Part shown: piece after piece, positions 1 through 28,860 of the stretch
Layout of the letters: every line of letters starts with the position of its first letter
How positions within the stretch are numbered: position 1 is the stretch's first letter
Made by a program: the position numbers and the translations under genes
Virus record (IMG/VR): IMGVR_UViG_2547132417_000005
Length of the DNA stretch: 28,860 nt
From: a virus
Lineage: Duplodnaviria; Heunggongvirae; Uroviricota; Caudoviricetes
Strand: one strand, 5' to 3'
Notes under the pieces: generated by a model
Database searches by the model: none
Told to the model about the DNA's origin: nothing
Seen by the model: only the letters and a program-made list of their open reading frames with translations

Positions 1-233
1 CAGCGGAAAGAGCGCTTCGTGCAGTCTGTCTCGGAAAGAAAAATTACGTGTTCTTCGGTAGCGATCACGGCGGCGAGCGTGGAGCACTGCTGTACGGGCT
101 GATCGGCACCTGCCGTCTGAACGGTATCGATCCGGAAGCGTATCTGCGCCATATTCTGAGCGTACTGCCGGAATGGCCCTCCAACCGTGTTGACGAACTC
201 CTGCCATGGAACGTAGTACTCACCAATAAATAA
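1..233 (+). CDS. IS66-family transposase, C-terminal fragment (5' end lies outside the window)
   Basis: Frame is open from the window start to TAA at 231-233. Translation ...LGKKNYVFFGSDHGGERGALLYGLIGTCRLNGIDPEAYLRHILSVLPEWPSNRVDELLPWN resembles the conserved C-terminus of IS66-family TnpC transposases (recalled, not searched). Confidence 0.8.
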   Translation, partial: AERALRAVCLGKKNYVFFGSDHGGERGALLYGLIGTCRLNGIDPEAYLRHILSVLPEWPSNRVDELLPWNVVLTNK

Positions 234-263
234 GCGTCAATACGGTGCTCCGTTGACGCTTAC
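1..263 (+). mobile_element. IS66-family insertion sequence, right end (partial element)
   Basis: Transposase 3' end followed by a palindromic terminal segment TAAGCGTCAA...TTGACGCTTAC ending about 263 (IS66-type ends read ...CGCTTAC / GTAAGCG...). The exact boundary is an inference. Confidence 0.55.
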
Positions 264-758
264 AAGGACTGCTGGCAAACGCCGCTTTGGCTTTTTGATG
301 CACTGGATATTGAGTTTGGATTCTGGCTGGATTCGGCAGCGAGCGACAAAAATGCTCTGTGTGCTCACTGGCTAACTGAGGCCGACGACGCGCTCAATTC
401 TGAGTGGGTAAGCCACGGTGCAATCTGGAATAACCCACCGTACAGCAATATCAGGCCGTGGGTGGAAAAAGCCGCTGAGCAGTGCATACAACAGCGACAG
501 ACGGTAGTTATGCTTGTGCCAGAGGATATGTCAGTCGGATGGTTCAGCAAGGCTCTGGAGAGTGTCGACGAAGTTCGCATTATCACTGATGGACGGATTA
601 ATTTTATCGAACCATCGACAGGGCTGGAGAAGAAGGGAAACAGCAAAGGCTCCATGCTGCTGATTTGGCGACCGTTCATCAGTCCTCGACGGATGTTTAC
701 TACCGTATCCAAAGCGGCATTGATGGCGATCGGGCAGGGCGTCAGGAGGGCGGCATGA
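264..758 (+). pseudogene. Phage N6-adenine DNA methyltransferase (Dam-like), N-terminally truncated at the IS66 junction
   Basis: Open frame ...KDCWQTPLWLFDALDIEFGFWLDSAASDKNALCAHWL...AIWNNPPYSNIRPWVEKAAEQ...VVMLVPEDMSVGWF...RINFIEP contains the NPPY catalytic motif. No ATG lies between the IS end and the motif; the first in-frame start (GTG at 462) is downstream of NPPY. Confidence 0.7.
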
Positions 759-931
759 GGCGACAGCGACGAAGTTTCACCGACATCATCTGCGAAAACT
801 GCAAATCCCTTCCAACGAAACGCTCCAGAAATAAACGCAAGCCAATCCCAAAAGAATCTGACGTAAAAACCTTCAATTACACAGCTCACCTGTGGGATAT
901 CCGGTGGCTAAGATATCGTGCGAGGAAATGA
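755..931 (+). CDS. ninE: NinE-like small protein
   Basis: ATG at 755 overlaps the methyltransferase stop (ATGA), with AGGAGG 5 nt upstream. Product [58 protein letters not shown] matches my recollection of lambda NinE. Confidence 0.75.
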
Positions 932-933
932 CA

Positions 934-1275
934 ATGGATTATTCACAGTTAAGTGATTTTGAAATTAACAGAATGGTAGGAGACATAATTTTTAAAGGCC
1001 TTTGGGCAAGTAAACCGGAAACATCAGGGAATAACACCAACAAATGGTATTACGGAAATGCTGATACAACTTTTGAGCCATTAAATCATTTGCCTGACTA
1101 CTGCAATGATCCGAGCGCTTCATGGCCGATTATTGAGAAATACAGGATTTCTATCTTAGACCAGTTAACTGAATGGTGTGTGGATGCAAAAGGCGTAAGC
1201 CCAATATTTGATACCAGACCTCTCCGCGCCGCCATGATTGTCTTTCTCCTGATGCAGGAGGCCAATAATGCTTAG
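934..1275 (+). CDS. Hypothetical nin-region phage protein (113 aa)
   Basis: ORF in the track (892-1275); the internal ATG at 934 has GAGGA 7 nt upstream. Tightly packed between ninE and the next gene. No family assigned with confidence. Confidence 0.55.
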
Positions 1276-1462
1276 CCCATCTCAATCCCTTCAATACCTG
1301 AAAGGAAGCATAGAGCGGGCTTCAATGTGCACAGAGTGGATTCTATCTAGGTTTAGCGCATACAGAAGATTGCCGGTAAAGGGCATGCCAAGCAAGTCGA
1401 TGCTGCATATGCAAAAGAATGCGCGCTGGAAGGTATGGCGAGAACACAGGTTATCTGGCTGA
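1268..1462 (+). CDS. Hypothetical small protein; N-terminus resembles NinF
   Basis: ATG at 1268 overlaps the upstream stop. N-terminus [18 protein letters not shown] resembles NinF as I recall it, but the remainder does not. Function unknown. Confidence 0.4.
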
Positions 1463-1481
1463 AAGAGGGGGTTATTAAGGC

Positions 1482-1844
1482 GTGAATACCTACAGCATCA
1501 CATTACCCTGGCCTCCGAGCAATAACCGCTACTACCGGCATAATCGCGGGCGCACGCACATCAGCGCAGAAGGGCAGGCATACCGCGATAACGTCACCCG
1601 AATCATTAAAAACGCAATGCTGGATATCGGCCTGGCTATGCCAGTGAAAATCCGTATTGAGTGCCACATGCCGGATCGCCGTCGCCGTGACCTGGATAAT
1701 CTGCAAAAAGCCGCTTTTGACGCACTCACCAAAGCAGGTTTCTGGCTGGATGATGCTCAGGTCGTTGATTACCGCGTTGTGAAGATGCCTGTTACCAAAG
1801 GTGGGAGGCTGGAACTGACCATCACCGAAATGGGGAATGAATGA
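1482..1844 (+). CDS. rusA: Holliday-junction resolvase RusA (crossover junction endodeoxyribonuclease)
   Basis: 120-aa product (GTG start) [36 protein letters not shown]...[33 protein letters not shown] is near-identical to prophage RusA as recalled. Confidence 0.9.
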
Positions 1845-1981
1845 TGTTTGAGTTTTATATGGCAGAACTTCTTCGCCACCGCTGGGGGCATCTGCGCTTA
1901 TATCGTTTCCCCGGTTCTGTTTTGACCGATTACCGAATACTGAAGAATTACGCCAAAACCCTGACAGGAGCAGGAGTATGA
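1841..1981 (+). CDS. ylcG: YlcG-like small protein (46 aa)
   Basis: Not in the ORF track (under 60 aa). ATG at 1841 overlaps the rusA stop (ATGA). Product [46 protein letters not shown] matches DLP12 YlcG as recalled, and the rusA-ylcG-Q order is the same as in DLP12. Confidence 0.6.
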
Positions 1982-2066
1982 AGTCAGAGATAACAATCAA
2001 CTAATACTGTTTTGTTGATTTTTGCTTGTAATTGGCGTTCTGGTCTGATTTTTGTGGAGTAAGTTG

Positions 2067-2450
2067 ATGCGTGATATTCAGATGGTTCTTGAGCGTTGGG
2101 GAGCGTGGGCGGCTAATAATCATGAAGATGTGACCTGGTCGTCCATTGCCGCCGGTTTTAAGGGATTAATTACTTCAAAAGTAAAATCTCGCCCGCAATG
2201 TTGTGACGATGACGCGATGATCATTTGCGGGTGCATGGCCCGTCTGAAAAAGAACAACAGCGATTTGCACGATTTATTAGTAGATTATTATGTAGTCGGT
2301 ATGACATTCATGTCACTGGCAGGTAAGCATTGCTGCTCTGATGGTTATATCGGGAAAAGGTTACAGAAGGCTGAGGGCATAATTGAAGGGATGTTAATGG
2401 CATTAGATATCCGGTTAGAGATGGATATCGTTGTTAATAACTCTAATTAA
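2067..2450 (+). CDS. quuD: Late-gene antiterminator Q (phage 82/DLP12 QuuD type)
   Basis: ATG at 2067 with GTGGAG 6 nt upstream. Product [34 protein letters not shown]...[16 protein letters not shown]... is recognised as 82-type Q. Confidence 0.85.
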
Positions 2451-2475
2451 TACGCCAATTATTTACTAAAAGTTA

Positions 2476-2502
2476 TTAAAAATGGGGCGTTGAAACGCCC
2501 CC
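2476..2502 (-). terminator. Candidate intrinsic terminator for the porin gene (minus strand)
   Basis: Hairpin GGGGCGT-tgaa-ACGCCCC at 2484-2501. On the minus strand it is followed by ATTTTTAA. Confidence 0.45.
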
Positions 2503-2589
2503 AAAAATAAAGGGTAATATATAACAGAAGGTTTGTATAGTTAGAAGCAAGGTTGTGCTTCTAAAGGAAGTGGCTTGAGGGAGCCACTT

Positions 2590-2630
2590 ATATGTTGGGG
2601 AGGCAAAGCCTCCCACAACATATCTTTTAG
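2590..2630 (+). terminator. Candidate late-operon terminator (tR'-like), possibly bidirectional
   Basis: Long near-perfect hairpin ATATGTTGGGGAGGC-aaa-GCCTCCCACAACATAT followed on the + strand by CTTTTAG. It lies downstream of Q and directly after the porin stop on the other strand. Confidence 0.4.
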
Positions 2631-2638
2631 TAATCAAA

Positions 2639-3721
2639 TTAGAACTGGTAAACCATACCTACAGCAACGATATCATCGGTAGCAACGCCAGATGCTTTCG
2701 TGAAATCGCTCTTATCAATCAGGTTGATTTTGTAGTCAACAAAAGTGGACATATTTTTGTTGAAGTAATAGGTTGCACCTACATCAACATATTCAACCAG
2801 GTCCTGATCACCCCAAACACCCAAGTCTTTTCCTTTAGAATGCAGGTAAGCAACGGATGGACGCAGGCCGAAGTCGAACTGATATTGTGCAACAGCTTCG
2901 AAGTTTTGTGCTTTGTTGGCAATATGGTTATTACCAAAAACAGTCATGTTCTGGGTTTCAGAATAGGTGGTGGCCAGATAGATGTTGTTCGCATCATATT
3001 TCAGACCAGCTGCCCATACTTCAGCATTTTGACCAGAAGCATTCAGACCGTTGTTACCGTAGATAACCTGATTATTAGTGCGATCAGATTTAGCATAGGT
3101 TGCACCCACGCCGAATCCTTCATACTCATAAGTAGTTGAGAAACCGAAACCATCGCCATTAGCTTCAGTTACTTCATTTCGGTCATTTTTGCCCTGATAC
3201 TGAGCTGCAAAGTTCAGGCCATCAACCAGACCAAAGAAGTCGTTGTTACGATAAGTTGCAACACCTGTGGTGCGACCAGTCATGAATACATCTGTTTGGG
3301 TCCAGGTATCGCCACCGAATTCTGGCAGAACGTCAGTCCACGCACCGATGTCGTATGCTACACCGTAGTTACGGCCGTAATCGATTGAGCCGTAGTCACC
3401 GAATTTCAGGCCTGCAAATGCAAGACGGGTTTTGTCTTTGGAGGAACCTTGAGATTCAGCGCGGTTGCCTTTGAATTCATATTCCCACTGACCGAAACCA
3501 GTCAGTTGATCGTTGATTTGGGTTTCACCTTTGAAGCCAAGACGGGCATAAGTAGTATCACCATCATCTGCATCATTAGAGGAGAAGTAGTGCTTAGCAT
3601 TAACTTTCCCGTACAGATCCAGCTTGTTACTGTCTTTATTATAAATTTCAGCTGCCTGAGCAGACATCGCCATCAGTACTGATGCAGCTACAGCAGAAAT
3701 TGCCACTGTTAATTTTTTCAT
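2639..3721 (-). CDS. nmpC: Outer-membrane general porin, OmpC/OmpF/NmpC (Lc) family, prophage moron
   Basis: 360-aa product with signal peptide [23 protein letters not shown]|AEIYNK, porin-like sequence throughout, and C-terminal ...VGMVYQF (terminal Phe typical of beta-barrel OMPs). Sits between Q and the holin on the opposite strand, as nmpC does in DLP12. Confidence 0.9.
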
Positions 3722-4264
3722 CGTGAGCCCTTTTTTTTGAACTATTATTAAAAAATGATGTCACTGCGCGATAAATATTCATCTAATCAATGTGATTATT
3801 TCAAGATGTAAGTTTTAGTTTCTCATTTAATTTGTGAAGTAGATCTCTATTTTTATCTGAACTTTTTCTATCGAAACCTATTTATGGCTCTTATTTGAAC
3901 AAAAATAAACCTATTAGCTAATTTATATTAATGGCTGTTATTTATGGGGGTTCTATAATTCGGCAGTTTAATTTAAATCAACTAAAAATAACCTCTGAAA
4001 TTATTTATTGGTTATTTGTTGAGGTTTTCTTATGTATTTGTGGTGGTGTTTTGAACACTCGGTAGCATTCTCATAAATATCATTCAGTGGTTTACGTACG
4101 TAAAAAATTGGTTATGCTGTTAAGAGTGGTTACTTCGTCACACAGCTTAAACCCGCCGTCGAGCTGGTTTTTCCATTTTTTGAGTCTCGATATTAGCTGA
4201 TAACTCAATACCTGAGTTATTCACTGACTCCGAGTCTGTTACGTTTCTGCTTTTTTGCGATACG
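3722..4264. promoter_or_regulatory. AT-rich intergenic region: porin promoter (minus strand) and leader to the lysis genes
   Basis: About 540 bp of strongly AT-rich sequence with no credible ORF, directly upstream of the porin start. Individual promoter elements were not mapped. Confidence 0.35.
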
Positions 4265-4309
4265 TTGTATTCCCTCAATTTACACCCGCTTTGTCTGCGA
4301 GGTGGGGTT

Positions 4310-4525
4310 ATGAAATCCATGGATAAGTTAACAACGGGTGTCGCCTATGGCACCTCAGCAGGTAGTGCCGGTTACTGGTTTTTACAGCTGCTCGATAAAG
4401 TCACGCCCTCACAGTGGGCAGCAATAGGTGTGCTGGGTAGCCTGGTATTTGGCCTGCTGACGTACCTGACAAACCTTTATTTCAAGATTAAAGAAGATAA
4501 GCGCAAGGCTGCGAGAGGTGAATAA
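4310..4525 (+). CDS. essD: Class II holin (phage 21 S-type pinholin) with dual-start motif
   Basis: Product [74 protein letters not shown] codons at 4310 and 4319 (M1 and M4) give the antiholin/holin dual start. GAGGTGGGG lies upstream. Confidence 0.85.
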
Positions 4526-5022
4526 TGCCTCCATCATTACGAAAAGCCGTTGCTGCTGCTATTGGTGGCGGAGCAATTGCTATAGCATCAGTGTTAATTA
4601 CTGGCCCAAGTGGTAACGATGGTCTGGAAGGTGTCAGCTACATACCATACAAAGATATTGTTGGTGTATGGACTGTATGTCACGGGCATACAGGAAAAGA
4701 CATCATGCTCGGTAAAACGTATACCAAAGCAGAATGCAAAGCCCTCCTGAATAAAGACCTTGCCACGGTCGCCAGACAAATTAACCCGTACATCAAAGTC
4801 GATATACCGGAAACAATGCGCGGCGCTCTTTACTCATTCGTTTACAACGTGGGTGCTGGCAATTTCAGAACATCGACGCTTCTTCGCAAAATAAACCAGG
4901 GCGATATCAAAGGCGCATGTGATCAGCTACGTCGCTGGACATATGCTGGCGGTAAGCAATGGAAAGGTCTCATGACTCGTCGTGAGATTGAGCGTGAAAT
5001 CTGTTTGTGGGGTCAGCAATGA
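4525..5022 (+). CDS. rrrD: SAR endolysin (T4-lysozyme-like muramidase with N-terminal signal-anchor-release domain)
   Basis: Start overlaps the holin stop (TAATG). N-terminal Gly/Ala-rich hydrophobic segment [18 protein letters not shown] followed by a lysozyme-like domain. A pinholin paired with a SAR endolysin is the phage 21 arrangement. Confidence 0.85.
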
Positions 5023-5456
5023 ACAGAGTAACCGCGATTATCTCCGCTCTGGTTATCTGCATCATCGTCTGCCTGTCATGGGCTGTTAATCATTACCGTG
5101 ATAACGCCATGACCTACAAAGAACAGCGCGACAAAGCCACATCCATCATCGCTGACATGCAGAAGCGTCAACGTGACGTAGCAGAACTCGATGCCAGATA
5201 TACAAAGGAGCTTGCTGATGCTAACGCGACTATCGAAAGTCTCCGTGATGATGTTTCTGCTGGGCGTAAGCGGCTGCAAGTCGCCGCCTCCTGTGCAAAG
5301 TCAAAGACCGGAGCCAGCAGCATGGGCGATGGAGAAAGCCCAAGACTTACAGCAGATGCTGAACTCAATTATTACCGTCTCCGAAGTGGAATCGACAGGA
5401 TAACCGCGCAGGTTAACTACCTGCAGGAGTACATCAGGACGCAATGTCTGAAATAA
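5019..5456 (+). CDS. rzpD: Rz i-spanin
   Basis: ATG at 5019 overlaps the endolysin stop (ATGA). Product [39 protein letters not shown]... has an N-terminal TMD and coiled-coil region, lambda Rz-like. Confidence 0.8.
5218..5403 (+). CDS. rzoD: Rz1 o-spanin lipoprotein, embedded in Rz in the +1 frame
   Basis: Embedded ORF with AAGGAG 7 nt upstream of ATG 5218. Product [36 protein letters not shown]... has a lipobox-like LLGVSGC and a Pro-rich stretch. Confidence 0.6.
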
Positions 5457-5487
5457 TTTTTTTGCAAATCACAAAGTCCATTTAATG

Positions 5488-5545
5488 AGCCTCGCGATGC
5501 GGGGCTTTTTTGCAATAAATGCGTACCGCAACGCATGTTTTTTTT
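5488..5545 (+). terminator. Tandem rho-independent terminators after the lysis cassette
   Basis: Hairpin AGCCTCGC-gat-GCGGGGCT followed by TTTTTT (5488-5511), then perfect hairpin ATGCGT-accgca-ACGCAT followed by GTTTTTTTT (5519-5545). Confidence 0.55.
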
Positions 5546-5660
5546 ACACCGAACCTGCCCCTTTGGAATGGGCCTTTGAGGATACCAGTTAGTGCTGGCG
5601 AGCCTCGGTGGGCTGGTTTCCTGTGCGGCAAAGGTTCATTTCAAATGGTAGGTAAACGTT

Positions 5661-6182
5661 ATGAATATCGTGCCACTTAATTACAAAGGTGAAATTGTCA
5701 GTTTCAACACTGATGGTTGGATCAACGTCACAGGTGTTGCTGAGAGATTTGGGAAACGCATTGATAACTGGATGCGTTTGGCAGAAACGCTTGAATACGT
5801 TCGTGCTTTAGACGAAGCGTTGACCGGGAAAGAATCTCAAATTTTACATCCCTCACAATCGAGGTATGTAAAAACCAGCAAGGCACGAAAGGACAGGGGT
5901 GGTGGTACGTGGCTACATCCAAAACTTTCAGTTGCATTTGCCCGTTGGTGTGATGCTCGTTTTGCTGTGTGGTGCGACCTGCACATTGATAGTCTGCTTC
6001 GCGGTGAACTGACTGAGCAGCAGAAATATGAGCAAGCATGTCGCATTCGCGATGACCGGAAATCAAAAGCCAGCAATGGGGCAAGAGAGATGGCTCGCTG
6101 GCGATGGGATAAGCCGGTTATTGAAGCAAATGTTGAGTACTGGCGCGAGCAACTGCAGTTGACTCTCGATATCGCGTGCTGA
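5661..6182 (+). CDS. KilA-N domain protein (phage DNA-binding / antirepressor-like)
   Basis: 173-aa ORF. The motif GGTWLHPKLSVAFARWCDARFAVWC matches the KilA-N consensus as recalled. AGGT lies 7 nt upstream of the ATG. Confidence 0.7.
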   Translation: MNIVPLNYKGEIVSFNTDGWINVTGVAERFGKRIDNWMRLAETLEYVRALDEALTGKESQILHPSQSRYVKTSKARKDRGGGTWLHPKLSVAFARWCDARFAVWCDLHIDSLLRGELTEQQKYEQACRIRDDRKSKASNGAREMARWRWDKPVIEANVEYWREQLQLTLDIAC

Positions 6183-6531
6183 TGGCAAACGCAAAACTGC
6201 GTTATCGAAAAAATCAAAGCATTACTAGAACTGAGCAACGGCTATCCATTACAAAGCCCATCTACGGGTGGGCTTGATAATGGCTTATACCCTGCACGGG
6301 ATAACTTAACTGATATCCCTTTTAACGGATAAAGGCATTCAAGCCTGACACATCATGCGCTGTATCGTCGCCGTATTCCCGTATTAACAGAGACCGTAGC
6401 CCGACGGGGAACTCCTTCTGCGCGAGTGTGCGGGAATAATCAAAAACGATGCACACCGGGGTTACCGGGTACACATATTTCATCATGCCAGCGAGTCCGG
6501 TTCTGGCACGGAAGAAACCGGACGTTATGAT

Positions 6532-6942
6532 TTAGTGCGGAAATATTTGTGTAGTGTTCTGAATGTTCTCAGTAAAGAGTAATGAATTATCAAAGGTATA
6601 GTAATACCTTTTGTTTTCGTGGATATTTGTAATCCATCTGAAAACCCCTGCTGTAGCAAGATTTTTCCTGTATTCGTAAAATGATAACTCTCCTGATTTG
6701 AATCCTTTTAAGGTGGCTTCTATAAGGCATTTATTTTTTGAAAATCTTACATTTACAACCTTACCCTGTCCTTTTATTAAAACCGTATTATCGTTTTCAA
6801 GAACAAGATGAATATTCTCTGTAGCTAAATAGTAAATGTAATGTGAGACATTGTGACGTTTTAGTTCAGAATAAAACCAGTGATAGTTTAAATTATTTCG
6901 CACTTTATCGAATATTTGTTTAAAAATGGCAACCTGAGCCAT
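6532..6942 (-). CDS. ybcV: DUF1398 (YbcV)-like prophage protein
   Basis: AT-rich minus-strand ORF. Product [58 protein letters not shown]...[36 protein letters not shown] resembles the YbcV family as recalled. Start chosen at the second ATG (GGAAGG upstream); the track start at 6957 is the alternative. Confidence 0.6.
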
Positions 6943-6998
6943 TGTAGTACCTTCCATGTGATATGAGGGGCGTAGTCTGCACGATTATCTAAATTGCT

Positions 6999-7232
6999 TC
7001 AATCTGGTCTGATCTGTTTTCTGAGCAATTCAGTAATGTCACTCTTTTCTTTGTTTGCTTCAGGAGAAACTCTTTTTTCTGAGCACAGTCTCCGGCGGCA
7101 GGCTTCAATGACCCAGGCTGAGAAATTCCCGGACCCTTTTTGATCAAGAGCGATGTTAATTTGTTCAATCATTTGGTTAGGAAAGCGGATGTTGCGGATT
7201 GTTGTTCTGCGGGTTCTGTTCTTCGTTGACAT
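6999..7232 (-). CDS. ylcI: DUF3950 (YlcI)-like small protein, also the lambda right-end minus-strand ORF
   Basis: Product MSTKNRTRRTTIRNIRFPNQMIEQINIALDQKGSGNFSAWVIEACRRRL... matches the small gene just upstream of cos in lambda/DLP12 as recalled. Confidence 0.6.
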   Translation of the reverse strand: MSTKNRTRRTTIRNIRFPNQMIEQINIALDQKGSGNFSAWVIEACRRRLCSEKRVSPEANKEKSDITELLRKQIRPD

Positions 7233-7431
7233 GAGGTTGTCCCGTATTTAGTGTCGCTGATTTGTATTGTCTGAAGTTGTTTTTACGTTAAGTTGATGCA
7301 GATCAATTAATATGATACCTGCGTCATAATTGATTATTTGACGTGGTTTGATGGCGTAGATGCACGTTGTGACATGCAGATGATAATTATTATCATTTTG
7401 CGGGTCCTTTCCGGCGATCCGACAGGTTACG

Positions 7432-7443
7432 GGGCGGCGACCT
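7432..7443. other. cos: cosN cohesive-end site (12-nt GGGCGGCGACCT)
   Basis: Exact lambda junction ...GACAGGTTACG|GGGCGGCGACCTCGCGGGTTTTCGCTATTTATG..., 178 bp upstream of Nu1. cos is internal and contiguous, so the sequence is in prophage/circular form. Confidence 0.85.
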
Positions 7444-7620
7444 CGCGGGTTTTCGCTATTTATGAAAAATTTCCGGTTTAAGGCGTTTCCGTTCTTCTTC
7501 GTCATAACTTAATGTTTTTATTTAAAATACCCTCTGAAAAGAAAGGAAACGACAGGTGCTGAAAGCGAGCTTTTTGGCCTCTGTCGTTTCCTTTCTCTGT
7601 TTTTGTCCGTGGAATGAACA
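7444..7620 (+). promoter_or_regulatory. cosB region (terminase small-subunit binding elements and IHF site) between cosN and Nu1
   Basis: Position and near-identity to the lambda left end as recalled. Individual R1-R3/I1 elements were not mapped. Confidence 0.6.
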
Positions 7621-8140
7621 ATGGAAGTCAACAAAAAGCAGCTGGCTGACATTTTCGGTGCGAGTATCCGTACCATTCAGAACTGGCAGGAACAGGGAAT
7701 GCCCGTTCTGCGAGGCGGTGGCAAGGGTAATGAGGTGCTTTATGACTCTGCCGCCGTCATAAAATGGTATGCCGAAAGGGATGCTGAAATTGAGAACGAA
7801 AAGCTGCGCCGGGAGGTTGAAGAACTGCGGCAGGCCAGCGAGGCAGATCTCCAGCCAGGAACTATTGAGTACGAACGCTATCGACTTACGCGTGCGCAGG
7901 CCGACGCACAGGAACTGAAGAATGCCAGAGACTCCGCTGAAGTGGTGGAAACCGCATTCTGTACTTTCGTGTTGTCGCGGATCGCAGGTGAAATTGCCAG
8001 TATTCTCGACGGGCTCCCCCTGTCGGTGCAGCGGCGTTTTCCGGAACTGGAAAACCGACATGTTGATTTCCTGAAACGGGATATTATCAAAGCCATGAAC
8101 AAAGCAGCCGCGCTGGATGAACTGATACCGGGGTTGCTGA

Positions 8141-8166
<26 letters not shown>
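7621..8166 (+). CDS. nu1: Terminase small subunit Nu1
   Basis: 181-aa product MEVNKKQLADIFGASIRTIQNWQEQGMPVLRGGGKGNEVLYDSAAVIKWYAERDAEIENEKLRREVEEL... is near-identical to lambda gpNu1 as recalled. Confidence 0.95.
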
Positions 8167-11847
<3,681 letters not shown>

Positions 11848-11867
<20 letters not shown>

Positions 11868-13167
11868 TCTCCCGCATATTGCCAGTATGGCCTTTAATGA
11901 GCCGCTGATGCTTGAACCCGCCTATGCGCGGGTTTTCTTTTGTGCGCTTGCAGGCCAGCTTGGGATCAGCCGCCTGACGGATGCGGTATCCGGCGACAGC
12001 CTGACTGCCGGAGAGGCACCCGCGGCGCTGGCGTTATCCGTTGATGATGACGGACCACGACAGGCCCGCAGTTATCAGGTCATGAACGGCATCGCCGTGC
12101 TGCCGGTGTCCGGCACGCTGGTCAGCCGGACGCGGGCGCTGCAGCCGTATTCGGGGATGACCGGTTACAACGGCATTATCGCCCGTCTGCAACAGGCTGC
12201 CAGCGATCCGATGGTGGACGGCATTCTGCTGGATATGGACACACCGGGCGGGATGGTGGCGGGAGCATTTGACTGTGCTGACATCATCGCCCGTGTGCGA
12301 GACATAAAACCGGTATGGGCGCTGGCCAACGACATGAACTGCAGTGCAGGTCAGCTGCTTGCCAGCGCCGCCTCCCGGCGTCTGGTCACGCAGACCGCCC
12401 GGACAGGCTCCATCGGCGTCATGATGGCTCACAGTAATTACGGTGCTGCGCTGGAGAAACAGGGCGTGGAAATCACGCTGATTTACAGCGGCAGCCATAA
12501 GGTGGATGGCAACCCCTACAGCCATCTACCGGATGATGTCCGGGAAACACTGCAGTCCCGGATGGATGCAACCCGCCGGATGTTTGCACAGAAGGTGTCG
12601 GCATATACCGGCCTGTCCGTGCAGGCTGTGCTGGATACCGAGGCTGCAGTGTACAGCGGTCAGGAGGCCATTGATGCCGGACTGGCTGATGAACTTGTGA
12701 ACAGTACCGATGCGATCACCGTCATGCGTGATGCACTGGATGCACGTAAATCCCGTCTCTCAGGAGGGCGAATGACCAAAGAGACTCAATCAACAACTGT
12801 TTCAGCCACTGCTTCGCAGGCTGACGTTACTGGCGTGGTGCAAGCGACGGAGGGCGAGAACGCCAGCGCTGCGCAGCCGGACGTGAACGCGCAGATCACC
12901 GCAGCGGTTGCGGCAGAAAACAGTCGCATTATGGGGATCCTCAACTGTGAGGAGGCTCACGGACGCGAAGAACAGGCATGCGTGCTGGCCGAAACCCCCG
13001 GTATGACCGTGGAAACGGCCCGCCGTATTCTGGCCGCAGCACCACAGAGTGCACAGGCGCGCAGTGACACTGCGCTGGATCGTCTGATGCAGGGGGCACC
13101 GGCACCGCTGGCTGCAGGTAACCCGGCATCTGATGCCGTTAACGATTTGCTGAACACACCAGTGTAA
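11848..13167 (+). CDS. C: Head maturation protease / minor capsid protein C
   Basis: GTG start at 11848, in frame with track ORF 11713-13167. Product (V)TAELRNLPHIASMAFNEPLMLEPAYARVFFCALAGQLGISRL..., 439 aa, lambda gpC-like. Confidence 0.85.
12562..13167 (+). CDS. nu3: Scaffolding protein Nu3 (in-frame internal start within C)
   Basis: Internal ATG at 12562 (MDATRRMFAQKVSAYTGL...) in the C frame sharing the C stop, as in lambda. Assigned by collinearity. Confidence 0.7.
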   Translation: MDATRRMFAQKVSAYTGLSVQAVLDTEAAVYSGQEAIDAGLADELVNSTDAITVMRDALDARKSRLSGGRMTKETQSTTVSATASQADVTGVVQATEGENASAAQPDVNAQITAAVAAENSRIMGILNCEEAHGREEQACVLAETPGMTVETARRILAAAPQSAQARSDTALDRLMQGAPAPLAAGNPASDAVNDLLNTPV

Positions 13168-13176
13168 GGGATGTTT

Positions 13177-13509
13177 ATGACGAGCAAAGAAACCTTTACC
13201 CATTACCAGCCGCTGGGCAACAGTGACCCGGCTCATACCGCAACCGCGCCCGGCGGGTTGAGTGCGAAAGCGCCTGCAATGACCCCGCTGATGCTGGACA
13301 CCTCCACCCGTAAGCTGGTTGCGTGGGATGGCACCACCGACGGTGCTGCCGTTGGCATTCTTGCAGTTGCTGCTGACCAGACCAGCACCACACTGACGTT
13401 CTACAAGTCCGGCACGTTCCGTTATGAGGATGTGCTCTGGCCGGAGGCTGCCAGCGACGAGACGAAAAAACGGACCGCGTTTGCCGGAACGGCAATCAGC
13501 ATCGTTTAA
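13177..13509 (+). CDS. D: Head decoration protein D
   Basis: 110-aa product [52 protein letters not shown]..., lambda gpD-like. Confidence 0.9.
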
Positions 13510-13528
13510 CCTAACCCTTCATCACTAA

Positions 13529-13551
13529 AGGCCGCCTGTGCGGCTTTTTTT
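13529..13551 (+). promoter_or_regulatory. Stem-loop with U-tract between D and E (candidate attenuator)
   Basis: AGGCCGC-ctgt-GCGGCTT followed by TTTTT, immediately upstream of the E start. Confidence 0.35.
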
Positions 13552-13564
13552 ACGGGATTTTTTT

Positions 13565-14590
13565 ATGTCGATGTACACAACCGCCCAGCTGCTGGCGGCA
13601 AATGAGCAGAAATTTAAGTTTGATCCGCTGTTTCTGCGTCTCTTTTTCCGTGAGAGCTATCCCTTCACCACGGAGAAAGTCTATCTCTCACAAATTCCTG
13701 GACTGGTAAACATGGCGCTGTACGTTTCGCCAATTGTTTCCGGTGAGGTTATCCGTTCCCGTGGCGGCTCCACTTCTGAATTTACGCCGGGTTATGTCAA
13801 GCCGAAGCATGAGGTGAATCCGCAGATGACCCTGCGTCGCCTGCCGGATGAAGATCCGCAGAATCTGGCGGACCCGGCTTACCGCCGCCGTCGCATCATC
13901 CTGCAGAACATGCGTGACGAAGAGCTGGCCATTGCTCAGGTCGAAGAGATGCAGGCAGTTTCTGCCGTGCTCAAGGGCAAATACACCATGACCGGTGAAG
14001 CCTTCGATCCGGTTGAGGTGGATATGGGCCGCAGTGCGGCGAACAACATCACGCAGTCCGGCGGCACGGAGTGGAGCAAGCGTGACAAGTCCACGTATGA
14101 CCCGACCGACGATATCGAAGCCTACGCGCTGAACGCCAGCGGCGTGGTGAATATCATCGTGTTTGATCCGAAAGGCTGGGCGCTGTTCCGTTCCTTCAAA
14201 GCCGTCAGGGAGAAGCTGGATACCCGTCGCGGCTCTCATTCCGAGCTGGAGACAGCGGTGAAAGACCTGGGTAAAGCGGTGTCCTATAAGGGGATGTATG
14301 GCGATGTGGCCATCGTCGTGTATTCCGGACAGTACGTGGAAAACGGCGTCAAAAAGAACTTCCTGCCGGACAACACGATGGTACTGGGGAACACTCAGGC
14401 ACGCGGTCTGCGCACCTATGGCTGCATTCAGGATGCGGACGCATTGAGTGAGGGTATTAATGCGTCTCCCCGTTATCCGAAAAACTGGAAGACATCCGGC
14501 GATCCGGCGCGAGAGTTCACCATGATTCAGTCAGCACCGCTGATGCTGCTGGCTGATCCTGATGAGTTCGTGTCCGTACAACTGGCGTAA
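13565..14590 (+). CDS. E: Major capsid protein E
   Basis: 341-aa product MSMYTTAQLLAANEQKFKFDPLFLRLFFRESYPFTTEKVYLSQIPGLVNMALYVSPIVSGEVIRSRGG..., lambda gpE-like. Confidence 0.95.
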   Translation: MSMYTTAQLLAANEQKFKFDPLFLRLFFRESYPFTTEKVYLSQIPGLVNMALYVSPIVSGEVIRSRGGSTSEFTPGYVKPKHEVNPQMTLRRLPDEDPQNLADPAYRRRRIILQNMRDEELAIAQVEEMQAVSAVLKGKYTMTGEAFDPVEVDMGRSAANNITQSGGTEWSKRDKSTYDPTDDIEAYALNASGVVNIIVFDPKGWALFRSFKAVREKLDTRRGSHSELETAVKDLGKAVSYKGMYGDVAIVVYSGQYVENGVKKNFLPDNTMVLGNTQARGLRTYGCIQDADALSEGINASPRYPKNWKTSGDPAREFTMIQSAPLMLLADPDEFVSVQLA

Positions 14591-14592
14591 TC

Positions 14593-14619
14593 ATGGCCCT
14601 TCGGGGCCATTTTCTCTCT
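14593..14619 (+). promoter_or_regulatory. UUCG-tetraloop hairpin between E and FI
   Basis: ATGGCCC-ttcg-GGGCCAT followed by TTTCTCTCT, directly after the E stop codon. Confidence 0.4.
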
Positions 14620-14631
14620 GTGGAGGAGTCC

Positions 14632-15027
14632 ATGACGAAAGATGAACTGATTGCCCGTCTTCAGGTGCTGGGTGAGCAACTGAACCGTGATGTCAGCCTG
14701 ACGGGGACGAAAGAAGAACTGGCACTCCGTGTGGCAGAGCTGGAAGAGGAGCTTGATGACACGGATGACGCTGCCGGTCAGGACACATCTGTCAGCCCGG
14801 AAAATGCGCTGACCGGACATGAAAATGAGGTTGTATCAGCGCAGCCGGATACCGTGACTGATACGGCTGAACTGGTCACGGTTGTGGCACTGGTGACGCT
14901 GCATACTGATGCACTTCACGCCACGCGGGATGAGGCTGTGGCATTTGTGCTGCCGGGAACGGCGTTCCGTGTCTCTGTCGGTGTGGCAGCTGAAATGACA
15001 GAGCGCGGCCTGGCCAGAATGCAATAA
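14632..15027 (+). CDS. FI: DNA-packaging protein FI
   Basis: MTKDELIARLQVLGEQLNRDVSLTGTKEELALRVAELEEELDD... with GGAGG upstream. Position between E and FII. Confidence 0.85.
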   Translation: MTKDELIARLQVLGEQLNRDVSLTGTKEELALRVAELEEELDDTDDAAGQDTSVSPENALTGHENEVVSAQPDTVTDTAELVTVVALVTLHTDALHATRDEAVAFVLPGTAFRVSVGVAAEMTERGLARMQ

Positions 15028-15038
15028 CGGGAGGCGCT

Positions 15039-15392
15039 GTGGCTGATTTCGATAACCTGTTCGATGCTGCCATTGCCTGCGCCGATGAAACGATACGCGG
15101 GTACATGGGAACGTCAGCCACCATGACATCCGGTGAGCAGTCCGGTGCTGTGATACGTGGTGTTTTTGATGACCCTGAAAATATCAGCTATGCCGGACAG
15201 GGCGTGCGCGTTGAAGGCTCCAGCCCGTCCCTGTTTGTCCGGACTGATGATGTGCGGCAGCTGCGGCGCGGCGACACGCTGACCATCGGTGAGGAAAACT
15301 TCTGGATAGACCGGATTTCGCCGGATGATGGCGGAAGCTGTCATCTCTGGCTTGGGCGGGGCGTACCGCCTGCCGTTAACCGTCGCCGCTGA
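15039..15392 (+). CDS. FII: Head-tail connector protein FII
   Basis: 117-aa product (GTG start) ADFDNLFDAAIACADETIRGYMGTSATMTSGEQSGAVIRGVFDDPENISYAGQGVRVEG... Confidence 0.9.
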   Translation: MADFDNLFDAAIACADETIRGYMGTSATMTSGEQSGAVIRGVFDDPENISYAGQGVRVEGSSPSLFVRTDDVRQLRRGDTLTIGEENFWIDRISPDDGGSCHLWLGRGVPPAVNRRR

Positions 15393-15403
15393 AAGGGGGA
15401 TGT

Positions 15404-15982
15404 ATGGCCATAAAAGGTCTTGAGCAGGCCGTTGAAACCCTCAGCCGTATCAGCAGAACGGCGGTGCCCGGTGCCGCCGCAATGGCCATTAACCGCGTTG
15501 CTTCATCCGCGATATCGCAGTCGGCGTCACAGGTTGCCCGTGAGACAAAGGTACGCCGGAAACTGGTAAAGGAAAGGGCCAGGCTGAAAAGGGCCACGGT
15601 CAAAAATCCGCAGGCCAGAATCAGGGTTAACCGGGGGGATTTGCCCGTAATAAAGCTGGGTAACGCGCGGATTGTCCTGTCCCGACGCAGGCGTCGTAAA
15701 AAGGGGCAGCGTTCAGCCCTGAAAGGTGGCGGCAGCGTGCTTGTGGTGGGAAACCGTCGTATTCCCGGCGCGTTTATTCAGCAACTGAAAAATGGCCGGT
15801 GGCATGTCATGCAGCGTGTGGCCGGGAAAAACCGTTACCCCATTGATGTGGTGAAAATCCCGATGGCAGTGCCGCTGACCACGGCGTTTAAACAGAATAT
15901 TGAGCGGATACGGCGTGAACGTCTTCCGAAAGAGCTGGGCTATGCGCTGCAGCATCAACTGAGGATGGTAATAAAGCGATGA
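15404..15982 (+). CDS. Z: Tail completion protein Z
   Basis: 192-aa basic protein MAIKGLEQAVETLSRISRTAVPGAAAMAINRVASSAISQSASQVARETKV... Confidence 0.9.
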   Translation: MAIKGLEQAVETLSRISRTAVPGAAAMAINRVASSAISQSASQVARETKVRRKLVKERARLKRATVKNPQARIRVNRGDLPVIKLGNARIVLSRRRRRKKGQRSALKGGGSVLVVGNRRIPGAFIQQLKNGRWHVMQRVAGKNRYPIDVVKIPMAVPLTTAFKQNIERIRRERLPKELGYALQHQLRMVIKR

Positions 15983-16374
15983 AACATACAGAACTCCGTG
16001 CAGCCGTACTGGATGCACTGGAGAAGCATGACACCGGGGCGACGCTTTTTGATGGTCGCCCCGCTGTTTTTGATGAGGCGGATTTTCCGGCAGTTGCCGT
16101 TTATCTCACCGGCGCTGAATACACGGGCGAAGAGCTGGACAGCGATACCTGGCAGGCTGAGCTGCATATCGAAGTTTTCCTGCCTGCTCAGGTGCCGGAT
16201 TCAGAGCTGGATTCGTGGATGGAGTTCCGGATTTATCCGGTGATGAGCGATATCCCGGCACTGTCAGATTTGATCACCAGTATGGTGGCCAGTGGCTATG
16301 ACTACCGGCGCGACGATGATGCGGGCCTGTGGAGTTCAGCCGATCTGACGTATGTCATTACCTATGAAATGTGA
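15979..16374 (+). CDS. U: Tail terminator protein U
   Basis: 131-aa product [54 protein letters not shown]...; start overlaps the Z stop. Confidence 0.9.
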
Positions 16375-16381
16375 GGACGAT

Positions 16382-17122
16382 ATGCCTGTACCAAATCCTG
16401 TAATGCCGGTGAAAGGTGCCGGGACCACCCTGTGGGTTTATAACGGGAGCGGCGACCCTTATGCGAACCCGCTTTCAGATGTTGACTGGTCGCGTCTGGC
16501 TAAAGTTAAAGACCTGACGCCCGGCGAACTGACCGCTGAGTCCTATGACGACAGTTATCTCGATGATGAAGATGCGGACTGGACCGCGACCGGGCAGGGG
16601 CAGAAATCCGCCGGAGATACCAGCTTCACGCTGGCGTGGATGCCCGGAGAGCAGGGGCAGCAGGCGCTGCTGGCGTGGTTTAATGAAGGCGATACCCGTG
16701 CCTATAAAATCCGCTTCCCGAACGGCACGGTCGATGTGTTCCGTGGCTGGGTCAGCAGGATCGGTAAGGCGGTGACGGCGAAGGAAGTGATCACCCGTAC
16801 GGTGAAGGTCACCAATGTGGGCCGTCCGTCAATGGCAGAAGATCGCAGTACGGTGACGGCGGCAACCGGTATGACTGTGACGCCTGCCAGCTCCTCGGTG
16901 GTGAAAGGGCAGAGCACCACGCTGACCGTGGCATTCCAGCCGGAGGGTGCAACTGACAAGAGCTTCCGTGCGGTGTCAGCGGATAAAACAAAAGCCACCG
17001 TGTCGGTCAGTGGTATGACCATCACCGTGAATGGCGTTGCTGCAGGTAAGGTCAACATTCCGGTCGTATCCGGTAATGGTGAGTTTGCTGCGGTTGCAGA
17101 AATCACCGTCACCGCCAGTTAA
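16382..17122 (+). CDS. V: Major tail tube protein V
   Basis: 246-aa product [57 protein letters not shown]... Confidence 0.95.
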
Positions 17123-17137
17123 TCCGGAGAGTCAGCG

Positions 17138-17560
17138 ATGTTCCTGAAAACCGAATCATTTGAACATAACGGTGTGACCGTCACGCTTTCTGAACTGTCA
17201 GCCCTGCAGCGTATTGAGCATCTCGCCCTGATGAAACGGCAGGCAGAACAGGCGGAGTCAGACAGCAACCGGAAGTTTACTGTGGAAGACGCCATCAGAA
17301 CCGGCGCGTTTCTGGTGGCGATGTCCCTGTGGCATAACCATCCGCAGAAGACGCAGATGCCGTCCATGAATGAAGCCGTTAAACAGATTGAGCAGGAAGT
17401 GCTTACCACCTGGCCCACGGAGGCAATTTCTCATGCTGAAAACGTGGTGTACCGGCTGTCCGGTATGTATGAGTTTGTTGTGAATAATACCCCTGAACAG
17501 ACAGAGGACGCCGGGCCTGCAGAGCCTGTTTCTGCGGGAAAGTGTTCGACGGTGAGCTGA
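17138..17560 (+). CDS. G: Tail assembly chaperone G
   Basis: 140-aa product MFLKTESFEHNGVTVTLSELSALQRIEHLALMKRQAEQAESDSNRKFTVEDAIRTGAF... Confidence 0.9.
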   Translation: MFLKTESFEHNGVTVTLSELSALQRIEHLALMKRQAEQAESDSNRKFTVEDAIRTGAFLVAMSLWHNHPQKTQMPSMNEAVKQIEQEVLTTWPTEAISHAENVVYRLSGMYEFVVNNTPEQTEDAGPAEPVSAGKCSTVS

Positions 17561-17976
17561 GTTTTGCCCTGAAACTGGCGCGTGAGATGGGGCGACCCGA
17601 CTGGCGTGCCATGCTTGCCGGGATGTCATCCACGGAGTATGCCGACTGGCACCGCTTTTACAGTACCCATTATTTTCATGATGTTCTGCTGGATATGCAC
17701 TTTTCCGGGCTGACGTACACCGTGCTCAGCCTGTTTTTCAGCGATCCGGATATGCATCCGCTGGATTTCAGTCTGCTTAACCGGCGCGAGGCTGACGAAG
17801 AGCCTGAAGATGATGTGCTGATGCAGAAAGCGGCAGGGCTTGCCGGAGGTGTCCGCTTTGGCCCGGACGGGAATGAAGTTATCCCCGCTTCCCCGGATGT
17901 GGCGGACATGACGGAGGATGACGTAATGCTGATGACAGTATCAGAAGGGATCGCAGGAGGAGTCCGGTATGGCTGA
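17138..17976 (+). CDS. G-T: Tail assembly protein G-T fusion, made by programmed -1 ribosomal frameshift at 17536-17542
   Basis: Slippery heptamer G GGA AAG at 17536-17542 in the G frame (X XXY YYZ). The -1 frame continues into the T ORF (17542-17976), the arrangement known for lambda gpGT. Confidence 0.75.
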
Positions 17977-20530
17977 ACCGGTAGGCGATCTGGTCGTTGA
18001 TTTAAGTCTGGATGCGGCCAGATTTGACGAGCAGATGGCCAGAGTCAGGCGTCATTTTTCCGGTACGGAAACTGATGCGAAAAAAACAGCGGCAGTCGTT
18101 GAACAGTCGCTGAGCCGACAGGCGCTGGCTGCACAGAAAGCGGGGATTTCCGTCGGGCAGTATAAAGCCGCCATGCGTATGCTGCCTGCACAGTTCACCG
18201 ACGTGGCCACGCAGCTTGCAGGCGGGCAAAGCCCGTGGCTGATCCTGCTGCAACAGGGTGGTCAGGTTAAGGACTCCTTCGGCGGGATGATCCCCATGTT
18301 CCGGGGGCTTGCCGGTGCGATCACCCTGCCGATGGTCGGGGCCACCTCGCTGGCGGTGGCGACCGGTGCGCTGGCGTATGCCTGGTATCAGGGTAACTCA
18401 ACCCTGTCCGATTTCAACAAAACGCTGGTCCTTTCCGGTAATCAGTCGGGTCTGACGGCAGATCGTATGCTGGTCCTGTCCAGAGCCGGGCAGGCGGCAG
18501 GGCTGACGTTTAACCAGACCAGCGAGTCACTCAGTGCACTGGTTAAGGCGGGGGTAAGCGGTGAGGCTCAGATTGCGTCCATCAGCCAGAGTGTGGCGCG
18601 TTTCTCTTCTGCATCCGGTGTGGAGGTGGACAAGGTCGCTGAAGCCTTCGGGAAGCTGACCACTGACCCGACGTCGGGGCTGACGGCGATGGCGCGCCAG
18701 TTCCATAACGTGACGGCGGAGCAGATTGCGCATGTTGCTCAGTTGCAGCGTTCCGGCGATGAAGCCGGGGCATTGCAGGCGGCGAACGAAGCCGCAACGA
18801 AAGGGTTTGATGACCAGACCCGCCGCCTGAAAGAGAACATGGGCACGCTGGAGACCTGGGCAGACAGGACAGCGCGGGCATTCAAATCCATGTGGGATGC
18901 GGTGCTGGATATTGGTCGTCCTGATACCGCGCAGGAGATGCTGATTAAGGCAGAGGCTGCGTTTAAGAAAGCAGACGACATCTGGAATCTGCGCAAGGAT
19001 GATTATTTTGTTAACGATGAAGCGCGGGCGCGTTACTGGGATGATCGTGAAAAGGCCCGTCTTGCGCTTGAAGCCGCCCGAAAGAAGGCTGAGCAGCAGA
19101 CTCAACAGGACAAAAATGCGCAGCAGCAGAGCGATACCGAAGCGTCACGGCTGAAATATACCGAAGAGGCGCAGAAGGCTTACGAACGGCTGCAGACGCC
19201 GCTGGAGAAATATACCGCCCGTCAGGAAGAACTGAACAAGGCACTGAAAGACGGGAAAATCCTGCAGGCGGATTACAACACGCTGATGGCGGCGGCGAAA
19301 AAGGATTATGAAGCGACGCTGAAAAAGCCGAAACAGTCCGGCGTGAAGGTGTCTGCGGGCGATCGTCAGGAAGACAGTGCTCATGCTGCCCTGCTGACGC
19401 TTCAGGCAGAACTCCGGACGCTGGAGAAGCATGCCGGAGCGAATGAGAAAATCAGCCAGCAGCGCCGGGATTTGTGGAAGGCGGAGAGTCAGTTCGCGGT
19501 ACTGGAGGAGGCGGCGCAACGTCGCCAGCTGTCTGCACAGGAGAAATCCCTGCTGGCGCATAAAGATGAGACGCTGGAGTACAAACGCCAGCTGGCTGCA
19601 CTTGGCGACAAGGTTACGTATCAGGAGCGCCTGAACGCGCTGGCGCAGCAGGCGGATAAATTCGCACAGCAGCAACGGGCAAAACGGGCCGCCATTGATG
19701 CGAAAAGCCGGGGGCTGACTGACCGGCAGGCAGAACGGGAAGCCACGGAACAGCGCCTGAAGGAACAGTATGGCGATAATCCGCTGGCGCTGAATAACGT
19801 CATGTCAGAGCAGAAAAAGACCTGGGCGGCTGAAGACCAGCTTCGCGGGAGCTGGATGGCAGGCCTGAAGTCCGGCTGGAGTGAGTGGGAAGAGAGCGCC
19901 ACGGACAGTATGTCGCAGGTAAAAAGTGCAGCCACGCAGACCTTTGATGGTATTGCACAGAATATGGCGGCGATGCTGACCGGCAGTGAGCAGAACTGGC
20001 GCAGCTTCACCCGCTCTGTGCTGTCCATGATGACAGAAATTCTGCTTAAGCAGGCAATGGTGGGGATTGTCGGGAGTATCGGCAGCGCCATTGGCGGGGC
20101 TGTTGGTGGCGGCGCATCCGCGTCAGGCGGCACAGCCATTCAGGCCGCTGCGGCGAAATTCCATTTTGCAACCGGAGGATTTACGGGAACCGGCGGCAAA
20201 TATGAGCCAGCGGGGATTGTTCACCGTGGTGAATTTGTCTTCACGAAGGAGGCAACCAGCCGGATTGGCGTGGGAAATCTCTACCGGCTGATGCGCGGCT
20301 ATGCCACCGGCGGTTATGTCGGTGGCACCGGAAGTCCGGCGCAAATGCGGCGTTCAGAGGGTATCAGGTTTGAGCATAACAACAACGTGGTGATTCAGAA
20401 CGACGGTACGAATGGTCTGCCAGGTCCACAGATGATGAAAGCAGTGTATGACATGGCCCGCAAGGGTGCCCGTGATGAAATTCAGACACAGATGCGTGAT
20501 GGTGGCCTGTTCTCCGGAGGTGGACGATGA
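17969..20530 (+). CDS. H: Tail tape-measure protein H
   Basis: 853-aa product starting MAEPVGDLVVDLSLDAARFDEQMARVRRHFSGTETDAKKTAAVVEQSL...; same length as lambda gpH. Confidence 0.95.
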   Translation: MAEPVGDLVVDLSLDAARFDEQMARVRRHFSGTETDAKKTAAVVEQSLSRQALAAQKAGISVGQYKAAMRMLPAQFTDVATQLAGGQSPWLILLQQGGQVKDSFGGMIPMFRGLAGAITLPMVGATSLAVATGALAYAWYQGNSTLSDFNKTLVLSGNQSGLTADRMLVLSRAGQAAGLTFNQTSESLSALVKAGVSGEAQIASISQSVARFSSASGVEVDKVAEAFGKLTTDPTSGLTAMARQFHNVTAEQIAHVAQLQRSGDEAGALQAANEAATKGFDDQTRRLKENMGTLETWADRTARAFKSMWDAVLDIGRPDTAQEMLIKAEAAFKKADDIWNLRKDDYFVNDEARARYWDDREKARLALEAARKKAEQQTQQDKNAQQQSDTEASRLKYTEEAQKAYERLQTPLEKYTARQEELNKALKDGKILQADYNTLMAAAKKDYEATLKKPKQSGVKVSAGDRQEDSAHAALLTLQAELRTLEKHAGANEKISQQRRDLWKAESQFAVLEEAAQRRQLSAQEKSLLAHKDETLEYKRQLAALGDKVTYQERLNALAQQADKFAQQQRAKRAAIDAKSRGLTDRQAEREATEQRLKEQYGDNPLALNNVMSEQKKTWAAEDQLRGSWMAGLKSGWSEWEESATDSMSQVKSAATQTFDGIAQNMAAMLTGSEQNWRSFTRSVLSMMTEILLKQAMVGIVGSIGSAIGGAVGGGASASGGTAIQAAAAKFHFATGGFTGTGGKYEPAGIVHRGEFVFTKEATSRIGVGNLYRLMRGYATGGYVGGTGSPAQMRRSEGIRFEHNNNVVIQNDGTNGLPGPQMMKAVYDMARKGARDEIQTQMRDGGLFSGGGR

Positions 20531-20856
20531 AGACCTTCCGCTGGAAAGTGAAACCCGGTATGGATGTGGCTTCGGTCCCTTCTGTAAGAAAGGTGCGCTT
20601 TGGTGATGGCTATTCCCAGCGAGCGCCTGCCGGGCTGAATAACCAGTTGTCGACTTACAGCGTGACGATACGTGTTCGTAAATGTGAACACCCATCTTTA
20701 AAAGCCTTTCTGGAACGGCACGGTGGCGTCCGCGCATTTCAGTGGACGCCACCTTATGACTGGAAGCCGATCAGGGTGGTTTGTCGTAAATGGTCGGCAA
20801 GCGTGGGGGCGCTGTGGGTAACCATAACGGCAGATTTTGAACAGGTCGTGGCATAG
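20527..20856 (+). CDS. M: Tail tip protein M
   Basis: 109-aa product MKTFRWKVKPGMDVASVPSVRKVRFGDGYSQRAPAGLNNQL...; start overlaps the H stop. Confidence 0.9.
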   Translation: MKTFRWKVKPGMDVASVPSVRKVRFGDGYSQRAPAGLNNQLSTYSVTIRVRKCEHPSLKAFLERHGGVRAFQWTPPYDWKPIRVVCRKWSASVGALWVTITADFEQVVA

Positions 20857-20865
20857 GAGGCCCTG

Positions 20866-21564
20866 ATGCAGGATATTTCACAGGAAACACATCATGAGAC
20901 GACACGCCTCACTCAGTCAGCCCAGGTGGTGCTCTGGGAAATCGATCTGACAGTGGTCGGTGGTGAACGTTATTTTTTCTGTAATGAGCAGAACGATAAA
21001 GGTGAGCCGGTCACCTGGCAGGGGCGACAGTATCAGGCGTATCCCATTCAGGGGACGGGATTTGAACTGAACGGCAAAGGCAGTGCTGCCCGTCCGATAC
21101 TGACGGTTTCTAACCTGCACGGCATGGTCACCGGGATGGCGGAAGACCTGCAGAGTCTGGTCGGAGGAACGGTGGTCCGGCGTAAGGTTTACGCCCGTTT
21201 TCTGGATGCGGTGAACTTCGTCAACGGAAACAGCGACGCCGATCCGGAGCAGGAGGTGATCAGCCGCTGGCGCATCGAGCAGTGCAGCGAACTGAGTGCG
21301 GTCAGTGCCTCCTTTGTGTTGTCCACACCGACGGAAACGGACGGTGCCGTTTTTCCGGGGCGCATCATGCTGGCTAATACCTGCACCTGGACCTATCGCG
21401 GTGATGAGTGCGGTTATCAAGGTCCGGCTGTCGCGGATGAATATGATCAGCCGACGTCCGATATCACGAAGGATAAATGCAGCAAATGCCTGAGTGGCTG
21501 TAAGTTCCGCAATAATGTCGGCAACTTTGGCGGCTTCCTTTCCATTAACAAACTTTCGCAGTAA
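20866..21564 (+). CDS. L: Tail tip protein L
   Basis: 232-aa product MQDISQETHHETTRLTQSAQVVLWEIDLTVVGGERYFFCNEQNDKGEPVTWQGRQYQAYPIQ... Confidence 0.9.
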   Translation: MQDISQETHHETTRLTQSAQVVLWEIDLTVVGGERYFFCNEQNDKGEPVTWQGRQYQAYPIQGTGFELNGKGSAARPILTVSNLHGMVTGMAEDLQSLVGGTVVRRKVYARFLDAVNFVNGNSDADPEQEVISRWRIEQCSELSAVSASFVLSTPTETDGAVFPGRIMLANTCTWTYRGDECGYQGPAVADEYDQPTSDITKDKCSKCLSGCKFRNNVGNFGGFLSINKLSQ

Positions 21565-21569
21565 ATCCC

Positions 21570-22313
21570 ATGACAGAGACAGAATCAGCGATTCTGGCGC
21601 ACGCCCGGCGATGTGCGCCAGCGGAGTCGTGCGGCTTCGTGGTGAGAACGCCGGAAGGGGAAAGATATTTTCCCTGCGTGAATATCTCCGGTGAGCCGGA
21701 GGCGTATTTCCGGATGTCGCCGGAGGACTGGCTGCGGGCAGAGATGCAGGGTGAGATTGTGGCGCTGGTCCACAGCCACCCCGGTGGTCTGCCCTGGCTG
21801 AGTGAGGCCGACCGGCGGCTGCAGGTGCAGAGTGATTTGCCGTGGTGGCTGGTCTGCCGGGGGGCGATTCATAAATTCCGCTGTGTGCCGCATCTCACCG
21901 GGCGGCGCTTTGAGCACGGGGTGACGGACTGTTACACGCTGTTCCGGGACGCTTACCATCTGGCGGGGATTGAGATGCCGGATTTTCATCGCGGGGATGA
22001 CTGGTGGCGTCACGGTCAGAATCTCTATCTGGATAATCTGGAGGCCACAGGGCTGTATCAGGTGCCGTTGTCATCAGCACAACCGGGCGATGTGCTGCTG
22101 TGCTGCTTTGGTTCATCGGTGCCGAATCATGCCGCCATTTACTGTGGTGATGGCGAGCTGCTGCACCATATTCCTGAACAACTGAGTAAACGAGAGAGGT
22201 ACACCGACAAATGGCAGCGACGCACACACTCCCTCTGGCGTCACCGGGCATGGCGCGCATCTGCCTTTACGGGGATTTACAACGATTTGGCCGCCGCATC
22301 GATCTGCGTGTGA
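21570..22313 (+). CDS. K: Tail tip assembly protein K (JAB/MPN-like and NlpC/P60-like domains)
   Basis: 247-aa ORF starting MTETESAILAHARRCAPAESCGFVV. Contains a JAMM-like HSHPGGLPWLSEAD motif and a Cys-containing C-terminal region (VTDCYTLF). The full ORF starts 6 nt after the L stop. Confidence 0.85.
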   Translation: MTETESAILAHARRCAPAESCGFVVRTPEGERYFPCVNISGEPEAYFRMSPEDWLRAEMQGEIVALVHSHPGGLPWLSEADRRLQVQSDLPWWLVCRGAIHKFRCVPHLTGRRFEHGVTDCYTLFRDAYHLAGIEMPDFHRGDDWWRHGQNLYLDNLEATGLYQVPLSSAQPGDVLLCCFGSSVPNHAAIYCGDGELLHHIPEQLSKRERYTDKWQRRTHSLWRHRAWRASAFTGIYNDLAAASICV

Positions 22314-22852
22314 AAACGGGGGCCGAAGCCATCCGGGCGCTGGCCATGCAGATCCCGGCGTTTCGTCAGAAACTGAGCGACGGCTGGTATCAGGTACGCA
22401 TTGCCGGGCGTGATACAGGTGAAACGGAATTATCAGCCCGTCTTAATGAACCGCTGGCAAATGGTGCTGTGATCCATATCGTGCCGCGTCTGGCGGGAGC
22501 CAAAAGTGGCGGTGTGTTTCAGGCTGTGCTGGGGGCGGCTGTTATGGCGGTTGCTATATGGATGCCGGGGGTAGGAATTATGGCGAGTAATCTGCTGTTT
22601 TCTCTCGGTGCCAGTATGACGCTTGGCGGTGTTGCACAGATGCTGGCCCCTAAACCCAAAACCCCCCGCACACAGACAACGGATAACGGCAAACAGAACA
22701 CCTATTTTTCTTCACTGGATAACATGGTTGCCCAGGGCAATGTTCTGCCTGTTCTGTACGGTGAAATGCGCGTGGGGTCACGCGTGGTTTCTCAGGAGAT
22801 CAGCACGGCAGACGAAGGGGATGGTGGTCAGGTTGTGGTGATTGGTCGCTGA
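22211..22852 (+). CDS. I: Tail tip assembly protein I
   Basis: 213-aa ORF overlapping the K 3' end by about 100 nt in another frame, as in lambda. Hydrophobic central segment. Confidence 0.85.
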   Translation: MAATHTLPLASPGMARICLYGDLQRFGRRIDLRVKTGAEAIRALAMQIPAFRQKLSDGWYQVRIAGRDTGETELSARLNEPLANGAVIHIVPRLAGAKSGGVFQAVLGAAVMAVAIWMPGVGIMASNLLFSLGASMTLGGVAQMLAPKPKTPRTQTTDNGKQNTYFSSLDNMVAQGNVLPVLYGEMRVGSRVVSQEISTADEGDGGQVVVIGR

Positions 22853-22912
22853 TGCAAAATGTTTTATGTGAAACCGCCTGCGGGCGGTTTTGTCGTTTAT
22901 GGAGCGTGAGGA

Positions 22913-25900
22913 ATGGGTAAAGGCAGCAGTAAGGGGCATACTCCGCGCGAAGCGAAGGACAACCTGAAGTCCACGCAGTTGCTGAGTGTGATTGATGCCA
23001 TCAGTGAAGGGCCGATTGAAGGTCCGGTGGATGGATTAAAAAGCGTGCTGCTGAACAGTACGCCAGTGCTGGACAGTGAGGGGAATACCAATATCTCCGG
23101 CGTCACGGTGGTGTTCCGGGCCGGTGAGCAGGAGCAGACACCGCCGGAGGGATTTGAATCCTCCGGCTCCGAGACGGTGCTGGGTACGGAAGTGAAATAC
23201 GACACGCCGATCACCCGGACCATCACGTCGGCAAACATTGACCGACTGCGTTTTACCTTCGGCGTGCAGGCACTGGTGGAAACCACCTCAAAGGGGGACC
23301 GGAATCCGTCGGAAGTTCGCCTGCTGGTTCAGATACAGCGTAATGGTGGCTGGGTGACGGAAAAAGACATCACCATTAAGGGCAAAACCACCTCGCAGTA
23401 TCTGGCCTCGGTGGTGGTGGATAACCTGCCGCCGCGCCCGTTTAATATCCGGATGCGCAGAATGACGCTGGACAGCACCACAGACCAGCTGCAGAACAAA
23501 ACGCTCTGGTCGTCATACACCGAAATCATCGATGTGAAACAGTGCTACCCGAACACGGCACTGGTCGGCGTGCAGGTGGACTCGGAACAGTTCGGCAGCC
23601 AGCAGGTGAGCCGTAATTATCATCTTCGCGGGCGCATTCTGCAGGTGCCGTCGAACTATAACCCGCAGACGCGGCAATACAGCGGTATCTGGGACGGAAC
23701 GTTTAAGCCAGCATACAGCAACAACATGGCCTGGTGTCTGTGGGATATGCTGACCCATCCGCGCTACGGCATGGGGAAACGTCTCGGTGCGGCGGATGTG
23801 GACAAATGGGCGCTGTATGTCATCGGCCAGAATTGTGACCAGTCGGTGCCGGACGGCTTTGGCGGTACGGAGCCGCGCATCACCTGTAATGCCTGGCTGA
23901 CCACACAGCGCAAGGCGTGGGATGTGCTCAGTGATTTCTGCTCGGCGATGCGCTGTATGCCGGTATGGAACGGGCAGACGCTGACGTTCGTGCAGGACCG
24001 ACCGTCGGATAAGGTGTGGACCTATAACCGCAGTAATGTGGTGATGCCGGATGATGGCGCGCCGTTCCGCTACAGCTTCAGCGCCCTGAAGGACCGCCAT
24101 AATGCCGTTGAGGTGAACTGGATTGACCCGAATAACGGCTGGGAGACGGCGACAGAGCTTGTGGAGGACACGCAGGCCATTGCCCGTTACGGTCGTAACG
24201 TCACGAAGATGGATGCTTTTGGCTGTACCAGCCGGGGGCAGGCACACCGCGCCGGGCTGTGGCTGATTAAAACGGAACTGCTGGAAACGCAGACCGTGGA
24301 CTTCAGCGTGGGTGCCGAAGGGCTTCGCCATGTACCGGGCGATGTCATTGAAATCTGCGATGATGACTATGCCGGTATCCGCACCGGCGGGCGCGTGCTG
24401 GCGGTAAACAGCCAGACCCGGACGCTGACGCTCGACCGTGAAATCACGCTGCCATCCTCCGGTACCACGCTGATAAGCCTGGTTGACGGAAGTGGCAATC
24501 CGGTCAGCGTGGAGGTTCAGTCCGTCACCGACGGCGTGAAGGTGAAAGTGAGCCGTGTTCCTGACGGCGTTGCCGGATACAGCGTATGGGGGCTGAAGCT
24601 GCCGACGCTGCGCCAGCGCCTGTTCCGCTGCGTGAGTATCCGTGAGAACGACGACGGCACGTATGCCATCACCGCCGTGCAGCATGTACCGGAAAAAGAA
24701 GCCATCGTGGATAACGGGGCGCACTTTGACGGCGACCAGAGCGGCACGGTGAATGGTGTCACGCCGCCAGCGGTGCAGCACCTGACCGCAGAAGTCACCG
24801 CAGACAGCGGGGAATACCAGGTGCTGGCCCGCTGGGACACGCCGAAGGTGGTGAAGGGCGTGAGCTTCCTGCTCCGTCTGACCGTAACAGCGGATGACGG
24901 CAGTGAGCGGCTGGTCAGCACGGCCCGGACGACGGAAACCACATACCGCTTCACGCAACTGGCGCTGGGGCGGTACACGCTGACAGTCCGGGCGGTAAAT
25001 GCGTGGGGACAGCAGGGCGATCCGGCGTCGGTATCGTTCCGGATTGCCGCACCGGCAGCACCGTCGAGGATTGAGCTGACGCCGGGCTATTTTCAGATAA
25101 CCGCCACGCCGCATCTTGCTGTTTATGACCCGACGGTACAGTTTGAGTTCTGGTTCTCGGAAAAGCGGATTACCGATATCAGGCAGGTTGAAACCAGCGC
25201 GCGTTATCTTGGTACGGCGCTGTACTGGATAGCCGCCAGTATCAATATCAAACCGGGCCATGATTATTATTTTTACGTTCGCAGTGTGAACACCGTTGGC
25301 AAATCGGCATTCGTGGAGGCTGTCGGTCAGCCGAGTGATGATGCATCAGGCTATCTGGATTTTTTCAAAGGCGAGATAGGGAAAACCCATCTGGCTCAGG
25401 AGCTGTGGACGCAGATTGATAACGGTCAGCTTGCGCCTGACCTGACTGAAATCAGGACGTCCATAACGGATGTCAGCAATGAAATAACACAGACCGTCAA
25501 TAAGAAACTGGAAGACCAGAGTGCAGCGATCCAGCAGATACAGAAGGTTCAGGTTGATACAAATAATAATCTGAACAGCATGTGGGCTGTGAAGCTGCAG
25601 CAGATGCAGGACGGACGCCTTTATATTGCGGGTATCGGTGCCGGTATTGAGAACACCCCTGACGGCATGCAGAGTCAGGTGCTGCTGGCGGCAGACAGGA
25701 TTGCGATGATTAATCCTGCAAATGGCAACACAAAACCGATGTTTGTTGGTCAGGGTGATCAGATATTCATGAACGACGTGTTCCTGAAACGCCTGACGGC
25801 CCCCACCATTACCAGCGGCGGTAATCCTCCGGCATTTTCCCTGACACCGGACGGGCGGCTGACGGCGAAAAATGCCGATATCAGCGGTAACGTGAATGCG

Positions 25901-26149
25901 AACTCCGGGACGCTCAACAACGTCACGATTAACGAGAACTGTCGGGTTCTGGGAAAATTGTCCGCCAACCAGATTGAAGGCGATCTCGTTAAAACAGTGG
26001 GCAAAGCTTTCCCCAAAAAAGTCGGTGCGTGGGAACGGTGGCCATCCGGTACGGTTACCGTCAGGGTTTGTGATGATCATCCGTTTGACCGGCAGATTGT
26101 TATTCCGGCGGTTATTTTTAACGGTATAGCCCAACAACGTCACGATTAA
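22913..26149 (+). CDS. J: Tail tip / host-specificity protein J, reading frame terminated prematurely at 26149
   Basis: 1078-aa ORF with GAGG upstream of ATG 22913, J-like throughout. It ends ...[48 protein letters not shown], where a duplicated segment shifts the frame. Confidence 0.85.
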
Positions 26150-26348
26150 CGAGAACTGTCGGGTTCTGGGAAAATTGTCCGCCAACCAGATTGAAGGCGA
26201 TCTCGTTAAAACAGTGGGCAAAGCTTTCCCCTGGGACTCCCGTGCACCGGAACGGTGGCCATCAGGGACCATCACCGTCAGGGTTTATGACGATCAGCCG
26301 TTTGACCGGCAGATTGTTATTCCGGCGGTGGCATTCAGCGGCGCTAAA
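25915..26348 (+). repeat. Imperfect tandem direct repeat (2 x about 217 bp) inside the J 3' region
   Basis: 25915-26014 is identical to 26132-26231 (100 bp). The next 117 bp of each copy are homologous but divergent (about 80 percent by eye). Unit length 217 is not a multiple of 3. Confidence 0.8.
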
Positions 26349-26609
26349 CATGAGCGGGAGAATAACGATATTTATTCGTCATGCCGCCTGATAGTACGGA
26401 AAAACGGTGCTGAAATTTATAACCGTACCGCGCTGGATAATACGCTGATTTACAGTGGTGTTATTGATATGCCAGCTGGTCGCGGCCACATGACGCTGGA
26501 GTTTTCGGTGTCATCATGGCTGGTAAATAACTGGTATCCCACAGCAAGTATCAGCGATTTGCTGGTTGTGGTGATGAAGAAAGCCACCGCAGGCATCAGT
26601 ATCAGCTGA
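26130..26609 (+). pseudogene. J: J C-terminal receptor-binding domain, out of frame with the J body
   Basis: Frame open from 26130 (just after an in-frame TAG) to 26609. Encodes ...[85 protein letters not shown]...[14 protein letters not shown], lambda gpJ C-terminus-like. No ATG or RBS; first in-frame alternative start is TTG at 26175. Confidence 0.6.
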
Positions 26610-26627
26610 ATTTTATAACCCATATAC

Positions 26628-26652
26628 GGGCGCCAGAAATGGCGCCTTTTTT
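26628..26652 (+). terminator. Rho-independent terminator downstream of J
   Basis: GGGCGCC-agaaat-GGCGCC followed by TTTTTT. Confidence 0.7.
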
Positions 26653-26676
26653 ATTGCAGAAAAGCGAGAGGTAATT

Positions 26677-27276
26677 ATGCGTAAAGTTTGTGCAGCCATT
26701 TTGTCCGCAGCCATCTGTCTGGCCGTATCCGGTGCGCCTGCATGGGCGTCTGAGCAGCAGGCCACGCTGAGCGCAGGGTATCTTCATGCCCGTACGAACG
26801 CTCCCGGCAGCGATAATCTGAACGGGATTAACGTGAAATACCGTTATGAGTTTACGGACACGCTGGGGCTGATTACGTCATTCAGTTATGCCAACGCTGA
26901 AGATGAGCAAAAAACGCATTACAGCGATACCCGCTGGCATGAAGATTCCGTTCGTAACCGCTGGTTCAGCGTAATGGCGGGGCCGTCTGTGCGCGTGAAT
27001 GAATGGTTCAGCGCGTATGCGATGGCGGGTGTAGCTTACAGCCGTGTGTCGACTTTCTCCGGGGATTATCTTCGCGTAACTGACAACAAGGGGAAAAAGC
27101 ACGATGTGCTGACCGGAAGTGATGACGGTCGCCACAGCAACACGTCTCTGGCGTGGGGGGCTGGCGTGCAGTTTAACCCGACCGAATCCGTGGCCATTGA
27201 TATTGCTTATGAAGGCTCCGGCAGTGGTGACTGGCGCACTGACGGTTTCATCGTGGGTGTCGGTTATAAATTCTGA
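26677..27276 (+). CDS. lom: Lom outer-membrane protein (Ail/OmpX/PagC family), lysogenic-conversion moron
   Basis: 199-aa product with signal peptide MRKVCAAILSAAICLAVSGAPAWA and C-terminal ...GVGYKF. GAGAGG upstream of the ATG. Flanked by terminators. Confidence 0.9.
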   Translation: MRKVCAAILSAAICLAVSGAPAWASEQQATLSAGYLHARTNAPGSDNLNGINVKYRYEFTDTLGLITSFSYANAEDEQKTHYSDTRWHEDSVRNRWFSVMAGPSVRVNEWFSAYAMAGVAYSRVSTFSGDYLRVTDNKGKKHDVLTGSDDGRHSNTSLAWGAGVQFNPTESVAIDIAYEGSGSGDWRTDGFIVGVGYKF

Positions 27277-27302
27277 TTAGCCAGGTAACACAGTGTTATG
27301 AC

Positions 27303-27329
27303 AGCCCGCCGGTTCAGGCGGGCTTTTTT
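27303..27329 (+). terminator. Rho-independent terminator downstream of lom
   Basis: AGCCCGCC-ggttca-GGCGGGCT followed by TTTTT. Confidence 0.7.
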
Positions 27330-27340
27330 GTGGGGTGAAT

Positions 27341-28860
27341 ATGGCAGTAAAGATTTCAGGTGTACTGAAAGACGGCACAGGAAAACCGGTACAGAACTGC
27401 ACAATCCAGCTGAAAGCAAAACGTAACAGCACCACGGTGGTGGTGAACACGCTGGCCTCAGAAAATCCGGATGAAGCCGGGCGTTACAGCATGGACGTTG
27501 AGTACGGTCAGTACAGCGTTATTCTGTTGGTGGAAGGATTCCCGCCGTCACATGCCGGGACCATCACCGTGTATGAAGATTCCCGACCCGGTACGCTGAA
27601 TGATTTTCTCGGTGCCATGACGGAGGATGATGCCCGTCCGGAGGCACTGCGCCGTTTTGAGCTGATGGTGGAAGAGGTGGCGCGTAACGCGTCCGCGGTG
27701 GCACAGAACACGGCAGCCGCGAAGAAGTCAGCCAGCGATGCCGGCACATCAGCCCGTGAGGCGGCAACCCATGCGACTGATGCTGCAGGCTCAGCACGTG
27801 CAGCCAGCACATCAGCCGGGCAGGCCGCGACGTCGGCTCAGTCAGCGTCTTCCAGCGCAGGAACGGCATCAACAAAGGCTACTGAAGCATCAAAAAGTGC
27901 TGCCGCTGCAGAGTCCTCAAAAAGCGCGGCGGCCACCAGTGCCGCTGCGGCGAAAACGTCAGAAACGAATGCCGCAGCGTCACAACAATCAGCAGCCACT
28001 TCAGCATCCACCGCGACCACGAAAGCGTCAGAAGCTGCCACCTCAGCCCGGGATGCGTCGGCTTCAAAAGAGGCGGCAAAATCATCAGAAACGAGCGCAG
28101 CCTCGAGCGCCAGCAGCGCAGCTTCCTCGGCAACGGCGACAGCAAATTCTGCGAAGGCGGCAAAAACGTCCGAGACGAACGCCAAGGCTTCTGAAACGGC
28201 AGCGGGACAGAGTGCCTCAGCTGCGGCAGGCTCAAAAACAGCGGCTGCGTCGTCTGCCAGTGCCGCGTCAACAAGTGCCGGGCAGGCCTCAGCCAGTGCC
28301 ACCGCCGCCGGAAAATCGGCAGAAAGTGCCGCATCGTCCGCTTCAACAGCCACAACGAAGGCTGGCGAAGCCGCTGTACAGGCCAGCGCAGCAGCGAGGT
28401 CTGCTTCCGCAGCGAAGACATCCGAAACGAATGCGAAAGCGTCGGAAACCCGTGCAGAATCCTCAAAAACGGCAGCCGCATCGTCCGCCAGTTCGGCAGC
28501 GTCATCGGCATCATCTGCGTCTGCTTCAAAAGATGAGGCGACCAGACAGGCGTCAGCAGCGAAGGGCAGCGCCACGACGGCATCCACGAAAGCAACAGAG
28601 GCGGCAGGCAGTGCGACGGCAGCATCTCAGAGCAAAACTGCTGCTGAATCCGCTGCGACCCGTGCGGAAGCTGCTGCTGATCGTGCTGAAGAGATTGCCG
28701 GTGCAGTTGCGATGGAAGACGCAAGCCTTACAACTAAAGGTGTTGTGAAACTTAGCAGTGCTGTTGATAGCACCAGTGAATCGCTGGCCGCAACGCCAAA
28801 AGCAGTTAAAGCAGCCAATGACAATGCGAATAGCAGGGTGCCATCTAACCGAAAAGTTAA
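27341..28860 (+). CDS. stf: Side tail fiber protein Stf, N-terminal 506 codons (3' end beyond the window)
   Basis: Starts MAVKISGVLKDGTGKPVQNCTIQLKAKRNSTTVVVNTLASENPDEAGRYSMDVEYGQYSVILLVEGFPPSHAGTITVYED..., followed by a long Ala/Ser/Thr-rich repetitive region. No stop before the window end, so it is absent from the ORF track. Confidence 0.85.
   Translation, partial: MAVKISGVLKDGTGKPVQNCTIQLKAKRNSTTVVVNTLASENPDEAGRYSMDVEYGQYSVILLVEGFPPSHAGTITVYEDSRPGTLNDFLGAMTEDDARPEALRRFELMVEEVARNASAVAQNTAAAKKSASDAGTSAREAATHATDAAGSARAASTSAGQAATSAQSASSSAGTASTKATEASKSAAAAESSKSAAATSAAAAKTSETNAAASQQSAATSASTATTKASEAATSARDASASKEAAKSSETSAASSASSAASSATATANSAKAAKTSETNAKASETAAGQSASAAAGSKTAAASSASAASTSAGQASASATAAGKSAESAASSASTATTKAGEAAVQASAAARSASAAKTSETNAKASETRAESSKTAAASSASSAASSASSASASKDEATRQASAAKGSATTASTKATEAAGSATAASQSKTAAESAATRAEAAADRAEEIAGAVAMEDASLTTKGVVKLSSAVDSTSESLAATPKAVKAANDNANSRVPSNRKV

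Follow-up and report, generated by a model that had tools for sequence, protein, structure and literature searches.

The window analysed here, which is the whole of a draft contig of 28,860 bp (APZL01000083.1; assembly GCA_000356845.2), begins with the end of a transposase gene that abuts a phage methyltransferase frame devoid of a start codon. This arrangement raises the question of whether an insertion sequence (IS) has broken a gene of the prophage nin region, as a sequence-only reading of the window had proposed, and, if so, what this lambda-like E. coli prophage has lost by it. That the window opens inside the IS is explained by its being an entire short-read contig, at whose edge the assembler was stopped by a multi-copy element; at position 1 the assembly breaks off within a repeat, and the IS is not biologically truncated there.

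The IS66-family end and its boundary

The first 263 nucleotides (positions 1–263, plus strand) are the right end of an ISEc47-like element of the IS66 family, namely the last 263 of its 2,541 bp, and are identical over this stretch to the copy in the complete genome CP189652.1 (locus L182). They contain the 3′ end of tnpC, the gene of a DDE transposase (positions 3–233, plus strand), with 76 codons and the stop TAA at 231–233, where the sequence-only reading had also seen the transposase end. In profile searches this tnpC fragment matched PF13817 (DDE_Tnp_IS66_C, E-value 2.2e-17), the end of PF03050 (positions 259–283 of 284, its last 25 positions) and NF033517 (transpos_IS66, positions 333–385 of 387). 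The full-length TnpC of CP189652.1, with 537 aa, scores 450.5 bits on NF033517 (cut-off 180), which identifies it as an IS66 transposase, and the three-gene tnpA-tnpB-tnpC layout is present there in full (143, 116 and 537 aa), the window showing the tnpC end only. TnpB of the same insertion reaches 119 bits on NF033819 (cut-off 50), and TnpA falls below the cut-off on the IS66 TnpA models. The right 688 nt of the IS, extended in the IMG/VR record L013, are 99.9% identical to copies labelled 'IS66-like element ISEc47 family' by PGAP, and it is from these PGAP labels that we take the name ISEc47-like. The IS of CP189652.1 and the reference copy L181 are 99.6% identical.

The boundary of the IS was set by three full-length copies that carry their own 8-bp duplications (L002, L181 and L182). 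The right tip ends in ...GACGCTTAC, or ...GTTGACGCTTAC, at position 263, the last with homology to IS copies, and 264 is the first nucleotide of target DNA. Read from the outside in, the right terminal inverted repeat (positions 240–263, minus strand) is GTAAGCGTCAACGGAGCACCGTAT..., it matches the left end of ISEc23-type elements at 20 of 24 positions, and its first eight nucleotides (GTAAGCGT) are identical to the left end of the same element (GTAAGCGTAAAGCC...). The terminal sequence thus agrees with IS66-family ends, the right end reading GTAAGCGTCAACGG... and the left end, in L182, L088 and L181, GTAAGCGTAAAGCC... The copies L002 (ISEc23-type, duplication AAGTGTAT) and L181 (ISEc47-type, duplication TCGCACAA) both start with GTAAGCG and end with CGCTTAC. 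The imperfect terminal inverted repeats of IS66 elements reportedly begin with 5′-GTAAGCG. A passage of PMC6778807 describes IS66 elements as having three ORFs and producing 8-bp duplications (the latter citing Machida et al., 1984). Compared with ISEc47 and ISEc23-type members of the family, the element shares the tnpA-tnpB-tnpC order, the GTAAGCG...CGCTTAC ends and the 8-bp duplication, and no structural difference was found; the insertion site alone is particular. We also noticed an AAG directly after the right end of three independent copies of this IS type, at 264–266 in the window (AAGGACTG), at 4262–4264 in L002 (AAGTGTAT) and at 3764–3766 in L014 (AAGAGATG), L181 having TCGCACAA in this place, which may be a weak target preference or a coincidence.

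The palindromic terminal segment described by the sequence-only reading, ending in ...CGCTTAC at about 263, corresponds to a terminal hairpin (positions 231–262, plus strand) with a perfect 10-bp stem (TAAGCGTCAA/TTGACGCTTA, arms at 231–240 and 253–262) and a 12-nt loop. Its folding energy is -17 kcal/mol (z = -3.07), and it overlaps both the tnpC stop and the right terminal inverted repeat. No T-run follows it on the 3′ side, no promoter-like or terminator-like site was predicted in positions 1–1000 of the window, with no outward hybrid promoter at the IS end, and no Rfam match was found in the window.

The methyltransferase gene fragment

The 3′ part of a methyltransferase gene follows immediately (positions 264–758, plus strand), without start codon or promoter, and comprises codons 12–175 and a stop at 756–758, its translation beginning with KDCWQTP. 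In an alignment with the intact homologue of 175 aa, the window frame is 100% identical to residues 12–175, and the first 11 codons (MTIKSNTPAHD) are absent from the window. Hundreds of E. coli prophages have an intact 175-aa gene in the interval from ninB to ninE (for instance at 2970–3497 in L001, annotated as 'phage N-6-adenine-methyltransferase'), and the gene part of the window is 99.9% identical to them; for the IS part, identity to many E. coli IS copies is 100%. Since both parts of the junction match such abundant relatives, a chance match can be dismissed.

The fragment matches the Pfam family Dam (PF05869; 3e-62, 209.7 bits with a cut-off of 28.1, model positions 9–167 of 169) and TIGR01712 (phage_N6A_met; 2e-75, 251.7 bits with a cut-off of 97.05, model positions 11–165 of 165). 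The tetrapeptide NPPY, catalytic motif IV of N6-adenine methyltransferases, was recognized at 432–443 (plus strand) from the sequence and the alignment. No in-frame ATG, GTG or TTG occurs between the TAA at 231–233 and a GTG at 462, so the view of the sequence-only reading, that an IS66-family end abuts a Dam-like gene and removes its start, and that the frame runs from KDCWQTP to NPPY with no start codon before the motif, holds on every point. The window has no complete ORF for the enzyme, and what it carries is a gene fragment, i.e., a pseudogene. The GTG at 462, the first canonical in-frame start, opens a residual ORF of 98 aa (positions 462–758, plus strand) that begins 3′ of NPPY, and therefore any product of it would be without the catalytic motif. 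The depositors called a gene of 172 aa (positions 240–758, plus strand), which starts at a non-canonical ATA (240–242) inside the IS end; no Shine-Dalgarno-like sequence is visible upstream of this codon, and the call is probably an annotation convenience and not a real start. A public ORF of 174 aa with a GTG start, antisense to the methyltransferase gene and ninE (positions 365–889, minus strand) and without family match, is probably spurious.

The intact protein and orf32 of VT2-Sakai (AP000363, 16434–16961) are 100% identical in sequence, and the identity is at least 99% in 201 phage records, mostly of Stx-converting phages; to the dam genes of T1-like phages, which belong to the same family, it is 32–35%, and sequence searches gave no relative in the PDB. 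Because orf32 is the sole methylase-like ORF annotated in VT2-Sakai, it is presumably M.EcoVT2Dam and, on this correspondence, GATC-specific; a passage of PMC6602927 (citing Radlinska and Bujnicki, 2001) reports that M.EcoVT2Dam methylates GATC. In comparison with orf32 (presumably M.EcoVT2Dam), the window copy occupies the same position between ninB and ninE, is 100% identical over residues 12–175 and keeps NPPY, but it is without codons 1–11, the start codon and the upstream coupling, because the IS lies between.

A prophage adenine methyltransferase gene split by an IS has been described before: in the Stx prophage phiPA2, IS629 splits an 'adenine methyltransferase' gene, with lower spontaneous induction and virulence (Gong, Chakraborty and Koudelka, 2023; PMC10810198). 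The phiPA2 enzyme is of the MT-A70 type (DPPW), is encoded near the left prophage end and acts on 16S rRNA together with a partner protein (PMC10810198), whereas the present gene is a nin-region gene of another, unrelated family (PF05869, NPPY), and GATC is its reported target. The likeness between the two is a functional analogy only, and the idea that the present gene is the rRNA-methylating enzyme of that study was rejected, as that enzyme is of the MT-A70/DPPW type and has another position in the prophage.

Breakage of this methyltransferase gene is not rare, 6 of the 72 full-length copies in an IMG/VR sample being disrupted. The residual 98-aa ORF is also called in many other prophages, where the gene is broken by frameshifts or deletions: in L003–L012, internal frameshifts or stops leave ORFs of 49–58 aa and of 98 aa (some of these assemblies are error-prone), and deletions have joined the 3′ half of the methyltransferase gene directly to xis (L005, L010–L012) or to cro (L004). 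In the annotation of Stx2a_F349 the methyltransferase is likewise given as a pseudogene.

The complete insertion in related prophages

The whole event is carried by CP189652.1, a chromosome of 4.94 Mb that has one mismatch to the window in 10,758 nt and was found via the depositors' 172-aa gene call (ATA-240 to 758), for which three records were returned. In this genome ninB is followed by a 41-nt 5′ stub of the methyltransferase gene, by the 2,541-bp IS and by the remaining 3′ portion of the gene, with a copy of AAGGACTG at either edge of the IS; with slashes at the IS ends, the junctions read ...CACGAC AAGGACTG / GTAAGCG...IS...CGCTTAC / AAGGACTG CTGG. The 8-bp target-site duplication foreseen by the sequence-only reading is therefore present, and so is the disruption of the nin region, the whole IS lying between ninB and ninE. 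In the source strain itself the right copy of the duplication is seen (positions 264–271, plus strand), falling in codons 12–14 of the methyltransferase gene. The left side is independently recorded in L088, a 5.7-kb IMG/VR contig (cI-cro-cII-O-P-ren-ninB) picked out from 80 IMG/VR loci in which the first 33 nt of the gene are present; it matches positions 2119–7844 of L182 with 100% identity and ends in the same left junction, ...CACGAC AAGGACTG / GTAAGCGTAAAGCC... The methyltransferase had been described as truncated, which is true of the window, where the first 11 codons are missing, but the gene is split and not deleted, its first 41 nt lying across the IS in L182.

A search of 5,426 complete RefSeq E. 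coli genomes, a collection to which CP189652 does not belong, gave no instance of the junction. An exact-match scan for the right junction gave none in genome contigs or metagenome contigs and one IMG/VR contig, and the left junction was found in none of the metagenome contigs. The left end of ISEc23-type elements, GTAAGCGTAAAC, was also tried as the left junction and rejected, with none in IMG/VR and three chance 20-mer matches in unrelated bacteria; the true left end is GTAAGCGTAAAG.

These junctions are those of a textbook simple transposition with an 8-bp duplication, as expected of IS66 elements. The best explanation of the locus, which we hold with high confidence, is that a 2,541-bp IS66-family IS inserted into an orphan Dam-type gene at codons 12–14, between ninB and ninE. 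The IS, with its tnpA-tnpB-tnpC genes, would have transposed in the orientation of the nin genes into this lambda-like E. coli prophage, duplicating the 8 bp AAGGACTG. The left product would be a stub of 14 codons, MTIKSNTPAHDKDW, ended by a stop that the IS end supplies (G-TAA), and the right product, codons 12–175, would have no start codon, no ribosome-binding site and no coupling to ninB, so that no methyltransferase is expected from it.

With its start inside a multi-copy repeat, a draft contig could in principle owe such a junction to a misjoined repeat end, the methyltransferase gene being intact in the real genome, and the same contig does contain a suspicious imperfect duplication of 217 nt in the tail-tip gene J, unique among assemblies (see below). 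Nevertheless, the identical junction is present in two other assemblies, one of them being the complete 4.94-Mb chromosome, in which the IS is whole and its 8-bp duplication perfect, and the complementary left junction is present in a fourth record (L088). An assembly artefact is thus extremely unlikely, and is effectively refuted by the evidence of CP189652.1.

The second of these assemblies, AQFE01000019.1 (L183; the same as IMG/VR UViG_2531839531_000004, L013), agrees in the IS and in the right junction, and shows another state on the left. Relative to L182, it is without 407 nt to the left of the IS, which comprise the greater part of ninB together with the 5′ stub and the left copy of the duplication (L183 7340–7485 against L182 7077–7483), and its left IS end abuts ninB at about codon 24. 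The IS in L183 is 1 nt shorter than in L182, and this 1-nt deletion splits tnpC. From this comparison, the L183 state looks like a secondary, IS-adjacent deletion that followed the original insertion.

The source strain could have this left-flank deletion too, in which case the 5′ stub and most of ninB would be truly lost. The left flank would then read ...GGTACAGCAAAT / GTAAGCGTAAAGCC..., and in the simple state ...CACGACAAGGACTG / GTAAGCGTAAAGCC... L183 shares the right junction, and the window differs from it by 2 nt in 10.7 kb. The window is, however, nearer to L182 (one mismatch against two), with which it shares the porin allele at 2755, and L088, whose ends lie at the same two IS elements in the manner of a short-read contig, shows the simple state. 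We regard the deletion as unlikely in the source strain, which probably carries the simple insertion.

Consequences for expression and for the prophage

In L182, 2.5 kb of IS separate the methyltransferase coding sequence from its start codon, from the ATGA overlap with ninB and from pR-driven transcription. The next gene, ninE (positions 755–931, plus strand; PF05322 at 1e-40), encodes in the window a rare Y18S variant of NinE, and its ATG overlaps the methyltransferase stop (ATGA, 755–758). As judged from this overlap, ninE is probably coupled in translation to an upstream methyltransferase gene that is now untranslated, and its own translation would fall. Transcription toward Q must cross the IS, with possible polarity on Q. 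The N-modified polymerase of lambda is said to read through IS-borne terminators, and the polarity on Q would thus depend on the presence of N.

Synthesis of the enzyme could nevertheless have survived the insertion, if read-out from tnpC were followed by a start at ATA-240 or by re-initiation 6 nt after the tnpC stop, giving an active methyltransferase with a remodelled N-terminus. tnpC and the methyltransferase share frame and orientation, with one stop codon and 30 nt between them and no terminator-like site; all conserved positions are kept from the DxWxTP segment onward (PF05869 9–167 of 169; TIGR01712 11–165 of 165); and the depositors' annotation uses ATA-240, a start that table 11 permits. 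However, E. coli initiates very poorly at ATA, the candidate codon at 240 has no Shine-Dalgarno-like sequence before it and sits in the stable hairpin, and nothing resembling a promoter points out of the IS end, which makes continued synthesis very improbable. More improbable still is a wider role of the IS than that of a knockout, in which read-out from tnpABC would provide low, repressor-independent expression of the remodelled Dam and of ninE-ninX-rusA-Q in the lysogen and, by analogy, change spontaneous induction; if this were true, IS read-out would alter induction much like the IS629/methyltransferase polymorphism in phiPA2.

Inactivation of the methyltransferase by the insertion is the reading that we retain. 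The loss of a phage-encoded methylation function, proposed by the sequence-only reading, agrees with the absence of a start codon, and the loss itself we infer; it is probably of little consequence, since GATC, the reported target of what is presumably the same enzyme, is also the site of the host Dam. Because the host Dam methylates this site, the methylome of the lysogen is expected to be unchanged.

That the prophage is decaying, as was also suggested, is plausible. In favour of decay are the IS in the methyltransferase gene, a second IS66-family element in L182 and L183, and a split gene J in the window; against it are the full-length ORFs of the replication genes (in the relatives) and of the late genes (in the window), with the exception of J, whose frameshift is possibly an artefact. 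The second IS66-family element (L182 1–2407; L183 1–2815) is a different one, with TnpA, TnpB and TnpC of 215, 115 and 523 aa, and ends in ...GAGTCGCTTAC, 121 nt from the 3′ end of a 345-aa gene left of cI. It adjoins the immunity region, at the pL-N site of relatives such as MRE162, and a nested IS3-like transposase is seen at its left side in L183; judging from these relatives, the prophage carries several IS elements.

The 345-aa protein (L182 2529–3566, minus strand; L185 13122–14159) is encoded in the rex position, beside a LexA-type repressor, and has no Pfam match; homologues with 37–76% identity occur in Yersinia and Morganella, and the gene could be one of superinfection exclusion or defence.

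The tail-tip gene J (positions 22913–26609) is split into an ORF of 1078 aa and an ORF of 144 aa. A segment of 201 nt (25912–26112) recurs at 26129–26329, 90% identical and 16 nt apart, and the 217 nt added in comparison with other gpJ genes shift the J frame. The 1078-aa product is recorded for this contig only, and the duplication may have arisen in assembly, by the joining of two J alleles, or may be a scar peculiar to the strain.

A 360-aa porin gene of the OmpC/NmpC type (positions 2639–3721, minus strand) separates Q from the lysis cassette, an arrangement also known from DLP12-like prophages; about 7,500 blocks of the collection list a protein identical to this one, and AQFE has a single N323D difference. 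Just upstream of rusA there is a remnant of a DUF1364 gene (positions 1396–1485), and since this region is annotated as an incomplete pseudogene also in L001 and L030, it represents an older lesion shared by this prophage type. The right contig end (27341–28860) is also within a repeat, the side tail-fibre gene, of which a 38-mer (28760–28797) recurs in 27 IMG/VR contigs, including a second AQFE prophage contig (L040).

The event described here involves an IS and an accessory gene that were both known, public assemblies already contain it in annotated form, and the insertion is ordinary prophage wear. The copy in the window is a pseudogene of a widespread prophage gene of the Dam type, its contig edge is a repeat-induced break, and its interest lies mainly in annotation. 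Together with its relatives, it provides in AQFE01000019.1 one documented case of IS-mediated erosion followed by an adjacent 407-bp deletion, and any effect of the loss would be expected on phage fitness or on downstream nin/Q expression.

Follow-up and report, generated by a model that had tools for sequence, protein, structure and literature searches.

A porin module probably inserted between an antiterminator Q gene and its cognate late promoter in a lambdoid phage

The window analysed here, a 28,860-nucleotide stretch of Caudoviricetes DNA (IMG/VR record IMGVR_UViG_2547132417_000005), carries a porin gene in antisense orientation between an antiterminator gene and the lysis genes. The antiterminator gene (2067-2450, plus strand; 127 aa) belongs to the Q21/Q933W family, matching PF06530 over the full profile (E 3.5e-53); its product is 80% identical to the Q of Stx phage Ss-VASD and finds only a distant match in the Q21 structures 6P18 and 6JNX (E 7.6e-7). 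Homology to the 144-aa Stx-phage Q stops near 2428, so that the last ~7 Q codons appear to be part of an insert junction. Convergent with Q at a distance of 188 bp is the porin gene (2639-3721, minus strand), which encodes a 360-aa general porin of the Lc/NmpC/OmpD type with a signal peptide. The lysis cassette (4310-5456, plus strand) comprises an S21-type pinholin, a SAR endolysin and Rz/Rz1, an assignment made from Pfam matches that agrees with the annotation of the 434B/DLP12 record; after the holin (4310-4525, plus strand), a dual-start, S21-type protein in the P21 holin S family, come a SAR-type lysozyme and Rz. These are the first late genes. Matches to Porin_1, PF06530 and P21 holin S thus bear out the gene order proposed in an earlier sequence-only reading, which had placed an antisense porin between Q and the holin.

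The arrangement is already known, having been on record since PA-2 lc and DLP12 nmpC. The order Q, antisense porin, lysis genes is common to PA-2, 434B/DLP12, ev099 and 80 of the 80 IMG/VR loci with this Q (order being scored where the DNA reaches past the Q stop; three of these loci end in or just after the hairpin region described below), and plaque-forming phages that have it include PA-2, ev099, the PhiR series and 434B carrying the DLP12 segment. PA-2 lc and DLP12 nmpC (the qsr' region of K-12) share with the window the succession of Q, antisense porin, S21-type holin, endolysin and Rz, with Q DNA ~100% identical, the hairpin region 95% and the late promoter cassette 99-100%, and with a porin that has its own CRP/OmpR-regulated promoter (PA-2 record; PMC11677980). 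The porin DNA itself is 88-89% identical, the allele there encoding 365 aa and that in the window 360 aa; in K-12 the porin contains IS5, whereas the porin of the window does not.

The porin is lysogenic-conversion cargo. Residues 29-360 match Porin_1 at profile positions 1-337, a full-length 16-strand general porin domain (E 3.6e-152), and the N-terminus agrees with the signal peptide that the PA-2 record gives. Compared with PA-2 lc and with phage and prophage copies, the gene has 88-100% DNA identity; its product is 76-80% identical, by amino acid, to porins encoded on the chromosomes of Citrobacter, Salmonella and Enterobacter. Homology of the flanks to the chromosomal ompD-type loci of these three genera, looked for as an origin of the flanks, was not found. 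Upstream of the gene on its own strand lies a regulatory region (3722-4089, minus strand) with a GC content of 28%, as against 44% in the porin, 42% in 4090-4309 and 54% in the whole window; to judge from its composition and from the parallels in PA-2 and K-12, it is predicted to hold the porin's own promoter. What had been described as a 540-bp AT-rich upstream region is therefore AT-rich over 3722-4089, while the remainder, 4090-4309, comprises the holin leader preceded by the late promoter cassette. The PA-2 record has a CRP site annotated at a position equivalent to ~3830-3850 of the window. The K-12 nmpC promoter, whose start site has been determined by 5' RACE, is no more than ~200 bp from the ATG; it is regulated by CRP, OmpR and IHF and is active without induction (PMC11677980).

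These properties fit those of a moron. The composition of the porin is unlike that of the surrounding phage DNA; the elements that flank it, Q and the putative late promoter pR', are adjacent in 26 related contigs, Stx phages among them; and this copy has, as predicted in silico, its own promoter region and its own terminator. The stretch ~2429-4089 is best explained as a self-contained lysogenic-conversion module in which the porin gene is accompanied by a regulated, AT-rich promoter region of its own and by a structured 3'UTR that ends in its own terminator.

Four hairpins after Q had been noticed from the sequence, and folding of 2451-2640 recovers all four, at 2484-2501, 2541-2565, 2568-2589 and 2590-2630. 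The plus strand folds at -71.6 kcal/mol (z -8.1) and the minus strand at -67.5 kcal/mol (z -9.3); none of 200 shuffles folds as well. The hairpin at 2484-2501, which has the form GGGGCG-TTTC-AACGCCCC followed by ATTTTT on the minus strand, is predicted by terminator scan and folds to be an intrinsic terminator of the porin mRNA; its T-tract stands on the minus strand only, and the plus strand continues with CAAAAATAAAG. The long hairpin (2590-2636 with its tail, plus strand) has 15 bp and one bulge and runs into CTTTTAG, the T-run being T5 in many relatives; from its fold it is a candidate plus-strand terminator, which would end Q-operon transcription just ahead of the porin stop codon. Both the minus-strand U-tract and the plus-strand CTTTTAG had been reported before and are present. 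The bidirectional terminator arrangement suggested on that basis survives in that terminator-like hairpins occur for both strands, and fails in that these are separate hairpins, none of which is bidirectional singly. The cluster is thus best read from the folds as a probable convergent stop zone of separate hairpins: a predicted porin 3'UTR with its terminator, plus a weaker putative terminator of the opposite strand that would end Q-operon transcription. Because most relatives lack an intact copy of the 10-bp inverted repeat closing the cluster (2463-2472 with 2624-2633), this repeat was treated as chance.

The two stable hairpins between these putative terminators (2541-2565 and 2568-2589) fall in the predicted porin 3'UTR, where they may serve in mRNA stabilisation, as a transcription barrier, or both; the sequence of 2541-2589 is conserved at 90-100% across 82 loci. 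Such conservation invites the question of whether the cluster encodes a functional RNA, for example an Hfq-binding sRNA that derives from the porin 3'UTR and has its 3' end at the 2501->2484 terminator. The 3'UTR, about 160 nt of structured sequence, does end in a GC-rich hairpin with U5, and it is co-inherited with the porin even in E. albertii, where the long hairpin 2590-2636 shows one compensatory change from C-G to U-A. Against this, covariation in the cluster is absent among 27 variants, several of whose changes weaken stems, Rfam gives no match in 1800-4600 at E <= 1, and no expression evidence was found; we regard an RNA of this kind as unlikely. The E. albertii locus is a remnant that has kept the porin and the hairpins, and its homology to the porin module stops just past the T-tract of the minus-strand terminator.

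Downstream of the porin, 138 bp ahead of the holin and 1.65 kb from Q, lies a cassette (4090-4172, plus strand) whose counterpart in Stx phages 06-3462 and Ss-VASD, by alignment, is the pR' promoter annotated there together with the first terminator. The alignment gives a candidate late promoter pR' at 4091-4118, with TTTACG (4091-4096) as its -35 and TATGCT (4113-4118) as its -10 element and a predicted start at ~4125. Eight of its 12 positions match the sigma-70 consensus, and a consensus promoter scan missed it. The 16-bp spacer contains, at 4093-4108, the palindrome TACGTACGTA and an A-tract, a candidate Q-binding element in view of its co-variation with Q clade. Downstream, the relatives' alignment delimits a conserved initial transcribed region (4121-4172, plus strand) consisting of TAAGAGTGGTTAC..CAC, a small hairpin at 4126-4141, and then a terminator hairpin with T5. 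Support for the assignment comes from Sakai Sp5, whose equivalent cassette contains the Sakai Stx-prophage late start mapped by dRNA-seq and in which the start predicted from the same promoter lies 258 nt before the end of the T-tract of the second terminator; the Sakai pR' transcript, mapped by dRNA-seq and Term-seq, is 258 nt long (PMC7547250). We counted this agreement in favor of the cassette as a late promoter.

The position of the cassette bears directly on the proposal that Q-modified late transcripts can reach the lysis and structural genes only by crossing the porin gene antisense. A pR'-like cassette of the Stx type downstream of the porin contradicts that proposal, and its placement 138 bp ahead of the holin fits a separate late promoter immediately upstream of the holin, the first half of the observation named beforehand as telling against it, the second half being that no transcription crosses the porin.

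Spelled out, that proposal would place the late promoter and Q-utilisation site right after Q (2451-2540), with Q-modified polymerase crossing the porin antisense over 1.6 kb to the holin and the hairpins acting as its terminators, in the manner of lambda 6S RNA. In lambda, 21 and the Stx phages pR' does directly follow Q; TTGAAA (2490-2495) and TAATAT (2515-2520), followed by three hairpins and a T-run, superficially resemble a promoter-plus-terminator unit; and a crossing of 1.6 kb is in principle feasible for Q-modified polymerase. However, the two hexamers are 19 bp apart and went uncalled in the promoter scan, which found no plus-strand promoter-like site anywhere in 2451-2640. Its -35 sits in the loop of the minus-strand terminator and varies in close relatives (TTGAGA, TTGCAA and, in E. 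albertii, TAGAAA), and the hairpin cluster travels with the porin, not with Q. Nor does 2451-2540 resemble this Q clade's cognate cassette: the spacer palindrome and the conserved initial-transcribed motif each occur once in the window, both within ~4090-4141, and no second copy of the cassette lies next to Q. A late start near Q thus appears highly improbable.

With the late promoter placed downstream of the porin, the details of its initial transcribed region deserve some attention. In most relatives the terminator stem is ACCCGC/GCGGGT with a loop of N6 and a tail of T5-7, and variation in the loop preserves the stem. The predicted promoter-proximal terminator hairpin of this allele (4143-4166, plus strand; T5 at 4168-4172) carries G4165T, which produces a C-U mismatch and a weaker alternative stem; its predicted energy is -8.4 kcal/mol, versus -13.9 kcal/mol, and is no better than that of shuffles. 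The window and PA-2 have this allele in common, and DLP12/434B do not have it. Terminator scan and folds gave no evident second terminator between pR' and the holin. In Stx phages, the mapped 3' end lies at +258 and not at the first hairpin, to which that of the window is homologous (PMC7547250), so the efficiency of the first hairpin as a terminator is uncertain. Of two candidates for a sigma-dependent pause element, TAAGAG overlaps the predicted start and TACTTC occupies +7 to +12; both match a -10 element poorly, and the Stx phages have TACATT at the second position. TAAGAG as a pause element by analogy with TAAGCT of phage 21 was rejected, since the Sakai 258-nt geometry puts the start inside the motif. 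A CAP site assigned in 1986 to the conserved initial transcribed region (PA-2 record) was likewise not adopted, as only one half-site matches. Between the cassette and the holin lies a leader (4173-4309, plus strand) in which a hairpin is predicted to form over the ribosome-binding site; it is 87-100% identical in relatives, with other lysis leaders in its place in L085/L086 and SfII. In DLP12, a lux reporter is driven by a fragment that spans -121 to +650 relative to the start of the lysis operon, and this operon is reported to respond to prophage Q (PMC7918800).

Comparison with better-known late regions helps to place the cassette. The Stx phages (933W, H-19B, Sakai Sp5/Sp15), which combine a Q933-type Q, 80% identical to that of the window, with pR', StxS RNA and tR', share the -35 TTTACG, a related spacer palindrome with A-tract, TAAGAGTGGTTAC, and a GC hairpin with T-tract. 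They differ in that the last Q codons overlap pR' (gap 17-18 nt), in that there is a second terminator at +258, and in the disposition of cargo, which there (methylase, tRNAs, stx) is sense, downstream of pR' and Q-controlled, whereas that of the window is antisense and upstream of pR'. Phage 21 has a Q of the same Pfam family and a lysis cassette of the same type, and the layout in its curated record, a QBE in the promoter spacer and a terminator within +50, is that predicted for the window. Its Q is only distantly related to that of the window (E 7.6e-7, from 6P18 and 6JNX), and abuts pR' without a porin; its QBE occupies the same spacer position as the palindrome and A-tract but consists of two direct 8-bp repeats, whereas the candidate element in the window is a 10-bp palindrome and not a direct repeat.

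Cargo in comparable positions is also instructive. Morons of the lambda bor type are likewise antisense, lysogen-expressed outer-membrane cargo near the lysis genes; bor, however, lies downstream of pR' and is therefore crossed antisense by late transcripts, whereas the porin of the window lies upstream. The window has a bor-like case of its own at 6532-7505. Shigella phage SfII has a same-family Q of 42% identity and, 1.7 kb away, a pR' cassette of 89% identity, with antisense cargo (genes 49/50) between them. In place of a porin, this cargo is a candidate defence system of two genes (PADLOC PDC-M53A), and the holin is of class I.

A survey of relatives extends the pattern. The cassette keeps 96-100% identity among 82 loci with this Q, including those in which the porin-upstream region (87-93%) and the leader (86-87%) have diverged. 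In 78 distinct contexts the conserved stretch extends from ~4095 to 4172, with a collapse of conservation on either side, although conservation of the motif 4121-4141, which served as the search pattern, is there by construction. A Q of this family lies upstream of the cassette and on the same strand in 101 of the 101 contigs with enough upstream DNA, the distance being 5-41 nt in 26 of them and 627-2462 nt in the other 75. Gaps of the latter kind are filled by low-GC cargo that is nearly always antisense, the porin being one such cargo; other occupants are lipoproteins and candidate anti-phage systems (PDC-S20, PDC-M53A and PDC-M68A), with PADLOC matching 3 of 10 cargo proteins. The 10-bp spacer palindrome is specific to each Q clade (for example, TACGTACGTA vs GCGTACGC) and is identical in adjacent and separated configurations; Q clade and palindrome being physically linked, the association could partly reflect common descent and not selection.

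Taken together, these observations make it probable that a porin module has been inserted between the Q ORF and Q's cognate late promoter, and that the late transcript begins downstream of the porin. The early rightward operon would supply Q. Being diffusible, this protein could act at a distance of 1.65 kb downstream from its gene, on RNA polymerase at pR' (4091-4118, start ~4125); the modified polymerase would then pass the promoter-proximal terminator (~4143-4172) and proceed into the holin, endolysin, Rz, and packaging and structural genes. With pR' downstream of the porin, the late transcript need never cross it. On the other side of the module, the minus-strand terminator (2501->2484 with U5) would end the porin mRNA and the long plus-strand hairpin (2590-2630 with U4-5) unmodified Q-operon transcription, so that the cluster 2484-2630 may keep the convergent Q and porin transcripts apart. 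We infer promoter activity, Q dependence and termination efficiencies in this phage from alignments and folds.

A further kind of crossing, additional to late transcription from pR' and not an alternative to it, deserves consideration. In lambda, N-modified pR transcription resists terminators and runs on beyond Q; comparable N-type antiterminated read-through from the early operon would cross the porin antisense in lytic growth, damping porin expression and adding some Q-independent late transcription. Lambda biology leads one to expect it, Q and the porin converge across only 188 bp, and the predicted plus-strand terminator, having a U4 tract, is a modest one. The window does not include the immunity and N regions, however, and in uninduced K-12 a strong terminator put into the nmpC/quuD spacer had no detectable effect, a result that is silent on induced cells (PMC11677980). 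Read-through of this sort is possible but rather doubtful.

The survey, based on about 100 contigs, suggests a broader reading, which we offer tentatively and at somewhat less than even confidence: the junction between the Q ORF and the late promoter may be a recurrent cargo insertion hotspot in lambdoid phages with Q21/Q933W-family antiterminators. Cargo there would be lysogen-expressed, 0.6-2.5 kb, low-GC and nearly always antisense, with sense cargo (stx, methylase) downstream of pR'; the promoter would be preserved from ~-37 on, and the clade-specific 10-bp palindrome would mark the cognate Q site. If this reading is true, these phages would have a symmetric Q-binding element, unlike phage 21. 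We found nothing specific in the literature describing such a hotspot between Q and pR'.

For this locus the value of the analysis is mainly corrective, in that the porin appears to be insulated from the late operon and not embedded in it; models in which late transcripts silence the porin by antisense, or in which the porin is an obstacle to late transcription, are not needed. Annotation pipelines that place pR' right after Q would put the late promoter in the wrong position in E. coli prophages of this large group, and its placement matters for predicting which cargo is Q-controlled (like stx) and which is lysogen-expressed. Antisense cargo upstream of pR' and sense cargo downstream may offer a simple reading rule for lambdoid late-region mosaics, and the gap between Q and pR' would be a place to search for prophage-borne defence genes.

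The window covers the late-control region of an E. coli phage or prophage of the lambdoid type; over 400-6100 the fetched part of phage ev099 is 99.6% identical to it. The genes rusA (1482-1844), ylcG (1841-1981) and Q, the late antiterminator gene (2067-2450, plus strand; PF06530, E 3.5e-53), are followed by an antisense porin gene (2639-3721, minus strand; full-length Porin_1, E 3.6e-152), an S21-type holin (4310-4525, plus strand), a SAR-type endolysin (4525-5022), Rz (5019-5456) and, farther downstream, the Nu1 terminase gene (7621-8166). PF06530 is the Q21/Q933W family (Q21 structure paper), and the window's Q matches the Q21 structures distantly. The sequence-only reading had placed a porin antisense between Q and the holin, with hairpins after Q, and both the Porin_1 match and folding confirm this. 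Its description of the 540 bp upstream of the porin as AT-rich applies to 3722-4089 (28% GC) but not to 4090-4309 (42% GC).

The same reading had a Q-modified late transcript start near Q and cross the porin. A sensitive DNA search with 4060-4320 matched 355 phage records, the majority over 4090-4172 only at ~76-77% identity, and these matches coincide exactly with the annotated late promoter on which Q acts (pR') and first terminator that Stx phages carry where their Q gene ends. In alignment, the window and the Stx phages have in common the -35 TTTACG, the spacer CGTAAAAA, the block TAAGAGTGGTTAC and a GC-rich hairpin with a T-tract after it; the -10 is TATGCT in the window and TATCAT in the Stx phages, whose Q is 80% identical to the window's and diverges only past residue 120. 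For Sakai Sp5, TATCAT predicts a start 258 nt before the T-tract end of the second downstream terminator, and dRNA-seq with Term-seq gave a pR' transcript of 258 nt (PMC7547250); because these lengths agree, the annotated Stx pR' is the experimentally mapped promoter. The window's pR' candidate is a modest match to consensus. The conserved motif at the start of the late transcript and the spacer palindrome occur once each in the window, both at 4089-4141. With a homologous pR' at 4090-4172, past the porin, and a promoter scan finding nothing promoter-like on the plus strand between Q and porin, the proposed porin-crossing transcript from near Q is not upheld.

On the best reading of these sequences, the porin is a moron that entered between codon ~121 of Q and the -35 of pR'. 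Q would work in trans on pR', with late transcription beginning downstream of the porin. Reports on DLP12 fit this: a fragment spanning -121 to +650 about the start of the lysis operon drives a reporter, and the operon is reported to respond to prophage Q (PMC7918800); the nmpC promoter, with a mapped start site, is active without induction, and a strong terminator put into the spacer between nmpC and quuD made no detectable difference (PMC11677980). Phage 434B fits likewise: it has the DLP12 segment, IS5 in the porin included, and is plaque-forming. Antiterminated read-through from the early operon may still transcribe the porin antisense.

Comparison with relatives delimits the cassette (pR', initial transcribed region and promoter-proximal terminator; 4090-4172). 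Eighty IMG/VR contigs were fetched by the window's Q (99-100% identical), and hairpins, porin, AT-rich region and cassette follow in that order in every one reaching far enough past Q (three loci stop too near Q to show it). Cassette identity stays at 96-100% even in loci whose porin-upstream region (87-93%) and leader (86-87%) have diverged, and in two contigs it is joined to different, Stx-like downstream sequence. An IMG/VR search with the motif TAAGAGTGGTTACNTNGNCAC returned at least 119 contigs; a Q of the window's family lies upstream on the same strand in 101 of 101 contexts with enough upstream DNA, ending 5-41 nt from the motif in 26 and 627-2462 nt in 75. Across 78 distinct contexts, motif-anchored conservation runs from ~4095 to 4172 and collapses on either side; that of the motif is by construction, as it was the search pattern, and that of spacer and terminator is not.

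The pR' spacer (4093-4108; equivalent positions in comparison loci L003-L206) holds a 10-bp palindrome and then an A-tract. The palindrome differs between Q clades and is constant within each, with Q as near as 5 nt or as far off as 2.4 kb: TACGTACGTA in the window's clade (Q-to-motif about 1670-1690 nt), TACGATCGTA in the Stx-phage clade (17-18 nt), GCGTACGC in the SfII-like clade (1117-2462 nt), GCGGTCCGC in two related clades (40 nt in one, 861-2251 nt in the other) and TTCGTTACGAA in another clade pair (36 and 1580 nt). In a curated phage 21 record, the Q-binding element known from structures lies in the same spacer and the terminator ends at +50; the layout is therefore the family's. The palindrome is a candidate Q site; it is symmetric, in contrast to the direct repeat of phage 21, and the association with Q clade could partly reflect linkage.

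In the promoter-proximal terminator (4143-4172), position 4165 is T, as against G in most relatives (GAGCTGG vs GAGCGGG), which gives a C-U mismatch, a predicted fold of -8.4 vs -13.9 kcal/mol and an alternative CAGCUU/GAGCUG stem. Of ~105 porin-type copies, 37 share this allele, PA-2's among them; other 3'-arm variants are GTGGG and GCAGG. No second terminator ahead of the holin was apparent by terminator scan or leader folding. In Stx phages the first GC hairpin with T7 (~+27 to +49) is annotated as a possible terminator (L088, Sakai Sp5, 770-796; L003, 1262-1284), and Term-seq puts the 3' end of the Stx pR' transcript at +258, not at this homologous hairpin (PMC7547250); either it terminates poorly or a ~50-nt product went undetected. 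A predicted 9-bp hairpin at 4285-4312 covers the ribosome-binding site just 5' of the dual-start (Met1/Met4) holin, reminiscent of the structure setting the holin/antiholin ratio in lambda S.

Folding of 2451-2640 recovers the stacked hairpins claimed after Q, at 2484-2501, 2541-2565, 2568-2589 and 2590-2630 (z = -8.1 plus strand, -9.3 minus strand; 0/200 shuffles as good). The first, terminator-like by scan, has ATTTTT after it on the minus strand; after the last comes CTTTTAG on the plus strand. The suggested bidirectional terminator survives in that each strand has a terminator-like hairpin, but none of the four serves both. An E. albertii prophage remnant retains porin and hairpin region through the minus-strand terminator T-tract, beyond which lie unrelated chromosomal genes; the cluster is therefore assigned to the porin unit, as its predicted ~160-nt structured 3'UTR and terminator. 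The long hairpin, which with its T4-5 run sits directly at the porin stop codon, shows one compensatory C-G to U-A change against that remnant, and is a plausible candidate plus-strand terminator for unmodified transcription exiting Q. Among 27 close variants the cluster showed no covariation, and its outer 10-bp inverted repeat is mostly broken. No flank homology was found between the phage porin module and chromosomal ompD-type porins (76-80% identity). In the E. albertii locus just described (L226, NBRC 107761; 1364-2680), the porin shares 90% identity with the window's and, together with 3'UTR hairpins and terminator, adjoins ordinary chromosomal genes, with a Bor/Iss-like lipoprotein gene upstream and no Q or late cassette near; the locus is probably what is left of a decayed prophage, with the porin unit retained.

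A second accessory region (5457-7620), from Rz to the Nu1 gene, carries a KilA-N protein (5661-6182, plus strand) and minus-strand DUF1398 (6532-6957), DUF3950 (6999-7232) and 85-aa (7248-7505) ORFs. As these three sit in the late operon, late transcripts would cross them antisense, as they do lambda bor. At the window's left end, an IS66-family transposase C-terminal fragment (48-233; apparent IS end ~262) precedes a Dam methyltransferase ORF (462-758) that covers profile positions 77-167 only and reads as 5'-truncated, which suggests an IS insertion in a phage dam gene.

The long gaps between Q and pR' (627-2462 nt) have 31-45% GC. In 21/23 representative size classes every substantial reading frame in them is a minus-strand one, and sense orientation was seen for two cargo types (L096, L178). 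Cargo includes the porin (its insert is window 2429-4089), lipoproteins, a KAP-type NTPase (PADLOC candidate PDC-S20), the SfII 49/50 pair (PDC-M53A), an HNH-like protein (PDC-M68A) and several further proteins without assignment. Three loci (L131, L092, L194) encode a sense 350-aa DNA methyltransferase (DPPY motif) ~500-1600 nt past the motif, between promoter-proximal terminator and S21-type holin and inside the late operon, like stx in Stx phages.

Both the gene arrangement, present in PA-2 lc (GenBank J02580, a 1980s deposition) and DLP12 nmpC, and the late cassette, the same in the 933W/H-19B group, are already known. From the compared sequences (L089-L206), the Q/pR' junction may be a hotspot for low-GC, nearly always antisense cargo of 0.6-2.5 kb, with sense cargo such as stx or the 350-aa methyltransferase downstream of pR' and a clade-specific palindrome in the promoter spacer; no description of this general pattern was found in the literature, to which access was limited. 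The porin feature itself is known; the comparative pattern emerged as a side result of moderate interest.

Follow-up and report, generated by a model that had tools for sequence, protein, structure and literature searches.

Probable two-module composition of the region between Rz and cos at the right end of a lambda-type prophage

Our analyses of the window, the whole 28,860-nucleotide stretch of viral DNA under study, indicated that the region between the lysis cassette and cos is probably a typical right end of a lambda-type E. coli prophage and consists of two modules that are independent of each other. Module A (5457-6243) would be a 'rha slot', in which Rz is followed by tandem terminators, a structured leader and an exchangeable gene, and module B (6532-7431) would be a Qin-type ynfO-ydfO pair transcribed against the late operon. 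The initial annotation had treated the three genes of this region as a single accessory cluster, but this grouping was not borne out, because the DUF1398 and YlcI/YnfO genes are not variable cargo but part of a right end that is conserved in lambda, DLP12 and Qin. The identities, the layout, the mosaic boundaries and the purifying selection are observed; the time of expression, DNA binding and any biological role are inferred. All elements of the region have been publicly annotated before, and DNA 99.9-100% identical to it carries annotation in Escherichia coli E24377A and O104:H4 and in phage ev099. As found, the region matters little, two of its genes being named K-12 y-genes, one with a solved structure; if either module acts in phage-phage conflict, a role would be gained for genes present in lambda and in some 40% of E. 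coli genomes.

Layout and mosaic boundaries of the region

An ORF check recovered the three genes as first described, and the location between the lysis cassette and cos was confirmed, with Rz ending at 5456, cosN to the right and Nu1 starting at 7621 (Table 1). Profile searches against Pfam placed all three products in catalogued families, namely KilA-N (PF04383) for the plus-strand gene and DUF1398 and DUF3950 (YlcI/YnfO) for the two minus-strand genes. A gap of 349 nt (6183-6531) with two hairpins separates the KilA-N and DUF1398 genes, as had been noted. No function has been established for any of the three proteins, again in agreement with the earlier description, and ynfO and ydfO were still among the uncharacterised genes in a 2024 y-ome survey. 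The description of the cluster as AT-rich fitted its right half only (GC content 0.311 in the DUF1398 gene, 0.436 in the YnfO-like gene and 0.402 in 7233-7431), because the KilA-N gene (0.477) and the gap (0.484) are no lower in GC than the lysis cassette (0.486); Nu1 plus A and the structural genes have values of 0.539 and 0.571, respectively.

Table 1. Features of the region between Rz and cos (positions of the window)
Feature	Position	Strand	Remarks
Intrinsic-terminator-like hairpin 1	5488-5511	+	GC-rich stem and T6, just past Rz
Intrinsic-terminator-like hairpin 2	5519-5545	+	Stem and T8, in tandem with hairpin 1
Leader of post-Rz gene	5546-5660	+	Conserved; one long hairpin, 5553-5653
Gene for KilA-N protein with divergent, probable ORF11CD3 tail	5661-6182	+	173 aa; probably of the 'Bro network' of domain-swapping phage proteins
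Strong hairpin	6246-6283	.	-24.6 kcal/mol; right mosaic joint of exchangeable cargo
Conserved non-coding core	6356-6463	.	Right flank of slot; in 422 phage records
Hairpin	6495-6523		Gap between KilA-N and DUF1398 genes
Gene for DUF1398 protein	6532-6942	-	136 aa; homologue of YdfO, YbcV and lambdap78; alternative start 6957
Gene for YlcI/YnfO (DUF3950) protein	6999-7232	-	77 aa; Qin ynfO type; basic N-terminal arm, then two helices
Degenerate PdhR box	7002-7018	-	One half-site GGT to GAT relative to the K-12 copy, which lies between ynfO and ydfO
8-bp perfect inverted repeat, ATCAATTA-N17-TAATTGAT	7302-7334	.	70-100 bp upstream of ynfO-like start
cosN, GGGCGGCGACCT	7432-7443	+	Right-hand limit of region

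Comparison with related phages revealed mosaic boundaries. Positions 5400-6282 are 98.9% identical to HK544, and lambda shares 82.5% identity over 6356-7015 and 96.5% over 7070-7700, while in PhiR49_1 only the flanks match, homology being picked up again at 6243. Between conserved flanks, different phages carry bor, Rha-like or KilA-N genes; for example, the slot is occupied by rha in P22, by gp73 in HK97 and by bor in lambda, the last as had been suggested and as our comparison with lambda confirmed. The domain types found in the slot elsewhere are bor, pRha-ORF11CD3, KilA-N-ORF11CD3, P22_AR_N-ORF11CD3 and KilA-N-P63C. Of the proposed moron hotspot, an exchange slot with conserved flanks was confirmed, but only about 5661-6243, some 600 bp of the region originally delimited, is exchangeable; synteny across lambdoid prophages showed the KilA-N slot to be variable but the DUF1398 and YlcI/YnfO genes to be constant in lambda, DLP12 and Qin. 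Morons are recognised by a promoter and terminator of their own and by presence/absence polymorphism between conserved flanks. For the KilA-N segment, conserved flanks and alternative cargo were observed and a promoter was not found; the segment has the orientation of the late operon and the same GC content as the lysis genes.

The 108-nt non-coding core at the right flank of the slot also occurs in Stx phages with other terminases, and a search for RNA-structure signal on both of its strands gave none (z about 0). A 54-aa ORF (6322-6486, minus strand) was considered and is probably not a gene, because its reading frame is interrupted in lambda, DLP12 and Min27, by a frameshift or by a stop codon in frame; its product matched no family among the Pfam, PHROG, PADLOC and NCBIfam profiles. 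An Rfam scan gave nothing at gathering scores and, at relaxed thresholds, only chance miRNA matches on the cosB palindrome. The single match in an IHF consensus search (6212-6224) was at chance level, and in a paper on the prophage sRNA svsR no connection to the locus was found.

The post-Rz slot and its KilA-N gene

Judged by sequence comparison, the KilA-N gene corresponds to P22/phi80 Rha in position and probably also in the C-terminal domain of its product, and can be seen as a KilA-N version of Rha with a common leader and a probably homologous tail. The KilA-N domain was matched with an E value of 8e-22 (77.5 bits against a Pfam cut-off of 23.8), residues 7-114 aligning to positions 4-106 of the 107 in the profile. 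The ORF11CD3 domain (PF10549) scored 16.2 bits in Pfam, under the cut-off of 25; with hhalign, residues 123-170 aligned to five ORF11CD3 domains encoded in the same slot at a probability of 89.6% (E 2e-6). In addition, the protein matched PHROG 129 and PHROG 518, the latter, labelled 'Rha-like', at residues 118-170 (4e-9). A match to Phage_pRha (PF09669) was not obtained in Pfam, and BLASTP against P22 Rha found nothing (E 7.3). The protein is 100% identical in HK544, Emek and ev099, and both the KilA-N gene and the DUF1398 gene are under purifying selection, with a dN/dS of 0.13 for the KilA-N domain.

The first of the two terminator-like hairpins past Rz is kept in HK97, SPN3UB, P22 and PhiR49_1 and is annotated as a rho-independent terminator in the HK544 record. 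Downstream, the leader has a predicted fold of -49.2 kcal/mol (z -3.5; none of 200 shuffles equally stable) in which its long hairpin base-pairs with the Shine-Dalgarno region. Over about 98 nt, a single base separates this leader from its counterpart in P22 rha, as read directly from the printed sequences and not as a computed identity, and blastn over a wider 264 nt gave 79.5%; it can also be aligned with PhiR49_1, SPN3UB and HK97, and a covariation analysis covered three effectively distinct sequences. An in-frame 19-codon uORF within the leader, from GTG (5592) to TAG (5649), is of doubtful coding status and probably non-coding, because the substitutions within it between the window and SPN3UB, counted by hand from the alignment and not as a computed statistic, are mostly non-synonymous.

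No promoter was detected upstream of the KilA-N gene by a consensus scan, which is weak evidence of absence because such a scan can miss non-canonical promoters. Taken together, the late orientation, the two terminator hairpins and the lack of a detectable promoter argue against expression of the KilA-N gene from the prophage, and rha has been described as a late-operon gene (PMC4936722). We read the KilA-N protein as a Rha-type late regulator rather than the product of a lysogen-expressed gene. The gene would be read only by late transcription that starts at pR' and is antiterminated by Q, and the product of the slot, with a swappable N-terminal DNA-binding domain (KilA-N in this case) and an ORF11CD3-type C-terminal domain, would serve during the lytic cycle as a regulator that binds DNA or as an antirepressor-like factor, the presumed role of P22/phi80 Rha.

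A more specific alternative, which we regard as unlikely, is that the KilA-N/ORF11CD3 protein is an antirepressor that inactivates the repressors of co-resident prophages, such as the Stx2 prophage of O104:H4, at induction. Bro-network proteins with a C-terminal domain of this type bear the annotation Ant or antirepressor, the Ant protein of Min27 consists of P22_AR_N and ORF11CD3, P22 rha is labelled anti-repressor, and the KilA-N allele is found in polylysogenic pathogens. However, these annotations rest on similarity and not on experiment, no LexA-type operator was seen by eye upstream of the gene, unlike the case of SOS-controlled antirepressors, and a late gene would act only after the phage's own induction decision.

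The minus-strand gene pair next to cos

The first gene of module B would encode a small basic protein, a candidate ribbon-helix-helix DNA binder, which may autoregulate at the inverted repeat at 7302-7334, a candidate operator by inference only, and the second a soluble DUF1398 protein. The YnfO-like protein matched DUF3950 (PF13132) with an E value of 5e-21 (74.7 bits, cut-off 25) and the NCBIfam profile YlcI_YnfO_N (NF041551) with 35.7 bits (cut-off 30). For the ribbon-helix-helix fold (Arc/MetJ/CopG), profiles and folds were compared in search of a beta strand, a helix, a G-x-S/T turn and a second helix. This layout is fitted by the sequence pattern and by the helices of the AF2 model (19-32 and 34-54, with a break at G33; core pLDDT 84). 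The hhalign comparison with Arc, in the expected register, had a probability of 1.5%, and no ribbon-helix-helix profile was matched in Pfam or among PDB profiles. The YnfO-like protein may be a ribbon-helix-helix DNA binder.

The DUF1398 protein matched PF07166 over all 119 profile positions (E 3e-43, 147 bits), and use of the upstream ATG at 6957 gives a product of 141 aa, as in the YdfO construct of PDB 2HH8 (E 1e-69). The dN/dS of the gene is 0.14-0.35, rising to as much as 0.65 in a variable centre (residues 56-95), and the protein has no transmembrane or signal segment (maximum 19-residue hydropathy 0.39). The literature on DUF1398 is almost nil; its lambda member, lambdap78, is non-essential, CRISPRi knock-down being without effect on plaquing (PMC10695390). 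An internal duplication was weakly suggested by hhalign (E 0.007, probability 5%). In viral contigs, distant homologues down to 25% identity lie between Rz and the terminase, as here, or belong to prophage remnants of Salmonella, and their neighbours in these contigs include no informative functional partner. A search of genome contigs outside Escherichia/Shigella returned almost only lambda DNA contamination, some of it in contigs of about 3.5 kb that we take to be a nanopore control amplicon.

Module B is probably expressed from the prophage, by analogy with its K-12 homologues, which are transcribed in cryptic prophages; in K-12, PdhR activates ybcV and ybcW about 10-fold, and RNA-seq shows that the convergent ybcW-ylcI transcripts overlap. 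The ynfO-ydfO layout is present in 2184 of 5426 complete E. coli genomes (40%). A natural YnfO-YdfO fusion of 233 aa, with 761 member sequences, suggests that the two proteins are linked functionally. The pairing is not obligatory, DUF1398 occurring without DUF3950 in all 78 viral loci and DUF3950 without DUF1398 in phage 2851 and Stx2_EH2201.

The initial annotation had pointed to this region as a plausible seat for an undescribed defence, anti-defence or superinfection-exclusion function, which we consider rather improbable for any of the three genes. The slot does carry lysogenic-conversion cargo (bor) in lambda, BstA abortive-infection proteins bear a KilA-N-like domain (PMC8585504), the central segment of DUF1398 evolves rapidly, and in lambda the adjacent gene, lambdap79, is involved in a defence interaction. 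PADLOC, proposed as a check, gave no real match, only a chance-level Csx23 hit and a 22.6-bit match (1e-5) to the candidate PDC-S22, which spans the KilA-N domain only (positions 16-130 of a 281-position model). Moreover, the protein lacks the C-terminal half of BstA and did not match the PADLOC BstA model, and its gene is oriented and insulated like a late gene, not a lysogen gene. The bstA gene reportedly sits close to the repressor and is active in lysogens. DUF1398 and YnfO are nearly ubiquitous and occur in lambda too, where no such phenotype is known and where knock-down of lambdap78 leaves plaquing unchanged. With no matching defence model, a late-type KilA-N gene and a conserved minus-strand pair, the siting of defence here remains a guess from position, and a new defence system in the region is unsupported.

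According to a 2026 preprint, the Vulcan NADase defence system is triggered by lambdap79 (ybcW), and lambda escape mutants acquire a genotype without this gene. The gene is missing from module B, so the prophage naturally has the genotype of the Vulcan escape mutants. A bolder reading, improbable in our estimation, is that the ynfO-ydfO pair is a prophage-expressed regulator-effector module in phage-phage conflict (exclusion or counter-defence), in which YnfO would bind DNA, the variable centre of its DUF1398 partner would set specificity, and the Qin-type layout without lambdap79 would be maintained as removal of a Vulcan-type NADase trigger; alongside it, the late KilA-N/ORF11CD3 protein could possibly act on co-resident prophages.

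That ynfO-ydfO forms an addiction module of the type II toxin-antitoxin kind, with a ribbon-helix-helix antitoxin gene followed by a toxin gene, is very unlikely: the gene order, the product sizes (77 and 136 aa) and the 56-nt spacing fit, but each partner occurs alone in many phages rather than in obligate co-occurrence, an opposite-strand gene separates the pair in lambda and DLP12, the stable in-frame fusion is common, and DUF1398 is unlike any known toxin in Pfam, PADLOC and PDB profile comparisons. That DUF1398 is a virion or envelope component is scarcely credible, and the labels 'head protein' (PHROG 413) and 'putative envelope protein' in PHROGs and GenBank/RefSeq are unfounded, given a gene on the strand opposite the late operon, a product with no signal peptide or hydrophobic segment, a non-essential lambda homologue, and homologues kept in headless, tailless cryptic prophages and beside sopE2 in Salmonella.

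Relation to known systems

BstA resembles the KilA-N protein in that it is encoded by prophages and has a KilA-N(-like) DNA-binding domain at its N-terminus, but BstA has about 307 aa and a second conserved C-terminal domain (PMC8585504), whereas the protein described here has 173 aa, an ORF11CD3-type tail and a place in the late operon. The likeness to P22/phi80 Rha (P22 orf201; Phage_pRha plus ORF11CD3) extends to a slot directly past Rz, late-operon orientation, similar size and a probably homologous ORF11CD3-type C-terminal domain, together with, for P22, the leader one base apart by direct reading. The two differ in the N-terminal DNA-binding domain, which is Phage_pRha in Rha and KilA-N here, and in the C-terminal domain, which is divergent here and falls below the Pfam cut-off. 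As to phenotype, PMC4936722 cites inhibition of phage growth in IHF-deficient hosts for Rha.

The right ends of lambda (bor-lambdap78-lambdap79-ylcI-like ORF-cos) and DLP12 (borD-ybcV-ybcW-ylcI) share with module B the DUF1398 and DUF3950 genes, oriented alike and beside cos, at 82-96% nucleotide identity. They differ in that a segment of about 610 bp with ybcW/lambdap79 is missing here and, for lambda, in that the KilA-N gene stands in place of bor. The K-12 Qin ynfO-ydfO pair agrees with module B in families, gene order, lengths (234 and 411 nt), spacing and the position of the PdhR box, and the first 54 codons of ynfO have a dS of 0 and a dN of 0.016 (two amino-acid differences). In contrast, the DUF1398 allele is divergent from that of Qin ydfO (dS 0.70, about 76-78% amino-acid identity), the two ORFs are in different frames owing to a 1-nt deletion, one half-site of the PdhR box is altered, and the pair here adjoins intact cos, Nu1 and A.

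Composite structure of the region between Rz and cosN

The window is a lambda-type E. coli prophage (Table), in which synonymous divergence of Nu1 and A from lambda is merely 0.016-0.03. Positions 5400-7620 share 99.9-100% identity with E. coli E24377A, the O104:H4 outbreak lineage and other chromosomes, and phage ev099 is 100% identical over the first 2036 bases of this query (92%). Because all of it is present in public databases and annotated there ("KilA-N domain-containing protein", "DUF1398 domain-containing protein" and "YlcI/YnfO family protein"), the three-gene region is already known. The initial annotation was correct in all gene coordinates and family assignments, in the convergence of both minus-strand genes on the KilA-N gene, in the gap with hairpins (349 nt) and in regarding this as an accessory region whose functions are not established.

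Table. Features of the window
Feature	Position	Strand	Remark
Q-like gene	in window		
OmpC-like porin gene	2639-3721	-	
Holin, lysozyme, Rz/Rz1	4265-5456		
Intrinsic-terminator-like hairpin with T6	5488-5511		directly after Rz
Intrinsic-terminator-like hairpin with T8	5519-5545		directly after Rz
KilA-N gene leader	5546-5660		one long hairpin
KilA-N gene	5661-6182	+	profile match, E 8e-22
Hairpin	6246-6283		in gap
ORF of 54 aa	6322-6486	-	over conserved core
Conserved core	6356-6463		108 nt
Hairpin	6495-6523		in gap
DUF1398 gene	6532-6942	-	profile match, E 3e-43
YnfO-like gene	6999-7232	-	DUF3950, E 5e-21; NCBIfam YlcI_YnfO_N above cut-off
PdhR box	7002-7018		one half-site mutated
ORF of 85 aa	7248-7505	-	spans cosN
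cosN	7432-7443		GGGCGGCGACCT
Nu1	7621-8166		
Terminase A	8141-10066		
Lambda-like head and tail genes	in window		

The whole region had been described as AT-rich. The DUF1398 and YnfO-like genes have GC contents of 0.311 and 0.436, versus 0.54-0.57 for the packaging and structural genes, but the KilA-N gene (0.477) and the gap (0.484) resemble the lysis cassette (0.486), and AT-richness is therefore confined to the right half. Nor is the region the single cluster proposed, since comparison with lambda, HK544 and PhiR49_1 revealed sharp mosaic boundaries. Positions 5400-6282 share 98.9% identity with the HK97-like phage HK544, and the P22-like phage Emek is 98.7% identical over the part matching HK544, whereas PhiR49_1 matches only the flanks (5400-5665 and 6243 onward), between which it has a different KilA-N gene and an additional ORF. 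Identity to lambda is 82.5% over 6356-7015 and 96.5% over 7070-7700, and these segments are the right end of lambda itself. The gene order before cos in lambda and DLP12 is bor (-), the DUF1398 gene lambdap78/ybcV (-), ybcW/lambdap79 (+) and a 64-aa ylcI-like ORF (-), confirming the earlier remark on bor in lambda; the 177-aa annotation of lambdap78 is the 136-aa protein extended to an upstream GTG. Relative to lambda, ybcW/lambdap79 has been lost at a deletion or replacement point at ~7016-7069 (lambda locus L002, 3161-3773), after which synonymous divergence from lambda falls from 0.46 (DUF1398) to 0.02-0.03 (Nu1 and A). These boundaries indicate that the exchangeable cargo is limited to ~5661-6243; the suggested hotspot thus contains a genuine exchange slot, but most of it is conserved lambda right end. 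Among 5426 complete E. coli genomes, the KilA-N allele was found in 155, the ynfO-ydfO junction in 2184, ybcW in 1938 and the whole arrangement in 66.

The porin gene sits between the Q gene and the lysis cassette, like nmpC in DLP12, and is adjoined by a very AT-rich segment (3722-4264; GC 0.27-0.33) that should hold pR' and qut. Lambda right-end DNA was also present in assemblies labelled Pseudomonas, Brevibacillus, Flavobacterium, Kitasatospora and others (loci L015-L046), often as contigs of ~3.5 kb, which we take to be contamination by the nanopore lambda control amplicon and which inflate the ENA match lists for DUF1398 and DUF3950.

The post-Rz slot and its KilA-N gene

Downstream of the two terminator-like hairpins, the leader has a predicted fold of -49.2 kcal/mol (z -3.5; 0 of 200 shuffles equally stable), in which the base of the hairpin pairs with the ribosome-binding region and would occlude the ribosome-binding site. 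By direct reading, and not as a computed identity, it differs from the P22 rha leader by 1 base in ~98 nt; blastn of the window against P22 over a wider 264 nt including the Rz end gave 79.5%. The leaders of PhiR49_1, SPN3UB and HK97 gp73 can also be aligned with it. In P22 (the annotated start of orf201) and HK97, the gene is fused with an in-frame GTG...TAG uORF located in the leader. Upstream of the KilA-N gene, no sigma-70-like promoter was detected. The terminators would insulate this gene and so keep it silent in the lysogen, and its expression would probably come from Q-antiterminated late transcription.

Slot genes in other lambdoid phages are all in late-operon orientation and are domain-swap relatives: Phage_pRha + ORF11CD3 in P22 rha and Lys12581Vzw, KilA-N + ORF11CD3 in phage 2851 and PhiR49_1, KilA-N + P63C in HK97 gp73 and, between R and Rz, P22_AR_N + ORF11CD3 in Min27 Ant. 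The C-terminal 50 residues of the window's KilA-N protein scored 16.2 bits to ORF11CD3, under the Pfam threshold, but matched the slot-mates' ORF11CD3 alignment (hhalign 89.6%, E 2e-6) and PHROG 518, "Rha-like" (4e-9). Comparison with the SPN3UB allele gave a dN/dS of 0.13 for the KilA-N domain, which indicates purifying selection, and nucleotide identity over the last 56 codons, which places a recombination joint within the gene. Such domain swapping is the behaviour of the "Bro network" (PMC10111431). In a secondary source, rha is described as an IHF-regulated late-operon gene that harms phage growth in IHF-deficient hosts (PMC4936722). We infer that the window's gene is a KilA-N version of Rha, whose product may act as a DNA-binding regulator or antirepressor-like factor in lytic growth.

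At the right edge, the hairpin at 6246-6283 falls exactly on the mosaic joint. The core beyond it, with two nearly invariant blocks, is conserved across 422 phage records, among them Stx1 and Stx2 phages whose terminases are unrelated to that of lambda. It always marks the right border of the post-Rz slot, and in lambda and Min27 its position is immediately upstream of the region with the bor promoter. Neither strand gave a signal of RNA structure, and no ORF is conserved in the core, which may serve as a recombination linker or be bound by a protein. The 54-aa ORF over it had no family match and is not counted as a gene, since a stop or frameshift breaks the frame in lambda, DLP12 and Min27.

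The ynfO-ydfO pair

The minus-strand pair has the geometry of ynfO-ydfO in the K-12 Qin prophage, with genes of 234 and 411 nt separated by 56 nt. Over its first 54 codons, the YnfO-like gene differs from Qin by two amino acids (dS = 0, dN = 0.016). The DUF1398 allele is divergent (dS 0.70 versus ydfO), and its product matches YdfO (NMR structure 2HH8) with an E value of 1e-69. The DUF1398 gene has dN/dS ratios of 0.14-0.35, with conserved ends and a variable centre (residues 56-95; up to 0.65). This family is small (274 clusters at 50% identity among 1.84 billion representatives) and, in sequenced phages, occurs only in lambda-type genomes (43 records), homologues at just 25% identity still lying in the Rz-terminase interval. 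Further homologues are in Salmonella prophage remnants, where their neighbours, by eye from translations, are presumably sopE2, or IS200-, UmuD- and DinI-like ORFs. On a Salmonella viral contig (L048, 1535-3336), a homologue with 35-37% identity to the window protein lies ~700 bp from what we take by eye to be a sopE2 ORF, with a PP-lambda-like phosphatase gene nearby, which again associates this family with lysogenic-conversion cargo. DUF1398 is labelled "head protein" and "envelope protein" without foundation, because hydrophobic segments are absent from all three proteins of the region, lambdap78 is non-essential by CRISPRi and the gene runs antisense to the late operon.

The YnfO-like protein has a conserved 52-residue core (basic arm, "IRFP", helix, "GSGNFS", helix; pLDDT 84 in the AF2 model, helices 19-32 and 34-54) and looks like a ribbon-helix-helix protein, with indecisive statistical tests. 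Linkage of the pair is real, a 233-aa in-frame YnfO-YdfO fusion having 761 member sequences (proteins P0014 and P0010), but not obligatory, as DUF1398 occurred without DUF3950 in 78 of the 78 viral loci examined and phage 2851 has DUF3950 alone, adjoining HNH-terS-terL. The fusion allele is common, with the ynfO stop codon changed to Trp; the K-12 ORFs share one frame (K-12 locus L005, 5757-6458), which a 1-nt deletion breaks in the window. In K-12, transcription of the homologues occurs within cryptic prophages: ybcV and ybcW are activated ~10-fold by PdhR, a PdhR box lies between ynfO and ydfO, and RNA-seq revealed convergent, overlapping ybcW-ylcI transcripts. The 85-aa ORF ends 16 nt before the YnfO-like gene start, and over the 42 codons at its C-terminal end (7248-7376) it matches both PHROG 9395 and an annotation of 37 aa in lambda; it could be the small first gene of a minus-strand unit or a spurious call.

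Relation to known defence systems

The initial annotation was confirmed in its observation and partly supported in its interpretation, the reading as an accessory region with an exchange slot being borne out. Its proposal of a defence site was not supported: PADLOC found nothing in the region beyond a partial, domain-level KilA-N match to the candidate PDC-S22 (22.6 bits) and a Csx23 match at chance level, and there is no positive evidence for a defence function. A KilA-N-like domain is the sole feature that BstA has in common with the window's KilA-N protein. A September 2026 preprint names lambdap79 (YbcW) as the activator of the Vulcan NADase defence system and describes lambda escape mutants that delete lambdap79, probably via recombination with Qin. 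The layout here is of the Qin type, with no ybcW homologue anywhere in the window; the prophage therefore naturally carries the Vulcan escape genotype, a property of an absent gene and not a function of the three-gene cluster.

What the first reader, a model, noticed from the sequence alone, without database searches (positions are those of the whole stretch)
25915..26609. J host-range gene split by a 217-bp imperfect tandem duplication carrying a divergent allele
Two adjacent 217-bp units (25915-26131 and 26132-26348) share 100 identical bp followed by 117 bp that are homologous but clearly divergent (first copy encodes [37 protein letters not shown], second [37 protein letters not shown]). 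Because 217 is not a multiple of 3, J stops at 26149 and the lambda-like receptor-binding C-terminus (26130-26609) sits in the +1 frame with no ATG or RBS. This looks like a recombination scar between two J alleles. It implies an inactivated or altered host-range determinant, or less likely a recoding or switching mechanism; an assembly artefact is also possible.
Basis: seen in the sequence. Interest (0 to 1): 0.7.

Follow-up and report, generated by a model that had tools for sequence, protein, structure and literature searches.

The report
False tandem duplication in prophage J
The 217-bp duplication that splits the phage tail-tip (host-range) gene J is really in this contig, but its dimensions match the 100-base reads used to build this 2013 draft genome, so it is most likely an assembly error and not a biological event.

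Summary
Units 25915-26131 and 26132-26348 form a 217-bp tandem repeat: 100 identical bases, then 117 bases with 32 differences. J stops at 26149, and a complete receptor-binding domain sits out of frame at 26130-26609.

The window is a whole contig (APZL01000083.1) of the draft genome of E. coli 2854350. That genome was built from 100-bp HiSeq reads with the Celera Assembler.

Copy 1 is exactly 100 + 17 + 100 nt, the footprint of about 100-nt reads touching the first 17-nt block of differences. Copy 2 starts exactly 100 nt before its first specific base. The junction has no microhomology.

The junction is absent from 5,426 closed E. coli genomes, and the split proteins occur in no other assembly. 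Copy 1's diverged part is a fine patchwork of the local allele and a phage-434-type J allele: 31 sites match 434 only, 33 match the local allele only, there are 11 switches, and the one private base is the last base. That patchwork is found nowhere else.

There are no recoding or switching signals.

Best reading: false duplication from two diverged J copies whose contig ends overlapped (about 0.85). A real recombination scar remains possible (about 0.12).

The closed genome of the same strain (CP189652) would settle it, but it is not in the collections available here.

The parts
22913..26149 (+). Truncated J (tip attachment / host specificity protein) ORF as written in the contig, 1078 aa. It ends in ...[12 protein letters not shown].
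   Evidence: ORF list. Pfam domains: FNIII-A_GpJ, Phage-tail_3, Ig_J, Ig_J_second, Phage_Tail_Tip (872-1000), and only profile positions 1-47 of 135 of Ig_GpJ_C. Deposited as END43952.1 and found on this contig only.
25915..26131 (+). Copy 1 of the 217-nt unit: 100 nt shared block X (25915-26014), a 17-nt first difference patch (26015-26031), then 100 nt (26032-26131). Interpreted as a read-length-limited mini-contig from a second J copy.
   Evidence: 100 + 17 + 100 = 217. Reads were '100 bp'.
26015..26131 (+). Diverged segment of copy 1 ('allele A'). It is a perfect two-parent patchwork of the local B-type allele and a phage-434-type J allele.
   Evidence: 31 sites match 434-type only, 33 match B-type only, and 1 is private (26131). 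There are 11 switches. No full-length match above 78% in E. coli genomes or phages. Specific strings are absent from GTDB representatives, IMG/VR and metagenomes.
26131..26132 (+). Novel junction (copy 1 end | copy 2 start) with no microhomology. 26131 C is the only base of copy 1 that matches neither parent type.
   Evidence: The junction is absent from 5,426 closed E. coli genomes and from IMG/VR.
26132..26348 (+). Copy 2 of the 217-nt unit, an ordinary B-type J allele. It starts exactly 100 nt before its first copy-specific base (26232).
   Evidence: aligned with L001, L003 and L004.
26232..26232 (+). Private T (CGG to TGG, Arg to Trp) exactly at the fork. Unexplained.
   Evidence: None of 5,180 J places in closed E. 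coli genomes has it. 2,652 records match the 60-nt probe with exactly one mismatch.
26130..26609 (+). Out-of-frame (+1) continuation of J, holding a complete C-terminal receptor-binding domain. Annotated from TTG 26175 as a 144-aa protein (END43953.1).
   Evidence: Pfam Ig_GpJ_C 1-135/135, E = 9e-40. Similar to solved gpJ structures 9wca, 8xcj and 8iyk..
26628..26647 (+). Intrinsic terminator between J and lom. This is normal lambda-like context, not part of the anomaly.
26677..27276 (+). lom (Ail/Lom outer membrane protein) downstream of J. This is normal context.

Best explanation
The duplication is an assembly artefact, a false tandem duplication.

**Likely cause (inferred).** Strain 2854350 probably carries more than one lambdoid prophage, with J genes that are identical through block X and diverge at the start of the receptor-binding domain. 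With 100-nt reads, the assembler cannot bridge the fork.
- Reads touching the 17-nt variant patch of a second J copy formed a 217-nt piece (100 + 17 + 100).
- The contig for the B-type J end began at the left-most read that still reached a B-specific base, 100 nt upstream of it.
- The two pieces truly overlap over the 217 nt. They differ at 32 positions, so the overlap was not recognised. They were laid end to end, which created the repeat, the frameshift and the apparent split of J.

**True locus (inferred).** It is expected to have one 217-nt unit and a continuous 1159-aa J. Deleting copy 1 gives exactly that.

**Shown versus inferred.**
- Shown: the geometry, the read length, the assembler used, the uniqueness of the junction and the chimeric nature of copy 1.
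- Inferred: the exact assembler step, and the existence of a second J locus in this strain.
For: 1. **Provenance.** The window is the entire contig APZL01000083.1 of GCA_000356845.2, E. coli 2854350. That genome was sequenced on HiSeq 2000 with '100 bp reads' and assembled with the Celera Assembler. The strain, accession and run (SRR488359) are listed in the paper's Table S1.
2. **Geometry.**
   - The identical block is exactly 100 nt.
   - Copy 2 starts at 26132, 100 nt before its first specific base at 26232.
   - Copy 1 ends at 26131, 100 nt after the last base (26031) of the first difference patch.
   - So 217 = 100 + 17 + 100.
3. **Junction.** There is no microhomology. The only base of copy 1 that matches neither parent is its very last base, 26131, where a read-end error would sit.
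4. **Uniqueness.**
   - The junction is absent from 5,426 closed E. coli genomes and from IMG/VR.
   - All close relatives are single-copy, spanning 884 bp in the record against the 1101-bp query.
   - Both split proteins occur on this contig only, among about 15 billion proteins.
   - 80 control loci show no such repeat.
5. **Copy 1 allele.** Its diverged part is a B/434-type patchwork with 11 switches in 117 nt and no private substitutions. It was never seen elsewhere. A positive control with the B-type string gave at least 119 hits.
6. **Reconstruction.** Removing copy 1 restores an uninterrupted 1159-aa J, the usual length in relatives.
7. **Precedent.** Diverged copies assembled separately and placed adjacently are a documented cause of false duplications (PMC2864568).
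Against: - No reads could be inspected. The closed genome of the same strain (CP189652) is not in any collection available here. The artefact is therefore inferred, not demonstrated.
- For copy 1 to end exactly at 26131 under a simple read-footprint model, its right flank must be repeated elsewhere in the genome, or the assembler must have truncated it. That was not shown.
- With strictly 100-nt rather than 101-nt reads, the footprint is one base short at each end unless one fully repeat-internal read is added.
- The 8 synonymous codon differences show that the non-B bases of copy 1 come from a real coding allele. A real second allele is needed under either explanation.
- The private T at 26232 is not explained by this model.
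Confidence: 0.85

Rival explanations
1. The duplication is a real recombination scar. In this strain's lineage, a B-type J and a co-resident or incoming 434-type J formed a heteroduplex that was repaired in patches, giving the mosaic. One end was resolved illegitimately, 217 nt out of register. The result is a true tandem duplication that frameshifts J and removes its receptor-binding domain, leaving a defective or helper-dependent prophage. RecA-mediated deletion between the 100-bp perfect repeats could restore an intact B-type J. A crossover in the 33-nt identical block would instead give an in-frame A/B chimera.
For: - Copy 1's non-B bases are all 434-type and respect the codon structure, with 8 synonymous changes. 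They therefore derive from a genuine J allele.
- 434-type J genes are common in E. coli, with about 1,224 genomes covering the segment, so the two types can plausibly co-reside in one strain.
- J genes are highly mosaic, and natural J 3' remnants begin near block X.
- Both deletion products are in frame at 1159 aa.
Against: - No biological process has a 100-nt length scale. Yet both ends of the unit lie exactly 100 nt from allele-specific bases, equal to the read length.
- There is no microhomology at the junction.
- 11 parental switches in 117 nt between sequences only about 77% identical, and differing by a 6-nt indel, is hard to obtain in a mismatch-repair-proficient cell.
- The structure, the mosaic and the fork SNP are all private to one short-read draft.
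Confidence: 0.12
2. The structure is a functional recoding or switching device. Either a programmed +1 frameshift in the 17-nt overlap (26130-26146) joins the two frames, or the tandem alleles act as a cassette system that alternates host range. Separate translation of the C-terminal domain from TTG 26175 is a variant of the same idea.
For: Only the bare architecture: two alternative versions of the start of the receptor-binding domain lie side by side, and a complete domain sits in the +1 frame.
Against: - There is no slippery or shifty site in GCC CAA CAA CGT CAC GAT TAA (read directly).
- There is no stimulatory structure; z = -1.39 against shuffles.
- There is no plus-strand promoter, and no ATG before 26469.
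- There are no inverted repeats for an invertase.
- The differences are not adenine-specific, as a diversity-generating retroelement would require.
- The architecture is found in no other genome, so it is not conserved.
Confidence: 0.02

Closest known systems
False (erroneous) adjacent duplications from diverged copies in whole-genome assemblies: 'duplicated overlapping contigs', Kelley & Salzberg 2010 (PMC2864568)
   Same: Two diverged versions of one stretch are assembled separately and laid down next to each other, giving an apparent recent duplication. The divergence prevents the overlap from being merged.
   Different: Here the two versions are probably paralogous J genes of different prophages in a haploid bacterium, not two haplotypes. 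The scale is one read length, not kilobases. The pieces were fused without a gap inside one contig.
Phage lambda tip attachment protein J (gpJ; structures 8iyk, 8xcj) and the related 'A8 gpJ' entry (9wca)
   Same: The domain order is the same (FNIII-A_GpJ, Phage-tail_3, Ig_J, Ig_J_second, Phage_Tail_Tip, Ig_GpJ_C). The gene sits between the tail assembly gene I and lom.
   Different: As written, the gene is split and the receptor-binding domain is out of frame. The reconstructed single-copy gene is an ordinary 1159-aa J of the common E. coli prophage type, not the lambda (LamB) allele.
Phage 434-type J allele (OL657226 central tail fiber)
   Same: Every base where copy 1 departs from the local allele is the 434-type base. 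Examples are FPKKVG.W, GTVTV, DDH and IFNGIA.
   Different: Copy 1 keeps the local B-type bases at 33 other sites and lacks the 6-nt insertion of 434. It is only 77% identical to 434 overall.

Membership tests
Lambda-like tip attachment protein J (gpJ) | Characteristic domain series ending in the Ig_GpJ_C receptor-binding domain | tested here: met
   All six Pfam gpJ domains were found. Ig_GpJ_C is split: positions 1-47 lie in the 1078-aa ORF, and a complete 1-135 copy lies in the +1 frame.
Lambda-like tip attachment protein J (gpJ) | Position in the tail gene cluster (tape measure, M, L, K, I, J, lom) | tested here: met
   Gene calls on the contig and on relatives show this order.
Lambda-like tip attachment protein J (gpJ) | Single continuous reading frame of about 1130-1170 aa | tested here: not met
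   As written, the frame stops at 26149. It is met only after removing one 217-nt unit, which gives 1159 aa.
False duplication from mis-assembled diverged copies | Two adjacent copies that are similar but too diverged to be merged by the assembler | tested here: met
   There are 32 differences in the last 117 nt, about 27%. This is well above overlap error thresholds of a few per cent, a figure taken from my general knowledge of the assembler.
False duplication from mis-assembled diverged copies | Boundaries set by the sequencing and assembly process (read length), not by biology | tested here: met
   There are 100 nt on each side of the 17-nt patch. Copy 2 starts 100 nt before its first specific base. 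Reads were '100 bp'.
False duplication from mis-assembled diverged copies | Duplication absent from independent assemblies of the same or related genomes | tested here: inconclusive
   It is absent from all other genomes searched. The closed genome of the same strain (CP189652) could not be accessed.
False duplication from mis-assembled diverged copies | No reads or mate pairs supporting the junction; coverage consistent with a single copy | not testable with these tools
   This needs the reads SRR488359, SRR33281815 and SRR33281812.
Programmed ribosomal frameshift (e.g. lambda G/GT, prfB) | Slippery or shifty site in the overlap of the two frames | tested here: not met
   The overlap 26130-26146 reads GCC CAA CAA CGT CAC GAT TAA and contains no known shift motif (by inspection).
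Programmed ribosomal frameshift (e.g. lambda G/GT, prfB) | Stimulatory structure, and conservation in relatives | tested here: not met
   Fold z-score is -1.39. The architecture is absent from all relatives.
Diversity-generating retroelement (template/variable repeat pair) | Differences confined to adenines of one repeat | tested here: not met
   Of 32 differences, copy 1 has A at 9 and copy 2 has A at 8. The rest involve other bases.
Invertase-driven tail fibre switching (Gin/Cin type) | Inverted repeats flanking alternative C-terminal segments | tested here: not met
   The repeats are direct. The only inverted pair found is a weak 21-nt chance-level match.

The most novel reading that the evidence does not exclude
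The duplication is real. It would be a captured product of homeologous recombination between two co-resident prophage J genes (local B-type and 434-type), with patchy heteroduplex repair and an out-of-register resolution. The prophage's host-range gene would then be switched off reversibly: deletion between the 100-bp direct repeats restores the B-type J, and deletion in the downstream 33-nt identity gives a new chimeric receptor-binding domain. This would be a natural intermediate in the making of mosaic host-range alleles.
Probability: 0.1. Interest if true: 0.5.

Novelty: not a real feature. Interest (0 to 1): 0.08.

Why it matters
If this is an artefact, as is most likely, the practical lessons are as follows.
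- END43952.1 and END43953.1 are mis-annotated fragments of one ordinary J protein. WP_001507136.1 is listed for the same 144-aa sequence as END43953.1.
- Split host-range genes in short-read drafts of poly-lysogenic E. coli should not be read as pseudogenes or recoding.
- Repeat units of about (2 × read length + patch) are a useful diagnostic for this kind of error.

If it were real, it would be a rare snapshot of how mosaic receptor-binding domains arise between co-resident prophages. It would still be a private, non-conserved lesion rather than a mechanism.

Tried and rejected
**Looking for allele A as a natural J allele.**
- Searches used: megablast and blastn against 5,426 closed E. coli genomes; blastn against phage GenBank records; exact strings in GTDB representatives, IMG/VR and JGI metagenomes. 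None found it.
- A peptide search returned only B-type fragments. It is uninformative, because J proteins are clustered at 90% identity and a 39-aa variant is hidden.

**Looking for the same strain's closed genome.**
- CP189652 / NZ_CP189652 is not in the collections.
- The exact gpK protein occurs only on this contig.
- The best closed-genome match over 12 kb is 96.4%.
- The Lom look-up gave 10 loci, all with an unsplit J (1159 or 1165 aa) and none closely related.

**Other explanations rejected.**
- Diversity-generating retroelement: the differences are not adenine-specific.
- Invertible cassette: there are no inverted repeats.
- Programmed frameshift or independent expression: there is no motif, structure or promoter.
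- Mixed-read consensus as the origin of the mosaic: considered but not established. Reads only 77% identical should not co-assemble, and block X of copy 1 is purely B-type.

Full report
**1.

Tandem Repeats Finder reports a single array at 25915-26329: period 217, 1.9 copies, 90% matches, no indels, score 697. The repeat finder gives the same pair, and it is the only sizeable repeat in the whole 28,860-nt window.

Base by base, 25915-26014 equals 26132-26231 (100 nt). The remaining 117 nt differ at 32 positions.

The J ORF starts at 22913 and stops at 26149, giving 1078 aa. Because 217 is not a multiple of 3, the rest of J lies in the +1 frame. That frame is open from 26130 to the stop at 26609. 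Its first in-frame start is TTG at 26175 and its first ATG is at 26469.

On the protein map:
- The repeat unit starts at residue 1002, just after the Phage_Tail_Tip domain (872-1000).
- The point where the copies diverge is residue 1035, six residues into the C-terminal receptor-binding domain Ig_GpJ_C.
- The truncated J keeps only profile positions 1-47 of 135 of that domain.
- The out-of-frame piece holds a complete copy, 1-135, E = 9e-40.
- The reconstructed C-terminus matches solved gpJ structures 9wca, 8xcj and 8iyk.

The surroundings are ordinary lambda-like tail genes. A J-lom terminator sits at 26628-26647, followed by lom and a tail-fibre gene that runs off the contig.

**2. Where the sequence comes from**

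The window is an entire contig, APZL01000083.1 of GCA_000356845.2, from Escherichia coli 2854350. The two J pieces are deposited as END43952.1 and END43953.1.

The strain is an ETEC isolate from Bangladesh. Table S1 of Sahl et al. 2017 lists it as 'sequenced in current study', with accession APZL00000000 and run SRR488359. [quoted passage not shown]

A closed ONT + Illumina genome of the same strain was announced in 2025, with chromosome CP189652. It is not in any collection available here:
- The accession is not found.
- The exact gpK protein occurs on the draft contig only.
- The best closed-genome match over 12 kb is 96.4%.

**3. The structure is unique to this draft**

- The closest J genes in 5,426 closed E. 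coli genomes and in phage records all span 884 bp where the window has 1101 bp. They are single-copy.
- A 96-nt probe across the junction finds no record covering it. The junction string is absent from IMG/VR.
- Both split proteins occur on one contig among about 15 billion proteins.
- Among 80 viral or prophage loci with the same B-type J end, none has a tandem repeat here. Several do have broken or remnant J genes for other reasons.

**4. What copy 1 is**

Copy 2 is an ordinary E. coli J allele, called B here. It matches relatives L001, L003, L004 and L010, apart from one base discussed below.

Copy 1's diverged 117 nt matches no E. coli or phage sequence across its length above 78%. Its best partial match is 92.6% over 81 nt.

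Aligned with phage 434 J, the pattern is clear:
- At 31 sites copy 1 equals the 434 type and not B.
- At 33 sites, including a 6-nt indel, it equals B and not 434.
- At 63 sites all three agree.
- One site is private: the very last base, 26131.
- The parent type switches 11 times in 117 nt.

The 434-type bases respect the codon structure, with 8 synonymous and 11 non-synonymous codon differences. They therefore derive from a real coding allele.

A perfect two-parent patchwork with no private substitutions is not an old, independently evolving allele. Strings spanning four of its B/434 switch points are absent from GTDB species representatives, IMG/VR and JGI metagenomes. A control string from the B allele hits at least 119 viral contigs.

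**5. The geometry equals the read length**

- The first block of differences is 26015-26031, 17 nt.
- Copy 1 runs from 25915, which is 26015 minus 100, to 26131, which is 26031 plus 100. So 217 = 100 + 17 + 100.
- This is the footprint of all about 100-nt reads that touch the patch. It is exact for 101-nt reads. For 100-nt reads it needs one repeat-internal neighbour read at each end.
- Copy 2 starts at 26132, exactly 100 nt before its first specific base at 26232. A contig built from reads anchored in B-specific sequence would begin there.
- The junction 26131|26132 has no microhomology. The base before block X is T, while 26131 is C.
- The single private base of copy 1 is its terminal base, where only a read end would provide coverage.

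No recombination process I know of has a 100-nt length scale.

Rough odds (my estimate, not a tool result):
- The first coincidence has a chance of about 1% if breakpoints were uniform over a few hundred bases.
- The second has a chance of roughly 5-10%, given three or four possible patch ends.
- Other patch ends lie 75 and 51 nt from the end of copy 1. The second coincidence is therefore weak taken alone. It counts only because the read length is known independently.

**6. Most likely mechanism**

This is an inference. Strain 2854350, like most E. coli, probably has several lambdoid prophages. Closed genomes that have any match carry a median of 3 J places and up to 15.

Two J copies share block X and then diverge. 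The assembler produced two pieces:
- a piece ending in the variant sequence, and
- a B-type contig starting one read length upstream of the fork.

These pieces truly overlap by 217 nt but differ at 32 positions. The overlap was not merged, and the pieces were concatenated.

This is the bacterial, read-scale equivalent of the false adjacent duplications described for diverged haplotypes (PMC2864568). Deleting copy 1 restores an uninterrupted 1159-aa J, the usual length in relatives.

**7. What this model does not explain**

- It does not explain why the variant piece stops exactly at 26131, unless its right flank is repeated elsewhere in the genome.
- It does not explain how the fine B/434 patchwork arose: a real private paralogue, or a correction or consensus chimera.
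- It does not explain the private T at 26232 (CGG to TGG, Arg to Trp), which is seen in none of 5,180 J places.

**8. Rivals**

*A real recombination scar.* This would be B × 434-type heteroduplex, patchy repair and out-of-register resolution. It remains possible, at about 0.12. It would mean a J lacking its receptor-binding domain, revertible by deletion between the 100-bp repeats. It requires the read-length geometry to be a coincidence, and it requires 11 switches between sequences only 77% identical.

*Recoding or switching.* These can be set aside, at about 0.02 or less:
- The 17-nt frame overlap has no shift-prone motif.
- Local RNA structure is unremarkable, z = -1.39.
- There is no plus-strand promoter.
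- There are no inverted repeats.
- The differences are not adenine-specific.
- The architecture is not conserved anywhere.

**9. Verdict**

The preferred interpretation, a biological scar that alters host range, is not the best one.

- Confidence in the artefact is about 0.85.
- Interest is low.
- The decisive test is simple and public: compare with CP189652, and map SRR488359 and SRR33281812 across 25900-26360.

Noticed in passing
window 26232: A private C-to-T change (Arg to Trp in the conserved [14 protein letters not shown] motif) sits exactly at the fork between the two copies. None of 5,180 J places in closed E. coli genomes has it. It could be a real SNP or a consensus error at a repeat boundary.
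   Followed up: partly
window 14000-25914, and 21570-22313 (gpK): No closed E. coli genome matches this prophage tail region above 96.4% over 12 kb, or 97.4% over J. The exact gpK protein is found on this contig only. Either this is a genuinely novel mosaic prophage, or the draft contig is partly a blended consensus of co-resident prophages.
   Followed up: no
L045, L065 (IMG/VR loci); L004 (O157:H7 PV15-279): Natural J 3' remnants ('missing N-terminus') begin within or just upstream of block X. This suggests the boundary between the conserved J body and the variable receptor-binding domain is a recurrent recombination or deletion breakpoint.
   Followed up: partly
L022-L101 (80 IMG/VR loci with a B-type J end): In 25 of 57 loci where the frame could be followed, the open frame ending at the J stop is shorter than 1100 codons. 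Several of the nine examined align to the collapsed J only with gaps, and two are 3' remnants. Broken J genes appear to be common in draft or prophage data, and each needs read-level checking.
   Followed up: partly
window 26628-26647: A canonical intrinsic terminator (GGGCGCC-AGAAAT-GGCGCC plus a T-run) lies between J and lom, as annotated in phage 434.
   Followed up: yes
window 27341-28860: The tail-fibre (stf-like) gene downstream of lom runs off the contig end. This is consistent with the contig breaking at another prophage repeat.
   Followed up: no
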